Positions 1 to 64,000 of a DNA stretch of 64,000 nt are shown piece after piece. Under the pieces are notes generated by a model. The model was not told where the DNA came from, did no database searches, and worked only from the letters and a program-made list of their open reading frames with translations. This DNA is from Negaprion brevirostris (Eukaryota). A program made the translations under genes and the position numbers. Position 1 is the first letter of the stretch. Every line of letters begins with the position of its first letter. The stretch covers positions 108,145,391 to 108,209,390 of the forward strand of contig JARDVH010000042.1 in the NCBI GenBank assembly GCA_030324005.1. Reading direction: 5' to 3'.

Positions 1-1094
1 CCAGTGTGCCAATTAAGTCATGTTGCGACTCTTTAGGGTAGGTAGACGACACATGGAAAATAAATCAGTTTCCCAGTGGACCACTGCCAATGGCATTTTA
101 ATTTCCCTTCCCAAAAAAAAGACCGAGCTCCACTTTAAATGGCCACGGAGCCCAGGAGGCCTCCAGGTTTGACACTGGTTTCTTTGCCTGCAAACTTCTG
201 ATTCCAGACAGAGCAGCTGCGAAGGCACTCCAGCTGGGTCTTGGTGCCTGCAGGTTGGAAGGTGGGAGAAATTATTCATTAGATTTTGCTGCTGAAAACG
301 GCCCAGTAATCCTGTTGGAAAGTGTGCGTGAGGATATCGGTTGAGAGCAGGATAAGTTCTGGCCCTGCTTGTCAGCAAACTGCTCATTTATGAGTGACTT
401 TCACTGTAAAGGGAAAACAGACACTCTGTTGTTCAGCCAGCACCAGCATGGTTTAAGAAAGGAAGCAACAAATCTAGGAAGAAGTAAAACATAACATTGA
501 GTGCATTTGTTAGAAATAAAGAAAAGGTGTGATGTCCTTTTTTTTTATCAAGAAAGGCTGCAGGAAAGAAAAGCTGGGTAAACAGAAAGCAGCTGCAGTG
601 TTTAATGATTTTTATGGCTTAAACTTTTTAAGTTTAAAAAAACTTTTCTTTATGCTTGAATAGTTTTATTACTGTAATGTTCAGCTTTTTTCAGCTTCGT
701 GATGTGAAAGCAGAAAGCTTTCACAAAAACGGCTGGCCCAGGGAGCTTGCAAATTGCTGGCGCAGTCAAAAGTCTCAGGGCTAAATAGAAGATCATACAT
801 CTTTTTTTTCTTTTAACTGTTATCTGTGTCCAAACATTCCTTTGAACGTCCCTCAGAATAAATTCTCTTTTACTGAAGCGCATCAAATCGCAGTTCTAAT
901 ATGTTTTATTTTAAAAATGACAACCGAGTTAAATGGTTTTTATTCCGCAACAGAAATAATGGTAAAGTAAATTCATGAGGCACCTTATGATTTGCTGCTG
1001 GCAAAATGTAAGATCTGAAATAAATAGAAAATCAAGGCTTATGGATGGTAATGGAGTTGATGGAGGTATTGCATTACTTCACAAGAGATCATGG

Positions 1095-1248
1095 GTAGAA
1101 GAAAATACTAAGATAGGAACCGGAATGGGCCATTTAACCCCTCAATTCTCTTCTGCCATTCAATAAGATCACAGCTAATTGCCCATATTCCTTAATACCT
1201 TTGGTGAACAAAAAGCTACCGATCTCTGTTTTAAAATTGACAATAGAT
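1095..1248 (-). mobile_element. CR1 LINE 3' end fragment
   Basis: Matches the reverse complement of the CR1 3' UTR at 9500-9595 (ggccatttaacccctc...ctgccattcaataagatcacagct). Confidence 0.7.
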
Positions 1249-1250
1249 TC

Positions 1251-1463
1251 CGGTGGGATTTTCCAGCCATTTGATGATCCCACCGATGACAACCACCTAC
1301 CATCTTGGGTTCCCTGGTAGTAGAGGGTGCAAATGATGGATAACCTTGTTGACAGTGGCAGGACCAGAGGATCCCGCCAACAGGCAATGGCGGGCCATCT
1401 CTGCCATTGTAATGCATATCGTACAGGGGGTGGGGTGGGTTAGGGTTGGAAAATCTCTCGTCC
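1251..1463. mobile_element. Short TIR-bounded non-autonomous element (MITE-like)
   Basis: Starts ggtgggattttcc and ends ggaaaatctctcgtcc. Internally similar to 53661-53835 (ttccYtggtRgYagagggtg...ttgacagtgg). Confidence 0.65.
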
Positions 1464-1839
1464 ATAGTATCAATTGTTGTTGGGAGAGAGTTCCAAACAC
1501 CATCACACTATGCATGAATAAGTATTTCATAATTTCATTTTGGTTCTATCTCTATCATTTACATTATGCTCCATAATCCTATATTCCCCAACTAAATAGT
1601 TTCTGCCAATCTAATCTCTTTTATTCTCTTTATTTAAAACACAAAGAAATGTTAATGTAAGGAAGACTTTTATACTGAAAATCATTTTATTCCTTTACAA
1701 ATTCTGTTCTGTTCCCCCCCCCCTCCCCCGTTTAAATATTTACTGCCTATTGGAGTCCACAGCTATCCTTGGATATCTCACTTAAATGATCGTTATTCCT
1801 TCAAGAACCTTGGCTATGAGGACTTGATTCTAAGGAATT

Positions 1840-2042
1840 TCATAGACGCACCCTTGCTCTTGTGACATCCACAAATGTTCACTTTAGCAGGGTCAGTGGA
1901 GAGCAACACCCCTGGATGATTTGTTTTTTCATCACCCTGAGAGATGATTAGGATCAGCAAACTCTCTGTAGATTTAGCATTGAATTGGTGGCCTTCCTAG
2001 CCTCAGCTATTGATAGATGGTCTCAATGAGCTATCAAGGGAC
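1840..2042 (-). mobile_element. Ancient, highly decayed SINE-like repeat
   Basis: Loose similarity to 10365-10605, 45820-46085 and, in the opposite orientation, 5985-6160. Confidence 0.4.
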
Positions 2043-2904
2043 CCTACTCCCTGTGAACAAAATTTTGCATGGCATAACTGTTTCTATTTACGATCAGTTA
2101 CTTTGCTGGAGAAGGATGGCTACAATGGAATCCTGCCAGTCGATAGTAAATTGCAATAGTTTGTGGCTGCTTGCCAATGCTTCATTTGTTATTTACTAAG
2201 TACTTATCAATTAAATTGGTGCTTGGAAGTTTTACATGTGTAAACTCAGGTAAGTACATTGGCAAAGTAATAAAATGAATTTCATTAAAGGGTGAATGGG
2301 GAAAAAGGTCCTTAAGAATAGAAGGTTGATTGGGCTTTTGCAGTAATTTTCTGTCAGTTAAAGGAAGCAAAATAAGTGAAGCTCATTGTTTGTCTGAAAC
2401 CGACTTTGTGCCACTGTTTATGCACACGGTTCTCTTGATCGTTGAGTAGCTAAATGTGTGATGTGGTCTGAGCATTACAAGCCAGGATGCTTTAAGGTGT
2501 TATTATTGAGCTTTGTTAAGCGAGTTGATCACAGCTGGAAAAGATCAACAAGGCTTGGAGTTGGCCTTACTATCTCCCAAGGTCGGAAGAGTTGTCTGTC
2601 TTTGCCTGCTTCTCAAGATTGTATGCAATGACTCATGCTTAAAATGTACTTTTGTGAATGCTAGATCAGAATATTGAATTCATTTGTGATAACCACCTGA
2701 TTTTAGTTTATCAACTTCCATTGTACAGACTGCAGGCAAGCCTACATGCGCTGGTGTTGTTCTCCGGCCCAGATGTGGAGGGTTTGCGGCAGGAAAGACA
2801 TTCAATGCCATTAAACCACACATCCAATCCAAAAATGGTAATTGATGTGAAGGCTGATCAACCAGCATTGTGTCCCATGTGACACAGCAGGAAAAGTTGA
2901 AAGA

Positions 2905-3585
2905 GAGACAGGGGGCTGATGTGGGCATCACTGGTAAAGTCAGATTTTATTGCCTATCCTTAATTTCCCTCGAGTATGTGGTGGTGAATTGTCACATGAT
3001 ATTAGGGAGGAAGCTTCAGGATTTTGACCCTGTGGTAAAAGAATGGAGGTATATTTTGGTGAGTGACTAGGAAGGGTGTTGCAGATTGTGGTGTTCACAT
3101 CTGTCTGCTGCCCTAGTTCTTCTAGGTGGCAGAGGTGGGAAGATTTGGAAGTTGTTGTCAGGGAGCTTCTGATGTTGCAGTGCATCTTGTAGATGGTACA
3201 TAGTACTGCCACTTTGCATTAGTGTCAGATGGAATGGATAATTAAAATGGTGGATGGGGTACCAATCACGGAGACTGCTTTTCCGTGCTGGTGTTGAGTT
3301 TGATGGAGCCACACTCATACAAGCAGGTGAAGAGTATCCTAACACATCGCCGACTTGTGCATTGTAGAAGGTGCACAGGTTTTAGGGAGTCAGGAGGCAA
3401 ATAACTTGCTGCAGAATTCCCATTTTCACATTTGGAAAATGTCCACTTGAGTGAGATGATGATGGGGGCCCAGCACCGATGGAAGTGTGATTCTAGATAG
3501 AAACCATTACCTTTGGGTAAGGCTAGAGTGCTGAGGTTGGATTTTCCACTGATTTTAAAGGACTGGTGGGCCAGCATTGCATCGT
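2905..3585 (-). mobile_element. CR1/L2-group LINE 3' fragment (ORF2 C-terminus plus 3' UTR)
   Basis: Decayed peptides LGYSSPACMSVAP and AVLCTIYKMHC in minus-strand ORFs. Homologous, in inverted orientation, to 4925-5325. Confidence 0.75.
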
Positions 3586-3751
3586 ACACTTCATATGATG
3601 CATATTATGTATACTAATGCATATTAATTTTGAAAACTCTGTGTAAGGAAGCTGTTGAATGAAAGGAGTGATTGCAACTGATTGTTGTAGGCTTGCCAAT
3701 TTCAATATTGGGACAGCACTAGTTGCGCCATTGTTCCTGGTTGGAACCAAC

Positions 3752-4090
3752 GAAAAGGACTTGTATTTACATTGGGATGAAAGATACAATGTGCTTCAAA
3801 GTGAGTGAATGGTTTCTGCAGCATGGTTAATGTTGTTATGTAGATAAATGCAGTAGTCAGTTGTGTGCATCAAGATCCTATTACACAAATGCTCAGAATA
3901 GTCTGGTCACCAAGATTATGCTCTTTGAGTAGTACCATTTAATGTTTTACACCAACATGAGAGATAGCACCTCTGACAGCAGCACCCCTTCAATACTGTA
4001 CTGAATTGTTAGCCTAGTGCCCGGTGACTGGAATGGTTCTTGAACCTGTATCATCTGACCCAGAGTGGGCAAGTTGCCATCAGATGAGGT
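3752..4090 (-). mobile_element. DeuSINE (SacSINE1-like), decayed
   Basis: agcacctctgacagcagcaccccttcaatactgtactg is the reverse complement of the core at 62985-63020. Head with B-box-like ttgaacc near 4040. Confidence 0.75.
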
Positions 4091-4726
4091 TAACACCTTC
4101 ATGAGATGAAGGTCAAGCATTGGTACTGCCACCAAAATGAAGTAAAACAGCTTGATGTACAAGGTTCAAGTGAAAGTTCTTTTCCTTTGTTATTGGGGTC
4201 TGGTATGTGTGATCATATTAAGTTGAGTGGAGTGTAAAAAGTTACCTTTTCTGATGGTGATGTCTGATTCAGGTGAACCAAAAGCACATTGCTTGGCTAT
4301 TTTTTTACCAGGACTTCATCAGAAATCAGGGTAATTCCACAACCTCCAGTTTAATGAGCTGGTTGACACCTGTTTTGGAACAATGTCAANNNNNNNNNNA
4401 TTTTCCTGGATGAAAGACATCTTTAGAATTTTCTTGAGGATGAAGGTAGTACATGAGGACTTTTCAAAGTGGTTTTGATTTGGAAATATTCTAATTATTC
4501 ACTGCCATGTGAAGAAAATTTGAGGAGAATGAATTAGGCTAGAACATTGCTCATTCACATGCCTGGGACAATGTAACACCTCACACCACCAGCTGTGAGC
4601 TCCTTGAGCAACTTAATATCTCAGTGTGTTTCATACAAATCCTTGCATTCATTAGTTTTTCTGCGCACCGCCTGCATTATTTGATGGATAAGGTCTGTGT
4701 TCCTTGACAGACTCTGGGATCTATGA

Positions 4727-4898
4727 GTTTAATTTCCTCTGCGTGTTACATTTACTGTACTGCTGAAATTTGCTGGAGAAATGTTTCTGTGCAACGTGTA
4801 AGCTATGGATTTAAATTGATTCATGACTCTTGAAATGCTGGAATCTGTCTACATGGGTTAATTGGACCAATAAAATTTGCACCCAGAGGAAATTAAAC
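4727..4898. mobile_element. 172-bp element with perfect 15-bp terminal inverted repeat
   Basis: gtttaatttcctctg (4727-4741) and cagaggaaattaaac (4884-4898), extending imperfectly to about 29 bp. Confidence 0.6.
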
Positions 4899-4924
4899 CT
4901 GCTGCTGGAAGTTACACACCCAAA

Positions 4925-5325
4925 ATCACTCCCTTTCACCACCAGTACCATGTGGCAGCAGTGTTAGCAATCTAGAAGACGTGATTTAGCAATTTGCCAT
5001 GGCTCCTTTGGCTACACCTCCAAAACCAATAACCCCCATCACCTAGAAAGACAAGGGCAGTGGGTGTGTGGGAACGTCAGCACATGCAAGTATTCCTCCA
5101 AGTCGCATGTTGCCCTGACTTGGAAATATGTCACCATTCCTTCATTGTTGCAGGGTCAAAATCCTGGAACTCCCAACCGAACAGCAGTATGAGTGTACTG
5201 ACACCAGACGACTCTGCATCAGTTGTTGAATCACAATTGCCCTTGCAAAGATAATGAGGACTGGACAAAATAATTTTGGCTTTTGCCCATGATGTTTAAC
5301 CTGCCAATGACTAAATAAAATAAAA
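4925..5325 (+). mobile_element. CR1/L2-group LINE 3' fragment, same family as 2905-3585
   Basis: cagggtcaaaatcctggaactccc here matches gggaggaagcttcaggattttgaccctg at about 3005-3032. Ends in an A-rich tail. Confidence 0.75.
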
Positions 5326-5984
5326 ATTGGATTGGTCATCGATAAAGAACACAGCAGGAGCCACTTAGATTCACGCCGCCGACCAGCAACGTTCCTTCTC
5401 TATTTGCAGAAGCTACACTGTGATTGCTGATCATGTGCAACTTATATCAACACTGTCAAAATGTGTATGTTATTTGAATGTTACTTCAATGTGACATATC
5501 TGATAGTCTTTTGGCCTTCTGGGTTGACATCTCCATACTTTACTCAGATAATCAGCCAAAAAGCAGTCGTGCCCTGAAGTTACAGTTTGCTTAGTTTTCT
5601 GACTATGTTTATTTTTTCTGTTGCTTTTTTTTAGGCGCCTTAAAGAAAGTAAATTTTAACTGGCTCATTGAAGATTTATTCTCCTAATCAATCAGCATTA
5701 CTTTCTTAAAAAAAGTAAAATTGATTTTGTTTAATTTTTGTTTTTTTTTGATCTTTTACCATGGTTGCATCCTGTGTGTAAAGCCAACAAGAACTTTGTG
5801 TTTATTATCTGTGAATCAGTTGAAGTGGGCTGCATGGCAGTATTGTTTTGGAATAGTGCGTACAATCAGAGCTTAAACTGCAATGATGTAGGGCTGTACA
5901 TCAGAACGCCACCATTTTAGAAGATTATAGCTATCTTCAAAGCTCCTCTCAAAGTGCTCCTTCAATTCTCCAGCACTTGGTTAC

Positions 5985-6160
5985 TGGAACTCAGCTTGGG
6001 TTGTGGCTGGAATGTTATAATTGATTTCCGTATTCCAGAGGCAGGGAAGGGTCAGTCCGATTTAGGATTCTCACTCCTGATTACTATCTGGAGACTTTCA
6101 ATAAATATTTGTCTGTGAAAGTTGGGTGATGACAAAAAATTGGGTGAGAATGAATTAAAA
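5985..6160 (+). mobile_element. Ancient SINE-like repeat fragment
   Basis: ggattctcactcctgattactatctgg resembles the reverse complement of ccagattgtagccaggagtgttgaatcc at about 10410-10437. Confidence 0.45.
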
Positions 6161-6764
6161 TGGGGTGAGACAGAAAACGAGCTGCCAATTTGCTATCACC
6201 CGTTGTTACACACAGTCATATAAATCAAAATCTGTCCCTGTGACTCCAGGAAAAAATGTAAACTAAACAAAAGTTTGCAATGTGATTACTCTGGAAGACC
6301 TTGCATGAATTTCTGTTAATGTTTATAACTTTATAAGAAAGGTTTAATGATTAGCCTGACCAGCTTCTTCACCTCCGCCTTGATCTTTGTATGTATTTCT
6401 CAACATTGAACAGCTGGTATTTTCTAAAGTATTATTTCATAGTAATGTTATTTTGGGAGTGACGGTGGTTCTTTTTGTTTATGCATTTTGACTGGATAAT
6501 AGAAAAGCAATATGTTGCAACTCGAGAATAATTCTTTATCTGTAAATCTGAAAACCAAACACATCTGCACTTTTTTTAAAATCCCAATGACCTTTAGCAT
6601 GGGAACTCGAGTTGTTTGTCTGCGTTGTTTACCTTGTGATTGTTGTGGTGAGCGTGTCAAAAAGAAACTTATTGCAGGTACCCTGTGTTTATTATCAGTG
6701 AAATTTTACTTTTCTAACCATTTGATTTGCTTCAGTTAGTTTAGACTTAGGTTGTTGTAATGTA

Positions 6765-7278
6765 TTTTTGATTTGATTTANNNNNNNNNNNNNNNNNNNN
6801 NNNNNNNNNNNNNNNNNNNNNNNNNNNNNNNNNNNNNNNNNNNNNNNNNNNNNNNNNNNNNNNNNNNNNNNNNNNNNNNNNNNNNNNNNNNNNNNNNNNN
6901 NNNNNNNNNNNNNNNNNNNNNNNNNNNNNNNNNNNNNNNNNNNNNNNNNNNNNNNNNNNNNNNNNNNNNNNNNNNNNNNNNNNNNNNNNNNNNNNNNNNN
7001 NNNNNNNNNNNNNNNNNNNNNNNNNNNNNNNNNNNNNNNNNNNNNNNNNNNNNNNNNNNNNNNNNNNNNNNNNNNNNNNNNNNNNNNNNCAAGCTGTGAT
7101 ACAACCAGAAAGAATGCTTTCTATGGTGCATCTGTAAAAGTTGGTGAGAGTCATAGCAGACATGCCGAATTTCCTTAGTGTTCTGAGAAAGTAGAGGCAT
7201 TGATGGACTTTCTTAACTATCACGTCTGCGTGGAGGGACCAGGGCAGGATGTTGGTGATCTGGACACCTGGAAACTTT
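6765..7278 (-). mobile_element. Rex1/Babar LINE 3' fragment spanning an N gap
   Basis: Peptide KVHQCLYFLRTLRKFGMSAMTLTNFYRCTIESILSGCITA is typical of the Rex1/Babar RT C-terminal region. An (AAATC)n-like tail lies on the other side of the gap. Confidence 0.85.
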
Positions 7279-7374
7279 GTGGGTTTATATGCCGAAAATT
7301 GAAATTATCTGAAATCCTAAACAGAATTGGCTCTGAGGGTTTTCAGAAAAAGGGATACTCGACATCTTTGTAAG

Positions 7375-7835
7375 AGAGAAAGATAACAGAATTGGTTGTT
7401 ACACAGAGGGACATGCATATCTTGGTACATGAATCCCAAAAGGTTAACATATATGTATATATATAAAACACACTATGGCAAATGATTAGGAAAGCAAATA
7501 GTATGTTTTTGTTAATTGCAACGGGGATATAAAAATAGGAATATTTTGCTATAGCTGTATAGAGTCTTGGTGAGTACTGCTTCAGAAAAGCAGCCAACAT
7601 AATCAAAGACCCCACGGACTCCGAACATACTCTCTTCCACCCTCTTCCTTCCGGAAAAAATACAAGTCCTGAGAACAAATGTGGAGTACTGTGCACAGCT
7701 TTTGTCTCCTTATTTAAGAAAGGATGAAATTAGTTCAGAGAAGGTTGACATTACTGACTCATGGGATGAAGGGATTGTCTTGTGAGAAAAGACTGGACAT
7801 GTTGGCCTGTATCTATTGGAGTTTAGAAGAACAAG
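7375..7835 (+). mobile_element. CR1 ORF2 C-terminal fragment (copy A, part 1)
   Basis: Decayed QRD(L)G..VHESQK, EYCAQ..SPYLRKD and VQRR motifs. Continues at 9238. Confidence 0.8.
7575..7678 (+). mobile_element. Rex1/Babar LINE fragment nested in CR1
   Basis: Encodes CFRKAANIIKDPTDSEHTLFHPLPSGK, matching the Rex1 C-terminal DP.HP...LF..LPSG.RY motif. Confidence 0.8.
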
Positions 7836-7935
7836 GTGTAGGTTAGGTTGCCGTATATGTATATTAACCTTTTGGGATTCATGTTCCAGGGCATGCATGT
7901 CCCTCTGTGTAACAACCAATTCTGTGTAGGTTAGG

Positions 7936-9101
7936 GCAATGCTATTGATGTAGTCTACTTGGATTTCAGTTAAGCTTTTGACAAGGTCCTACTGGGAGAC
8001 TGTTGAAGAAGGTAAGAGCCCCTGGGGTCCAGGGCAGTTTGGAAAATTGGATCCAAAATTGGCTTAGTGGCGCGAGGTAGAGAGTGCTGGTCAAAGGCTG
8101 CTTCTGTGACTGGAAGCCTGTGTCCAGTGGTGTACCGCAGGGATCGGCGCTGAGTCCTTTGCTGTTTGTAATTGACGTTAGTGATCAGTAAATTCACAGA
8201 TTACATAGAAATTGTTGGTATGGTAAATAGTGTGGAGAAAAGCATGAGATTACAGGACAATATAGACGGGCTGATCAGATGGACAGAGCAGTGGCAACTA
8301 GAATTTAACTCTGAAAAATGTGAGGTGATGCATTTTGGGAGGATAAACAAGGCAAGAGAATATACAATGAACAACAGAATGCTCAGAAGTGCAGAGGACT
8401 AATGGAACCTTGGGGAGGATATCCAAAGATCTCTGCAGCAGGGCAGATAGATAAGGTGGTTAAGATGGCATATGAGATACTTATCTTTATTAGCGAAGGC
8501 CTGGATTATAAGAGCAACGAGGTTATGATGGAGCTATATAAAATGCTCATTATACCACAGCTGGAGAACTGTGTGGAATCTGGTTGCCACACTAAGAAAG
8601 ATTTGATTGCACTCAAAAGCGTGCATAGAGATTCACCAGGATGATGCCTGAATGGAATGTTTCAGCTATGAAGAGAGGCTGGTTTGGCTGGGGTTGTTTT
8701 CCTTGGAGCAGAAAAGACTGAGGGGAGAGCTGATTGAAGTATTCAAAATTATGAAGGACATAGGTCGGATGGGATAGATAGGAAGAAACTTTTCCCCTTT
8801 ATTTGAGGGGTCAATAACTGGGGGCATAGGTTTAAAGTAATGGGCAGGAGGTTGAGAGGAAATGTGAGAAAAAACCTCTTAACTGAGAGGGTGGTGGCAA
8901 TCTAGAAATCATTGCCCCAGAGGGTGGTAGAGTCAGGAACCCTCACAATATTTGCAAAGTATTTTGATGAGCACTTGAAACACCAAAGCATACACAGCTA
9001 CAGACGAAATGTTGGAAAATGGAATTAGAATCGATATGTGCTTGTTAGCCAGCACAGACGCGATGGACCGAAGGGTCTCTTACTGTGCTGTAAAACTCTC
9101 T
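7936..9101 (+). mobile_element. CR1 LINE RT domain to 3' end (copy B), decayed
   Basis: AIDVVYLDFS*AFDKV, SGVPQGSALSPLLFVI, ISKFTDYIEI, WQLEFNSEKCEVMHFG, and a CR1 tail (gatggaccgaagggtct...ctgtgctgtaaaactct). Contains stops and frameshifts. Confidence 0.92.
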
Positions 9102-9228
9102 GGCAGGAATCTCATGACCTTGCCTGCTATGAGAATTGGAGTGAGTGAGAGATGGGCAATGGAAAGGTCCATTGACCTCAGGTGGGATTTTATGGTTTTC
9201 GGATGTGCGCAGCTGCAAAATTCTGCCC
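9102..9228. mobile_element. 127-bp MITE-like element
   Basis: Imperfect TIR ggcaggaatct...aaaattctgccc. Same family as the two copies at 22314-22565. Confidence 0.7.
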
Positions 9229-9237
9229 TGTGGCTCT

Positions 9238-9595
9238 AATGAGAGGTGAACTGATTAAAATGCAATCAAGAGATTTGGTGGGGTAAATATTGAGAGGATG
9301 TTTCCCCCTGTGGGAGAGAACTTGGGGGCCTTCAGATAAGACAGAGATGAGGAGAAATTTTTACTCTCAAAGGGTTGTAGTCTGTGGAATTCTCTTCCCT
9401 TGAGAGATGTGGAGGCAGGGCATTTAATTGTCTTGAGGTTAAATTCGATAAATTCTTGTTTAACATGGGAGTCAATGTTTACTGATGGTAGACAGGAAAG
9501 TAGAGTTGAGGCCACAATTAGATCAGCCATGATCTTAAAATGGTAAAACAAGCTTGAGGGGCTGAATGGCCTATTCCTGCTTCTAACTCATACCC
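9238..9595 (+). mobile_element. CR1 3' end (copy A, part 2)
   Basis: Begins MRGELI, the continuation of LEFRR at about 7830. EMRRNFYSQRVV motif and CR1 3' UTR (agatcagccatgatc...gaggggctgaatggcctattcctgct). Confidence 0.85.
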
Positions 9596-10364
9596 AGTTA
9601 ATTCTAATATGAACTTTTGTTTGTGACTTTCCGATCACTGTGCAAAGGCCTTTTGTAATATCAAGTGAAAATTAGAATTGGCAACACTGGGGCACACCAG
9701 ATAGGTTCAGACACATTCAACAGATTAGAGGATTTTGGCAGCTTTACCTGTTTCCATATAAATTTCAGTTTCCACCTTTGACTCCCTTGGTATTTTGCAA
9801 AGCTGGTTAAAAATCTTGATGGGCGGTTGTATGGGCTCTAGGGATAAACTAATTCTTGCAGGGTTATGTACACATCCTAAGCGCATTAAAACTTGGACGA
9901 TTGTCCACTGTTGGAGGAGCAGCTATAAATATCTGGACTGTAAAACATTCTTCAGGAATGCAATCGATCCTTGNNNNNNNNNNATCCTTGACCTAAGCAA
10001 ACCAAAACCCACAACTTCATTGCCGTTTTTGTTTTCCAGTAAGATGTTCAGCAAAATAATTAATAAATTACAACTTCATTTGATGGCACCTGCTTGCAGA
10101 TTTTAAAAAACACGTTTTAAAACTGATTCTGTTTCCAATCATCTCTTCTTCCCTGAAGGCTTTGGTGTGAGGTTGCACAACATTGATAGACTTCCATTAC
10201 CTCAGCCAAGACAATTGAGTCACTCCACATGTGATGTCCCTGAGTTTCCCTTTGTTACCACTCCAAAGTAATTTCAGCTACCCTAATAACCTCACCAAAT
10301 TTGGCTTTCTTCAATAATAATTCTGGACCGTAATTGCTGCCAGATCTTTCATTCATGAAAGGCA

Positions 10365-10605
10365 CCAAACCCTCCACTGAGCCCACATGTATACACTCTA
10401 CAGGGGTGACCAGATTGTAGCCAGGAGTGTTGAATCCTGCTTGAATTTTCCATTTTCTCATCCCAGATCCATTAGGCTAGTTGTTTAGCCCTTACTAACA
10501 TTCTTGGATATAATCAGCACAGATCTGAGATTGAATCTGGGAACCTCCTAGTCTGTGTGGTTCAGCAGCATACCGAGCGGTGTAATTGTCCACTGTGATA
10601 CTGAG
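10365..10605 (-). mobile_element. Ancient tRNA-headed SINE-like repeat
   Basis: Reverse complement has aggttcccagattcaatctc (B-box-like). Related to the copies at 1840, 5985 and 45820. Confidence 0.5.
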
Positions 10606-10720
10606 CAGCATTTCCATATCAACATTCTTATTTAAATGTTGACTTTTGGTACAACCCGACCAAAGATTAAAACAAAATCATGCATCATTATATCTCAGGA
10701 ATGTCCAAAGCGTTTCATAA

Positions 10721-11053
10721 CATGGTGGGACAGTGGTTAGCACAGGGCAGCACATTGGCACAGTGGTTAGCTCTGCTGCCTCAAAGAGCGAGGGACCCAG
10801 GTTCAGTTCTGGCCTTGGATGACTGTGTGGAGTTTGTATATTCTCCCCGTGTCTGTGTGGATTTTCTCCAGGTGCTCTGGTTTCCTGCTGAACTCCAGGT
10901 CAGGCGGATTGGCCATGCTAAGTTGCCCCTTAGTCCCGAAAAGCAAAGGATAGGTAGATGTACAGAGTTAGTGGGATAGGGTGGTGGTATTTCGATGAGT
11001 CTGCATCGACTCTGGGCCAAATGGCCTCCTTCTGCACCATAAGGATGCCATGG
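10721..11053 (+). mobile_element. HE1-type V-SINE with duplicated 5' head
   Basis: tRNA-derived head (tggcacagtggttag A box, ggttcagttc B box), V-domain, and CR1-type tail gggccaaatggcctccttctgcac. Confidence 0.9.
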
Positions 11054-11539
11054 TTACAGTGATGGGAAGGAATGAGCCATTGATGGATTTAAAAACAAGA
11101 ATGAGAATTTTTAAATCAAGATGTTGCTTGATAGGGAGGCAATATAGGTCAGCAAGTATAGGGTGGGTAACTGTTGGTGTTAAGACAAGAACACAGAGCT
11201 TTGCATGACCTGGGGGGTTCATGGACGGTTGAATGTGGAAAACTAGCCAGGAGAGTATTGGAATAGTTGAGTGTCGAGGAAATTAAATCATTAATGAGGG
11301 TTTCAGCAGCAGATGAGATGGAAATGGGTGTTATTACGGAGATGGAGGTTGGCTGTCTTTGTGATGGCATGCATATGCGGCTGGAAGCTGGTTTTGGGGT
11401 CAAATGTGACCCCAGAATTGGTTTAGTCTTAGACTTTTGCTAGGGAGAGCAATGGAATCAGTAGCTAGGGAACCGAGTTTGGAACAGGGACCAGTATTTA
11501 ACTGGAGGAAATTTCTGATTACTTATTTCTGTTTAACAG
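11054..11539 (-). mobile_element. L2 LINE ORF2 C-terminal fragment
   Basis: Peptides SAAETLINDLISSTLNYSNTLLASFP and HPILADLYCLPIKQHLDLKILILVFKSING match the L2 pattern HITP.L..LHWLP...RI.FK. Confidence 0.88.
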
Positions 11540-12109
11540 NNNNNNNNNNNNNNNNNNNNNNNNNNNNNNNNNNNNNNNNNNNNNNNNNNNNNNNNNNNNN
11601 NNNNNNNNNNNNNNNNNNNNNNNNNNNNNNNNNNNNNNNNNNNNNNNNNNNNNNNNNNNNNNNNNNNNNNNNNNNNNNNNNNNNNNNNNNNNNNNNNNNN
11701 NNNNNNNNNNNNNNNNNNNNNNNNNNNNNNNNNNNNNNNNNNNNNNNNNNNNNNNNNNNNNNNNNNNNNNNNNNNNNNNNNNNNNNNNNNNNNNNNNNNN
11801 NNNNNNNNNNNNNNNAGCCCAGGGGAAGTATATGGCGAAGGGGGTGTATGATTATATGTAAATACATTAACATGCGAGGGGCAGAAAAATCAGAGATTGT
11901 GATCTAGCTGACGAGATTCGCAATTTGCAGGATCTTGAGCCCCCGCTGCCGATCCCGTATACAAAATGGGTTCAAGATCCCGCCTACTATCTATTGAAAT
12001 ATTTGACTATCCATCAGCTTATCTCCTGTCAGTTTGTCTGTCTGTCCATATAAATTGCATAGAAGCATGGGGACAAGTGTAACTCTTTCACTTCTGAGTC
12101 AGAAGTTCA

Positions 12110-14825
12110 AACCTGCTCCGCCATTCATTAAGACCATGGCTGATCTGTTCATGTTTCAATTCCCATCTACCTCAATAATCTTTGATTCCCTTTCCTAACA
12201 AGAATCTATTTACCTGTGCTATAAAAATATTCAACGACCCTCCCTCTTCCTCCACCTTCCAAAGTCACACAATTCTCGGAGAGAAAATAATTCTCCTCAT
12301 CTCTGTCCTAAAAGGCTACCCTCAATTTTAAAACAGATTTCCTTAGCTCTGGGCTCACCCGAAAGAGGAAACACACCCTTTCCACAGCGACCTTGTCAAG
12401 ACTGTTTAGGATCTTGTATAATTTAATCAAGTCAATGCTCTTTAAAACTCCAGTGAAAACAAGTTCAGACTGTCCAACCTTTCCTCATAAGACAACCTGC
12501 TCACTCCATGTATCAATCTAATAAACCTCCTCTGAACCATCTTCAGTTCATTTACATCCTTCCTTAAATAAGGAGACTAAAACTATATGCAATATTCGAG
12601 ATATGGACTGAAATTCTCTGACTTAGCCTGTGGCTGAGATTCTCCGGACATGCTGTAATAAATGGAGTCTTGGCTGAGTGCCAAATTCTCTGTTCTCGCT
12701 GGCTGTGGTGGTGGGACATATGAGATTGGAGAATCCCATCCAAAGTCTTACAAATGATCTATATAACTGGCTCGTAACACCCTTTCTTTATGTTCAATTC
12801 CTCTTGTAATGAAGAATAACAGTCTGTTAGCCTTCATAATTATTTGCTGTACCTGCGTACTAATTTTTTTATGACTCATGTATTTAGAACACTTCAATCC
12901 CTCGGCATCTTGAAATTCTGTATTTATTCTCTGTTTAAGTAATTTTTTTGATTTTTTTTTGTTCTTCCTGTTAAAGTGAACAACTTTACATTTTTCCACA
13001 TTGTACTCGACGTGCAAATTTTTTTGCTCGGTCATTCAATGTATCTTTATCTGTAACCTCCTCATGTTCTCTTCACAATACACATTCCTATGTAGCTTTG
13101 TGTCAGCTGTAAAGTTAGCTACTATGCCTTTACTCCCATCATCTAAATAATTGATATGAATTGTAAAGAGCTGACGTCCCAGCACAGACTCCTGCGGGAG
13201 TTCACCTGTCAATCAAAAAAAGCCATTTATACATACTCTTTGCTTTCTGTCAGCCAGCCAATCAGCTAGTCTATCCAGGCTAAAACATTAACACCACAAG
13301 CTCCTATTTAGTGCAGTAACTCTTTATGTGGAAAATCTTGTCGAATGCCTTCTGGAACTCCAAGTATAGTAAGTCTACAAGCTCTCCTTTATCCACAGTG
13401 CATTTCACTCCTTTAAAAAAATTCCATTACATTGATTCAACAAGATTTCTCTTTCACAGAATCATGCTGACTTTCCCCAATTATCTTGAGTTTCCCAATT
13501 ACCTTGAACTTGTCTAAGTGCCTTGCTACAACCTCTTTGATGATTGATTCTAGCTCCTTCCCTATGACAGATAGCAAGCTAACTGGCCTATCGTTTCCTG
13601 TTTTCTGCCTCCCACCCTCCTTGAACAGAGGGGTTATATTTGCTAATTTCTCATGTCTGACGGAACATTTATGAAAAGTAACACCAACACATCCACTATC
13701 TCATTAGTCACCGTTTTTAAGACCTTAGGATGAAGTCCCATCAGGACCCAGAAACTTGTCAGCGTACAGCTCCACCAGTCAGTCCTGCTCCCCCAGTGAT
13801 TGTAGTTAATCAAGTTCCCCTCCCCGCTCCATCCCCTGATTTACTGTTATTACTGAATTATTTTCTGTCTCCTCTATAGTGAAAGCAGAAGCAAAATATT
13901 TGTTCATTTCATCTGCCATTTCCTTATTATCTATGATCAACTCCCCATTCTCACTCTCTAGAGGACCAGGACTCATTTTAATTACTGTCATGCTTAAATA
14001 CCTGTTGCAATTCTTGCTATCTGTTTTTACATTTCTAGATAGTTTCCTCTGATATATTAATTCCTTTTCCTGATTAATCTTTTTTTGCCTTTCATTATAT
14101 TCTGACCAATCATCTGACCTGCCACTCATCATTGTGCAGTTATATGCCGTTCCCTTAAGTTTAATGTTTTCCTTAGCTTCTTTAGTTAACCATGGATGGT
14201 GGGGCCTCCCTTTAGATTTTTAAATATCAAAACTTTAAAACATCCCCACAAATGTCTCCATTAATCTATTCCTTAGCCTGGTATCCCAGTTCATTTCAGC
14301 TAGCTCAGCTTCCATGCGTACATGGGATTGCTCTTTATTAAGTTTAAACAACTAGTCTTAGACCCACTCTTCTCCTTGTCAAACTGCAAGTAAGATTCAA
14401 TCATTTGTAGCCACTGCTACCAAATGATGTCATTATTCGGCGATCATTAATTAATTCTGTTACATGACATAATACCAAGTCCAATATAACCTGCTGTCTG
14501 CTTCCAGAATGTGTTGCTCTAAGAAACTATCTCAAAGGTACTCTATGGACTCTTCACCCAGGCAACCATTGCCAATCTGATTTTTCTTGTTTATGTAGAT
14601 TAAAATGATTATTGCCATTCCTTTGTCACAAATACCCAATATTACTTTGTCCTGAATTGTAGTTACTGTAAAAGGGCCTGTAGACCACCCCCACTAGCAA
14701 CTTCTGTCCTGTACTATTTCTCATCTCCACCCAAACCAATTCCACATCCGGATCTCCTGATCCAAGGTCATTCCTAACTGTTGCACCAATACCATCTTCT
14801 TTTAAAAAGATGCTGCAGCCTACCA
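12110..14825 (-). mobile_element. Long decayed CR1 LINE (APE endonuclease, RT and 3' UTR)
   Basis: EN: VELVWVEMRNSTGQKLLVGVVYRP. Linker: EMADEMNKYFASAFT. RT: GPDGLHPKVLK, RPVSLLSVIGK, YLEFQKAFDKI, YNVEKCKVVHF. 3' UTR at 12110. Many stops and deletions. Confidence 0.93.
12632..12742. mobile_element. MITE-like element nested in CR1
   Basis: TIR ggctgagattctcc...ggagaatcccatcc interrupts the CR1 sequence. Confidence 0.7.
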
Positions 14826-17761
14826 TTTAAAAAAAATACAGTCAGTGTGTGAAGCCAAGTACTGTGGAGTTTAAGATTTCCTCTCATTTCATTGACTGCC
14901 ATGTATGATGCATATTCTTAGTTTTCTATGCAAAAACTTTTATCTGGAAGGTACATTGCAGAACGTTTGCTCTCTCCTGTAATCTTGGCATGAATCAGGT
15001 AGCGCTGTGTGATCCGTCGCAAGTGCTGAGTTCAGTGCTTTAAGATAATGCATACCTAACCTGTTCAGCAGCAGCTACCGATCATTGTAGTATATGATTT
15101 AAGGCACCAACTTTTCTTACTGCGCTTGCAATTGGATTAGCCACAGAGCTGCTTCTGAATTTTATTTAAAAACAAGTTACGCAATCCTATTGAAATTCTC
15201 ACGGATATAAAAATGTTCGGAAATACCAAGCCAATTCACTGCTATTCTGTTATAAAGTGCATGTAAAATCCTGATCCAGGCCAAAGATTTTCCCCAAGTA
15301 TCTTGATTTAAAGCCTAGTACTTTAAATACACTCAACTCACTCCTATGTTGCAGTCTGTGAAGGCAGCATGTTTTTAATGTCTAATTACCTCTTGTGCAA
15401 AATTAATTCTTCTGTTAAATATTTTCCCACATTTTCATATGGCTCAGTAAATGTGTGAATTTGTTCAGGGTTTGAGCTATGCAAAGTTGTATTAAAATCC
15501 TGAATATAGAAATCCATTTACACGCAGAGCACTTCTTGGCAAAGGGGCTATGCCTTTATCAGGTTTAGAACATTGGCAGCTGGATTCTGGACAAGATAGT
15601 TGTTCAGATTAAACCAAAGTAAATAGAAAGGTCAGAACTGATGCGGGCGTGAGTAACAATCCTCTTGAAGCGTGCCAACCACGTGCAGTGCAAACATGTC
15701 ACCGTGAAATCTGATGCAGAATTGTAGCCTTTCCCAGTTATCATCTGTATATAGTGTACAAGTACAGGCAGCTGATATGACATTAATTAATTCAGACCTA
15801 ATCGTTTTCAGATTACTTTTGATTATGTGGTTCTGTCTCTTCTGTATGTGTTGCACAGCTGTCACCAGCAAAATAACATCCTGCTGGAACCTGGCCTCAT
15901 CATTTATGCCAGATATGCATTTGACCTTTTTTTTATCAGGACGACAAAATAGGGATAGCTCCAGCAGGCAAATAAATCTGTCTTAGTGGTTTTCCTAGCT
16001 TATCGGCTGATCACAAAGCCATCGGCAGCTGCAGCTCTCTGCAGTGGTCTAGCCTTTGTGTCTCCAGTCACAATTACAGACCTGGTTATCACCTTCTCAG
16101 ACTGGTGAAAGAAATGTGATTTAAGTAACAGAAGATTATCTTTCCAGCATTGTGGTTTGGATTTTATTTCCGTAGGGCTTGATGCTCCCTATGGATATCT
16201 GTTCCCCATTTTGATTTCTCATTTATTGCAGTCTCAGCTTTGATATTGAGTGAATTTTCCTAATGCTTCCAGCTGATTATAGATAATGTGTTACATTGAT
16301 GTATCGAAAAATACATATTTCCAGACCTTCCCTGCTCTTTTGCTGCAATATTTTTAGTCATGCTGGAAGTGTATGAATCAAAATTTTGTTTGAACAGTGG
16401 ATCTACTCACTCCCAATCCTGACATTTTCATATATGAATTGCGCAATTATCTCCCTTCAGAACTGCATGGCATTTGTCTTTTAAATCTATTTGTAATGAT
16501 GATTTTTCTAAATATCATGAGCACTGAATCTGTCTGCAAGCTGTTTTTGTATCATATTTGAAGGAACAAACTCTCAAACGTAACTTGCACCATTTTGCAG
16601 CTGTAACTCCTGAATTCTGCATCTATTCTATACTGCATTCCTACATCTCAGAAATGATGCATCTGTTGCGGGTGCTGCACGAGTACACAGATGCGTACAA
16701 TGTGTACGACCTGCATAACATAATCTGTCACGTGGAGAAATTAAGATCTTTTACTTGTTTGATCAACCTTCATCTCGGTGTGATACATAGGAGAGTGCAG
16801 ATCTTAATGCAGAGTGTTGACCATTGACATTGAGCTCTGAATATTCTGAGTTCAACCTTGGGCTAGGTGTGGTGTGGGGAGGTCAATTCCGAGCATTGAT
16901 TTAGATATCTGTTTGCTGGCTGATCAAAGAAGGAAGGCGGCATTTTACTTTGTGCCTGTGAACCTGTTTGGGTCACTCAGCACAGCAGGGGAGAGTTTCA
17001 GTAACTGTGCTAGTGCTGACTTCAGCTTTAGTCGTGAGTGAAGGTCTTTTTTTTCTGTCTTTTGTACTACTTTTGGCTGTCCAGTGGTTGGAAGAAGGGT
17101 CTGGGATTTTGTACGTGTTTATAGTCATCAACTAACTAGGATGGTGAAATATTAATACGTCCATTAAGATTGCTACTTCCTTTATTATTTGGGCTTGAGT
17201 GTTTTCTTTTTGCATAATATCTTAACATATTGGTTTAGATTCCTCATGGTAAGCATGGATTTACATCATTCAGACACCATGGTATAAAAGAGGATATGAA
17301 TTGATACTTATACAATGAAAGCTCACATTTGTTTTATGGTGAATTGGGAAAAAGAGACTTGATTAAAAGAAAATGTAGTTAGTGAAACAATGGAACATTA
17401 TGTGTGTAATATGCCCATTCTTTTGGATTTGGATTCAATGCTCAGTGATGTTATACCCCTACGATTCCTCTGATGTTCAGAGGAAAAAAATTCACATTGC
17501 TTTCCTGATGACTATTGTCCATTTGATCAATTATTTGGTGCTGGAATATCTGGTCTTACCCCTTCATGAATGCATTTTTGGAGCTGTTGACCTGACATTA
17601 CTGATGGAATTTCAATCACTTTGGTCCAGTAGATGGCACACAAAGGGTAAATGTTCTATCTCTCTCTGCTCCCAATTGGGGGAGGCATCGCCCTCTGATA
17701 GCTCCCAAGACATTTGGATGGATACTGAAAGTTTCCTGTCACCCACTGTGAGTGTCTGAAT

Positions 17762-18295
17762 TCACGGAATCAGAGAAATTTTAGTGCAGAAGGAGGCTAT
17801 TTGGTCCGTCTTGTCTGTGTTGGCTCTCTGAATGAGCAATGCACCTAGTGCTATTACCCATCTTATTGCTGTAATCCTGCACATTTTCTTTTTCAGATAA
17901 TAATGCAATTCTTTCTTAAATGCCTTGATTGAACCTGGCTCCAACACACACTCTGCAGATGTTAAACTTTTCTCAGAATGAGTGGTTATCTTCATGCCTT
18001 CTTTGTCTCTTTTCCCAATTACCTTAAATCCATGTCCTTTTGCTCTTGATTCTTTCACCAGTGGGGGTGGTTTTCCTTATCTTCCCTGTCCAGACGTCTC
18101 ATGATTTTGAATACCTCTGTAAAATCTCCTCTCAACATTTTCTCTAAGGAAAACAGTCCCAACTTCTCCAATATTTGTATGTAACTGAAGTTCTTCATTC
18201 CTGGAATCATTCTTATGAATCTTTTCTGCATTCTCTCTAATACCTTCATGCACGTCTTTCCTAATGTGTGATACCCAAACCTGGAGACACTAAGC
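17762..18295 (-). mobile_element. CR1 3' fragment
   Basis: KVLERMQKRFIRMIPGMKNFSY..LEKLGLFSLEKMLRGDFTEVFKIM and SRAKGHGFKV. Confidence 0.9.
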
Positions 18296-18584
18296 CTAGG
18301 ATTCTATATGCTTTATATCCTCTCAGTGGAAAAGTAGCCCCTCTCGAAAGGTCCACAGATGAACAGCAGCTTACTTGGGAAGGGTACCAGAGAGTAGATC
18401 TGTATCCCAGCATGAGTTGAAATCTTCAGCAGAAAATGAAAAGCATTGACTATTTATCTTGAAACAGCAACAGGAATGTGGCTGAATTATTTCTTTAGCG
18501 CAGAAATAAGCCATTTCTCTGGTCAGTGCTGGTATTCATGTTTCACAACAAGCCTCCTCTCATACCACTTCATCTAATTCTCGA

Positions 18585-19306
18585 GTGAGTTGTGGGCTCC
18601 TACTCTAGTGTCATAAAGTTGTGGGTTCAAGTATCAAACCAGAGACACAAACACAAGAATCAAGGCTGACGCTCAAGTGTAGCTATAAAATTAACTCCAA
18701 TGCATGACTGTTGGTAATGCTGTCTTTNNNNNNNNNNNNNNNNNNNNNNNNNNNNNNNNNNNNNNNNNNNNNNNNNNNNNNNNNNNNNNNNNNNNNNNNN
18801 NNNNNNNNNNNNNNNNNNNNNNNNNNNTGAATCAAACGTTAAAATGAGACCCAAGTCTGCTCTCTCAAATGGGCAAAAAAGTTCCCATGGTATACTTCAA
18901 ATCTGCTATTCCCAGTGTCCTGACCAATACTTTTTCCTCTCCTGTGTCACGAAATAAGCAAATAATCTAGTCATTATCCATGAGGTTGATTCCACATCTA
19001 ATCTGTAATTATCCTGCAGTTATGTCTTTGCCCATATACGCCGTGTTTGTGAAGCTACCTCCACTCGCCTGATCAAGGCGCAGAATATTATTATATTCCA
19101 AATAATAATTATTTGGAATCAATTATTTGATTCCAAATAAACCTGTTCAGCTTTAACCTGATGTTGTGAGACTTCTTGTTCTAGTCATTATCATATGACT
19201 GTAGGAGATTGCTGTGCGTAAGTTGACTATGTTTGGTAAGCATTTCATTGACTGTAAAACCCTTTGGGACACATCAGGAAAAGGATGATATAAATGCAAG
19301 CCTTTC
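18585..19306 (+). mobile_element. DeuSINE (SacSINE1-like) interrupted by a Penelope-like insert
   Basis: gtgggttcaag B box, collinear with 62884-63310 (gttcccatggta, ttatca, ctgtaaa, atgcaa tail). Confidence 0.8.
18979..19179 (+). mobile_element. Penelope-like terminal fragment (family A) with 13-bp TSD
   Basis: aaataaacctgtt..ctttaacctg.tgttgtgagacttc is shared with 19690, 30808 and 38556. TSD tctagtcattatc at 18966-18978 and 19180-19192. Confidence 0.8.
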
Positions 19307-19319
19307 TTTCTTTGTTAAC

Positions 19320-19945
19320 ATATCTTTCTACTTTATTTCTTACGTGTTTATCAGGCTTCCATCTAAATGCATCAATGAAAATCACCTCAACTATTCTTTG
19401 TGGTGGCAAGATCCATATTTGTAGTATTCTTTGGACAAGGAATCTTCTGTTGGATTCCTCCTTGGAGTAATTAATGATGATTGTATATTTATGACCTCTA
19501 ATTTTGGATTCCCCATAAATGAGAGAATGTCTCTCCATCTACCTTATCAAACTGTTTCATAATTTTAAAGATTTCTGTGAAGATCTCTATCTCAACCCTC
19601 TCTTTATTTGAGAAGAGTCTCGGCCTCTTTAATGATAGCTATATCCTCATTGTTCTCCAGTCAACCTCGTGAATGGTTTTTGCACCTTATGATGTGGAGA
19701 TGCCGGAGTTGGACTGGGGTAAGCACAGTAAGAAGTCTCACAACACCAGGTTAAAATCCAACTGGTTTATTTGGTAGCAAAAGCCACAAAAGGCAGTGCT
19801 GTGAGAACTAAATAAACCTATTAGACTTTAACCTGGTGTTGTGAGACTTCTTATTTTGCACTTTACCCGGTGACTTAATATCTATTTTGCAATATGGAGA
19901 CCAGCAGCATTCAGAGTACCAAGAGGTGGTTCAAGCAAGGTTCAG
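19320..19945 (-). mobile_element. CR1 3' fragment
   Basis: GESKIRGHKYTI..EESNRRFLVQRILQIWILPPQRIVE. Resumes after the insert at 19690-19853. Confidence 0.8.
19690..19853. mobile_element. Penelope-like fold-back insertion (family A) with 12-bp TSD
   Basis: About 49-bp inverted arms (taagaagtctcacaacaccaggttaaa / tttaacctggtgttgtgagacttctta). TSD ttttgcacctta / ttttgcacttta. Confidence 0.85.
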
Positions 19946-21341
19946 NNNNNNNNNNNNNNNNNNNNNNNNNNNNNNNNNNNNNNNNNNNNNNNNNNNNNNN
20001 NNNNNNNNNNNNNNNNNNNNNNNNNNNNNNNNNNNNNNNNNNNNNNNNNNNNNNNNNNNNNNNNNNNNNNNNNNNNNNNNNNNNNNNNNNNNNNNNNNNN
20101 NNNNNNNNNNNNNNNNNNNNNNNNNNNNNNNNNNNNNNNNNNNNNNNNNNNNNNNNNNNNNNNNNNNNNNNNNNNNNNNNNNNNNNNNNNNNNNNNNNNN
20201 NNNNNNNNNNNNNNNNNNNNNNNNNNNNNNNNNNNNNNNNTTCTTATATGTTCATTTTATTTTTTACCCGACAGTAATACTCACAATTATGTAGCTGATT
20301 TTCAGCTTGTTAGCTCAGAGCATTTCATGTATATATCTACTGCAATTTAAGTATGCTTTTGTTGACAATTGGCAGTGATTTCGTGTGTCACAGGAAATGT
20401 GAAGATCAAAGAGGAATTTACTTATATTTACCAACCCTTCCATTTACAGAATGCTTTTCATTCTTCACTCAAGGTTTTACAGATTCAGTTATGGAATCAG
20501 ATTTGTGAACTGCTCTTGATGGAATCATCCTCACGCACAATGTCTTTCGCTGTGCTCTTTCTTTTAATGTTCAGTTCACATCTTTCAAGCATCATTCTCT
20601 CCCTTCTTATCATCCCTGCATCATCACACCAGGGATTAATTTATTATTGGGAAGACTAGTTGAAGCAAAACATCACTGCGGGAGGGCTTGCCATCTACAT
20701 TGAGCCAGAGCTCAAATAATGCAACCCTCACATCACCTGAATTTCAGAGAGGGTTTTAGATGCAAGAAAAATCCCTTCTAAAGTCTGTGGTTCTAGCTGA
20801 ACTGAAACAACAGACTGTATATTAACAAGCACATGCTATGACGATGAGTGAAGGACTTAAAACCTGGAAGACAATGTTATGTCTTTTATCCCTGTTAGAT
20901 TACTCACCCAGGCTTGGTTTCCAATCAGTCGGGGAGGAGGACTGCGAAGCAGGCTGCAAGAGTAGGCAGGTACATGTGACAACCACAGAGGAGGTGCCTG
21001 ATTCTGGGGTGCAATGAAGGGAAGAATCCATTCCCAGATTACAGTCTTTTTAGTAGGGGCAAGGGAGAGAAACAGTAGCATAGCCTGATGGTCCAGTGAA
21101 GGGAGTTTGCTTGACCTGAGGGAGAAGGAAAGACTTCTGCTTATGCTGGCTACAAGCAGTGTTGGAAAGGTACCTGTTTTCTCAACAAAGAGGCCCTTAC
21201 TTTCCTTCAGCTGCTGGGTTTCTCCAAAGCCTGGTTAACCCGGATGTCTAATCTAAAACCTGCAAACCAAGTTGAATCAGGTACTTGGCCTATGATGTGA
21301 TCTGGCAATGTTATATTGGCCTCTGTCCTATACACCACTTG

Positions 21342-21483
21342 AGGGGTAATTTTCCGACCTTTTCACAAGCATGGAATTGTAGCCAACAATTGTGCTTATA
21401 GGAAATTCCGGTTTTCACTGCACACTATTTTTAGTAATTTAAGAATTTCTGATATGGCCTTTTGACAGATGAAAATTATCCTT
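21342..21483. mobile_element. Possible MITE
   Basis: Imperfect TIR aggggtaattttc...gaaaattatcctt. Confidence 0.4.
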
Positions 21484-22313
21484 TTAAGCCCGCATTAAAG
21501 ACTAAGCGACTGTCAGCTCATTGNNNNNNNNNNNNNNNNNNNNNNNNNNNNNNNNNNNNNNNNNNNNNNNNNNNNNNNNNNNNNNNNNNNNNNNNNNNNN
21601 NNNNNNNNNNNNNNNNNNNNNNNNNNNNNNNNNNNNNNNNNNNNNNNNNNNNNNNNNNNNNNNNNNNNNNNNNNNNNNNNNNNNNNNNNNNNNNNNNNNN
21701 NNNNNNNNNNNNNNNNNNNNNNNNNNNNNNNNNNNNNNNNNNNNNNNNNNNNNNNNNNNNNNNNNNNNNNNNNNNNNNNNNNNNNNNNNNNNNNNNNNNN
21801 NNNNNNNNNNNNNNNNNNNNNNNNNNNNNNNNNNNNNNNNNNNNNNNNNNNNNNNNNNNNNNNNNNNNNNNNNNNNNNNNNNNNNNNNNNNNNNNNNNNN
21901 NNNNNNNNNNNNNNNNNNNNNNNNNNNNNNNNNNNNNNNNNNNNNNNNNNNNNNNNNNNNNNNNNNNNNNNNNNNNNNNNNNNNNNNNNNNNNNNNNNNN
22001 NNNNNNNNNNNNNNNNNNNNNNNNNNNNNNNNNNNNNNNNNNNNNNNNNNNNNNNNNNNNNNNNNNNNNNNNNNNGCATTACATATGAATGCTGATCCTA
22101 ATCAAAGAAGTTGAAAAGCAAGAGATATTGAAACAAGATTGTATAATATACTGTTGACTTAATTTTGTGGAGAAGCAGGACCAGAAGAGAATGCATCCTC
22201 TCTAAACAAGGACCCAGTATTATTTCTGGAGACTGGGGTCCTCTACAGCAGATCCAAATGTCCTCACAAAATACCAACATTGTGTGGGCAATGGTCAGCC
22301 TTATTATCACAAC

Positions 22314-22565
22314 GCTGGAATTTTATTGCCCTGCCTGCCATGGAATTGGAGCTGGCGAGGGGCGGAGAACAGAAATGCCTGTTGATTCTTGTTTGAGTGA
22401 GGCCAGAAAGTCCTGCATGATCTCTTCTCAAATAGCCTTGTTGGCCAGAATTTTACCGCTCTGCCCACCACGGGAATTGGGGTAGGTGAGGGGTGGAACT
22501 TGAAGAGGTCTGTTGACCTCGGGCGGGTTTTTTTTTTGTTTCGGGTCAAGCGAGGCTGTAAAGGA
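22314..22565. mobile_element. Two tandem copies of the MITE seen at 9102-9228
   Basis: gctggaattttattgccctgcctgccatggaattggag and gccagaattttaccgctctgcccaccacgggaattggg, each followed by ctgttga...gaggc. Confidence 0.7.
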
Positions 22566-25500
22566 ATACTATGTACATTTTCAATAAATTAATCACTTTC
22601 CTTTGAAATGAAAGAGCGAATATTACTTCAAATGGGTTAAATGTAAATGTCTTATTTTTGTTGTATTTTGGTACATTAGGGAAATGTAGCCATAGGTAAG
22701 AAGGTGCTGCAACATCAGGAAAACCAATTTTAAAAATATTTTACAGGCATAATTTAGTTTAAGTTCCCTTTGTGATTTTATTATTCTGTCTGCTATGCAA
22801 TACATGTAGGAGGTGTGAGGCCCATCTAGTCACCACTCTCAAGATCTCTATTTCCTTTCTCATGTTGGAAAATGCTACAGCCCTATCTGTAGATCTGTTT
22901 CTGATCTCAAAGCTTGGATTCATGCTGCCAAATGCATTGTGAAAAATGTACCAGTGTGTACAGTGTTATATAGCAATTAAGAGACACACTAAGTGAGGCA
23001 GTGACAGCACATTGCAGTCACATTATCACATGAGGAAGGGATGCAAGAAGGTCAGTCACTCCCTGCCCTCTTCAGTCAGGAAGCAATATTTGATGTTTCA
23101 GGACACTGATGAAGAAGGAGAGGAGCAAAGAGCAGGGGCTTACTGGAAGAGTAACCAAATCTCCTTATAAAAAGTAACTCTTTCAATAAAAGAATGCACG
23201 GAACAGAGATTGCCAAAGGCGGTTGGCAGATCATTTCCTTTCAGCTGTCCATTGTATAGTGCAAGCCCACTCGGGAGTGGCCGTAGATGCTGTTTCATCA
23301 CTTTTTATTTGCCAGCCAGACTGAAACAAAAAGAAAGAAATAAAAGGCAACGTTTACTTTTGATTTTTAGTCAAAGTATCCATTATGAAGGTCTTAAAAT
23401 GACGGGATATAAGACTGACTGATGCTTGGTGAAGATGCCCTTCGGTTAGTCTGCTAATTCATTCCAGAGAATTAGAACATGTCTGGTATTTGTTATTTTG
23501 GAGAAGGAGGTGCAGGCAGCTTAATTCTCTTGAGCTCTGAAAGATGTTTGCAGTAAAGGGCCAGAGGAAACCCAAATATACAGCAGTAGTTGAAAACCCT
23601 TACCTCACTAGCAGTTGACATTAATCACCAAAAAGCTTATAGCATCTCTGTTAAAAAAGTGAAGACACTCAGCCACCCCCTAATCCTGGAGAAATCATTA
23701 AAAACTGGTGTAGTGTAGTCAAGACTAAAAACAGTGTTGATAATACCTTAAGGCGGGAGTTTGACTGCAGTCTGAGCAAGTTCGATCTGGTATAAAATGG
23801 CCTCCTCGTGGCTTTAGACATTTAATGCTCACCTGAGCTATTCTTGTATTGATACAAAGTTAGTAGAAAAATGCTCCTGCAGGTAACTATAATGTGTCTC
23901 TGTATGGAATCTCTCTATGATTGATTGCAGATTAACTTTCTGTCATCCCGTACCAATTTACAACTTCCAATCTAGATACTGGAATCTGCCCCAGGTAACT
24001 TTCCTACTCCAGATATTTTTCCTCTTAACGTTATTACGAAAGCTGAGAATGAAGTTCTTATTCTGACTTCCACTGGAAGCAAATTAGATCCAACTTCCCT
24101 CAAAACTACAGCCCCTGACCCCTGGTAACATCTTGGTGAATCTTGCGCTGCGTATTTTCAATTCCATGCCACAAACATCCAGTGATGATGCCATGATCCT
24201 TCTAATGCAGTTCAAAGCATTACCTGGACCCACACCCTCATACTCAATAGGCTGGAGTGCATGCGCTCTGTTCTGATAGGTCTTAGGAGGGTCATGTGAC
24301 GAATGGACAATTGCCCCTTAATGGGGGGGGGATTAACAGGGNNNNNNNNNNNNNNNNNNNNNNNNNNNNNNNNNNNNNNNNNNNNNNNNNNNNNNNNNNN
24401 NNNNNNNNNNNNNNNNNNNNNNNNNNNNNNNNNNNNNNNNNACAGGCAATCACAATTTCAGAACTCGTTAGATTCTGCCAGCTTAGCTTCAGTGTAAAAT
24501 AGTCCCCAGGTCCTGGGTGCCAACTAGTGCACTTCTGTCAAAGATCCTTCATAAAACCTGTGCAGGTCAAACAGCTGCAATTCTGGTTACTCCAAACCAG
24601 CCGAGGAAATCTTTAGTCTATCTAAATTGCACTAAATTGACTCATACAGACTCTTTCCAGAGCAAGCCATAGATGGAGGACCAGATGTGGCATCGTTGTC
24701 TTGAGAGATCAGTGTAACTCATCAGCATTTCTGCCATCAGGTTTTGATACTTCACATCAGTGAGTCTAAAATGAAGATAGTTCAACTTTTGGCATCAAAA
24801 TAACAAAACAGTGTTGGTCTATGACATTGCAACTATCGCCGTATGTCAAGTTGGAATCCATCAGTTGGCTTTTCAATGGTTCACAATGCAGCCTGCCATT
24901 TTCCTTTGGGAAGATATGTAATTGTTGAACATCCAGTGACACCCTGGCTTCACAGGTGCTGAGCTTCATGCTCTGCGGGCAATTCCAGCTTGTATTGTTT
25001 GACACAACTAGGAGAATGCCTTTTTGTTTCCACGGCGCTTTCATTTGACACAGGTTGTGTAGTTGGAGAATTCTAATACAGAAACACATTGTGCACACGT
25101 TACATGTCCTCGTTAATGCACGTAACAGATGGTGGAACTACATAATGGTAAACCATTGCAGCTTTATCGGTGGCTTGTAAATGACCCAAGCTGCTTTTGT
25201 AGTCCCTTTTTATACTGCACTTCTGGCATCCTCTTGGGTATTGATTCCAGGCCAGGAATGCAGTAAAAAGTGGAGAGATGCACGTATGTACATTGGTCTG
25301 AGGAGCATTTGGAAGAAGTTCTATTGAATTCAGACTAATGTGCAGTGGCTAAAGGATGAGGGGAATCAAAGCAAGGCTGAAACAAAATTAAAAGCAAATT
25401 CTGCCAGCCTAATTTGCTGTCTGCATTTTGATGGATCAAAGAGCTGGTTAGCCTGTTCACTCTTTGCGAAACAAGAATTTCATTAGCAGCCATCGTCTCG

Positions 25501-25605
25501 TGAACAGTGCTGTGTACACACATGTAGTCTTGACTTTCCCCATTCCCCTATTCCCACAGCAATACAATCAAGCAGCACCAAGTGCACATGTTTACTCGAT
25601 ACATG

Positions 25606-26483
25606 GGGTAGACTTTTAAGATGGAGAACGATCAGTGTCTGTCATATCGAGAGTTGGTGCATAATGCGCTGCCACAACTCTTGGAAGCCCACTGCTGTTA
25701 AATGCTCACTCAAGTGTTGATTGGCAATGGCAGGACTTCCATCTGGCCTTGGAAGCAAGTCCTGCCTATACCCGACCAGATTCAGTGCTGCAGTGGCCAA
25801 GAGTTGCACTGTAGCATTTTGCCTGGGACTAAAGCAGAAAATGCTGTAAAATCTCAGCAAGTCTGAGAGCATCTGTGGAGAGCGAATGGAAACGTTTNNN
25901 NNNNNNNNNNNNNNNNNNNNNNNNNNNNNNNNNNNNNNNNNNNNNNNNNNNNNNNNNNNNNNNNNNNNNNNNNNNNNNNNNNNNNNNNNNNNNNNNNTAA
26001 AATCTCAGCACGTCTGAGAGCATCTGTGGAGAGCGAATGGAAACGTTTCGAGTCAGAATGACCCTTTGTCAGAGCTAAAGCCCTGTGACTGTTGGAAAGC
26101 TAAGTCCAGGTGGCCCTAGGGGCCCCAAGTATAGGAGAGTAGGGGACATCTGGGGGAGAGGAGATGGTGATCACAGCCTTGGGGGACAGATTATGGGATG
26201 AGGGAAGACTGGATCTGCCAGATCCCAGAGGGGAGAGCGGCCCAACTCTGACATGCCTTCATATTGAAGTGCCACTTTCTTTCCTGCCCGAGAGAGAGAA
26301 AAGTATTTTACCCTGTTTCCCACCTTATCTGTACCTGCTCCCACCAGACCGAAAATTGAGGCTGGGTGGGACCAGCGCCCTAATACGTGAAAGGACAGGT
26401 TTCCCACCTGGGGCCTCACCTGCCCAAGTGTGAAATTGGGCCTGGGTTCACTTTTACACTGCTCCTCACCTTAGAATCCACCC
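25606..26483. mobile_element. GC-rich TIR-bounded non-autonomous element
   Basis: Loose TIR ggggtagactttt...tagaatccaccc and a GC jump against the AT-rich flanks. Confidence 0.5.
25829..26077 (-). mobile_element. Penelope-like terminal fragment (family B) with decayed hammerhead
   Basis: cagaaaatgctg.aaaatctcagca.gtctga.agcatctgtggagag is shared with 46961. Minus strand reads agct-CTGACAA-agggtc-attct-gactc-GAAACGTT. Confidence 0.8.
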
Positions 26484-26511
26484 TGGTGGGAACATACCAT
26501 TCTGCTCATGA

Positions 26512-26680
26512 AGTCCAAAGATATGTGGGTTAAGTTGATTGGCTATGTTAAATTGAACCTAGTGTCAGGGTGTATGTGGGTTATGGGAATAGGGCCTGGG
26601 TGGGATTGTGGTCAGCACTGACTTGATTGGTTGCTGGCATCCTTCTGCATTGTAAGGAATCTATGATCAATCTATGATCT
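26512..26680 (+). mobile_element. HE1-type SINE, 3' half
   Basis: gtccaaagatatgtgggttaagttgattggctatgttaaattg...ccttctgcattgtaaggaatctatgat. Confidence 0.85.
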
Positions 26681-27312
26681 TCGAATCTCTGGAGTTGATG
26701 TTGCATTGATATTGTTGCTATTAATGTGGAGCTACGCAGATCCTTTGGGTTTGATGGCCCGTATCCTTCAGTTGTAGAGCATTATTCAGCATTAAAATTA
26801 TAGGATAAAACAACTCTTACTAAAATCAAATTGAGGAATCCTGACAAAACCAGTTTCCAAGTTTGTGGAGCTCCTTAATTGCAAAGTATTTTAATATGGT
26901 TCTTAACTGACCAGAAAAAACTTTTGTCAGGCGGCAGCTAAGGTACTCAGAATCATTATACAATAAGAAAGAACTGACAATTGCATAAAAGTAAGACTGA
27001 TCAGTATGGTAATACGTGAATTCCATGACAGATACACTTCCATGCAATTTCAAGCCTATTATTTTAAATTGATCTCATTTATGTGCGTTTATGCATGCTT
27101 TAATTACGTTTAGTGCTATGTTTGTTCCAATAGAACCACTGCAATAAATGGAGGAATCCTGGCAAGGCATTGCCAAAAATACCTGAAATTCAACTTCACA
27201 AATCCAGTCACAGTCATTATACTCACTTTATCTTGGACTTAATTTAAGTTCATTATACAGAATTGGTAAAAACAGGAAGCACAAAACATAAACGTGCAAC
27301 AAAAGTAGGAGT

Positions 27313-27583
27313 ATGCACGGTGGCACAGTAGTTAGCACTGCTGCCTCAGCACCAGAGACCCGAGTTCAATTCCTGGCTTGAACTCCTGTCTGCATGGAGT
27401 CTGCACATTCACGCATGTGTTTGCGTGAGTTTCCTCTGGGTGCTCCGATTTCCTCCACAGTCTGAAAGATGTGCTGGTTAGGTGCATTGGCCATGCTATA
27501 TTCTCCCTCGGTGTACCCGAACAGGCGCCGGAGTGTGGTGACTCGGGGAATTTTCACAATAACTTCATTGCAGTGTTAATATG
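27313..27583 (+). mobile_element. V-SINE with HE1-type head and an alternative 3' tail
   Basis: Same head and V-domain as HE1, but the tail is cgccggagtgtgg...ttcacaataacttcattgcagtgttaat. Same subfamily as 46440-46765. Confidence 0.88.
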
Positions 27584-27734
27584 TGTGGTCGTGAAAAGCA
27601 TTGAAAAGCATGATTTTAACACAAGTCTTTCTTTTTATTCTGACAATGGACCTCCTGCATATTTCATGACCACGCTGTCATAAAATATCTTATAGCTAAT
27701 AAATTAATAATCCCTTAGTTGTACAAAGCTTGAG

Positions 27735-28043
27735 CTTTGCTGAAAAAGGAGACATGCTGTCGAAGCTTTTGAACTTGCACTCATCAGGACAGAATCAAGA
27801 ATACCAGATTTCAAAAGCAGTAACAATTTACATTGCATGAGAAAAAGTGTGTTGTCAAAGTCACACTGATTGGCTGAGACTTTACCATGGCAAATGCCCC
27901 AGGGTCAGTTTCTCCTGGGGTACTTACCTTAGCCAAAACTTGACCAACTTGAGTCCATTTGCCAACCAATCTGCATTTTTTTTTCTCTCATGCAATATAA
28001 ATTGGTATTCCCTTTGAAATTTGGTATTCTTGCACCTGTTCTG
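27735..28043. mobile_element. Penelope-like fold-back element (family C) with decayed hammerhead
   Basis: About 50-bp inverted arms at 27796-27847 and 27981-28032. Minus strand 27758-27791 reads tgtc-CTGATGA-gtgcaagtt-caaaagcttc-gaca. Confidence 0.75.
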
Positions 28044-28049
28044 CCTGCT

Positions 28050-29020
28050 CCCTTGGAAATTCTGGCCTGCACTGGGTGTGCTTCTACAGCTGCATGGTGC
28101 ACACCAGACCGTGACCCAGAAGCCTGTCTGCTGACATGTTCCACCAAGGCATTTCTGTGCTGGTGAAAACAGTGCCGAAAATTTGGCCTCCTTAGCTTTG
28201 AGGTGCTCTGGTTGGTTAGGGGGCAGCAACTCCAAATGCCCCGGCCTCATCTGATGCAGAACCTGGAAGACAAAGGGAATGGGGTCAGTGTTTGGGAATA
28301 AGAAGGGCTTGGAAGATGAGAAACTCACTAGAGATAGGTCATCTGGGTAAAGGTGCAGTGGACTCGCTTATTTGGCACAGGCCAACCTCACTGCCTGCCG
28401 CTGCTTGCTCTGGGGCCTCCCCCTCTCCTCGTAGGCGGTAGGGACTCTTATCTTGGGCATCTCCTCACTTGCCTTTTCTCATGCCCATCGCGAGCTATCT
28501 TCTCCTGCAGGGATACAATGGGGAACATTGTGAGGTGAATGTCTGGGGTGGGACTGGGGGCAGGCAGGCACTTCACGGCACCTAGCCAAAGATGGTTTGT
28601 GGTGGGGATTGCTGGGGGATGGTTTCTGAGGAAGATGCTGGGAGGTTGGTTCTTGGGAGGCTGTGAGGTGGGTGAAGAGGAGGTAATGGTGAGATGTCAA
28701 GTGTTCGGGATGGGAGTGATGCCAGAGACAGACAGGCCTGGAGTGTGCTACCAGGGCCGGTGGAAAATGATTTGATTTTNNNNNNNNNNNNNNNNNNNNN
28801 NNNNNNNNNNNNNNNNNNNNNNNNNNNNNNNNNNNNNNNNNNNNNNNNNNNNNNNNNNNNNNNNNNNNNNNNNNNNNNNCTACCAGGGCCGGTGGAAAAT
28901 GATTTGATTTTCCCGCTGGCAACAACACTTAAATTTTATTAGGGAGAATCGCAGCTTTAATCTCATGACTTTTCCTAAGGCTTCATGATGTCACTGTATT
29001 AAATTCGAGAAATTTTCCTC
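28050..29020. mobile_element. GC-rich non-autonomous element
   Basis: Begins ggaaattctgg and ends gaaattttcc. G-rich interior like the other long GC-rich elements in the window. Confidence 0.4.
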
Positions 29021-30314
29021 TGAAGACCTCTAAGTTCTAGTTATTTTTATTTGTTACTTGGGGAATGCCTTGGATATCCGCTGCTGTTTGGTAATTCACT
29101 TATTTCTCTTAATTATCCTCAAATTAGATAAAGCCACATAATGAGAAGCCATTAACTAGTCAGATTATAAACATCACTGATGATAAATTGATCAGTTCTG
29201 AGATCATAGGGGAACATTCCCTCTTAATGCAAGGTGTAATAGTGTTGCTTTTAAAATCTTACTTATGTTAAACTTCAAGTAAATATTGTTGACTGGTAGC
29301 AGCCTTTGCCGAATACACAAAAAAACACAATTAATTACCAATATTCAGTTAATGATTGCTTTTCAGTTCAGACAATATGTATGTTAAAAGTCCCAGTTAA
29401 ATATGCATCATCCTCAGATGGGTTATGACTTTTCTTAGTGTTTTTAGTTGGACGTTTAAAAAAAAATAGAGAAGGAGCAAGTATAACAAAAGTCCTGCCA
29501 CTGTTCACGGAAGCAGACATGGTAACTGCAACCTGATATAGGACTTATAATCCAAAATCAAAATAGATTTTTTTTTGTGGGGCTGGTTTGAAATTTAAGT
29601 TGCATTATTCTGATTTGTCTACATTATTGTTATTACATTTGTCTGATTAGTCAATATATTTCTCAGAAGTCCTGCTATTGTTTCCTTGATTTTTAGCCTG
29701 GTTATTGAAGAGTTCCAATGGTGTCTGCAGCCTCTTTGCTCCACAGTATGGGAAGTTAACAACCAAGACAGCATGGAAGAAACTTTACACACCACGTGAT
29801 TAGCTTAGAAATCGCACCAGGATGGTTACATTTCTTCTGCTTGATGACTAGGATAGTCATCATGATACTGGAAGGCTTAACAAGTCTGGCTGTTTGATCG
29901 CTATTTCTATCGATTTACTGCATGAACTTGGTTGTTTAGGATATAACATCTCCGCTTTTCTTGACCACAGTTATAACATCAAACATTTACAAAACTGCAG
30001 ATCCTTTGTACATTAGAGGCTAATTTTTCTACCTGAAGTGCCCGGGAAATATTTAATTCCTGGACTACTCATGGTACGCTCGATACCTGTAGAGCAGTGA
30101 CACCAAAGTCTCGATTTTGACTCCAAAAATAGTTGTGTTGGTGTAACATCAGAGTTTAAAATAATGCAAAAAATCTGAAAGAGGGAGTGAACACCCTCAT
30201 TCCAATTTGAAAGAAAGCAAGAGGAAGGTTTGGTGACCAAATTGTTCATGGGAAGTGGCTTGGTTATTTACATATTATAATAATGCTTCCTGTCTTCTTT
30301 TGAAGTCATTCTAA

Positions 30315-30585
30315 TGTTAACCACAGTCAGACAAGATTCCCATTCCTCGGGTGAAATAACTCCTCAGATGCTGGTGTCCCTTCACTAGATTCCCTTTATT
30401 TATGAATGCAATTCCACTCCTTAGAGTGCTTCAGGTACAAAGTCAGAATCTAGAGTGTCAGTAGCCCTGACACTCCTCAATGTATACACAGGTGAGACTC
30501 CCTGATTGAGGTAATGATTGTCTGCCCAATCAGGGAGATCATCCTCTAAGAGTCCCACCTCATGGGTCTCATTGAGGTCATTACA
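30315..30585 (-). mobile_element. Solo LTR (probably Gypsy-type)
   Basis: TGT...ACA termini, minus-strand AATAAA (from ccctttatt), TATA-like tgtataca upstream of it, and internal inverted repeats. No TSD seen. Confidence 0.6.
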
Positions 30586-30807
30586 TTGGGAAACTTGGCA
30601 GCTTAAGGAGGTGAGAAGAGCTGAATCCATTGGGGAAAAGTGTACTTGTGGGTCAGGAAGAGCAGGTATGCTTCCTCCAGGCTCCATAATTTACCCTGTA
30701 AACCCTGTTCTGGCTGTGACAGACTGCCTGCCCCTACCCACACCTAGACCCCAATATGCACCAATATTCTGGGAGCCTCACTTTCCTGGTTTGTATTTTT
30801 GTAAATA

Positions 30808-30994
30808 CTGGCATTGGACTGGGGTAAACACAGTAAGAAGTCTCACAACACCAGGTTAAAATCCAACCAGTTTACTTGATAGTAAGCTCACAAGTTTTTG
30901 GAAACACTGTTCCTTCATCAGGTGTCATGGCCTCACACCTGACAAAGGAAGTGTTTCCGAAAGCTTGTGAGTTTAATATCAAGTAAACTGGTTG
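30808..30994. mobile_element. Penelope-like fold-back element (family A) with two divergent hammerhead remnants
   Basis: Arms 30864-30925 and 30935-30994 around a 9-nt spacer. Minus arm: cac-CTGATGA-aggaacagtgtttcc-aaaaactt-gtg. Plus arm: cac-CTGACAA-aggaagtgtttcc-GAAAGCTT-gtg. Confidence 0.85.
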
Positions 30995-31176
30995 NNNNNN
31001 NNNNTAATAACCTGACCCACCAAATTTGGGCACTGTGTGATTGGACAGGCGAAAGCATTCTTTGAGTGTACTCTTTTTGCAAAGGGCCCAGGAGAGTGAG
31101 GTAGGTGCAAGAAGATTAGCCTTTCATAAAATTAAGGAAAAGACAAAACTGGTAGGTTTTGCACATTGTTTGACAA

Positions 31177-31479
31177 TCATAGAGCCCTACTGTGCAGAAG
31201 GAGGCCATTTGACCCAGTGAGTCTGCACCGACAACAATCCCATGCCAAGCTCTACCCCACAACCCTACTCATTTACCCNNNNNNNNNNGGGCAATTTGGC
31301 ATGGCCAATCAATCTAACCTGCACGTTTTTGGACTATGGGAGGAAGTCCAAAAGGAAACTTATGCAGACACAGGGAGAATGCGCAAACTCCACACAAACA
31401 GTGACCCAAGCAGGAATCGAACCCAGGTTCTTAGAGCTGTGAGGCAACAGTACTAACCACTGTGCCACCATGCTACCCC
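31177..31479 (-). mobile_element. HE1-type V-SINE
   Basis: Reverse-complement head (ctaaccactgtgccaccatgctacc, aatcgaaccc), V-domain and CR1-type tail. Confidence 0.92.
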
Positions 31480-32109
31480 ATTTGTAATTGCAAATCTCAG
31501 ACATGGTGTCCGAGTTAAGCTTTCTGTACATAAATGCTTACTCAGATGTGAAGCTGTTAGTGTTCTTGTGGGTCTAAGATTTGACAAACACAGTGAAACA
31601 CTTTGAGTTTCTGCCACCCTTTAGCTCACTGTTGGAATGTATGTCAGTGTCAGTTGATGGACACAGAATGAATAAATAATAAATAAACGTTTTATTTTCA
31701 GGTGTTGTGATAAGACCATGAAGAGTTCCACCTCTGTCTTTATCGAGCAATGTAGCCAGTGTCACAGCTGTGTTAATCCAGTGTCACAGCTAAACAACAC
31801 CGGAATGTGAAACATTTTACCACTGTCTGAGATGAGGATTCAAAAATTCCAGTACTGTGGTATGAATTCCACTATGGGATATGTCTACTTGAAGTCCAAC
31901 AGGTCAGAGAGAAGCTGTAAATACTGAATGTTGTATTGCAGTACTCAATTTCTGCTGTTCAACACTGGGCAAGGTTACAATTTTGGTAGAATGCTGGTGT
32001 ATCTTCAGAAAAATGGAAAGTTCACCAGCTCCAGTGATGTGCTGCTGATCCTGACCATTTTCTCAACTATGCACTTGTGTCGTCATGAAAGATCACATAT
32101 TTTCATTTC

Positions 32110-32680
32110 TGTAACATCACCTGACTCTACCATGGCCTCAGCTCACCTGCTGCTGGATCTATCTTGAGCTTTGAGTATTGAAGTGTGCTCACTCCTGCCT
32201 GGCCTCCCATCTTCCACCGTCTATAAACTTGAACTCATTTAATCCTCTGCTGCCTAATTCCAAACCCATACCAAGTTGCCTCCACCCATCAGCCCGGCAC
32301 TTGCTGATGTACATTGGCTCCTGGGTTAAGCATTGCCTTTAATTTAAAATTCCATCCTCTTTTTCAAATCCTCCCATCGCCTCACACTTCTCTAACTACC
32401 TCCAGCTCTGCATCCTAGATATCTGCTCCAATCTGGCCTCCTGTGCATTGCTGATTTTAATCACAACAACATGTCTCTGCTTTCAGCTATTTTTATGCTT
32501 TGGAATTCCCTCAAACTTTTCCATCTATCTCTTCCTCAGTATGCTCCTTAGAACATAGTTCTTTGACCAAGCTTTTGGTCATCTGACTGAACAGTGCCTT
32601 GTATGGATCAATATGAAATTTTGTATGATGGTACTCCTGTTTAGCACCTTGGTAAATTTTTCTGGATTAATTTCTTCCAG
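32110..32680 (+). mobile_element. L2 LINE 3' end
   Basis: Decayed LLPGLPSSTVYKLELI and PISPALADVHWL, followed by an L2 3' UTR (ctttgaccaagcttttggtcatctg). Confidence 0.82.
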
Positions 32681-33979
32681 ATAAACATTTCAAAAGTCTT
32701 GAAGCCCTGTGCAGTTGAGATACAGGAATCCTGTACTTTACTCAATCACACAAACATGAGGGCGTTGACATTCCACTGTCTACTTTGTATGTCCCCTTAA
32801 ATTATTTTACACTCAATTATTGCAGCTGCCATTTGACTGATGATTTTGATCCGTTTGACATCTGGCCTCGGGGCTGGATTGAACTGGTGCACCCCAAACA
32901 TGTGCACAGTTGATAAGCACATTCAATTTCGAGGAAGCTATTGATGGAACAAAGTAGTTCCTAGATGGGGCAATGGGAAACATAAAGATTGAAGAATGTT
33001 CTTGCAGTGGAGATTCAAGTGCATTGTTGAGGTAGAGTTGTAGGACCTTTATTTATGTGGTTAGAATTAGCAAAGAAATGCAAAAGGAATGTGAACAAAG
33101 TTATAGTTATTTTTAAGCGATTCAGAAACGTGGAAATTGTAATTGATGGTTGAAGAAACATGAAGGGGAACCCGGCATTCATAAACTTAGAGGAAATGAT
33201 CGTCCAGTTGAGGTAAGAGTTGTGCTTGAAGAGGTTGTACTGACTGTATGTAAGAGCACAGAAGNNNNNNNNNNCTGAATTGTCAGAATGGGTTGGGAGG
33301 TATTAGTTCATGCTTCGTGATTCTATTGGAATTCTTTAAGGTGATAGCTAAGTTACTCGACAAAATCCAATTAGCGATCTAATTTACCAAATCTCTCAGT
33401 ATTTGATTAAAGTTTGATGTGTGCGGCTTTTTAAAGATGTTCAGAAATAATGGGTTGAAACATGTCTCTCATTCGTAGGGGTAAAAATTGAAATGCATTT
33501 ATTTGGCCTGACTTTGCAAATCACGATCACAATCCTTGGCACTAGCAGTTTCACAATCCAATTAGAAGCTGGAAAACAGTCCAATATTCCCCTTCTTAAC
33601 TGAGGAGCAAACATGACTTGTACTGCCTCTGCACCCATCCCTGGAAATATTGTCACGCTGATCACAAATTGAATCTGGAAATTTTCTATCTACATAGACC
33701 AGCAACTCATTGGCTCAACTTGTCCAACTATCAGTGAAACCTAAAGTGGATAACTTGATTGACAGTGATGAATTCACAGCCTTCTCTTTTCCCTTCCTTG
33801 TGCATATCTTTTAACCTCTTACTATTTCTCTTGAGTATAAAAGAGAAAGCAGACAGCTGAAGCCCTTTCTTCCTCTAGAACATATTACTAGACCCATAGA
33901 CCACATTAATATTAAAATACTCATAAATTCTTCCCTGTAGTGACTTGTTGCATATCGAAGGTTGCTCCATTCAGTCATG

Positions 33980-34815
33980 GGCCTGAATTTTTGGATGACC
34001 CACATTGTGCAGAGTCGGTGGCAATGCTACCCCAATGCATATTAAGCTCTAATGAGCATTGACTGATACAAGACAAGATTTGACTCTGGGGGAAGACCCA
34101 CTTGGAAAGCTGCCAGCAAATCAGATTGGCCAACAGCTCTCCAGTCCTTCCAGGCACAGCACTGCAGTGGCGGGAAGAGGCATTGTAAGGATCAGCCTGG
34201 CACTCAGTCCCAGGAACTGCAGGCCAGATAAATGGTTGAGGTCTCAGGATGGGTCGGGAGGAAACCCCTGGGATGTCATGAGGGGGCGATTTGAGGTCTT
34301 AGGGGATAGGCTGAGAGGAGGGGTCTGGAGGCCCTGAGATCTTAGGGGGGCATCAGGAGGAGGTGCCACCACCCCATCCCTGCACTTTCCACTCCAAGAT
34401 CCAGCNNNNNNNNNNNNNNNNNNNNNNNNNNNNNNNNNNNNNNNNNNNNNNNNNNNNNNNNNNNNNNNNNNNNNNNNNNNNNNNNNNNNNNNNNNNNNNN
34501 NNNNNNNNNNNNNNNNNNNNNNNNNNNNNNNNNNNNNNNNNNNNNNNNNNNNNNNNNNNNNNNNNNNNNNNNNNNNNNNNNNNNNNNNNNNNNNNNNNNN
34601 NNNNNNNNNNNNNNNGAATGTCCTTAACTTTGGCACAGGTGGCCTTCCCCTCCGAGGCCTTGCCTACCCCAATATAAAATCATTATCAAGACGGGATGGG
34701 GAGGATCCCACACGGTATTCACTCCATGCAATTTTACATTCCCCCAACTGCTCAGAATTCATTGGATGTGGGGTAGGGGGAGGATGGGTGATGAGGGGGA
34801 TGTAAAATTCTGGCC
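33980..34815. mobile_element. GC-rich TIR-bounded non-autonomous DNA element (PIF/Harbinger-like?)
   Basis: TIR ggcctgaatttt...aaaattctggcc flanked by atg on both sides (33977-33979 and 34816-34818). Confidence 0.6.
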
Positions 34816-34884
34816 ATGGAGATTTTTGCATCACTGCAAATTTTAAAAAAGTATAAACAAAACGCAATCTATTTTGAAAACCAT

Positions 34885-35960
34885 AGTATATGGAATGTAC
34901 ATCACAGAAACAGGCTATTTGGTTCAACTGGCTCATTCCAGTATTCATGCTGCAGATAAGTTTTCACCTACCCCTCTGTATCTAAACCCGTCAGGATAAC
35001 TGTTTCTCTTTTCTCCTTCATGTATTTATCTAGCTTCCCCGTAAATATATTTTTCAGCTACTCTCTGTGGTAGAGAATTACACATTCTAACGACTTGCCA
35101 GGTGAGAAAAAGCTCTCGCTAAAGGCCCTATTGGATTATTAGCTATAATTATTATATTGTAAAATTATAATCTTACGCATGTGGCCCTAAATTCTGGTCT
35201 CCACACAAGTGGAACTATTTTCTCCTATCCAGCCCTTTCAACATCTTACATACCCTATCCAGCTCTGTCAAAAATTTCACACCTCCATCAGTTCATTAGC
35301 CTCCCTGCCTTTTTTTGAAGAAAACAGTCTTTGCCTGTTAATTTTTTTTCCCTAATGTTAGAAAATCTTGCACCTTTTCCAGTGCATTTCTATCATTTTA
35401 TAATATGGAGGTCAGAACTATTCATGTTACTCTAGTTGTAGTGTGAGTCTACATATCATATCACTTCTCTATTTTACAATTTTGTGCAGGAATCGGGCAG
35501 CCCACTGGCATGGCACTAATTAGCACTGCTGCCTCTCAGCACTAGGGACCAGGGTTCAATTCTGGTCTTGGTGGCTGTCTGTGTGGAATTTGCACATTCT
35601 CCCTGTGTCTGCGCAGGTTTCCTCCGGGTGCTGCGGTTTCCTTCCACAGTCCAAAAATGTGCAGATTAGGTGGAATGGCCATGTTAAATTGTCTTTAGTT
35701 TAGATTAGGGGAATTAGCAGGATAAGTATGGGGGGTTATGGAGGTAGGGCCTGTGTGGGATTATTGTCGATGTAGGCTTAATGGGCCGAATGACCTCTTC
35801 TGCACAAGGGATTCTACGAGTGTGCCCCAAGTGTTTTGTTTGCTGCTTTGATGATTTAATAATCTGTATTATTACTTTCAGTGCTTTATACATGTGAGTA
35901 CCTTCGCTCCTTTCTTCACTCTTCTGCCCTGTTCAGACTATTATTTTCTAAGGCTTTTAC
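34885..35960 (-). mobile_element. Decayed CR1 3' fragment split by a SINE
   Basis: CR1 tail at 34885-34950. cttgcaccttttccagtgc is the reverse complement of ALEKVQ. Resumes at about 35820. Confidence 0.72.
35495..35818 (+). mobile_element. HE1-type V-SINE
   Basis: tagcactgctgcctc, gggttcaattc, V-domain and tail atgggccgaatgacctcttctgcac...gattcta. Confidence 0.92.
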
Positions 35961-38555
35961 AGNNNNNNNNNNNNNNNNNNAACACATGGGACTGGTTTCC
36001 ATGAACAACCATGGATAAATTTTTCTGAGACACTAGGGATGGAAAAAGATGGGTTCCAGAATGGGTGGAGAAATTATTTTACATTTCAGAGAGCCCGTTG
36101 ATGAAGGAGAGAACCAGAGATAATTTTACACACACTTATAAAGATTTAATTGCGGAGTTGCATGTTGCATTTGGAGGTACATACTTGTAACGGCCACAGT
36201 TTAATTTGGAGGGACATGGGTAAATCCCCAGTTAATCCCTGCCATCTGCATGCAATGTATTAACACACAAATAAGGTACAACGAACATTGTTCTGACAGA
36301 TACCCAAGCAATAAAGGTGAAAATTATGACCCCTCCCATGTTAGTTACTGTATTGGAAAAGTGGTTCGCTGTCCCACGTGTTCAATAACTAGGAAGTTTG
36401 CAATTGTTTTAAGACTAAATGACCCTTTCTATTGAAGATGACTTATTACATTACTAGAATTAGTGTGGAATGGATTATGGTTAGGGAATAAAGTCCATAA
36501 TTTGAAGAGAAACATAAAATATAGAACATGTTTCAAAGGAGAGATTTATAAATCAAGAACTGGAACTGTAGGAGGAACGCCTGTGGGTTGAACAGCGGTT
36601 AACAAGACGATGCAGTTTTACTGATGTTTAAAGCATAACATCTGTGACACATTATCTGTGACACATTAATCACAAATTAATAAGCATTTACGGTTTGCAT
36701 AAAAATGCCTTAAAGCACCTAACTTCAATATAGGAAGTGTTTTCTGGTGAATCCTACTAGATATTAATCCATTCTTCAGCACAAATTTAGATTTTGATTT
36801 GAACAAGCTGCCTTTGAGGCAGAATTTGTGCTTTTCGAGCTACAGAGATTTTCAATTGTTTTTGTTCATATTTAACATTTTGCCACACTTCTTGGTGTCA
36901 GTTGTACAAGTGCAATAATAGCAACTTTCAACAAGCATGGAAGATGAACATCAGAGCAACTAGGGACAGCAGCCCGGCAAAGTAATATTCTCAAGTTAAC
37001 CACGAACAAAATGGACAGTTGCTCAAATCAAATCAAACTGTTGATTGGCAATGACTGTTTTCACTCGAGTCAATCATTACTGAACATTGCAATGTTGACT
37101 AACTTCATTAATAATTGGTAGAGATAAAAACTGAAGTTTGGCAAGGCCAAGTTTTATTTTTAACAATTGAAAATGTAAGTTAGATGTGACAGCGTCTGTT
37201 TCATTCATGCTGCAAACAGCTAAGAGCTGTGCCGTGAATAAATAATTGAGGAAGTTGGTTCTTTTTGCCTTTTTAAATTCTCTTAAATCTGTTTTATCAT
37301 TTAAAAGTGCCCTTAAAGTCAATATTAAAAGATTCACTCAGCTCATTAAACACAAGAGGGAAAAAAAAAACCCATGCCACACAGCAGGCCACACTCTGTG
37401 AAACAGCTTGCTTTCCAAGGGAGGTGAGTGCTTTCTCACTACGATTTCCCACCAAAACCCACACACAGACGATGCCTCCCGCAGTCAATCATAGCCTCCG
37501 CATTCACACTCTACTTAGTTACAGGGAGCTTGAATTTCATATCAAGTGCATGTTACTGTGATGGACAAATATGCATTCAGCAGAATTGCCACACATGTGG
37601 CAATCATCCGAGAATGGTCCACAGATTACTAACCTTGTTAGTCACACAACATGTACTGTGCAAAGGCACTGACTGGAAAGTTGTGCACTGTAACAAGTAA
37701 TCTCCTGTAATGTAATTGCTCTAATGCTTCAATTGTGCATTTCTGTTGAGCCTTTCAGTTGCTCTCTGTCTCAAGTATGACTTTGCCTGAATGCAGCACC
37801 AAAAAGGAGCACATTCATTATCTAAGTACAATACACTTAAATAGGTAACCTCCATTGCTATTTTGCTTCACATTGCAGTAAAGATTACAGATGCTCACAT
37901 TTGAAATGTGACATCCCAAATTTTCGGGGTGCTAAAGGAAGGTTCTCAAACTTGGTTTCTTCTGTAGGCTTCAGACAGGTTACCATCTGAGGATTTGGAA
38001 GTTGTGTCGTACAATGTTGGCATCAGTGGAAATCTGTTGAAGGGTTGGCGGGAACAGCAAGAACGTGCCAATAAAACGGTAGCAGCAGACAAGTTTCAGC
38101 AGGTTGGGAGAGATGTGTGGTAGATCATCATAGCTTATTTCTATTCAGGGACCCTTGCCAGTATTTTATAAGGACTTCGATGTTCCCTTTTGGAAAGTCA
38201 AGTCTGCCTTGATCTTCACAATAAAACCATAGGTTGTTTCATTAAAAGGTACAATGAGTGGAATTTAATATTTGCAGTGGGACTCTCCCAGCCCTCAACT
38301 GGAGATGGCCTGTTGGTACTAAATATCCATCAGACACCTAACTGGCCAATGTCAGGCATTCCCTGGATTAAAGACCCAGCTGGGAAGAATTCTATCCACC
38401 CCTCCCCATCTTTATGTACCAATCAGAAGCTGGCAGCTCTCTGTTGCCAGTCAGCACCATTGTACTGTTGTGGCAACTGTCAACAATGCACCCACCAGAG
38501 GCCTAGGGTCAACGAGGGACTCCAACCTACAAGTTCATAAAAGCAAGATGGAGGA

Positions 38556-38729
38556 ACACAGTATGAAATCTCACAACACCCCGTTAAAGTCCAACAGATT
38601 TATTTGGTAGCAAAAGCCACTTTTAGTAGCAAAAGCTTTTGCTACCAAATAAACCTGTTGTACTTTAACCTGGCGTTGTGAGACTTCGTACTGTGTTTAC
38701 CCCAGTCCAACGCTGGCATCTCCACATCA
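38556..38729. mobile_element. Penelope-like fold-back insertion (family A) with about 17-bp TSD
   Basis: About 62-bp inverted arms. Flanking direct repeat caagatggagga(a)cacag at 38544-38561 and 38728-38744. Confidence 0.85.
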
Positions 38730-41558
38730 AGATGGAGGACACAGGGAGGCCTTATCTGACCAGGGTGGGATGGAGGATGGTTGGGGGGAGGGAGAAGGTG
38801 CAGTAGGGAGGTCAGAAAAAAGCATAGGGGTGTGGCTCGAAGCAGACCGCCCTGCCCCCGATGCTTACTGCAAGTAAAGATGGTCTCTGAGCAATTCTAG
38901 ATCCAGCTGTGCTCCGCTGCTTCCAGCATTATTATCCATAAATGAAGCAGACGTTAAAATTTACAAGTCCACTATTTCACTTTGTCAATCGACTATTGGT
39001 TTTTGAATGTAATGATGTGGAAAACTGATGTTCCCTGTGTGAAGACATTAAGCTCATCATGTTAGCTGCTCCATATATCAGAAGAAGTTGGATGAATTTA
39101 GCACCTACCTGCTGATCTTTGTAAGCTGACTAATTTCTGCGACTACTAGTAGTAGTATAGGCCAAAGTTCTGAGATTTATTCTGAGGTTGCCAAAGGCTT
39201 ATTGTATTACTTATCCTTGATAGTACGATACAGATGAAGTTGTTTATATTGTATTTTTCTGCTGAAATTACATGACTAAATATTAGTGCCAGGCTCAGTT
39301 CAGCCAGGCTTATGCAGTGCTCCATTAGTTGTCCTGCACTGGAGTATCATGACAATATAAATGATATAATCCCCTCACCCATTCTCATCGTGTCATCTTT
39401 ACATAATCATATTTGTGTCAATATAAGGGTAAGTAACTAAGTAATTTCAATAATATTTTCATACCTTGCATTGAGGTAAAGAATCTGAATACAGTGCATG
39501 ATTAAGAACGCAGCATTTGAAGTTCCATTTCTAAGTACTTTGCTTGCTGTCATTATATTTCTTCACACCCTACCATGTACTTGCACTAAAGCGCAAATGT
39601 TATTTTTCACCGTAATTCATATTTAGAATCTTGGTCCTGAGTTTGGTTAATCTGTAAGCCTCAGGTCCTAGTAAATTCATTTTTTGTGAGCATTCTACCA
39701 AGAGGGGCATTGAAATCCTGGTCAGGAAAATGGGGGTCAATGAGTGCTAAAAGCACCATTGCCTGTGTACTTAGATTCACTAGTTTCCCTGTATTTGTGG
39801 TTTGTTTGAAAGCTTGGTGATTAAATGGCTACCTGGCCACGCACCAGACTTTTTCCTGTGAACTCATTATGGGTTCCAGTTTTGCCTTCCCTATTCCAGC
39901 CAAAAATTTTCAGTGCCGATGTGTCTGAATTAACCTGCTTGTGGGAAGTTTTAATAACATTCGCCTTTCATTTCAGAAATCTTTTGATGAAACAATGGGG
40001 AATCTCGTGCAGATAGGGTGAGGGTTTTGTTTATCCCCGAATCTCCAAGTGCCTGAATCCAGGATGTCCCAAGCTTTTGTTTTTGCGAGCTGCATTCATG
40101 TGTACGATGGATAACTTGGGCCTTGTACAACGTTTAATTTAATGTTTTGATATAACATTTCACCTTTCCATTTATCTGATGTTGCTAATATGAAGTGGCG
40201 TAGGTGTTTCTGATCTGATCCATCAAGAGGCAACATTCCTTTCCGTACCTCAAAAATCACAAAGTAGGTAAAATAATATCGGCTGGAACAGGATTGAATT
40301 ACCTGTGAGGTTTCCAGGTATTGAGGGCCTAAGGTTGCAGGTTGGGTTCCCAGGACTAAGTGAAGTGAACATGAAAAACATTGATCCTTGCTTTTCCACG
40401 GCGCAGTGCAATGTTTAATTTGGCACTACATTACGTTAATTGGGCAATCTTGCTCCAGGAAACGGCGAGGATGGCTGTTTGGAATGGAAAACATCACACA
40501 AATGTAGGGACTCATTCTGGTGTTGAATTTAAGGCACTTTATTGAAACAGGGCGAAGGAGAGATCTACTTAATCTCACATCCTCGGAGTCTTTTAAAAAG
40601 CAGTGAACGTTTCATTTCCCTCCTAGCACTGAAACAACTCTCTGCAATAAACACAGAATCCATCAAAATCATAAGCAACAACCTACTTGTTTTGCATGCA
40701 GATTCCTCCTCTAGGCTTATACATGTTTCTTCAGAAATAGAGGTTTTATATTGACTTCCAAATGAATGACAGCTTTGCATCCTCATACCGATAGCTTCCT
40801 GCCTTAAAGCCTAAAATATCTTTATGTCTGATCCCCTGTGGCCTAATTGAACAACAGAAAAAAAAAGGTCTCTTTGTATGTTTTTGATGCTCTGTTACAT
40901 GACACAGCATGTTGACTGCTGCAATAAGATAGGCAAAGATTTATGAAACTTAAACTTGTAAGCCGTGTGGAAGAATGGATACCTGGAGGCAGTTATGAGC
41001 TCCAGATTCCATCAAGGATTTCTGATGGTATCAAAAAAAAAACCACAAGAATGAAATTTCAGCAGTTCATTATTGTTAGCAGTCCCTGAGATTAAAACAG
41101 CCTGATCTCCCTGATGTGCTGCTTTCAAAATTACTTGTGATATTAAGAAGAATATAAAGTTGACGTAAAGATTAGATTTTATTTTGACGTTTTTTCTCCA
41201 TCACAATGGGCAGGTGGAAATAATGCAGAATAATGCAGGAGAGAGGATGTAATGTGCTGTGATATTGATTCCTAGTTTACATGGTCACGTTTCAGGTATG
41301 GTAAGGTACCAGCGTTTATGTGGGGGCAGTGGGGGGGCATGAAACCTCATAAACAGTGAAATTGCGACAGCAGAAATACTTCACAAAGGGAGTCAAGTAG
41401 ATAGGTTCCAATCATCTTAAAATGTTACGTGTCGATGGAATCAAAGACAGTAAAAATATGTTTATAATCAATTTAAAGAGAAATTTACTGGTGGAATTGT
41501 TTAATAAAACAAGAAGACGAGAAAAGTGTAGAAGTTGCCATATTTACAGGAAGAATTT

Positions 41559-41883
41559 TGGTTAGCACTGCTGCCTCACAGTGCCAGGGACCCGGGTTCA
41601 ATTCCGGCCTTAGGTGACTGTGTGGAGTTTGCATGTTCTCCCTGTGTCTGAATGGATTTCATCTGGGTGCTCTGGTTTCCTCCCACAGTGCAAAGATGTG
41701 CAGGTCAGGTGGATAGGCCATGCTAAATTGTCCTTTAGTGTCTAAAAATGTGTAGCTGAGGGGGTAAATATGTGGGGATAGTGCCTGGAAAGGGTATTCT
41801 GTTGGGAGAGCCGTTGCAGCCCTGATAGGCTGACTGCCCTCCTTCTGAACTGTAGGGATTCTATAATTCAATCCTATGATTCA
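41559..41883 (+). mobile_element. HE1-type V-SINE (slightly 5'-truncated)
   Basis: tggttagcactgctgcctcacagtgccagggacccgggttcaattcc, V-domain, and tail ctgtagggattctat. Confidence 0.93.
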
Positions 41884-42469
41884 ATGGTGCAGCACTTTAT
41901 TTGAGGTGGAGGTGGATTATGATCAGGAATTAAATTGCAGCAACAAGGCACATCCACCTACAAACAATGACAGACAATGCATGTATGGTGCATACTGCAG
42001 ACTTTCTACTGTAAGAAATACACATGCACACCTTCCTTTATTTAATTCAATTTAGATGGTTCTATTTTTTATTCTTAAAACCACAGATAAGGGAACATAT
42101 GGGCCCACAATTGGTGAATTGGAGTACAAAGAATTTTGCGTGGGTAAGCAAATTCACGGTAGAGGAAGCCACAGAAGACAGGACTTCACTGTACTATACA
42201 TCTAGATCCTGAACTTTAGGATGTACATGGTTATTTCTTCCATATTCATAGCAGCACCTTTATGGAAGCCAGTTGTTTATATTTGCCCCTATAATTGAAA
42301 GAGTGATTTTTGCAAGCAAGCACTCTGTAAAGCAGTTATTATAGATGGGCATTTAGGAGTTCTACATCTGTATTTTGTGTTAGGACTTGGAACATACACT
42401 TTTAATAAGCAGAATGATGTCCTGGTGATGCAAGTAATGGTGCAGTTTACTTCTACAGCACTCTTAAAA

Positions 42470-42778
42470 CTTTTCCAGCTTTACAACCATTTGAGATTTT
42501 GGCAATTCTCCAGTTTTAGCTTCTTAGGCATCCCATATCCTTTTGCCCCATCGTCGGTGACAGTGAATTCAGCTGCCGAGAGTTCTGGACTTCCCTCTTA
42601 AATGCCTTCGCCTCTGTACCTCTCTCACTTTTTCCTTAATATTGATCTCTTTATCAAAGCTTTTGGTGTTCTGCCCTAATATCTCCTCTATATGGCTTGG
42701 TATTAGATTTTCTTTGATAGTACTCCTGTGAAGTGTCTTGGTATTTTAATGTGTTAAAAGAACACCATAAGTGCAGTG
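42470..42778 (+). mobile_element. L2 3' UTR fragment
   Basis: Collinear with 32400-32660 (ttcagct, ttccct, aagcttttggt, tactcctgt). Confidence 0.75.
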
Positions 42779-45700
42779 TTCCTTGGATTTGGGATGTGAT
42801 GGTCATTCTTGAATAGAGTTCTTAATCTATTTGCAGCCATAACTAGCTTACCTTTCTTGCAGTGGAAAAATATATTTGGAGACTAACTTCTGTTGCAATG
42901 TGGAATGATGGCTAAAGAAAATAATTTCTTATTATTTTGAAGTTATCCTCATTATAATTAATGCAGTTTAATAATTGTGGTTCACATGCCACCTATTTTG
43001 TTTTCCTTTCGAGTGACACAGCTGCGCTGGTACAAAAGTAACCCCTGATTGTGGACGAGTTTCCTCCTCTGTGTCTCAGTTGGAAACCAGAGTTGAGATA
43101 TTCATTAATCTTTAGACTAGACACGACATAAATGTTATCTTGTTGAAGATCTGCCATTTAGTTGTCATGGTAACTTTTTTGAAGAACAAATGATATCTTC
43201 CCGAAAAGATTTCAAACGAAGTGGTGTTTTTGTCACTCAAACTGCATCGCAGCATCTGTTCTTTGTAGGCTGGGACTGTCACTCTGTGGGTTCGCATAAT
43301 TCTTATATTCAGATGTTATCCTTTGTCAATGAAGACAGTCAACTTGTGCGCTTGCTCCTGATGATGTGAATAGTCACAAGGCGAGACCTCAATCAAATCA
43401 ACCAGTAATGATGAGCAGAAAAGACTCAATAATGATTTACAGTGATGCCATGGTCTGCCCTGAATCAGCATAGAGCTTTTATGTGATTCATACGGCATGC
43501 ATCTCAAGTTATAAATATGTTGTCCTAATACTCGTATCCACTTCTCCAACCAAAACCAGGAATTGGCAAAATCCATTCAGTTGAGGTATCAGAATTTCGT
43601 TGATAGCCCAATTAAGCATCAACTAGAATGCTAACAAAATGACCAACATATTATTCCACTGAACAAATCATCAAGTGTCTGTGAATGGATATGTATGACC
43701 TCGATCCTTAAATCCATGAAGATGTTTTTCATTCCTGCATTTTATTGTCTAACAAATGCCATCATGCAACGTATTGTTCAATACTTTGCTGCCCTGAATA
43801 CTCCTAGTCCCATTCCTACACCCTCTGCATTGGGGATTTCTGTGTTGAAATAAACTGAAATGGCTTCTCAAGATACCTTCACAGGTTAGGAATTCTTGAA
43901 ATGCCTGCAAGCGGCCAAGCTAACTAAATGGGCTAAAGGGTTAAGTGAGAAGACTCGGTTACCAAAACATATGTTTCAAGAGACAAGGGACACTTGAAGC
44001 CATGTCATGAAGGCACTTATCACCTTTCTATCCTTAAAATGGTACCGCCTTCCCTGCTGACTTCAAATAGTAATGAAACAAAAGACAAAGTTATTATTTG
44101 TTATGATTGTGTCAGTGGTAGCTGTATATGGTATGTGACTTATTGGATTGTTCCATAATGAGGGCTGAAGTTAGAGTTCTGTTAGTTATAACTGAGCAAG
44201 TTCATTTCTGCTATTCATTCCACCATTCTCTGAACCTGCAGAAAACATAGACTTCATTGTATTTTTATCAAGTAGCCATTGTACCTCGCCACACAATCAA
44301 CACAGTGACCATGCTGTGTTGTAACATTCAGATGAAGTTGGTTTAAAAAAAACAGAATCTGTTTTGTGTTGGTGCTGCAATTTGAGTTTGAGACACTGAT
44401 GAGAGAATTTGTAGACATCATGCTTTTTTTTGTCCTTGCATCCTGTAATCTAAATGATTGCCTATTGATGTCTACAGCTTTTACACTAAGAGAACCATCT
44501 GTGATTTCAGTGATGCGATCCTCTTGAGATTAAATCATTACTATTGAGATACTGTAGCCGGACACACACTGCATGCTGCGCAGATTGCATTAATCAGGCA
44601 CATCTCAACAAAATGCCTATTGGAAAAGGGAACTGTGAGGTAGGATCTGGTTTCCTGTTTATACTATTAATTTTAGTGTATCGCATACTTAGTTCAGTAA
44701 ATTCCCCTAAATGCTTTCACCATTGGCATTGTTTAACTACAGAGTTTACCTGTAAAGCTTTAACTGTGTGAATTGCTTTTATTTTTGCACTTATTCTTGT
44801 CCTTCGAAATTTTAAGTGTGCACGTAGTGGAACTGAATCAACATTTATGAAATGTACTTGCAGCCTCAGTTGAAGTACGCCGAGGTGCATTAGTGACCAA
44901 TATAATTATTGTAATTAGAAAGACTGATAGGATTCAGTGCAGTCTATGACCTGCTAACATACCACGTTTGAAGGGTGCTGTTGTATATATTAATAGTAAT
45001 GTATAATGTTTAATGATTTTCCCTTGTCCAGGCTAGCATTCTATAAGCAGTTAACATCCAATCTGAAGGCTGGGTGAATGGGATGCTTAAATGGGGGAAA
45101 TGGTGGTGTAAGCTGAGTTTTCAGTTGAGTTTTTGTTTATAATTCTGGAAAGTTGAGCCAGTAGCTCAAAAGCATAATTCTGAGAGGTGAATAAGTTTAA
45201 ATTTCACTTACTGACTTGAAGCTGTCTTAAAGACAAGGCAATGGCGCAGGATTTTTCAAATTGTTGTTTAATTGTGTCCATGTATTCCTTACATTGGCGG
45301 CTATCTTACCTATATCACGTTACTGAGGTCACGGTATCATTCTGAAGTTTCTGGAGGCAGGAACTGTACGATTGCAATGCGTTGATTGAGCTGCTTTACA
45401 CAAAGTGGTGATTTACAGACTGTTCCCTGTATCTCACCTCCTATCGCTGTTGATTGTGAAACACTGAACGTAAGGACTCTGTGAGCATGTGAAGCGAGAA
45501 TATATGAAAAAAAAATGAAGTGAGGGACAGAAATGAGAAGTCATGCAACATAACCAGGAATTGTTTACCTGAAATGCCATCCATATTATGCAGCTTGAAA
45601 ATCAGTTCTCAATGGCATTATTTGCTATGGGAAATTGTTCAGAGTTACAGTTTTAAAGCTAACTCGGGATGTCCCGGAACAAGCATTTTTTGTTTCTCTG

Positions 45701-45819
45701 TAATACTTCTATCCTCCTCAACTTTTTACCTCCCCACAAGATTTGTGCATGATGGGCTCCGGTTCTGCAGGTCCCAAAGCCCTCAGGTCCCTGATGAACT
45801 GGCCATTGTTACGATGTAA

Positions 45820-46085
45820 GCCTGGCTGACGAGAGTGGGTCAGCTGTGAAGCTTTGAAAAGCATAGTATATCAGATCCTGTTGCTGTACTTGCCTAATAC
45901 ACACACTTCCCAGGTTTCAGTGGTGGGTGGGGCAGTCACTTGATAGTGTTCGCGAGCAAGAATTCTGGCTAATTTCTTTTCCCCTTCCCCAGCCCATAGC
46001 TGATGGGGCCATTTGCAGCATCAATATATCACCTGTCTGAGATAGGTAGCCCAACACAACAAACTCATGAATTCAACTTGAGGTA
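45820..46085 (-). mobile_element. Ancient SINE-like repeat
   Basis: Loosely collinear with 10365-10605 and 1840-2042. Confidence 0.4.
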
Positions 46086-46439
46086 TTTTTCAGATCTTAT
46101 TTACAGCATTGAAATAGGTCATTCAACCCAACTGGTCTATGTGATTGTTATTAGTTTTGATGATTCTACTACATTGGTAACAGGGAATTTAACATCAAAG
46201 CCTTTGGGAGAATCTCATTCCTATTTTCAGATCTTGAAGAAACTAGACTGTAGTGATGCAGCATTGGGAATGGCATTGGTCATGTTATGTTCAGAACACA
46301 TTCCTTTGCTGCTTGCTCTCTTTCTGTCATGTTCTCTCCGTCTTTCTACTCAGAGGTAGGCATTCAACTTTGTTCTTACCAATCTGCCTTTGCACTTGGA
46401 CGTTAGTTGTTTGCCTTGGTTGAGTGGTCAACTTGTTCA

Positions 46440-46765
46440 TTTTATTTATTTATGTATGTCACCAGTTGGCTCACATTAACATTGCAATGAAGTTACTGTG
46501 AAACTCCACAAGCCTCCACACTCTGGTGCCTGTTCAGATACACTGAGGGAAAGTTTAACATGGTCAATGCACTGAATTAACACATCTTTTGGACTTTGGG
46601 AGGAAACCAGAGCCTCCAGAAGAAACTCATGCAGACACATGGAGAACATGCAAACTCCACACAGTGACCCAAACTGGGAATCAAACCAAGGTCCTTCGTG
46701 CTGTGAGGCAGCAGTGTTAACCACTGTGTTACAGTGCAGCCTTGTCTGTGCCACCGTGCTGCCAC
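46440..46765 (-). mobile_element. V-SINE, alternative-tail subfamily, with duplicated 5' head
   Basis: attaacattgcaatgaagttactgtgaaa is the reverse complement of the tail at 27550-27580. Ends in (TAAA)n on the minus strand. Confidence 0.9.
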
Positions 46766-46960
46766 CTTGATGAATTAGAAAGCTGTGGCCTCAAGCTCTA
46801 CTATTAGTGTGATGCGAGTCCTGCATTTTCTGTTATTTCAGTGACTGTGTGGCGCTTTGTGACATCCTGGGAACTCAAAATGTGCTCTGCTCTTTTTTGT
46901 CTTTGTTTGCCTCAGTTTCCTCTTCTCTCTGTATTTTCTCAACATCCCTACTTTGCCAAT

Positions 46961-47108
46961 ACACAAAAACAGAAAATCTCAGCAGGTCTGACAGTATCTG
47001 TGGAGAGAGAATAGAGCCAATGTTGCAAGTCTGGATGACTTTGTCAGAGCTGAGATTTTCCAGCATTTTCAGTTTTTGTTTCAGATTCCAGCATTGGTAA
47101 TATTTTCC
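46961..47108. mobile_element. Penelope-like fold-back element (family B)
   Basis: aaaaacagaaaatctcagc...gctgagattttccagcattttcagtttttg. Minus-strand hammerhead remnant agct-CTGACAA-agtc-atcca-gact-tgcaacatt-ggct. Confidence 0.78.
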
Positions 47109-48039
47109 CTCTATTTTGTCATTAGCTCTCTTCTTTATGGGGTTGGGGAGGTAGGTGAATTGTTCTGAGGCTTCTTCTGCTCTGCTTTTGTAAGTTTAGT
47201 GAAAACCTAGATTTACATCAAAGCTATGGTGGTAAAGCCATGGGGAAATTCTCACCCCTCCGTGTTCTTCCACACCAAACCCACCCACCACCCAAAAAAA
47301 TTCCTCACAGTCTTTAGGTTGGGCAGTGTTTTCTCATTTTTTGTATTTGTTTTGCCTCCATCTATCTCTGCTACTTTTCCACATTTGCTCGATAAACAGA
47401 AAGAAAAAGAAGGTAATTAAAACATTGGAAAAAGCACAAGTGTGATGCCAGCATTCCAGCACTTTGCAAAGGGGGAAAAAAAAACAGACACGCTTCCCTC
47501 ATCCTGTGTGGAAATGTGGGTGTTCGAGAGAGACAGGATTGGACTCGCCTGTCACATCTCTCACAGGCAAATACCTGGCTGGGACGTGCTGTGTGTTGCC
47601 AGATAAGGGCAAGGTGCTGGAGGACTGCAGACACTTATAAATTAATCGCACCATACAACTCCCTCCCCCTACCTCCCTGACATCTCAAAAACAAATTGCA
47701 AGCAGACATGAATAAAAGGAACATTTGAAAATGACTCAGGCGTGCAAGAATAAAAGAGTCAGGCAAGTCAAGAAATGCAGAAGACACTTTGATATTGGGA
47801 AAAAATGAAGGATTTTCATCAAGGTTAATATTGAACTCAATTTGGTATATTCACCTGAATGGGGGTGTAATGAGAGCCTGAAATGTTAACAGTTTTTTAA
47901 AGATAAAAAGGCACAATGTTAAGGGAGGCATTTTTCCAGAGTCCCCTTGGTGCGAATGGGAAATGAGACGGGAAGGAAACGAAAAGTCAGTTCCCAGTTG
48001 TGATAAATGAAAGGTGAGCATATGCTCCCATCCATCTTC

Positions 48040-48405
48040 TTTTTTACTCATCTGTGGGACATGGGCGTCGCTGGCTGGCCAGCATTTAATGCCCATCCCT
48101 AGTTACCCTTGGAGGGTAGTTGAGAGTCAATCATATTGCTGTGAATCTGAAGTCACATATAGGCCAGACCAAGTAAGGACGGCAGATTGCCTTCCCTACA
48201 GGATATTAGTGAACCAGATGGGTTTTCTCAACAATCGACGATGGTGTCATGGTCATCAGTAGATTCTTAATTCCAGATGTATTTTTTTTACTGAATTCAA
48301 ATTCTGCCATCTGGCATGGCGGGATTTGAACCTGGGTCCCCAAAACATCATCTGAGTCTCTGGGTTAATACTCTAGCGATAATACCATTGGGCCACTGAC
48401 TCCCC
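48040..48405 (-). mobile_element. tRNA-derived SINE (third family) sharing its tail with the LINE at 2905 and 4925
   Basis: Minus-strand B box ggttcaaatccc. Tail tgggcgtcgctggctggccagcatttaatgcccatccctagttaccctt resembles LINE 2921-2971. Confidence 0.82.
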
Positions 48406-50290
48406 ATCATGATGGGTTGCCATTCCCATCAGAGGCTGGTGTGAAACCATTTTGCATCTTGTTAATGTGATGCAGATGAAGAGTTGACTGAAATTCCTTC
48501 CCACATACATATAGCACTAACTGAAGAAATTGTCCAGCAGGATTTAAAAAAAAACATTTTATCGACTGTCATTTGAGTTACATTGTGTGAAGGGTGACAA
48601 AGGCTTGAAAGCTTGTGAATGTTATTCATGAAATTCGGTTTCTGCTTGACATTCTGAAAAACATTGCATCGTTTAAGTTTTATCCCATCTCTCCAGAGAA
48701 AGTATAGTGCAGCAAATTAGTATTGTTCACAGCCTGCATGATGGAGACTGATAAATTGAATCATTTTCCCTAATTACCTGACCACAAAACGCCCGTGCTG
48801 AATGCCAAAATTACAGGTTCGCAAACTCATACTGGCTTGCACCTGGAGTGTGCTGCACACGTAAGTCAAGTTCGTACAGCATTACTTCTACCGCACTCAC
48901 CGCACACCTGATTGCAACCAATAGTCCCAGGAATGTCTGCTGACATTCTGCTTTATCTTCTTTGACAAGTGTTGATAATATCTTTTCACTCTGATCTGAC
49001 TGATGACCTTGATGTATATGTTTTCTTTTGGGAAGCCTGGAGACCCGACTGTCGTGACAAGCACAAAAAAAAGTCTGTTTTTGGGGGTCTGAAAGGAGCA
49101 TAATACCAGTTGAGCTTTGGTAACAGCGTTAAGAGAGAAATGTAATTACTTCAGTAATACGTTGAATGATCATTTGTGAGAATTGCCGCCTCCCTCAGTT
49201 CTTGGTTAAGTGTCTTGCCCCACGAAGCCACAGTTGTATTTTTAAAAATGGCACGATTTTGGTAAATAAGAAATAAAGACTTAGAGGGGGATTCAACAAA
49301 TGTCACCACAAAACATGGGTTTTACTGAATGAATTTTGCACGTCCTGCTTTAGACTGGGGCTGAGATGACACCTGTATTAAAGAATGCAATTTAGCATTT
49401 ACTACTGATGCAGTGCAAACACCACGTGCAAAGTTTTTTTTACAACAACAGTGTCAGCAGAAAACCAAAATGTTAAATAATGAGCCTATGCAAATTATTG
49501 TTTGCCACAGTAAATGGTGCAAAACCTCAGTTAATGACAAAACAAAAACATTTTAATTGGCCCTGTTGTGTCACAACATCAGTGATTGAAATTGCCAGAG
49601 ATAATACTGAAATTCTGTAATTATAAACTCTTATCCATAAAAGAAATACCACTTTCTTAAAAAAAAACAAAATCTCAATTTTTTTTTGCTGTTACAGTCT
49701 TCCAAAGAGAGTTTGAATTTGGTCAAAATGATTTTCGTAAATTAACAAAATAACAAAACTATTAATAGACTGGATTTTTGTAAGCTGTTCTTGATGTCAG
49801 TTCAACTTTGTTCTGGTAACTTACACACACGGGGGGAGGATGAAGAGAGAGAACTCCTCATTTGGGAATTACACATTTACTTTGGGGCTTTGAATAAATC
49901 ATTCATTGCCTGTTAAAAATGCAACTTTAAATTGGTTTGGGTGAGTTTTGCAGTAACATTTTTAAGCATTATTTTCCATTCCCAGTTCAATTGAATGAAG
50001 GAATATCAAAATATTTCAAGATGGTTCCAACTGTTTTTTGCAGGGAGAATGGTGGGGACAAGGGAGAGAAAATGGATTTAAGCACTGTTGGCATTACCTT
50101 CTTCGGATTGGCCTTGTAAGCATTGAGCGTAATATTGCTTATAAAAGAATAAAAATAATAACGGAAATCTTTGGTTTTCCTCTCAAACCCTTGTTCAAGA
50201 GTCTACTTTGAAAGCGCAAGTATTTGTGGTTGTCTTCTGAGAATTGTTGAGAGATGGTATCATCAGTCTTTGTGTTTGCANNNNNNNNNN

Positions 50291-50976
50291 TGGGGATGGG
50301 GCAGGGGGTTAATTTGGTAGGAGGCCGAAAAATCTATTTCCTGCTGGTGTGAGGTTACAGCGGCATCTTCCGGTGTTGCCCCTCCCACTGGAGGCCAACT
50401 TGAAACCAATTTGCATCCCGCTAATTGGATGCAGATAAAAGCTGAACTGGAATCTCCCCTTGAGCCATGATGCCAAAGGGAAAGCACCCCAACCCAAAAC
50501 ATACCAACATGCGTGCAAAAGTCAGGACTTGCCAGAAGAGTGCCTGGAGCTGCCTCTGAAATTCAAGATGTTGGCCACCAGTGATGTTGGACCCTGGAAC
50601 ACTGCAGGGGGTGCTCTATCAAGTGGATCTTCCAACTTCAGTATCTTCGAGGAGGTCCATTTTCCAATCTTAGGGTGTTCCTTGAGATTCATCTTCTTTC
50701 TTCTGGTGGCCAATATTCTTTCTTCAGGAGGTCCATCTGATGTCTTCAACAGTGGGTCAGTAATGTTGGACGCTTTGTGAATAGAGTACCCAGATATGAT
50801 GGCGGTGTGCGGACCATTAAGCCTGCCGCACTAGATGGCATGAAACCTCTGCATGCATAATTAATTACACCAAGGTTGCAACACATGGCGTGCTTTCTCC
50901 TTCAGCCTCTGAAGCAGAAAACACTCCTTGTTCCTGCCCCCAGTGCGGGACTTCATCCTGGATGGGAGAATTCCAA
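50291..50976. mobile_element. GC-rich non-autonomous element
   Basis: GC-rich block ending gggagaattccaac, similar to the termini of other TIR elements. Left end lies in an N gap. Confidence 0.45.
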
Positions 50977-51872
50977 CTAATGTTGTGAAACTGAAGTGTA
51001 GCAGAGATCATCAAAATTTATGCCGGAATTTTACTGGNNNNNNNNNNNNNNNNNNNNNNNNNNNNNNNNNNNNNNNNNNNNNNNNNNNNNNNNNNNNNNN
51101 NNNNNNNNNNNNNNNNNNNNNNNNNNNNNNNNNNNNNNNNNNNNNNNNNNNNNNNNNNNNNNNNNNNNNNNNNNNNNNNNNNNNNNNNNNNNNNNNNNNN
51201 NNNNNNNNNNNNNNNNNNNNNNNNNNNNNNNNNNNNNNNNNNNNNNNNNNNNNNNNNNNNNNNNNNNNNNNNNNNNNNNNNNNNNNNNNNNNNNNNNNNN
51301 NNNNNNNNNNNNNNNNNNNNNNNNNNNNNNNNNNNNNNNNNNNNNNNNNNNNNNNNNNNNNNNNNNNNNNNNNNNNNNNNNNNNNNNNNNNNNNNNNNCA
51401 TGCAGTCAATATATTTTCTAAGTTTTTTTTAAAGGGCCGCTGTATTCATGAAAAGGTGTACAGCAAGTCAACAAACCATGCAATGATATCAAAACCGCGA
51501 GTTGTACCACTTCCTTCTGAAACATTGCTCCCTCTCCATGCAAAGAGGTTTATCGTGTTTGCTTGAAGACTGCGACAATTTTAGGTCAATAATTAAACTG
51601 CCGATGCATTTATCTTGGCAAATCTTTGAAGTCCAGGATTTCATTTATCAATGAGACACCTTGACTGTAGAATCTGTTGCCTTTTGGAAAGCTACAATTT
51701 CAGTTATGCAGAAAGATATTCCAAGGTGTCGGTTGCGCGTTTTGCAAGTTAAAATTGCTTGAAACCTCTGTATTTGAATTATAACAGATATGGAAATACT
51801 AGGCTGACAATCTCATTTTCAACATTTCTGCCATTCGTTGAGTAATGCAACAGAAGCAAGCAGGAGAAACAA

Positions 51873-53410
51873 AGGCTGGGATTCTCATTCTCGTGTGACA
51901 GATTCAATGGCTGGGACGGGGGGTGGGGGGGGTGCGTATGGGGATGGTAGTGTGTATGGTGGATCTTAAGCCCACCAAATGGCATGAATCCACTAGTGGG
52001 ATGCAGAGTCATAGAAGTTTACAGCATGGAAACTGGCCCTTCGGCCCAATTTATCCATGCCATCCAGTTTTTACCCCTAAGCTAGTCCCAATTGCCTACA
52101 TTTGGCCCATATCCCTCGATACCCATCTTAGCCACGTAACTGCCTAAATGCCCTTTAAAAGACAAAATTGTACCTGCCTCTACTGCTATGTCTGGCAGCT
52201 CATTGCAAATGAAGGACCAACCAGAAACTCCCAACACCGCCCCATGCCCGATTCATTTGTGCGGGATCTTGAGCCAATGCACACTGTTTGCGAGATTGAG
52301 CAGGGGCTCAAGATGCAGCCAAAACCTGAATTCTTGTCGGCAGGATCGCTACATCCTATTTTCACCACCCCTTACCAGGGACGTAATATATATACATATT
52401 ATTTACTCCACTCTTCACCATATATTAAACCTCTGCTGTATATTCAAATGTCAGCACGTTTTACAACAGATTCACCCAGATATGAACCTGTTGGGACAAT
52501 CCCCCTCTCCTGGGCATAAAGGTGAGTCTTGCCCCGAGGGGAGAGGGGAATCAGTGGGCAGTGACTTGGCAATGTTACCTGGCACTGCAAGGGAACATTA
52601 GCACAGCCCAAGCCAGCCTGATAATGCTGACCTGTGCCAAGGACAGTGCTGGGGTGGGACCCTCATGGTAAGGGAGGGATTAATTTGCATGTGATCTTGG
52701 CTGGGAGCGGACGTGAGAGCTGGGCATGCCAGCAGGGGCTGTGTTGTGGGGAGGGTTGGGGTGAGGGGGGGAGGAAGGAGTCTGACATTCANNNNNNNNN
52801 NNNNNNNNNNNNNNNNNNNNNNNNNNNNNNNNNNNNNNNNNNNNNNNNNNNNNNNNNNNNNNNNNNNNNNNNNNNNNNNNNNNNNNNNNNNGGGCAGGCC
52901 AGCTGTGGCTGTGTTGTTGGGAGGGTTGGGGTGAGGGGGGGAGGAAGGAGTCTGACATTCAGGGTGACAGAGGGAATGCCAGCACTGACTTTTGGTGGCA
53001 GGGGCAGGTGGAGAGGTGTTGACTGTAATTGGGAGGGGGTGGGGTGAGGTGGGTGCAGTTGGGGAGGGGGAATGTTAAGGTTGGGTTGTTGGGGGTTGGG
53101 GTGGGAAAGTTCCTGAGATCTCCGCAAGGTGGGGGGGAAGGTTCATTCATGTTGTGATGATGAGTCAGTGATGTGGGCGCCTTTTCACTAGGGCATCTAG
53201 ATATGATGGTGGGATGTGTGCAGTAAAGCCTACAGCAGCACAGAATATGGTGATAATTNNNNNNNNNNTCCCCACCCCAGTTCATAATAAATGAGATTGG
53301 GGCTGGAATATAAGGTGTGGTGTGTCTCATCTGCCTAATTAGCAGGAAACATTCTCATCTCTGCCCCCCTGCCACAAGACTTTGTCCCAAATGGGAGAAG
53401 AATTCTGTCC
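51873..53410. mobile_element. GC/G-rich TIR-bounded non-autonomous element
   Basis: aggctgggattctc...gaagaattctgtcc. Hosts a CR1 3' fragment and G-rich repeats. Confidence 0.55.
52005..52205 (-). mobile_element. CR1 3' end fragment
   Basis: agagtcatagaagtttacagcatggaaactggcccttcggccc is a reverse-complemented CR1 tail. Confidence 0.85.
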
Positions 53411-53660
53411 ATACATTTTGACAGTAAGAGGTCATGTTGCCAATACTGTCCATGACTGAATTTGATATTTGGTTTGAAAGGATGAAAAGAGTCATAAGCC
53501 AACGTTTAAACTAATGTATTCCAATCAACAAAAGGAGCTACCTGCAGTAAGTGGAGTTACCCTATCAAACTGTAACCCTAAAAATTACATAACATTCAAA
53601 GGAACGTTTGGAATGATCAGTGAAAACTAGTGCATTCCCCTAAAAGACAAAGGGTGGGAG

Positions 53661-53835
53661 GGTGGGATTTTCCGGCCCTTCCCACCTATGGGATCTCCCA
53701 GTCCCACCAACAGCTTCCCTCACCGCGGATTCCTTGGTGGCAGAGGGTGGGAACAATGGGAAGTCCCATTGACAGTGGTAGAATTGGTCAGTAGCAGATC
53801 CCCTCCATCGCCGCAAAACAAGCTGTGGGAGTGGG
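53661..53835. mobile_element. MITE-like element, family of 1251-1463
   Basis: ggtgggattttcc start and shared internal sequence. Confidence 0.65.
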
Positions 53836-54187
53836 GAGCACAGAAAGTCCCTATCAAAGGCTCCATTTGTATAGTTGAGCAATTTGTGGTCAGCAAATAA
53901 GGTAAGACATGGTATGAAAGTTAAAAGGAAAAGCTTACAGAAAAATGCAAAGTTGAAATCCAATGGACTGGAAAAACTATAAATATGACCAAAAGGATAC
54001 GAAAGAAAGTAATGGGAGGAACAGAAAGAGAATATTTAAAAGAAGTTGCAGCTAACACCAGAAGTTTTTTAAAAATATAATCAGAAAAGAAGTGGAATGG
54101 GGGTGCCATTGATGAGATGTGTACTTTAATGGATAAAATGGAAATAGTAGACTTTGAAGTACTTTGATTCCATTTGGAAATTGGAGG

Positions 54188-54486
54188 AATCATAGAATCC
54201 CTGCTGTGTATAAGGAGGCCATTCAGCCTATTGAATCTTCACTGTCTCTCTGGCAGAACTTCCCACTTAGGTCTGCTCCCCTTAACAACAAATACTTATC
54301 CCGCTAATTACCCTATCTGCAGATCGTAGGACACTAAGGGGCAATTTAGCATGGCCAGTTCACCTAACTTGCTGTTCGTTCGCCTGGGGAGGAAACCAGA
54401 GCAACTGGAAAAAAACCCACACAGACACTGGGAGGATGTGCAATCTCTACAAAGGCAGTCACCTTAGGCTGGAATTGAACTTGGGC
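54188..54486 (-). mobile_element. HE1-type V-SINE, 5'-truncated
   Basis: aatcatagaatccc tail, ggacactaaggggcaatttagcatggcc, and ggaattgaac B box. Confidence 0.88.
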
Positions 54487-54905
54487 CTGAAGGAGCAGGG
54501 CCAGCTCTGGCAGCCCAATTGGGAAGGGGGGAGTGGGGCACTGCTACTCAGCAGATGGTTGGTGGGGGGAAGGGGCACGGTCAGGCTGGGAGGGAGGAGT
54601 GGGGGTGATATTCCTGAGTGGTGCGGAGCTTGCAAACAGTCACAGGCCCCAGCAATAGCTCCTGGGGGGTGGGGGGTTGGCGGTTGGCTGGGTCAAGGCT
54701 GGCTGAAGCAGCAGAGGCCTGACAAGTTTCCCTCAGACCTGTCAGGACACTGCTGTTGCAATTGCACATGTACAGTTACAGAGGTCTGCACATGTGCAAT
54801 AGCTTCTTCTGCTGCCACATATGGTTTAAGGCCCACCCCTTCCCCTATAGGTGAGGAATGGTTTATCCCATTTTTTCATGCACTTAAGTGCATAAAATTC
54901 AGGAA
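54487..54905. mobile_element. GC-rich non-autonomous element fragment
   Basis: G-rich block ending cataaaattcagg, similar to the termini at 34815 and 59345. Confidence 0.45.
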
Positions 54906-55684
54906 TTGAACTCGCCCAAAAACCAGTGATAAACTCTTCTGTTTTCCTGCTTGTCCTGGACTGAGAATTCTTTTAGTAAGATTGCCCCTTCATGACTGAC
55001 TATCCAGGCGAATACTTTGATGTTTTTGGCATGGTAGAAATGGGAATGCCCATGGTTCTTGCCTATCTGAGCTTTGAAAAGACACTTGATCAGATTTTGA
55101 TCAAGATTGTTGCGAGCAGTGAACAATCTTCGAGTTAACCTTGTGACTCAATTTGTAATTGGTTAAAAGGCGGGAGACAGAATGGGGATATATGTTTGTT
55201 CTCTGGTTTTGTGAGATTAGTTGAGTGGAGTTCTCCTGGAACCTTTAATAGGCTCCTGAACTTTTCACCTGGCATATCATATCTGCAAACGAAAAATTGT
55301 TTCTGAATGAAGGAATTGTGATGTATACATGAGGTTACAGATAACCTGTAGTTTAGGAAGCACAATATGTTGCATGAATGGGAGCAAGAAGTTACTGAGA
55401 ACATGAGCTGACTAACTGGGGCAGATGAAGTTGAGTGGTGTCCATTTACTTTGCTTCTGAGAAACACAAATTGAACATGTTCTTAATGAGATGAATGAGG
55501 ATAGGAGCTATAGATCAGCAAAGAGATTTGGGTGTCTCTGCACATTAATCTCTAATGCACAGATCTCTAGTGCACAGATGCAAAAAGGAGTACTGGACAT
55601 CACCTCAGGGGAATTGGAAGTTCAAAAGTGAGCAAGTGATTCTGCAGCACTTTGGTCAGATTCCATCTGAGATACTGAGGTCTG

Positions 55685-55870
55685 GGCATGAAATTGTTGC
55701 TGTTTGTTGCAAAAACCCATCTGGTTCATTAATGACCTTTAGAGAAGGAAATCTATCCTCCTTTTCCAGTCTGGCATACATGTGACTCTAGAGTCACAGC
55801 AGCGTGGTTGATTCTCAACTGCCCTCCAGGAGCCAGGCAACTTCCATGACCCAGTAAGGAATAAAAAGAA
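55685..55870 (+). mobile_element. 3' half of the SINE family at 48040
   Basis: aaaacccatctggttcattaat...tgtgactctagagtcacagca...ttgattctcaactgccctcca is the reverse complement of 48110-48230. Confidence 0.82.
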
Positions 55871-57639
55871 TATCAAACTTCAGCAAAGGTACAATGAGCT
55901 TGGAAAGGTTACAGCACAGATTCAAAATCCCAAGGCTTATTTGGTTAAATTCTGAAGATAGGATGCATAAACCTAGATTGTTCACTTGATTTTAAAAGAT
56001 TGGAAGTTGATCTAATCAAGGAATTAGAAACTATAGTGGACTTGATGGTATATATACAAAGAAAAAATTTCATCGGATGGAAGAACACGGAAGAAGAAGG
56101 CATAATCTTAAAATAGAGTTCAGCCTTTTTGGGAAGAAATTGGGATCAAAAATAGAGACTGGAAATCAGGAATTTTCTCCCTGAAAGTGCTGTGGATACT
56201 CTCCCATCAATAATAAACCTGTTTATATTACTGGGATGTTTGGATTGTTGGTTCCAAGGTCCAGGTCTGGTACATACCGAGGCGTTCCCGATGTAAACTG
56301 TCAGATTTGCTAAGCCTGGCCACCGAGGAGACCAACTTTTTTCTGGTGACTGGACTGAGCAAAAAGTGTCATGTATACACTGGGGTGAAAGCTCAGGATA
56401 ACTATGAGAGTTGCAATAATTAGGAACAACTAACAAACAAAACACCTCACCTTTGATTTGAATTAAAATGTTTACATCTGCCCAGGATCTATTACAGTGC
56501 TGCTTCAGGATCATTACTGAGCNNNNNNNNNNTAGTCCATTTCCTGGAATGCCCCTGTAAGCCAAAAATGTTTTCCTAGGGAATGTGTGGAAAATTCATA
56601 ATTGTTCCCATGAGTAGCAGATCCATTCATTCGGATGTCCTGCATTACAGGCTGCACTTAGTTGACCATTATTCTATCATTTTGATTACAGTCATTCCAG
56701 AGCTTCACTGAGATTAAATACTGTGTGCTCTTAGTTTTATATTTTTCTGAAAATTATAACCTCTGTACAATACATTGCCAAAGATAATTAGTGGTTCCTC
56801 ATTAAAATAAAGTACAGGATAGGCAATTCTTACGTAACTGCAGCTCTCTGTGTGGCTTCAAAATGTTTGTTTTCAAGACTGAATTAATTTTAGTTTTTGC
56901 TTACTACTTACTGTGCACGATCCTTACTTGCCAAGTCCCACCCTCTTCCTCTTTCCAAGTTCTTTCGAGTCATCAGTAGCAATTGCTATCTGAAGTTTTA
57001 ATGAGTTGTGATTGCTTCCACCCCCACCCCTCCCCCAACTTCCCTTTCACCTCCATTAAAAAAAAAGTACATTAGTAAGTGTGTAGACACATAGTTGTCA
57101 GTAGGGCTTGCGAAAGTGTGACAGATAAAAGCTGAAGGACTTGGGGAACCGTTATTTTTACCTTGATTATGGACAAACTAAAAGAGTAAGTGCTAATTAT
57201 AGGAATATTTATTTCTATTATCTTTTGAAAATAGAGCCAGTAACATCAAGCAGTGTAATTTTGTATAACTGTGTAACTTGCAATCTACTATGCTTTTATG
57301 GAGCTAACCTTTTATAGACTAATGTTGGTGTTCACTGTTGACTGAATGCTTTGGAATAAACACTGAGCAGCTGTGAAAACATTTCTTACTACGGATCTAA
57401 TACAAACCCAATTTGAAAGATTTGAACAGTAGGAATTTGGATGACTTTGGCGAGTGTACACTAGTGCTCAATTTACACCACAGTACCAGATTTAGTCCAA
57501 ATCTTGTTTGCTCAGACTCAATCTGCTAACATTCGCTTCAGCGACCAATTATGCTTGAAGCTGATGGTTCAACTAAATTGATGTGTTTCTATAAAACTGT
57601 GCAGTATTGACAGATGCAGACTTGCTTGCATCGGGATGT

Positions 57640-57835
57640 CTAATAAAAATAATGTTGAAAATGCACAGTGCCTGAATAGGGATTTAAAAAAATGTTTCGT
57701 GTGTAATCCTTGATTGGAGCATTGCATCCAAATGTTAATTTACCTTTTCCCTTTCAAACATGGACCAGTCTGCTGTGCATTTCCAGAAGTTTATTTTTCA
57801 CACCAGATCTCCAGCAGTTGCGTTTTTCTTTTTAG
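57640..57835. mobile_element. Highly decayed Penelope-like family B remnant
   Basis: aatgttgaaaatgcacag...ctgctgtgcatttccag...cagatctccagcagttgc resembles 47050-47100. Confidence 0.45.
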
Positions 57836-58440
57836 TTGTGCTTGTGTATCTCTTCAGTTGTCCTATGAAGCTCATTTGATTCTGTCCGTGGCAGTTTGGC
57901 ACAAATTAGTAGAAGATTGCTGTCATTCTTGGACATGAGGTTGGAGTTGCACGGTAATAACGGGCAAATGTGTTCATTTCACAATGTTTAATCCTTCCCT
58001 TGACCTCTGTGTTTGTTTTACCTTTGGTAAATGTACAAACGCAAAGCTGGCGTGTACAAAGGTCCCTCTGGATTTGCTCACTGTTGTCCCCAAAAGATTT
58101 AACCGTTTTACCATCAGCTTGTGATTTGCTCAGTGAAACCCAGCCTCTTGTTATGGTTGAAGGGTGCTTGATTTATCTATTTAATGTTCCAGTGACTCTC
58201 TATGCCACTTCTTTGGTTGGTTTGTTCTGTGTGCTCCACAGAGCTTTAACAGCAACAGCTGGACAATCCTATTAGCTTGCACTCAGAAGAGATACAAAAT
58301 CAATTGATCTGAATCCTTTTGAACTTTTAGGATACACGTCTGAACCCTGCTGTTAAATTCACAAAGATTACCTCCAAAATCCGCTGAGAAGACATTGCTC
58401 GCCCAAAGATTTTATGGAAAGCGTGCTTTGTTGTACTGTT

Positions 58441-59345
58441 GGGCTGCATTTTACGTAGTCCCACCCGTTGCGTTTTCAGGAGTGGGTATGTAANNNNNNN
58501 NNNGGGAGGTTACTATGATTTTGGGCGTTGGGGGTGGGGGGGGGACTAGGAGGGTGCTGATCATATTTAAATAAATAACTTAAAGATCAATTAGACTGAG
58601 TACCCTGATAACACTGCCATGCCGTAAACATTTGGAATGGGCAGTCAGGTGAGAGTAGGCAGTCCAATTTAAAAAAAACTTCAAAAGGTATAAGGAAGAG
58701 AGGGTTCTATCTTCAGGGGTAACCCATTGCAGATTGGTGTGCCCCCTCCCCCAAGTTGGAATTGTCCCCCCCCCACTTTTCTTCCTACCGACTGCTGCTG
58801 TAAATTCACCTTCATGCCCCACTCTGTAAGCTGCCCAAACTCTTCCTGCCTAGGCCCCCAAATTCCATCTGTTTCTGGGGATCCATGGTCCTCCTCCTAT
58901 TTCCCTGTTGTAATGCTGACGGCCACCGCTTACTGATGCACTCCTGGTGGTGCCAGGACTAGTCGAGCTGCTGGCCAAACCATTTGGCTGGCAGTGCCCA
59001 AGGGTGTGGCTCCCTCCTCCACTGNNNNNNNNNNNNNNNNNNNNNNNNNNNNNNNNNNNNNNNNNNNNNNNNNNNNNNNNNNNNNNNNNNNNNNNNNNNN
59101 NNNNNNNNNNNNNNNNNNNNNNNNNNNNNNNNNNNNNNNNNNNNNNNNNNNNNNNNNNNNNNNNNNAATATATAGGGATACGGGGATAGGACCTGGGTGG
59201 GATTGTTGTTGGGGCAGACTCAATGGGCCGAATGGCCTCTTTCTACCCTGTAGGGATTCTACGGTTTCTAAGTTCATGAGCAGCGGGTCAGTTGAGGGTT
59301 GGAGGGGGACAGTGAGAGTGGAGTGGTGGCCATAATATTCTGCCC
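58441..59345. mobile_element. GC-rich TIR-bounded non-autonomous element
   Basis: gggctgcattttac...ataatattctgccc. Contains a SINE at 59168-59270. Confidence 0.55.
59168..59270 (+). mobile_element. HE1-type SINE 3' part (remainder probably in the N gap)
   Basis: gcagactcaatgggccgaatggcctctttctaccctgtagggattcta. Confidence 0.85.
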
Positions 59346-60013
59346 ATAATGTGGGTCACAGAATTAACTGAAAGTTGCTACTTAAATCTGCAGTTACAAT
59401 GAATGGAGTACTGTTTGACCAAAATGTTTTGTGTTTAGTAATTGCAACAGTAGCGTATTTGACAATGCTGTCGAATACAAGATGGCTAGCCCCAACAACT
59501 TGTTAATATCAAACAGTGGGAAATGGGTAGAATGTCTAATGCACTGCAACCCAGGTTCACAGCAGCAATCTCCGGAACTCTTTGAGATATCCCAGTCTCA
59601 ATCCCCGACTGTGGGGAGACCATGTTGACACCAGCCGTCCTCCGAGAGGAACTGAGAGAAAGCTGAAACCAGAATCTTCTCTTGGCAGCGATGGTGGGCA
59701 CCTCCTATAAGCAGGATTTGGGCAGCCGTTTGGCGGAAGGATCTCCTGCTTCTTATTTCTCTATATAAATAGAAAACCAGCTATTTGCGTGACAAGTACA
59801 GAGGAAGTGTTTGTGCTGCAGCGAGAGGTTGCAGCGTTATTTTCCTTCGGGTGTTATCATGACAGACTTGAAGCTCATAGTTTTTTTTTCCCCGGCTCCC
59901 CCCACCCGTAATAAAATTCAAACATAGGACAAGACAGGCAGCTCTACTTCTAAGTGCTGCATTTATTCGTGAAGCTTTTTGTGATCATTTTATTTCCTTG
60001 ACAGCTGCTTCAA

Positions 60014-60349
60014 GGGCAACACGGTGGCACAGTGGTTAGCACTGCTGCCTCACAGCACCAGGGATCTGGGTTCAATTCTGGCCTTGGGGTGACTGTGTGG
60101 AGACTGCACATTTTCCCCAGTGTCTGCCTGGGTTTCCTCCGGCTGTTCTGGTTCCCTCCCACTGTCCAAAAGATGTTCAAGTTAGATGGATATGAGCCGT
60201 GCAAAATTGCCCCTTAGTGTCCCAAAGTTTGTAGGTTAGGTGATTAACCATAGTAAATGTATGGATTTATGGAGATGGGGTGCAGNNNNNNNNNNCACAC
60301 TCTGTCGTCTGAATGGCCTCTTCTGTACTGTAGGCATTCTATGATTCTA
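60014..60349 (+). mobile_element. HE1-type V-SINE, near full length
   Basis: gggcaacacggtggcacagtggttagcactgctgcctcacagc, gggttcaattc, V-domain and attctatgattct tail. Confidence 0.93.
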
Positions 60350-62883
60350 AGGTGCCCTGCATTCTAATGCTGCACCTTGTAAAGGGGGGAATGCAGTTTT
60401 GTCTGAAAGCTAAAGAAGTATGTAAACTTTTAAAACCCGCCTTTTATTGATTGTGCGCCTGCAGATTTTGCACATGGTGTTCTCTTGAAGAACACATTTT
60501 GCCCAGAAGTGTTGAGGCTCCTTTCAGGTTGTCAGCAGTGCATATTTTGTGGGTGATGAAGAAAACCTTGTTTGCGTCAACACATTACGTTTTCATTCTT
60601 ATTTGACTGTTAACGATTGTTCTCAAAAGTCATTTCCATAAAGGTACTGGCTTGTTTTATGAAAAAAAAATAGAGCCTACTGGTCCNNNNNNNNNNNNNN
60701 NNNNNNNNNNNNNNNNNNNNNNNNNNNNNNNNNNNNNNNNNNNNNNNNNNNNNNNNNNNNNNNNNNNNNNNNNNNNNNNNNNNNNNNNNNNNNNNNNNNN
60801 NNNNNNNNNNNNNNNNNNNNNNNNNNNNNNNNNNNNNNNNNNNNNNNNNNNNNNNNNNNNNNNNNNNNNNNNNNNNNNNNNNNNNNNNNNNNNNNNNNNN
60901 NNNNNNNNNNNNNNNNNNNNNNNNNNNNNNNNNNNNNNNNNNNNNNNNNNNNNNNNNNNNNNNNNNNNNNNNNNNNNNNNNNNNNNNNNNNNNNNNNNNN
61001 NNNNNNNNNNNNNNNNNNNNNNNNNNNNNNNNNNNNNNNNNNNNNNNNNNNNNNNNNNNNNNNNNNNNNNNNNNNNNNNNNNNNNNNNNNNNNNNNNNNN
61101 NNNNNNNNNNNNNNNNNNNNNNNNNNNNNNNNNNNNNNNNNNNNNNNNNNNNNNNNNNNNNNNNNNNNNNNNAGAAACATTTGAACTGAATGTAGATTTT
61201 TCATGCATATTTATTGATCGTCTGGTAAACAGCCAATTGAACAGAAGAGATGAGGCATTAATAGGGCTCTCTGAATAATCTATAAAGTCAGTGTCCCAGG
61301 CAGTAGGAGAAGAAAGATGGCCCTTAATGGGCTCACCGGGTCGCCCCTGTACGTGAAGCTTAGCTCCAGAAGGTGATTTAGTGCACCATAACATCTAGAG
61401 CAAGACACTTGTATGGTAAAATAAGCATTCTTCAAACAAACTGATTTATTAATTGGTTTGGGCATCATAGCTTTCAAGAAATATAAAATGCATCTGGGAA
61501 AGTCTGTAAAATATGCATTAAGCAAGCTGAACTGTTGACACTTGTCCCTTTTAAGGAAGAAATAGAGGTGAAAGTTTAATACGGCGAATGGGCTCTGAAG
61601 CAGATAAATCCTGCGGAGAGTGCTGGATGCTTCATAATGGAGGAGGGGAAAGTGTCAGTGATGAAGAAACTGTGCAGTAATTCAATCAGTTAAACCTCTA
61701 TTGATCACTTTGGGTTTTACAGATGAGGTGGACTCTCAGGCTGAGGAGGGGCGGGGGGTGGGTGGGGGTCNNNNNNNNNNNNNNNNNNNNNNNNNNNNNN
61801 NNNNNNNNNNNNNNNNNNNNNNNNNNNNNNNNNNNNNNNNNNNNNNNNNNNNNNNNNNNNNNNNNNNNNNGCGCCTCATGGTTCTGAAGGCCTCCAAGGA
61901 GCGGTCTGTTGGGCAGTTTGAGCAGTAAAACTGATTTGTGTGTCTGGGTGGATTGTGGCAGAGTCAATGGCTGTGGCCTTAGTGGGGAGGGGCGGGAGAG
62001 TGGTGGCGGTGGGGAGGTGGTGGTGGTGGTGGTTTACACTCCACTCCAGAACAGCTGAGCATTACTACATGCAGATGCTGAAAATAAATCAACAGAACAA
62101 GTCAGTCTCGCCGCCACAGTTTACCCCGAAGATCTCAATCTTCGGCTGAGTCTCCGGATTAAAAAAAAGCTTGCATTTGTGAAAACGATCTGCAACTTTG
62201 GTTGATGCTTTTGAATTTGCTTCATGCCAGCCCTGCACTTTTGAAAGAGAACGTAACCGTGCAGAACCACTGCAGTGCCAGAATCTTGCTTTTTGCTCCT
62301 GCGTGCTTTTGTCAAGTTGCCAAAGCCTCCTTTTGTCCAGGGTGAAAGGTCAAGGTAATGCTGTCTGTATAACCAGCTGGTCCATAAGAATGTGGACATG
62401 AAACAGTAACAATCTGTCTGGTAAGTTATTAAATGCTTCACAGAACGTAACACGACCCCTGTCAAAACATAATGTGGAACATTCTGAGCATATTAGCTGG
62501 CTGCCACTCTGAGGAAAAAAAGTATCAAACTATGAAGATAAAGCAACTTNNNNNNNNNNNNNNNNNNNNNNNNNNNNNNNNNNNNNNNNNNNNNNNNNNN
62601 NNNNNNNNNNNNNNNNNNNNNNNNNNNNNNNNNNNNNNNNNNNNNNNNNNNNNNNNNNNNNNNNNNNNNNNNNNNNNNNNNNNNNNNNNNNNNNNCTGCT
62701 CCTATTTCTTACGTTCTTATGTAACACAAATTGAAGTGAGTTGAAACACTGGTTGTGGAATCCATAGTTGTATTTCACACTCATGTATTTCTGTGATGGT
62801 TCCATCAGTGGCAAGCTGTTCTTTGCTTACATTGAAAACGGGATACCTTCCTTGGACAAAGTGACCCAGTTGTACCTGTTATC

Positions 62884-63310
62884 AGCTGTGGCACAGTTGA
62901 TAATATTCCTGCCTTTCAATTAGAAGGTTCCAGATTCAAAGCCCACTTAGGGCGTGAGGACGAAACTCAAGGTCGACACTCCAGTGCAGTACTGAGGGGT
63001 GCTGCATTGTCAGAGGTGCTGTCCTTTGGATAAGATGTTAAACTGAGAAGTTCCCATGGTACTCTGTTGAAGAGAAGGGTAGGGTGCTATTTCCAGTTTT
63101 CTGCCTAATGTCTATCCCTCAGTGACCTCAACAGAAAAGCAAATTCTCTGTTTATTATCACATTGCCACTTGTGGAAGCTAACAATGTCTGTTGTCTACT
63201 GTGTATCCTACATTACAACAGGGACTTCACTTTGACATTACTTTGTTGGCTGTAAAGCGCTTTTAGACTTCTGGCGTCCATGAAAAGTGTGTTATGGATG
63301 CAAACCTTTT
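62884..63310 (+). mobile_element. DeuSINE (SacSINE1-like), near full length
   Basis: tRNA-like head (tggcacagttg, attcaaagccc), central gacactccagtgcagtactgagg...gtcagaggtgctgtcctttggataagatgttaaac, and L2-type tail ggctgtaaagcgcttt. Confidence 0.85.
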
Positions 63311-63494
63311 ATTACTGTCGCTCCAATAGTATAATTTACCTGTAGAGTAATGGGTTAATGAATACGTCAATGAGATCATGATGGAACAGTAACTAGATGA
63401 CCGAGAGGTTCAAAGGGAATGCAGAGCTGACCAGTCGATGTCTCCTGATACTAGGGGCTTTCCCTGAATTCTTTGTAAATAGTTCTTAAAAGAT

Positions 63495-64000
63495 GTGAAA
63501 GAAACCATAACAACTATTTCAGGTGTGCCAAGGGGAAGCAGAGCCTTATCAAGGCTTAGTAAGACTCTCTCAATGAGTCCTCCCCTAATGACACCCCTCT
63601 CTGCCTATCCTGCACACAACACCCCCAGCCCCTCCGCGGATCAACCCCCTTGCACATCCGCTTCTGCTGATCACCCCCCTTACGTATCCCCTTGCATACC
63701 CCCCTGCCAATATCTCTCTGCTTTTGTAGAACTTCCTCCATTATAGTTGAACCCTGACTTGGGCCCCACCCCTTGGCAGGTCTCCTGGCGGTTATGGTGC
63801 CTGGTGGGCAATGCCAGGGTGTCCTGTGGGTAGTGTCAGTATGTCTGCTGGACAGTTCCAGAGTGCCTGATGGGCACTGCCAGGGTGCCAGGCTTTCACT
63901 GCTTGGCCATGGCCCTCCCAGCGTGAGGGCTTCAGTGGCCTCTGACACCCCCTGTGAGGCCATCACCATCTGGTGCTCATTCTTGGGGTACCAGCTGTGA
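63495..64000. mobile_element. GC-rich repeat interior (runs off the window)
   Basis: C-rich tracts and repeated gggcaNtgccagggtg motifs, similar to 52555-52640. Confidence 0.45.

What the first reader, a model, noticed from the sequence alone, without database searches (positions are those of the whole stretch)
30808..30994. Fold-back element carrying two divergent minimal hammerhead ribozyme remnants
Seen: about 60-bp inverted arms around a 9-nt spacer. The minus arm keeps CUGAUGA (30915-30921) but has AAAA in place of GAAA. The plus arm keeps GAAAGCUU (30959-30966) but has CUGACAA. The merged consensus is CAC-CUGAUGA-A-GGAA..UUCC-GAAAGCU-U-GUG. Known: Penelope-like elements carry minimal type I hammerheads whose helix III is reduced to a palindrome (here AGCU) and that are thought to cleave as dimers. 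Inference: this is a short non-autonomous, retrozyme-like Penelope derivative with a ribozyme on each strand. Each arm is now singly inactivated, and the mutations are complementary.
Basis: partly seen in the sequence, partly recalled or inferred. Interest (0 to 1): 0.7.

Follow-up and report, generated by a model that had tools for sequence, protein, structure and literature searches.

The report
Decayed back-to-back shark Penelope stub
This hairpin is two short, mirror-image copies of the ribozyme-bearing end of a very common shark jumping gene (a Penelope-like retrotransposon), likely laid down together in one insertion and since worn by ordinary mutation; the layout is already known, and the 'complementary' ribozyme damage is what chance would give.

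Summary
The hairpin and both hammerhead motifs are real, at the stated coordinates. It is not a retrozyme-like mobile unit. It is a head-to-head pair of 5'-truncated 3' ends of an endonuclease-bearing Penelope-like element, whose longer copies run into a GIY-YIG ORF; the subfamily has thousands of copies. The family core is CUGACGA. G8 and G12 both sit in CpGs, so CUGACAA and AAAA are ordinary CpG decay. The 'complementary' pattern occurs in 6 of 34 fold-backs, 3.7 expected. Each arm has a second lesion, and the hairpin disfavours the hammerhead fold by about 40 kcal/mol. Junctions differ in 60 of 62 fold-backs, so each was likely assembled at insertion. The family carries the more useful signal. 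All 18 TSD-bounded inverted insertions in fresh loci pair one tailed with one tail-less arm. The two arms share subfamily alleles, and the tail-less arm is usually longer. This fits priming from both target nicks on one RNA better than fold-back copying. Inverted pLTR, tail and opposite-strand hammerheads are published. This scan noted the same reading before, on other shark DNA and in this genome.

The parts
30808..30925 (-). Left arm: 5'-truncated 3' end (pLTR) of a Penelope-like element, subfamily B, with part of the 35-40 nt tail at its outer end (true edge may be near 30798)
   Evidence: Aligns to the family ruler at 91%, 30810-30925; tail seen in family copies
30891..30924 (-). Minimal hammerhead remnant, minus strand: CUGAUGA intact (N7 C to U, neutral), G12 to A (30899), G15.2 to A (30895)
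   Evidence: family majority C at 30895 also
30926..30934 (.). Head-to-head junction and 9-nt loop, unique to this copy
   Evidence: junctions differ between copies
30931..30994 (+). Right arm: second 5'-truncated copy of the same end, cut off by the assembly gap; predicted to be the tail-less arm
   Evidence: Aligns at 85%; shares two non-majority letters with the left arm; tail rule
30936..30969 (+). Minimal hammerhead remnant, plus strand: G8 to A (30944), 2-nt deletion in loop II, GAAAGCU and U17 intact
   Evidence: (table 4)
30995..31004 (.). Assembly gap (10 N, true size unknown), likely hiding the end of the right arm and the right target-site duplication
   Evidence: not filled

Best explanation
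The element is two 5'-truncated copies of the 3' end of a shark Penelope-like retrotransposon joined head to head, likely made in one insertion when both cut strands of the target were used as primers on the element's RNA, and its two hammerhead motifs carry CpG-type mutations that likely inactivate them. Shown: family identity, link to the GIY-YIG ORF, 11-15 bp target-site duplications in relatives, one tailed plus one tail-less arm, shared alleles between arms, independent CpG decay, and unique junctions. Inferred: the GIY-YIG domain makes a staggered cut; one 3' end primes at the inner start site (tail-less arm, usually longer) and the other at the outer start site 35-40 nt further 3' (tailed arm); both cDNAs stop early and are end-joined. 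Afterwards methyl-CpG deamination hits G8 and G12. This copy has no predicted function.
For: Copy number: 3338 exact hits of a subfamily-B 21-mer and 19,123 of the sister subfamily A, controls 0. ORF link: B-type ends continue into a GIY-YIG C-terminus in L058, L071, L073, L080. The ORF matches shark RT/HTH/GIY-YIG proteins at up to 88% and has the CX4CxxC linker. Architecture: in 80 fresh loci, 18 of 18 TSD-bounded inverted insertions were tailed plus tail-less (p = 7.6e-6 against 50%), with 0 inverted calls in 76 shifted controls. In the first 124 pattern-anchored loci, 29 of 32 TSD-bounded insertions were inverted, none tail/tail. Same template: arms agree at polymorphic site 92 in 40 of 42 pairs (21 expected), but not at the six CpG positions (p 0.23-1). 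Not one arm copied from the other: the tail-less arm reaches further 5' in 33 of 48 pairs and 21 of 28, and the tailed arm holds letters that the other lacks. In vitro, an anole PLE nicks and extends both strands and starts at two sites that bound the tail (PMC11167929).
Against: Most loci gave no recognisable TSD (92 of 124; 55 of 80, plus 4 with N at the end), so the rule rests on a minority. Without the TSD filter there are exceptions: 43 tail/tail-less, 2 tail-less pairs, 1 tail/tail, 11 unclear; 48, 13 and 1, where gapped or decayed ends count as tail-less. Allele sharing could also come from sibling RNAs of one master copy active at the time. Only 19 of 62 junctions show overlap and 36 carry extra letters, so the joining step is unclear. 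The anole study saw no strand bias between start sites. No locus joined an RT core directly to a B-type end (L082, RT to hammerhead, is type A). This copy's own TSD and right end are hidden by the gap.
Confidence: 0.72

Rival explanations
1. Same element identity, but the inversion arises by self-priming or fold-back (Arkhipova's self-priming on an antisense template, or a first cDNA folding back and copying itself) and not by priming from both target nicks.
For: Proposed for head-to-head PLE structures in PMC3846280. It explains shared alleles. Four of 62 junctions overlap by 5-7 nt against about 0.5% in a null. An antisense TATA-like motif lies upstream of the hammerhead.
Against: Simple cDNA fold-back needs the tailed arm to contain the tail-less arm; the opposite holds in 33 of 48 pairs, and tailed arms can be as short as 8-25 nt. 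Most junctions are not palindromic. The antisense-RNA version is not strictly excluded.
Confidence: 0.17
2. One reading: a short non-autonomous, retrozyme- or MITE-like hairpin unit that moves as such, with a ribozyme on each strand and complementary lesions.
For: Many hairpins of similar size exist (40 of 40 scored candidates matched on both strands), and arm 5' ends pile up just upstream of the hammerhead (18 of 36 arms that reach that 10-nt bin stop in it).
Against: 60 of 62 junctions are distinct. Arm lengths grade from 8 nt to over 500 nt and into the ORF. Lesions are independent CpG decay, complementary in 6 of 34 against 3.7 expected, with both arms intact in 1 of 34. The hammerhead fold costs 37-43 kcal/mol against the hairpin. 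Retrozymes are direct tandem repeats (10.64898/2026.07.22.740005).
Confidence: 0.06
3. Two independent insertions or a later rearrangement or assembly artefact produced the inversion.
For: The copy abuts an N gap; inverted repeats trouble short-read assembly; no contig bridged the whole element.
Against: Gap-free relatives have one TSD around both arms, including two others in this window. The arms here are about 84% alike, not identical, and share two non-majority letters.
Confidence: 0.05

Closest known systems
EN+ Penelope-like insertions with inverted pLTR, tail and TSD (Adineta vaga Pen2/Pen2a, PMC3846280; general scheme in PMC8557442 fig. 2)
   Same: Head-to-head inverted 5'-truncated copy, 30-40 nt tail at only one end, TSD around the whole unit, hammerhead in the pLTR.
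   Different: Here both arms are stubs with no ORF between them; TSDs are 11-15 bp against 8-10 bp in A. vaga. The papers call the tail optional and give no counts; here the one-tail pairing and shared alleles are counted.
Minimal hammerheads of metazoan PLEs (Cervera and De la Pena 2014, PMC4209133)
   Same: CUGANGA, an extra base between 9 and 10.1, G10.1-C11.1, palindromic helix III. That paper already reports dual min-HHRs 100-700 bp apart on opposite strands in Schistosoma.
   Different: Shark family; helix I only 3 bp; 4-bp helix II and U17 in subfamily B; this copy has lost G8 on one arm and G12 on the other.
Poseidon PAc of Anolis (Frangieh 2024, PMC11167929)
   Same: Two reverse-transcription start sites bounding the tail in a stem-loop region; both target strands cut and extended; hammerhead cleavage not needed for insertion.
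   Different: PAc is Poseidon clade, while this ORF has the CX2-5CxxC linker of Neptune/Nematis. The paper does not derive the inverted layout from the two start sites.
Non-LTR retrozymes (10.64898/2026.07.22.740005)
   Same: Non-coding, pLTR-derived, type I hammerhead.
   Different: Retrozymes are direct tandem repeats with a same-strand hammerhead in each unit; this is an inverted pair with no fixed unit.
LINE-1 twin priming (recalled, not read here)
   Same: Second target nick primes a second cDNA, giving an inversion inside one TSD.
   Different: In L1 the second priming is internal and the two pieces do not overlap; here both start at the 3' end and duplicate it.

Membership tests
EN+ Penelope-like element | RT plus C-terminal GIY-YIG endonuclease in longer family members | tested here: met
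   GIY-YIG C-terminus contiguous with B-type ends; RT motifs, EN and an A-type end in L082; homologues with RVT_1 and weak GIY-YIG hits, atlas GIY-YIG score 0.97. Pfam found nothing relevant on the genome's own decayed fragments. No RT core was seen contiguous with a B-type end.
EN+ Penelope-like element | 5' truncation, inverted copy, 30-40 nt tail at one end, TSD | tested here: met
   for the family; for this copy the inversion and a partial tail are seen, the TSD is hidden by the gap.
Neptune/Nematis clades | CX2-5CxxC linker before GIY-YIG and two cysteines inside GIY-YIG | tested here: met
   CX4CxxC and the internal cysteines; criteria from PMC8557442.
Neptune clade proper | Placement in an RT phylogeny | not tested
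   No named reference RTs were at hand; the clade is called from the motif only.
Minimal type I hammerhead (family consensus) | CUGANGA, GAAA, UH, G10.1-C11.1, palindromic helix III | tested here: met
   both boxes intact in 63 of 143 B arms.
Minimal type I hammerhead (family consensus) | Covariation in helices | tested here: inconclusive
   Helix II covaries between subfamilies (pair 4: 39 A-U, 4 G-C, 3 G-U, 1 A-C of 47; G-C majority in subfamily A; an all G-C variant). Helix I (3 bp) is invariant, so gives no signal.
Minimal type I hammerhead (this copy) | Intact catalytic core on one strand, free to fold | tested here: not met
   G12A plus G15.2A on one arm, G8A on the other; roles of G8 and G12 from PMC6155905; hairpin penalty 37-43 kcal/mol.
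Minimal type I hammerhead | Self-cleavage as a dimer | not testable with these tools
   Needs an assay. No pile-up of 5' ends at the predicted cut (4 of 67, background rate).
Non-LTR retrozyme | Direct tandem units, each with a same-strand hammerhead | tested here: not met
   Inverted pair, no tandem copy in 29500-32500.
MITE or other mobile hairpin unit | Fixed unit with a shared internal junction among copies | tested here: not met
   60 of 62 junctions distinct.

The most novel reading that the evidence does not exclude
Penelope-like elements insert by asymmetric twin priming. The two 3' ends of one staggered cut each prime on the same RNA, one always at the inner and one at the outer start site. 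This would explain the inverted pLTR, the one-sided tail and the TSD in one step and replace the self-priming model. Many cDNAs then run off a natural RNA 5' end just upstream of the hammerhead, not at its cut site.
Probability: 0.5. Interest if true: 0.55.

Novelty: new member of a known kind. Interest (0 to 1): 0.24.

Why it matters
This copy is an ordinary dead insertion. Its family is a large fossil record of how Penelope-like elements integrate, which recent papers still call unresolved (PMC8557442, PMC11167929). The one-tail-per-insertion pairing, shared alleles and arm-length asymmetry give predictions that can be tested in the existing in vitro system. The CpG context of G8 and G12 also explains why genomic copies of this hammerhead decay fast, and warns against reading design into such lesions.

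Tried and rejected
Rfam: no hammerhead family at E <= 10. Pfam on seven decayed ORF fragments of the genome: nothing relevant; PDB sequence search of one RT fragment: nothing. Gap filling: contigs of four runs did not bridge the element; four others cover 31005-31150 and run past its start, but those letters are not shown, so the gap stays open. Two contigs run from the unique left flank into the element's first 14-37 letters, marginal as a bridge. No RNA holder listed. Hammerhead cleavage as the source of 5' ends: not supported, 4 of 67 arms end at the cut, the background rate (26 of 107 arms dropped for N, 2 for another helix II). Splicing at the CAG upstream of helix I: no common upstream exon among arms ending there. 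Complementation in trans between the two lesions: rejected, because each core needs both boxes around one helix II and the hairpin dominates (and inference). No ORF of 110 aa or more near the element looked like a host gene; none was searched further. Literature searches for a twin-priming model of PLEs found no paper stating it, but the library lacks most subscription journals; supplements of PMC11167929 (fig. S1, S2) and of the bioRxiv preprint were not seen and may bear on this.

Full report
OBSERVATION. The hairpin is real. 30864-30925 pairs with 30935-30994 around a 9-nt loop, -92.4 kcal/mol, z = -13.8, 0 of 200 shuffles. Rfam has no hammerhead hit here.

WHAT IT IS. A search of the 2.69-Gb genome gave 2951 candidates; the 40 scored all matched on both strands. 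Exact patterns give 818, 3338 and 3626 hits for this subfamily (B) and 19,123 for a sister subfamily (A), with reversed controls 0. Copies are 5'-truncated at variable points. The longest B copies run through a 3' UTR into the C-terminus of a GIY-YIG endonuclease (L058, L071, L073, L080). That piece has 12,714 candidates in the genome. RT motifs lie upstream in L064, L066 and L082; L082 ends in an A-type hammerhead, and I saw no RT core contiguous with a B-type end. The ORF matches shark proteins with RVT_1 and HTH_animal domains at up to 88% (18 hits), the atlas places it with GIY-YIG clusters at 0.97, and it has the CX4CxxC linker and internal cysteines that PMC8557442 gives for Neptune/Nematis (passages). 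The host is thus very likely a shark, and the finding is two copies of the 3' end of this element joined head to head.

THE HAMMERHEAD. Subfamily A has a 5-bp helix II with G-C where B has A-U, and an all G-C variant occurs. This fits the minimal hammerhead of PMC4209133 (Results and Discussion read), which also reports pairs on opposite strands. G8 and G12 are both the G of a CpG. Among 143 B arms the first CpG reads CG 70, TG 40, CA 29, and the second CG 63, TG 31, CA 39, against 4.2% mismatch at non-CpG sites. CUGAUGA, CUGACAA and AAAA are therefore all CpG decay products. Of 34 fold-backs with both cores, 6 have the 'complementary' pattern (3.7 expected from arm frequencies, in a sample that includes the best hits to this query) and 1 has both arms intact. 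This copy has further lesions: G15.2 to A on the minus arm and a 2-nt loop II deletion on the plus arm. G12 and G8 are the general base and acid (PMC6155905, passages), so both arms are likely dead. Forcing the hammerhead fold costs 42.6 (plus) and 37.1 (minus) kcal/mol against the hairpin.

IS THE HAIRPIN A MOBILE UNIT? No sign of it: 60 of 62 junction coordinate pairs are distinct, and arm lengths grade from 8 nt to over 500 nt. Retrozymes are direct tandem arrays (preprint 10.64898/2026.07.22.740005, parts 1-3 of 5 read), and none is present here.

HOW THE LAYOUT ARISES. Family ends fall in two classes 35-40 nt apart: tailed and tail-less. In 124 pattern-anchored loci 32 had a recognisable TSD and 92 did not. 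Of the 32, 29 were inverted: 26 tailed plus tail-less, and 3 tailed plus an end a few bases shorter still. One of the 29 (L156) is probably spurious. I noted the test beforehand and ran it on 80 fresh loci: 18 inverted, all tailed plus tail-less; 3 direct, two of them next to N; 55 without TSD; 4 with N at the end; 0 inverted calls in 76 shifted controls (p = 7.6e-6). Without the TSD filter exceptions appear (43: 2: 1 with 11 unclear; 48: 13: 1). TSDs are mostly 11-15 bp. The two arms of one insertion share alleles (site 92: 40 of 42, 21 expected; site 71: 30 of 34; site 119: 37 of 42) and private variants (0.48 against 0.13 per pair), while CpG decay is independent. So they likely came from one template and diverged afterwards. 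The arms of this copy share two non-majority letters. The tail-less arm reaches further 5' in 33 of 48 pairs and 21 of 28 N-free TSD-bounded pairs (16 of the 17 inverted loci of the 20-mer set were included, L156 left out). Neither arm can then be a simple copy of the other. Junctions: 19 overlap, 7 blunt, 36 with extra letters, of 62. I infer that both 3' ends of a staggered cut prime reverse transcription, one at each start site, and that the cDNAs are end-joined. PMC11167929 (main text read) shows both strands cut and extended and two start sites bounding the tail, but reports no strand bias. PMC3846280 (passages and Discussion) describes the same layout and prefers self-priming on an antisense template.

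5' ENDS. Prompted by earlier scan notes, I mapped 79 of 107 B arms. Of 36 arms that reach a 10-nt bin just upstream of helix I, 18 stop in it (0.050 per nt against 0.016 and 0.011 in the neighbouring bins), while the predicted cleavage site shows the background rate. The bin lies about 20 nt downstream of a TATA-like motif, so it may be an RNA start; this is untested, and dropping arms next to N may inflate it. The arms of this copy stop a few bases further in.

VERDICT. A real but ordinary decayed insertion in a published layout (PMC8557442 and PMC8969392, passages). The scan has reported the same reading on other shark DNA and in this genome; I did not count those notes as support. Interest 0.24 for this locus; the family-level twin-priming reading would deserve about 0.55 if shown.

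Noticed in passing
window 19690-19853 and 38556-38727: Two more head-to-head PLE stubs (subfamily A, truncated before the hammerhead), each with one tailed and one tail-less arm and a 12-bp TSD (19678-19689 / 19854-19865; 38544-38555 / 38728-38739).
   Followed up: yes
window 19109-19180: A tail-less single PLE end next to a 32-bp AT-rich palindrome.
   Followed up: no
window 30409-30566: Another multi-copy repeat with an internal hairpin (30497-30537); contigs of four runs show many opposite-strand joints there.
   Followed up: no
window 31150-31478: SINE-like repeat with several copies in the window; it resembles the shark HE1-type SINE (name recalled, not from a call).
   Followed up: no
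family 3' end (ruler columns 111-165): The tail pairs with upstream sequence in an 8-bp stem, so the two end classes lie inside and beyond a stem-loop, as for the start sites of the anole element.
   Followed up: partly
L205, L227, L228: A third helix II variant made only of G-C pairs around a CAAA loop.
   Followed up: no
L060, L112: TSD-bounded insertions that hold extra DNA, not matching the ruler, between the two arms.
   Followed up: no
P0005, P0011, P0013, P0014: Annotated shark protein isoforms (NOXP20-like, septin 5a, XRCC5, PPP1R12A-like) contain pieces of this PLE ORF: exonisation or annotation error.
   Followed up: no
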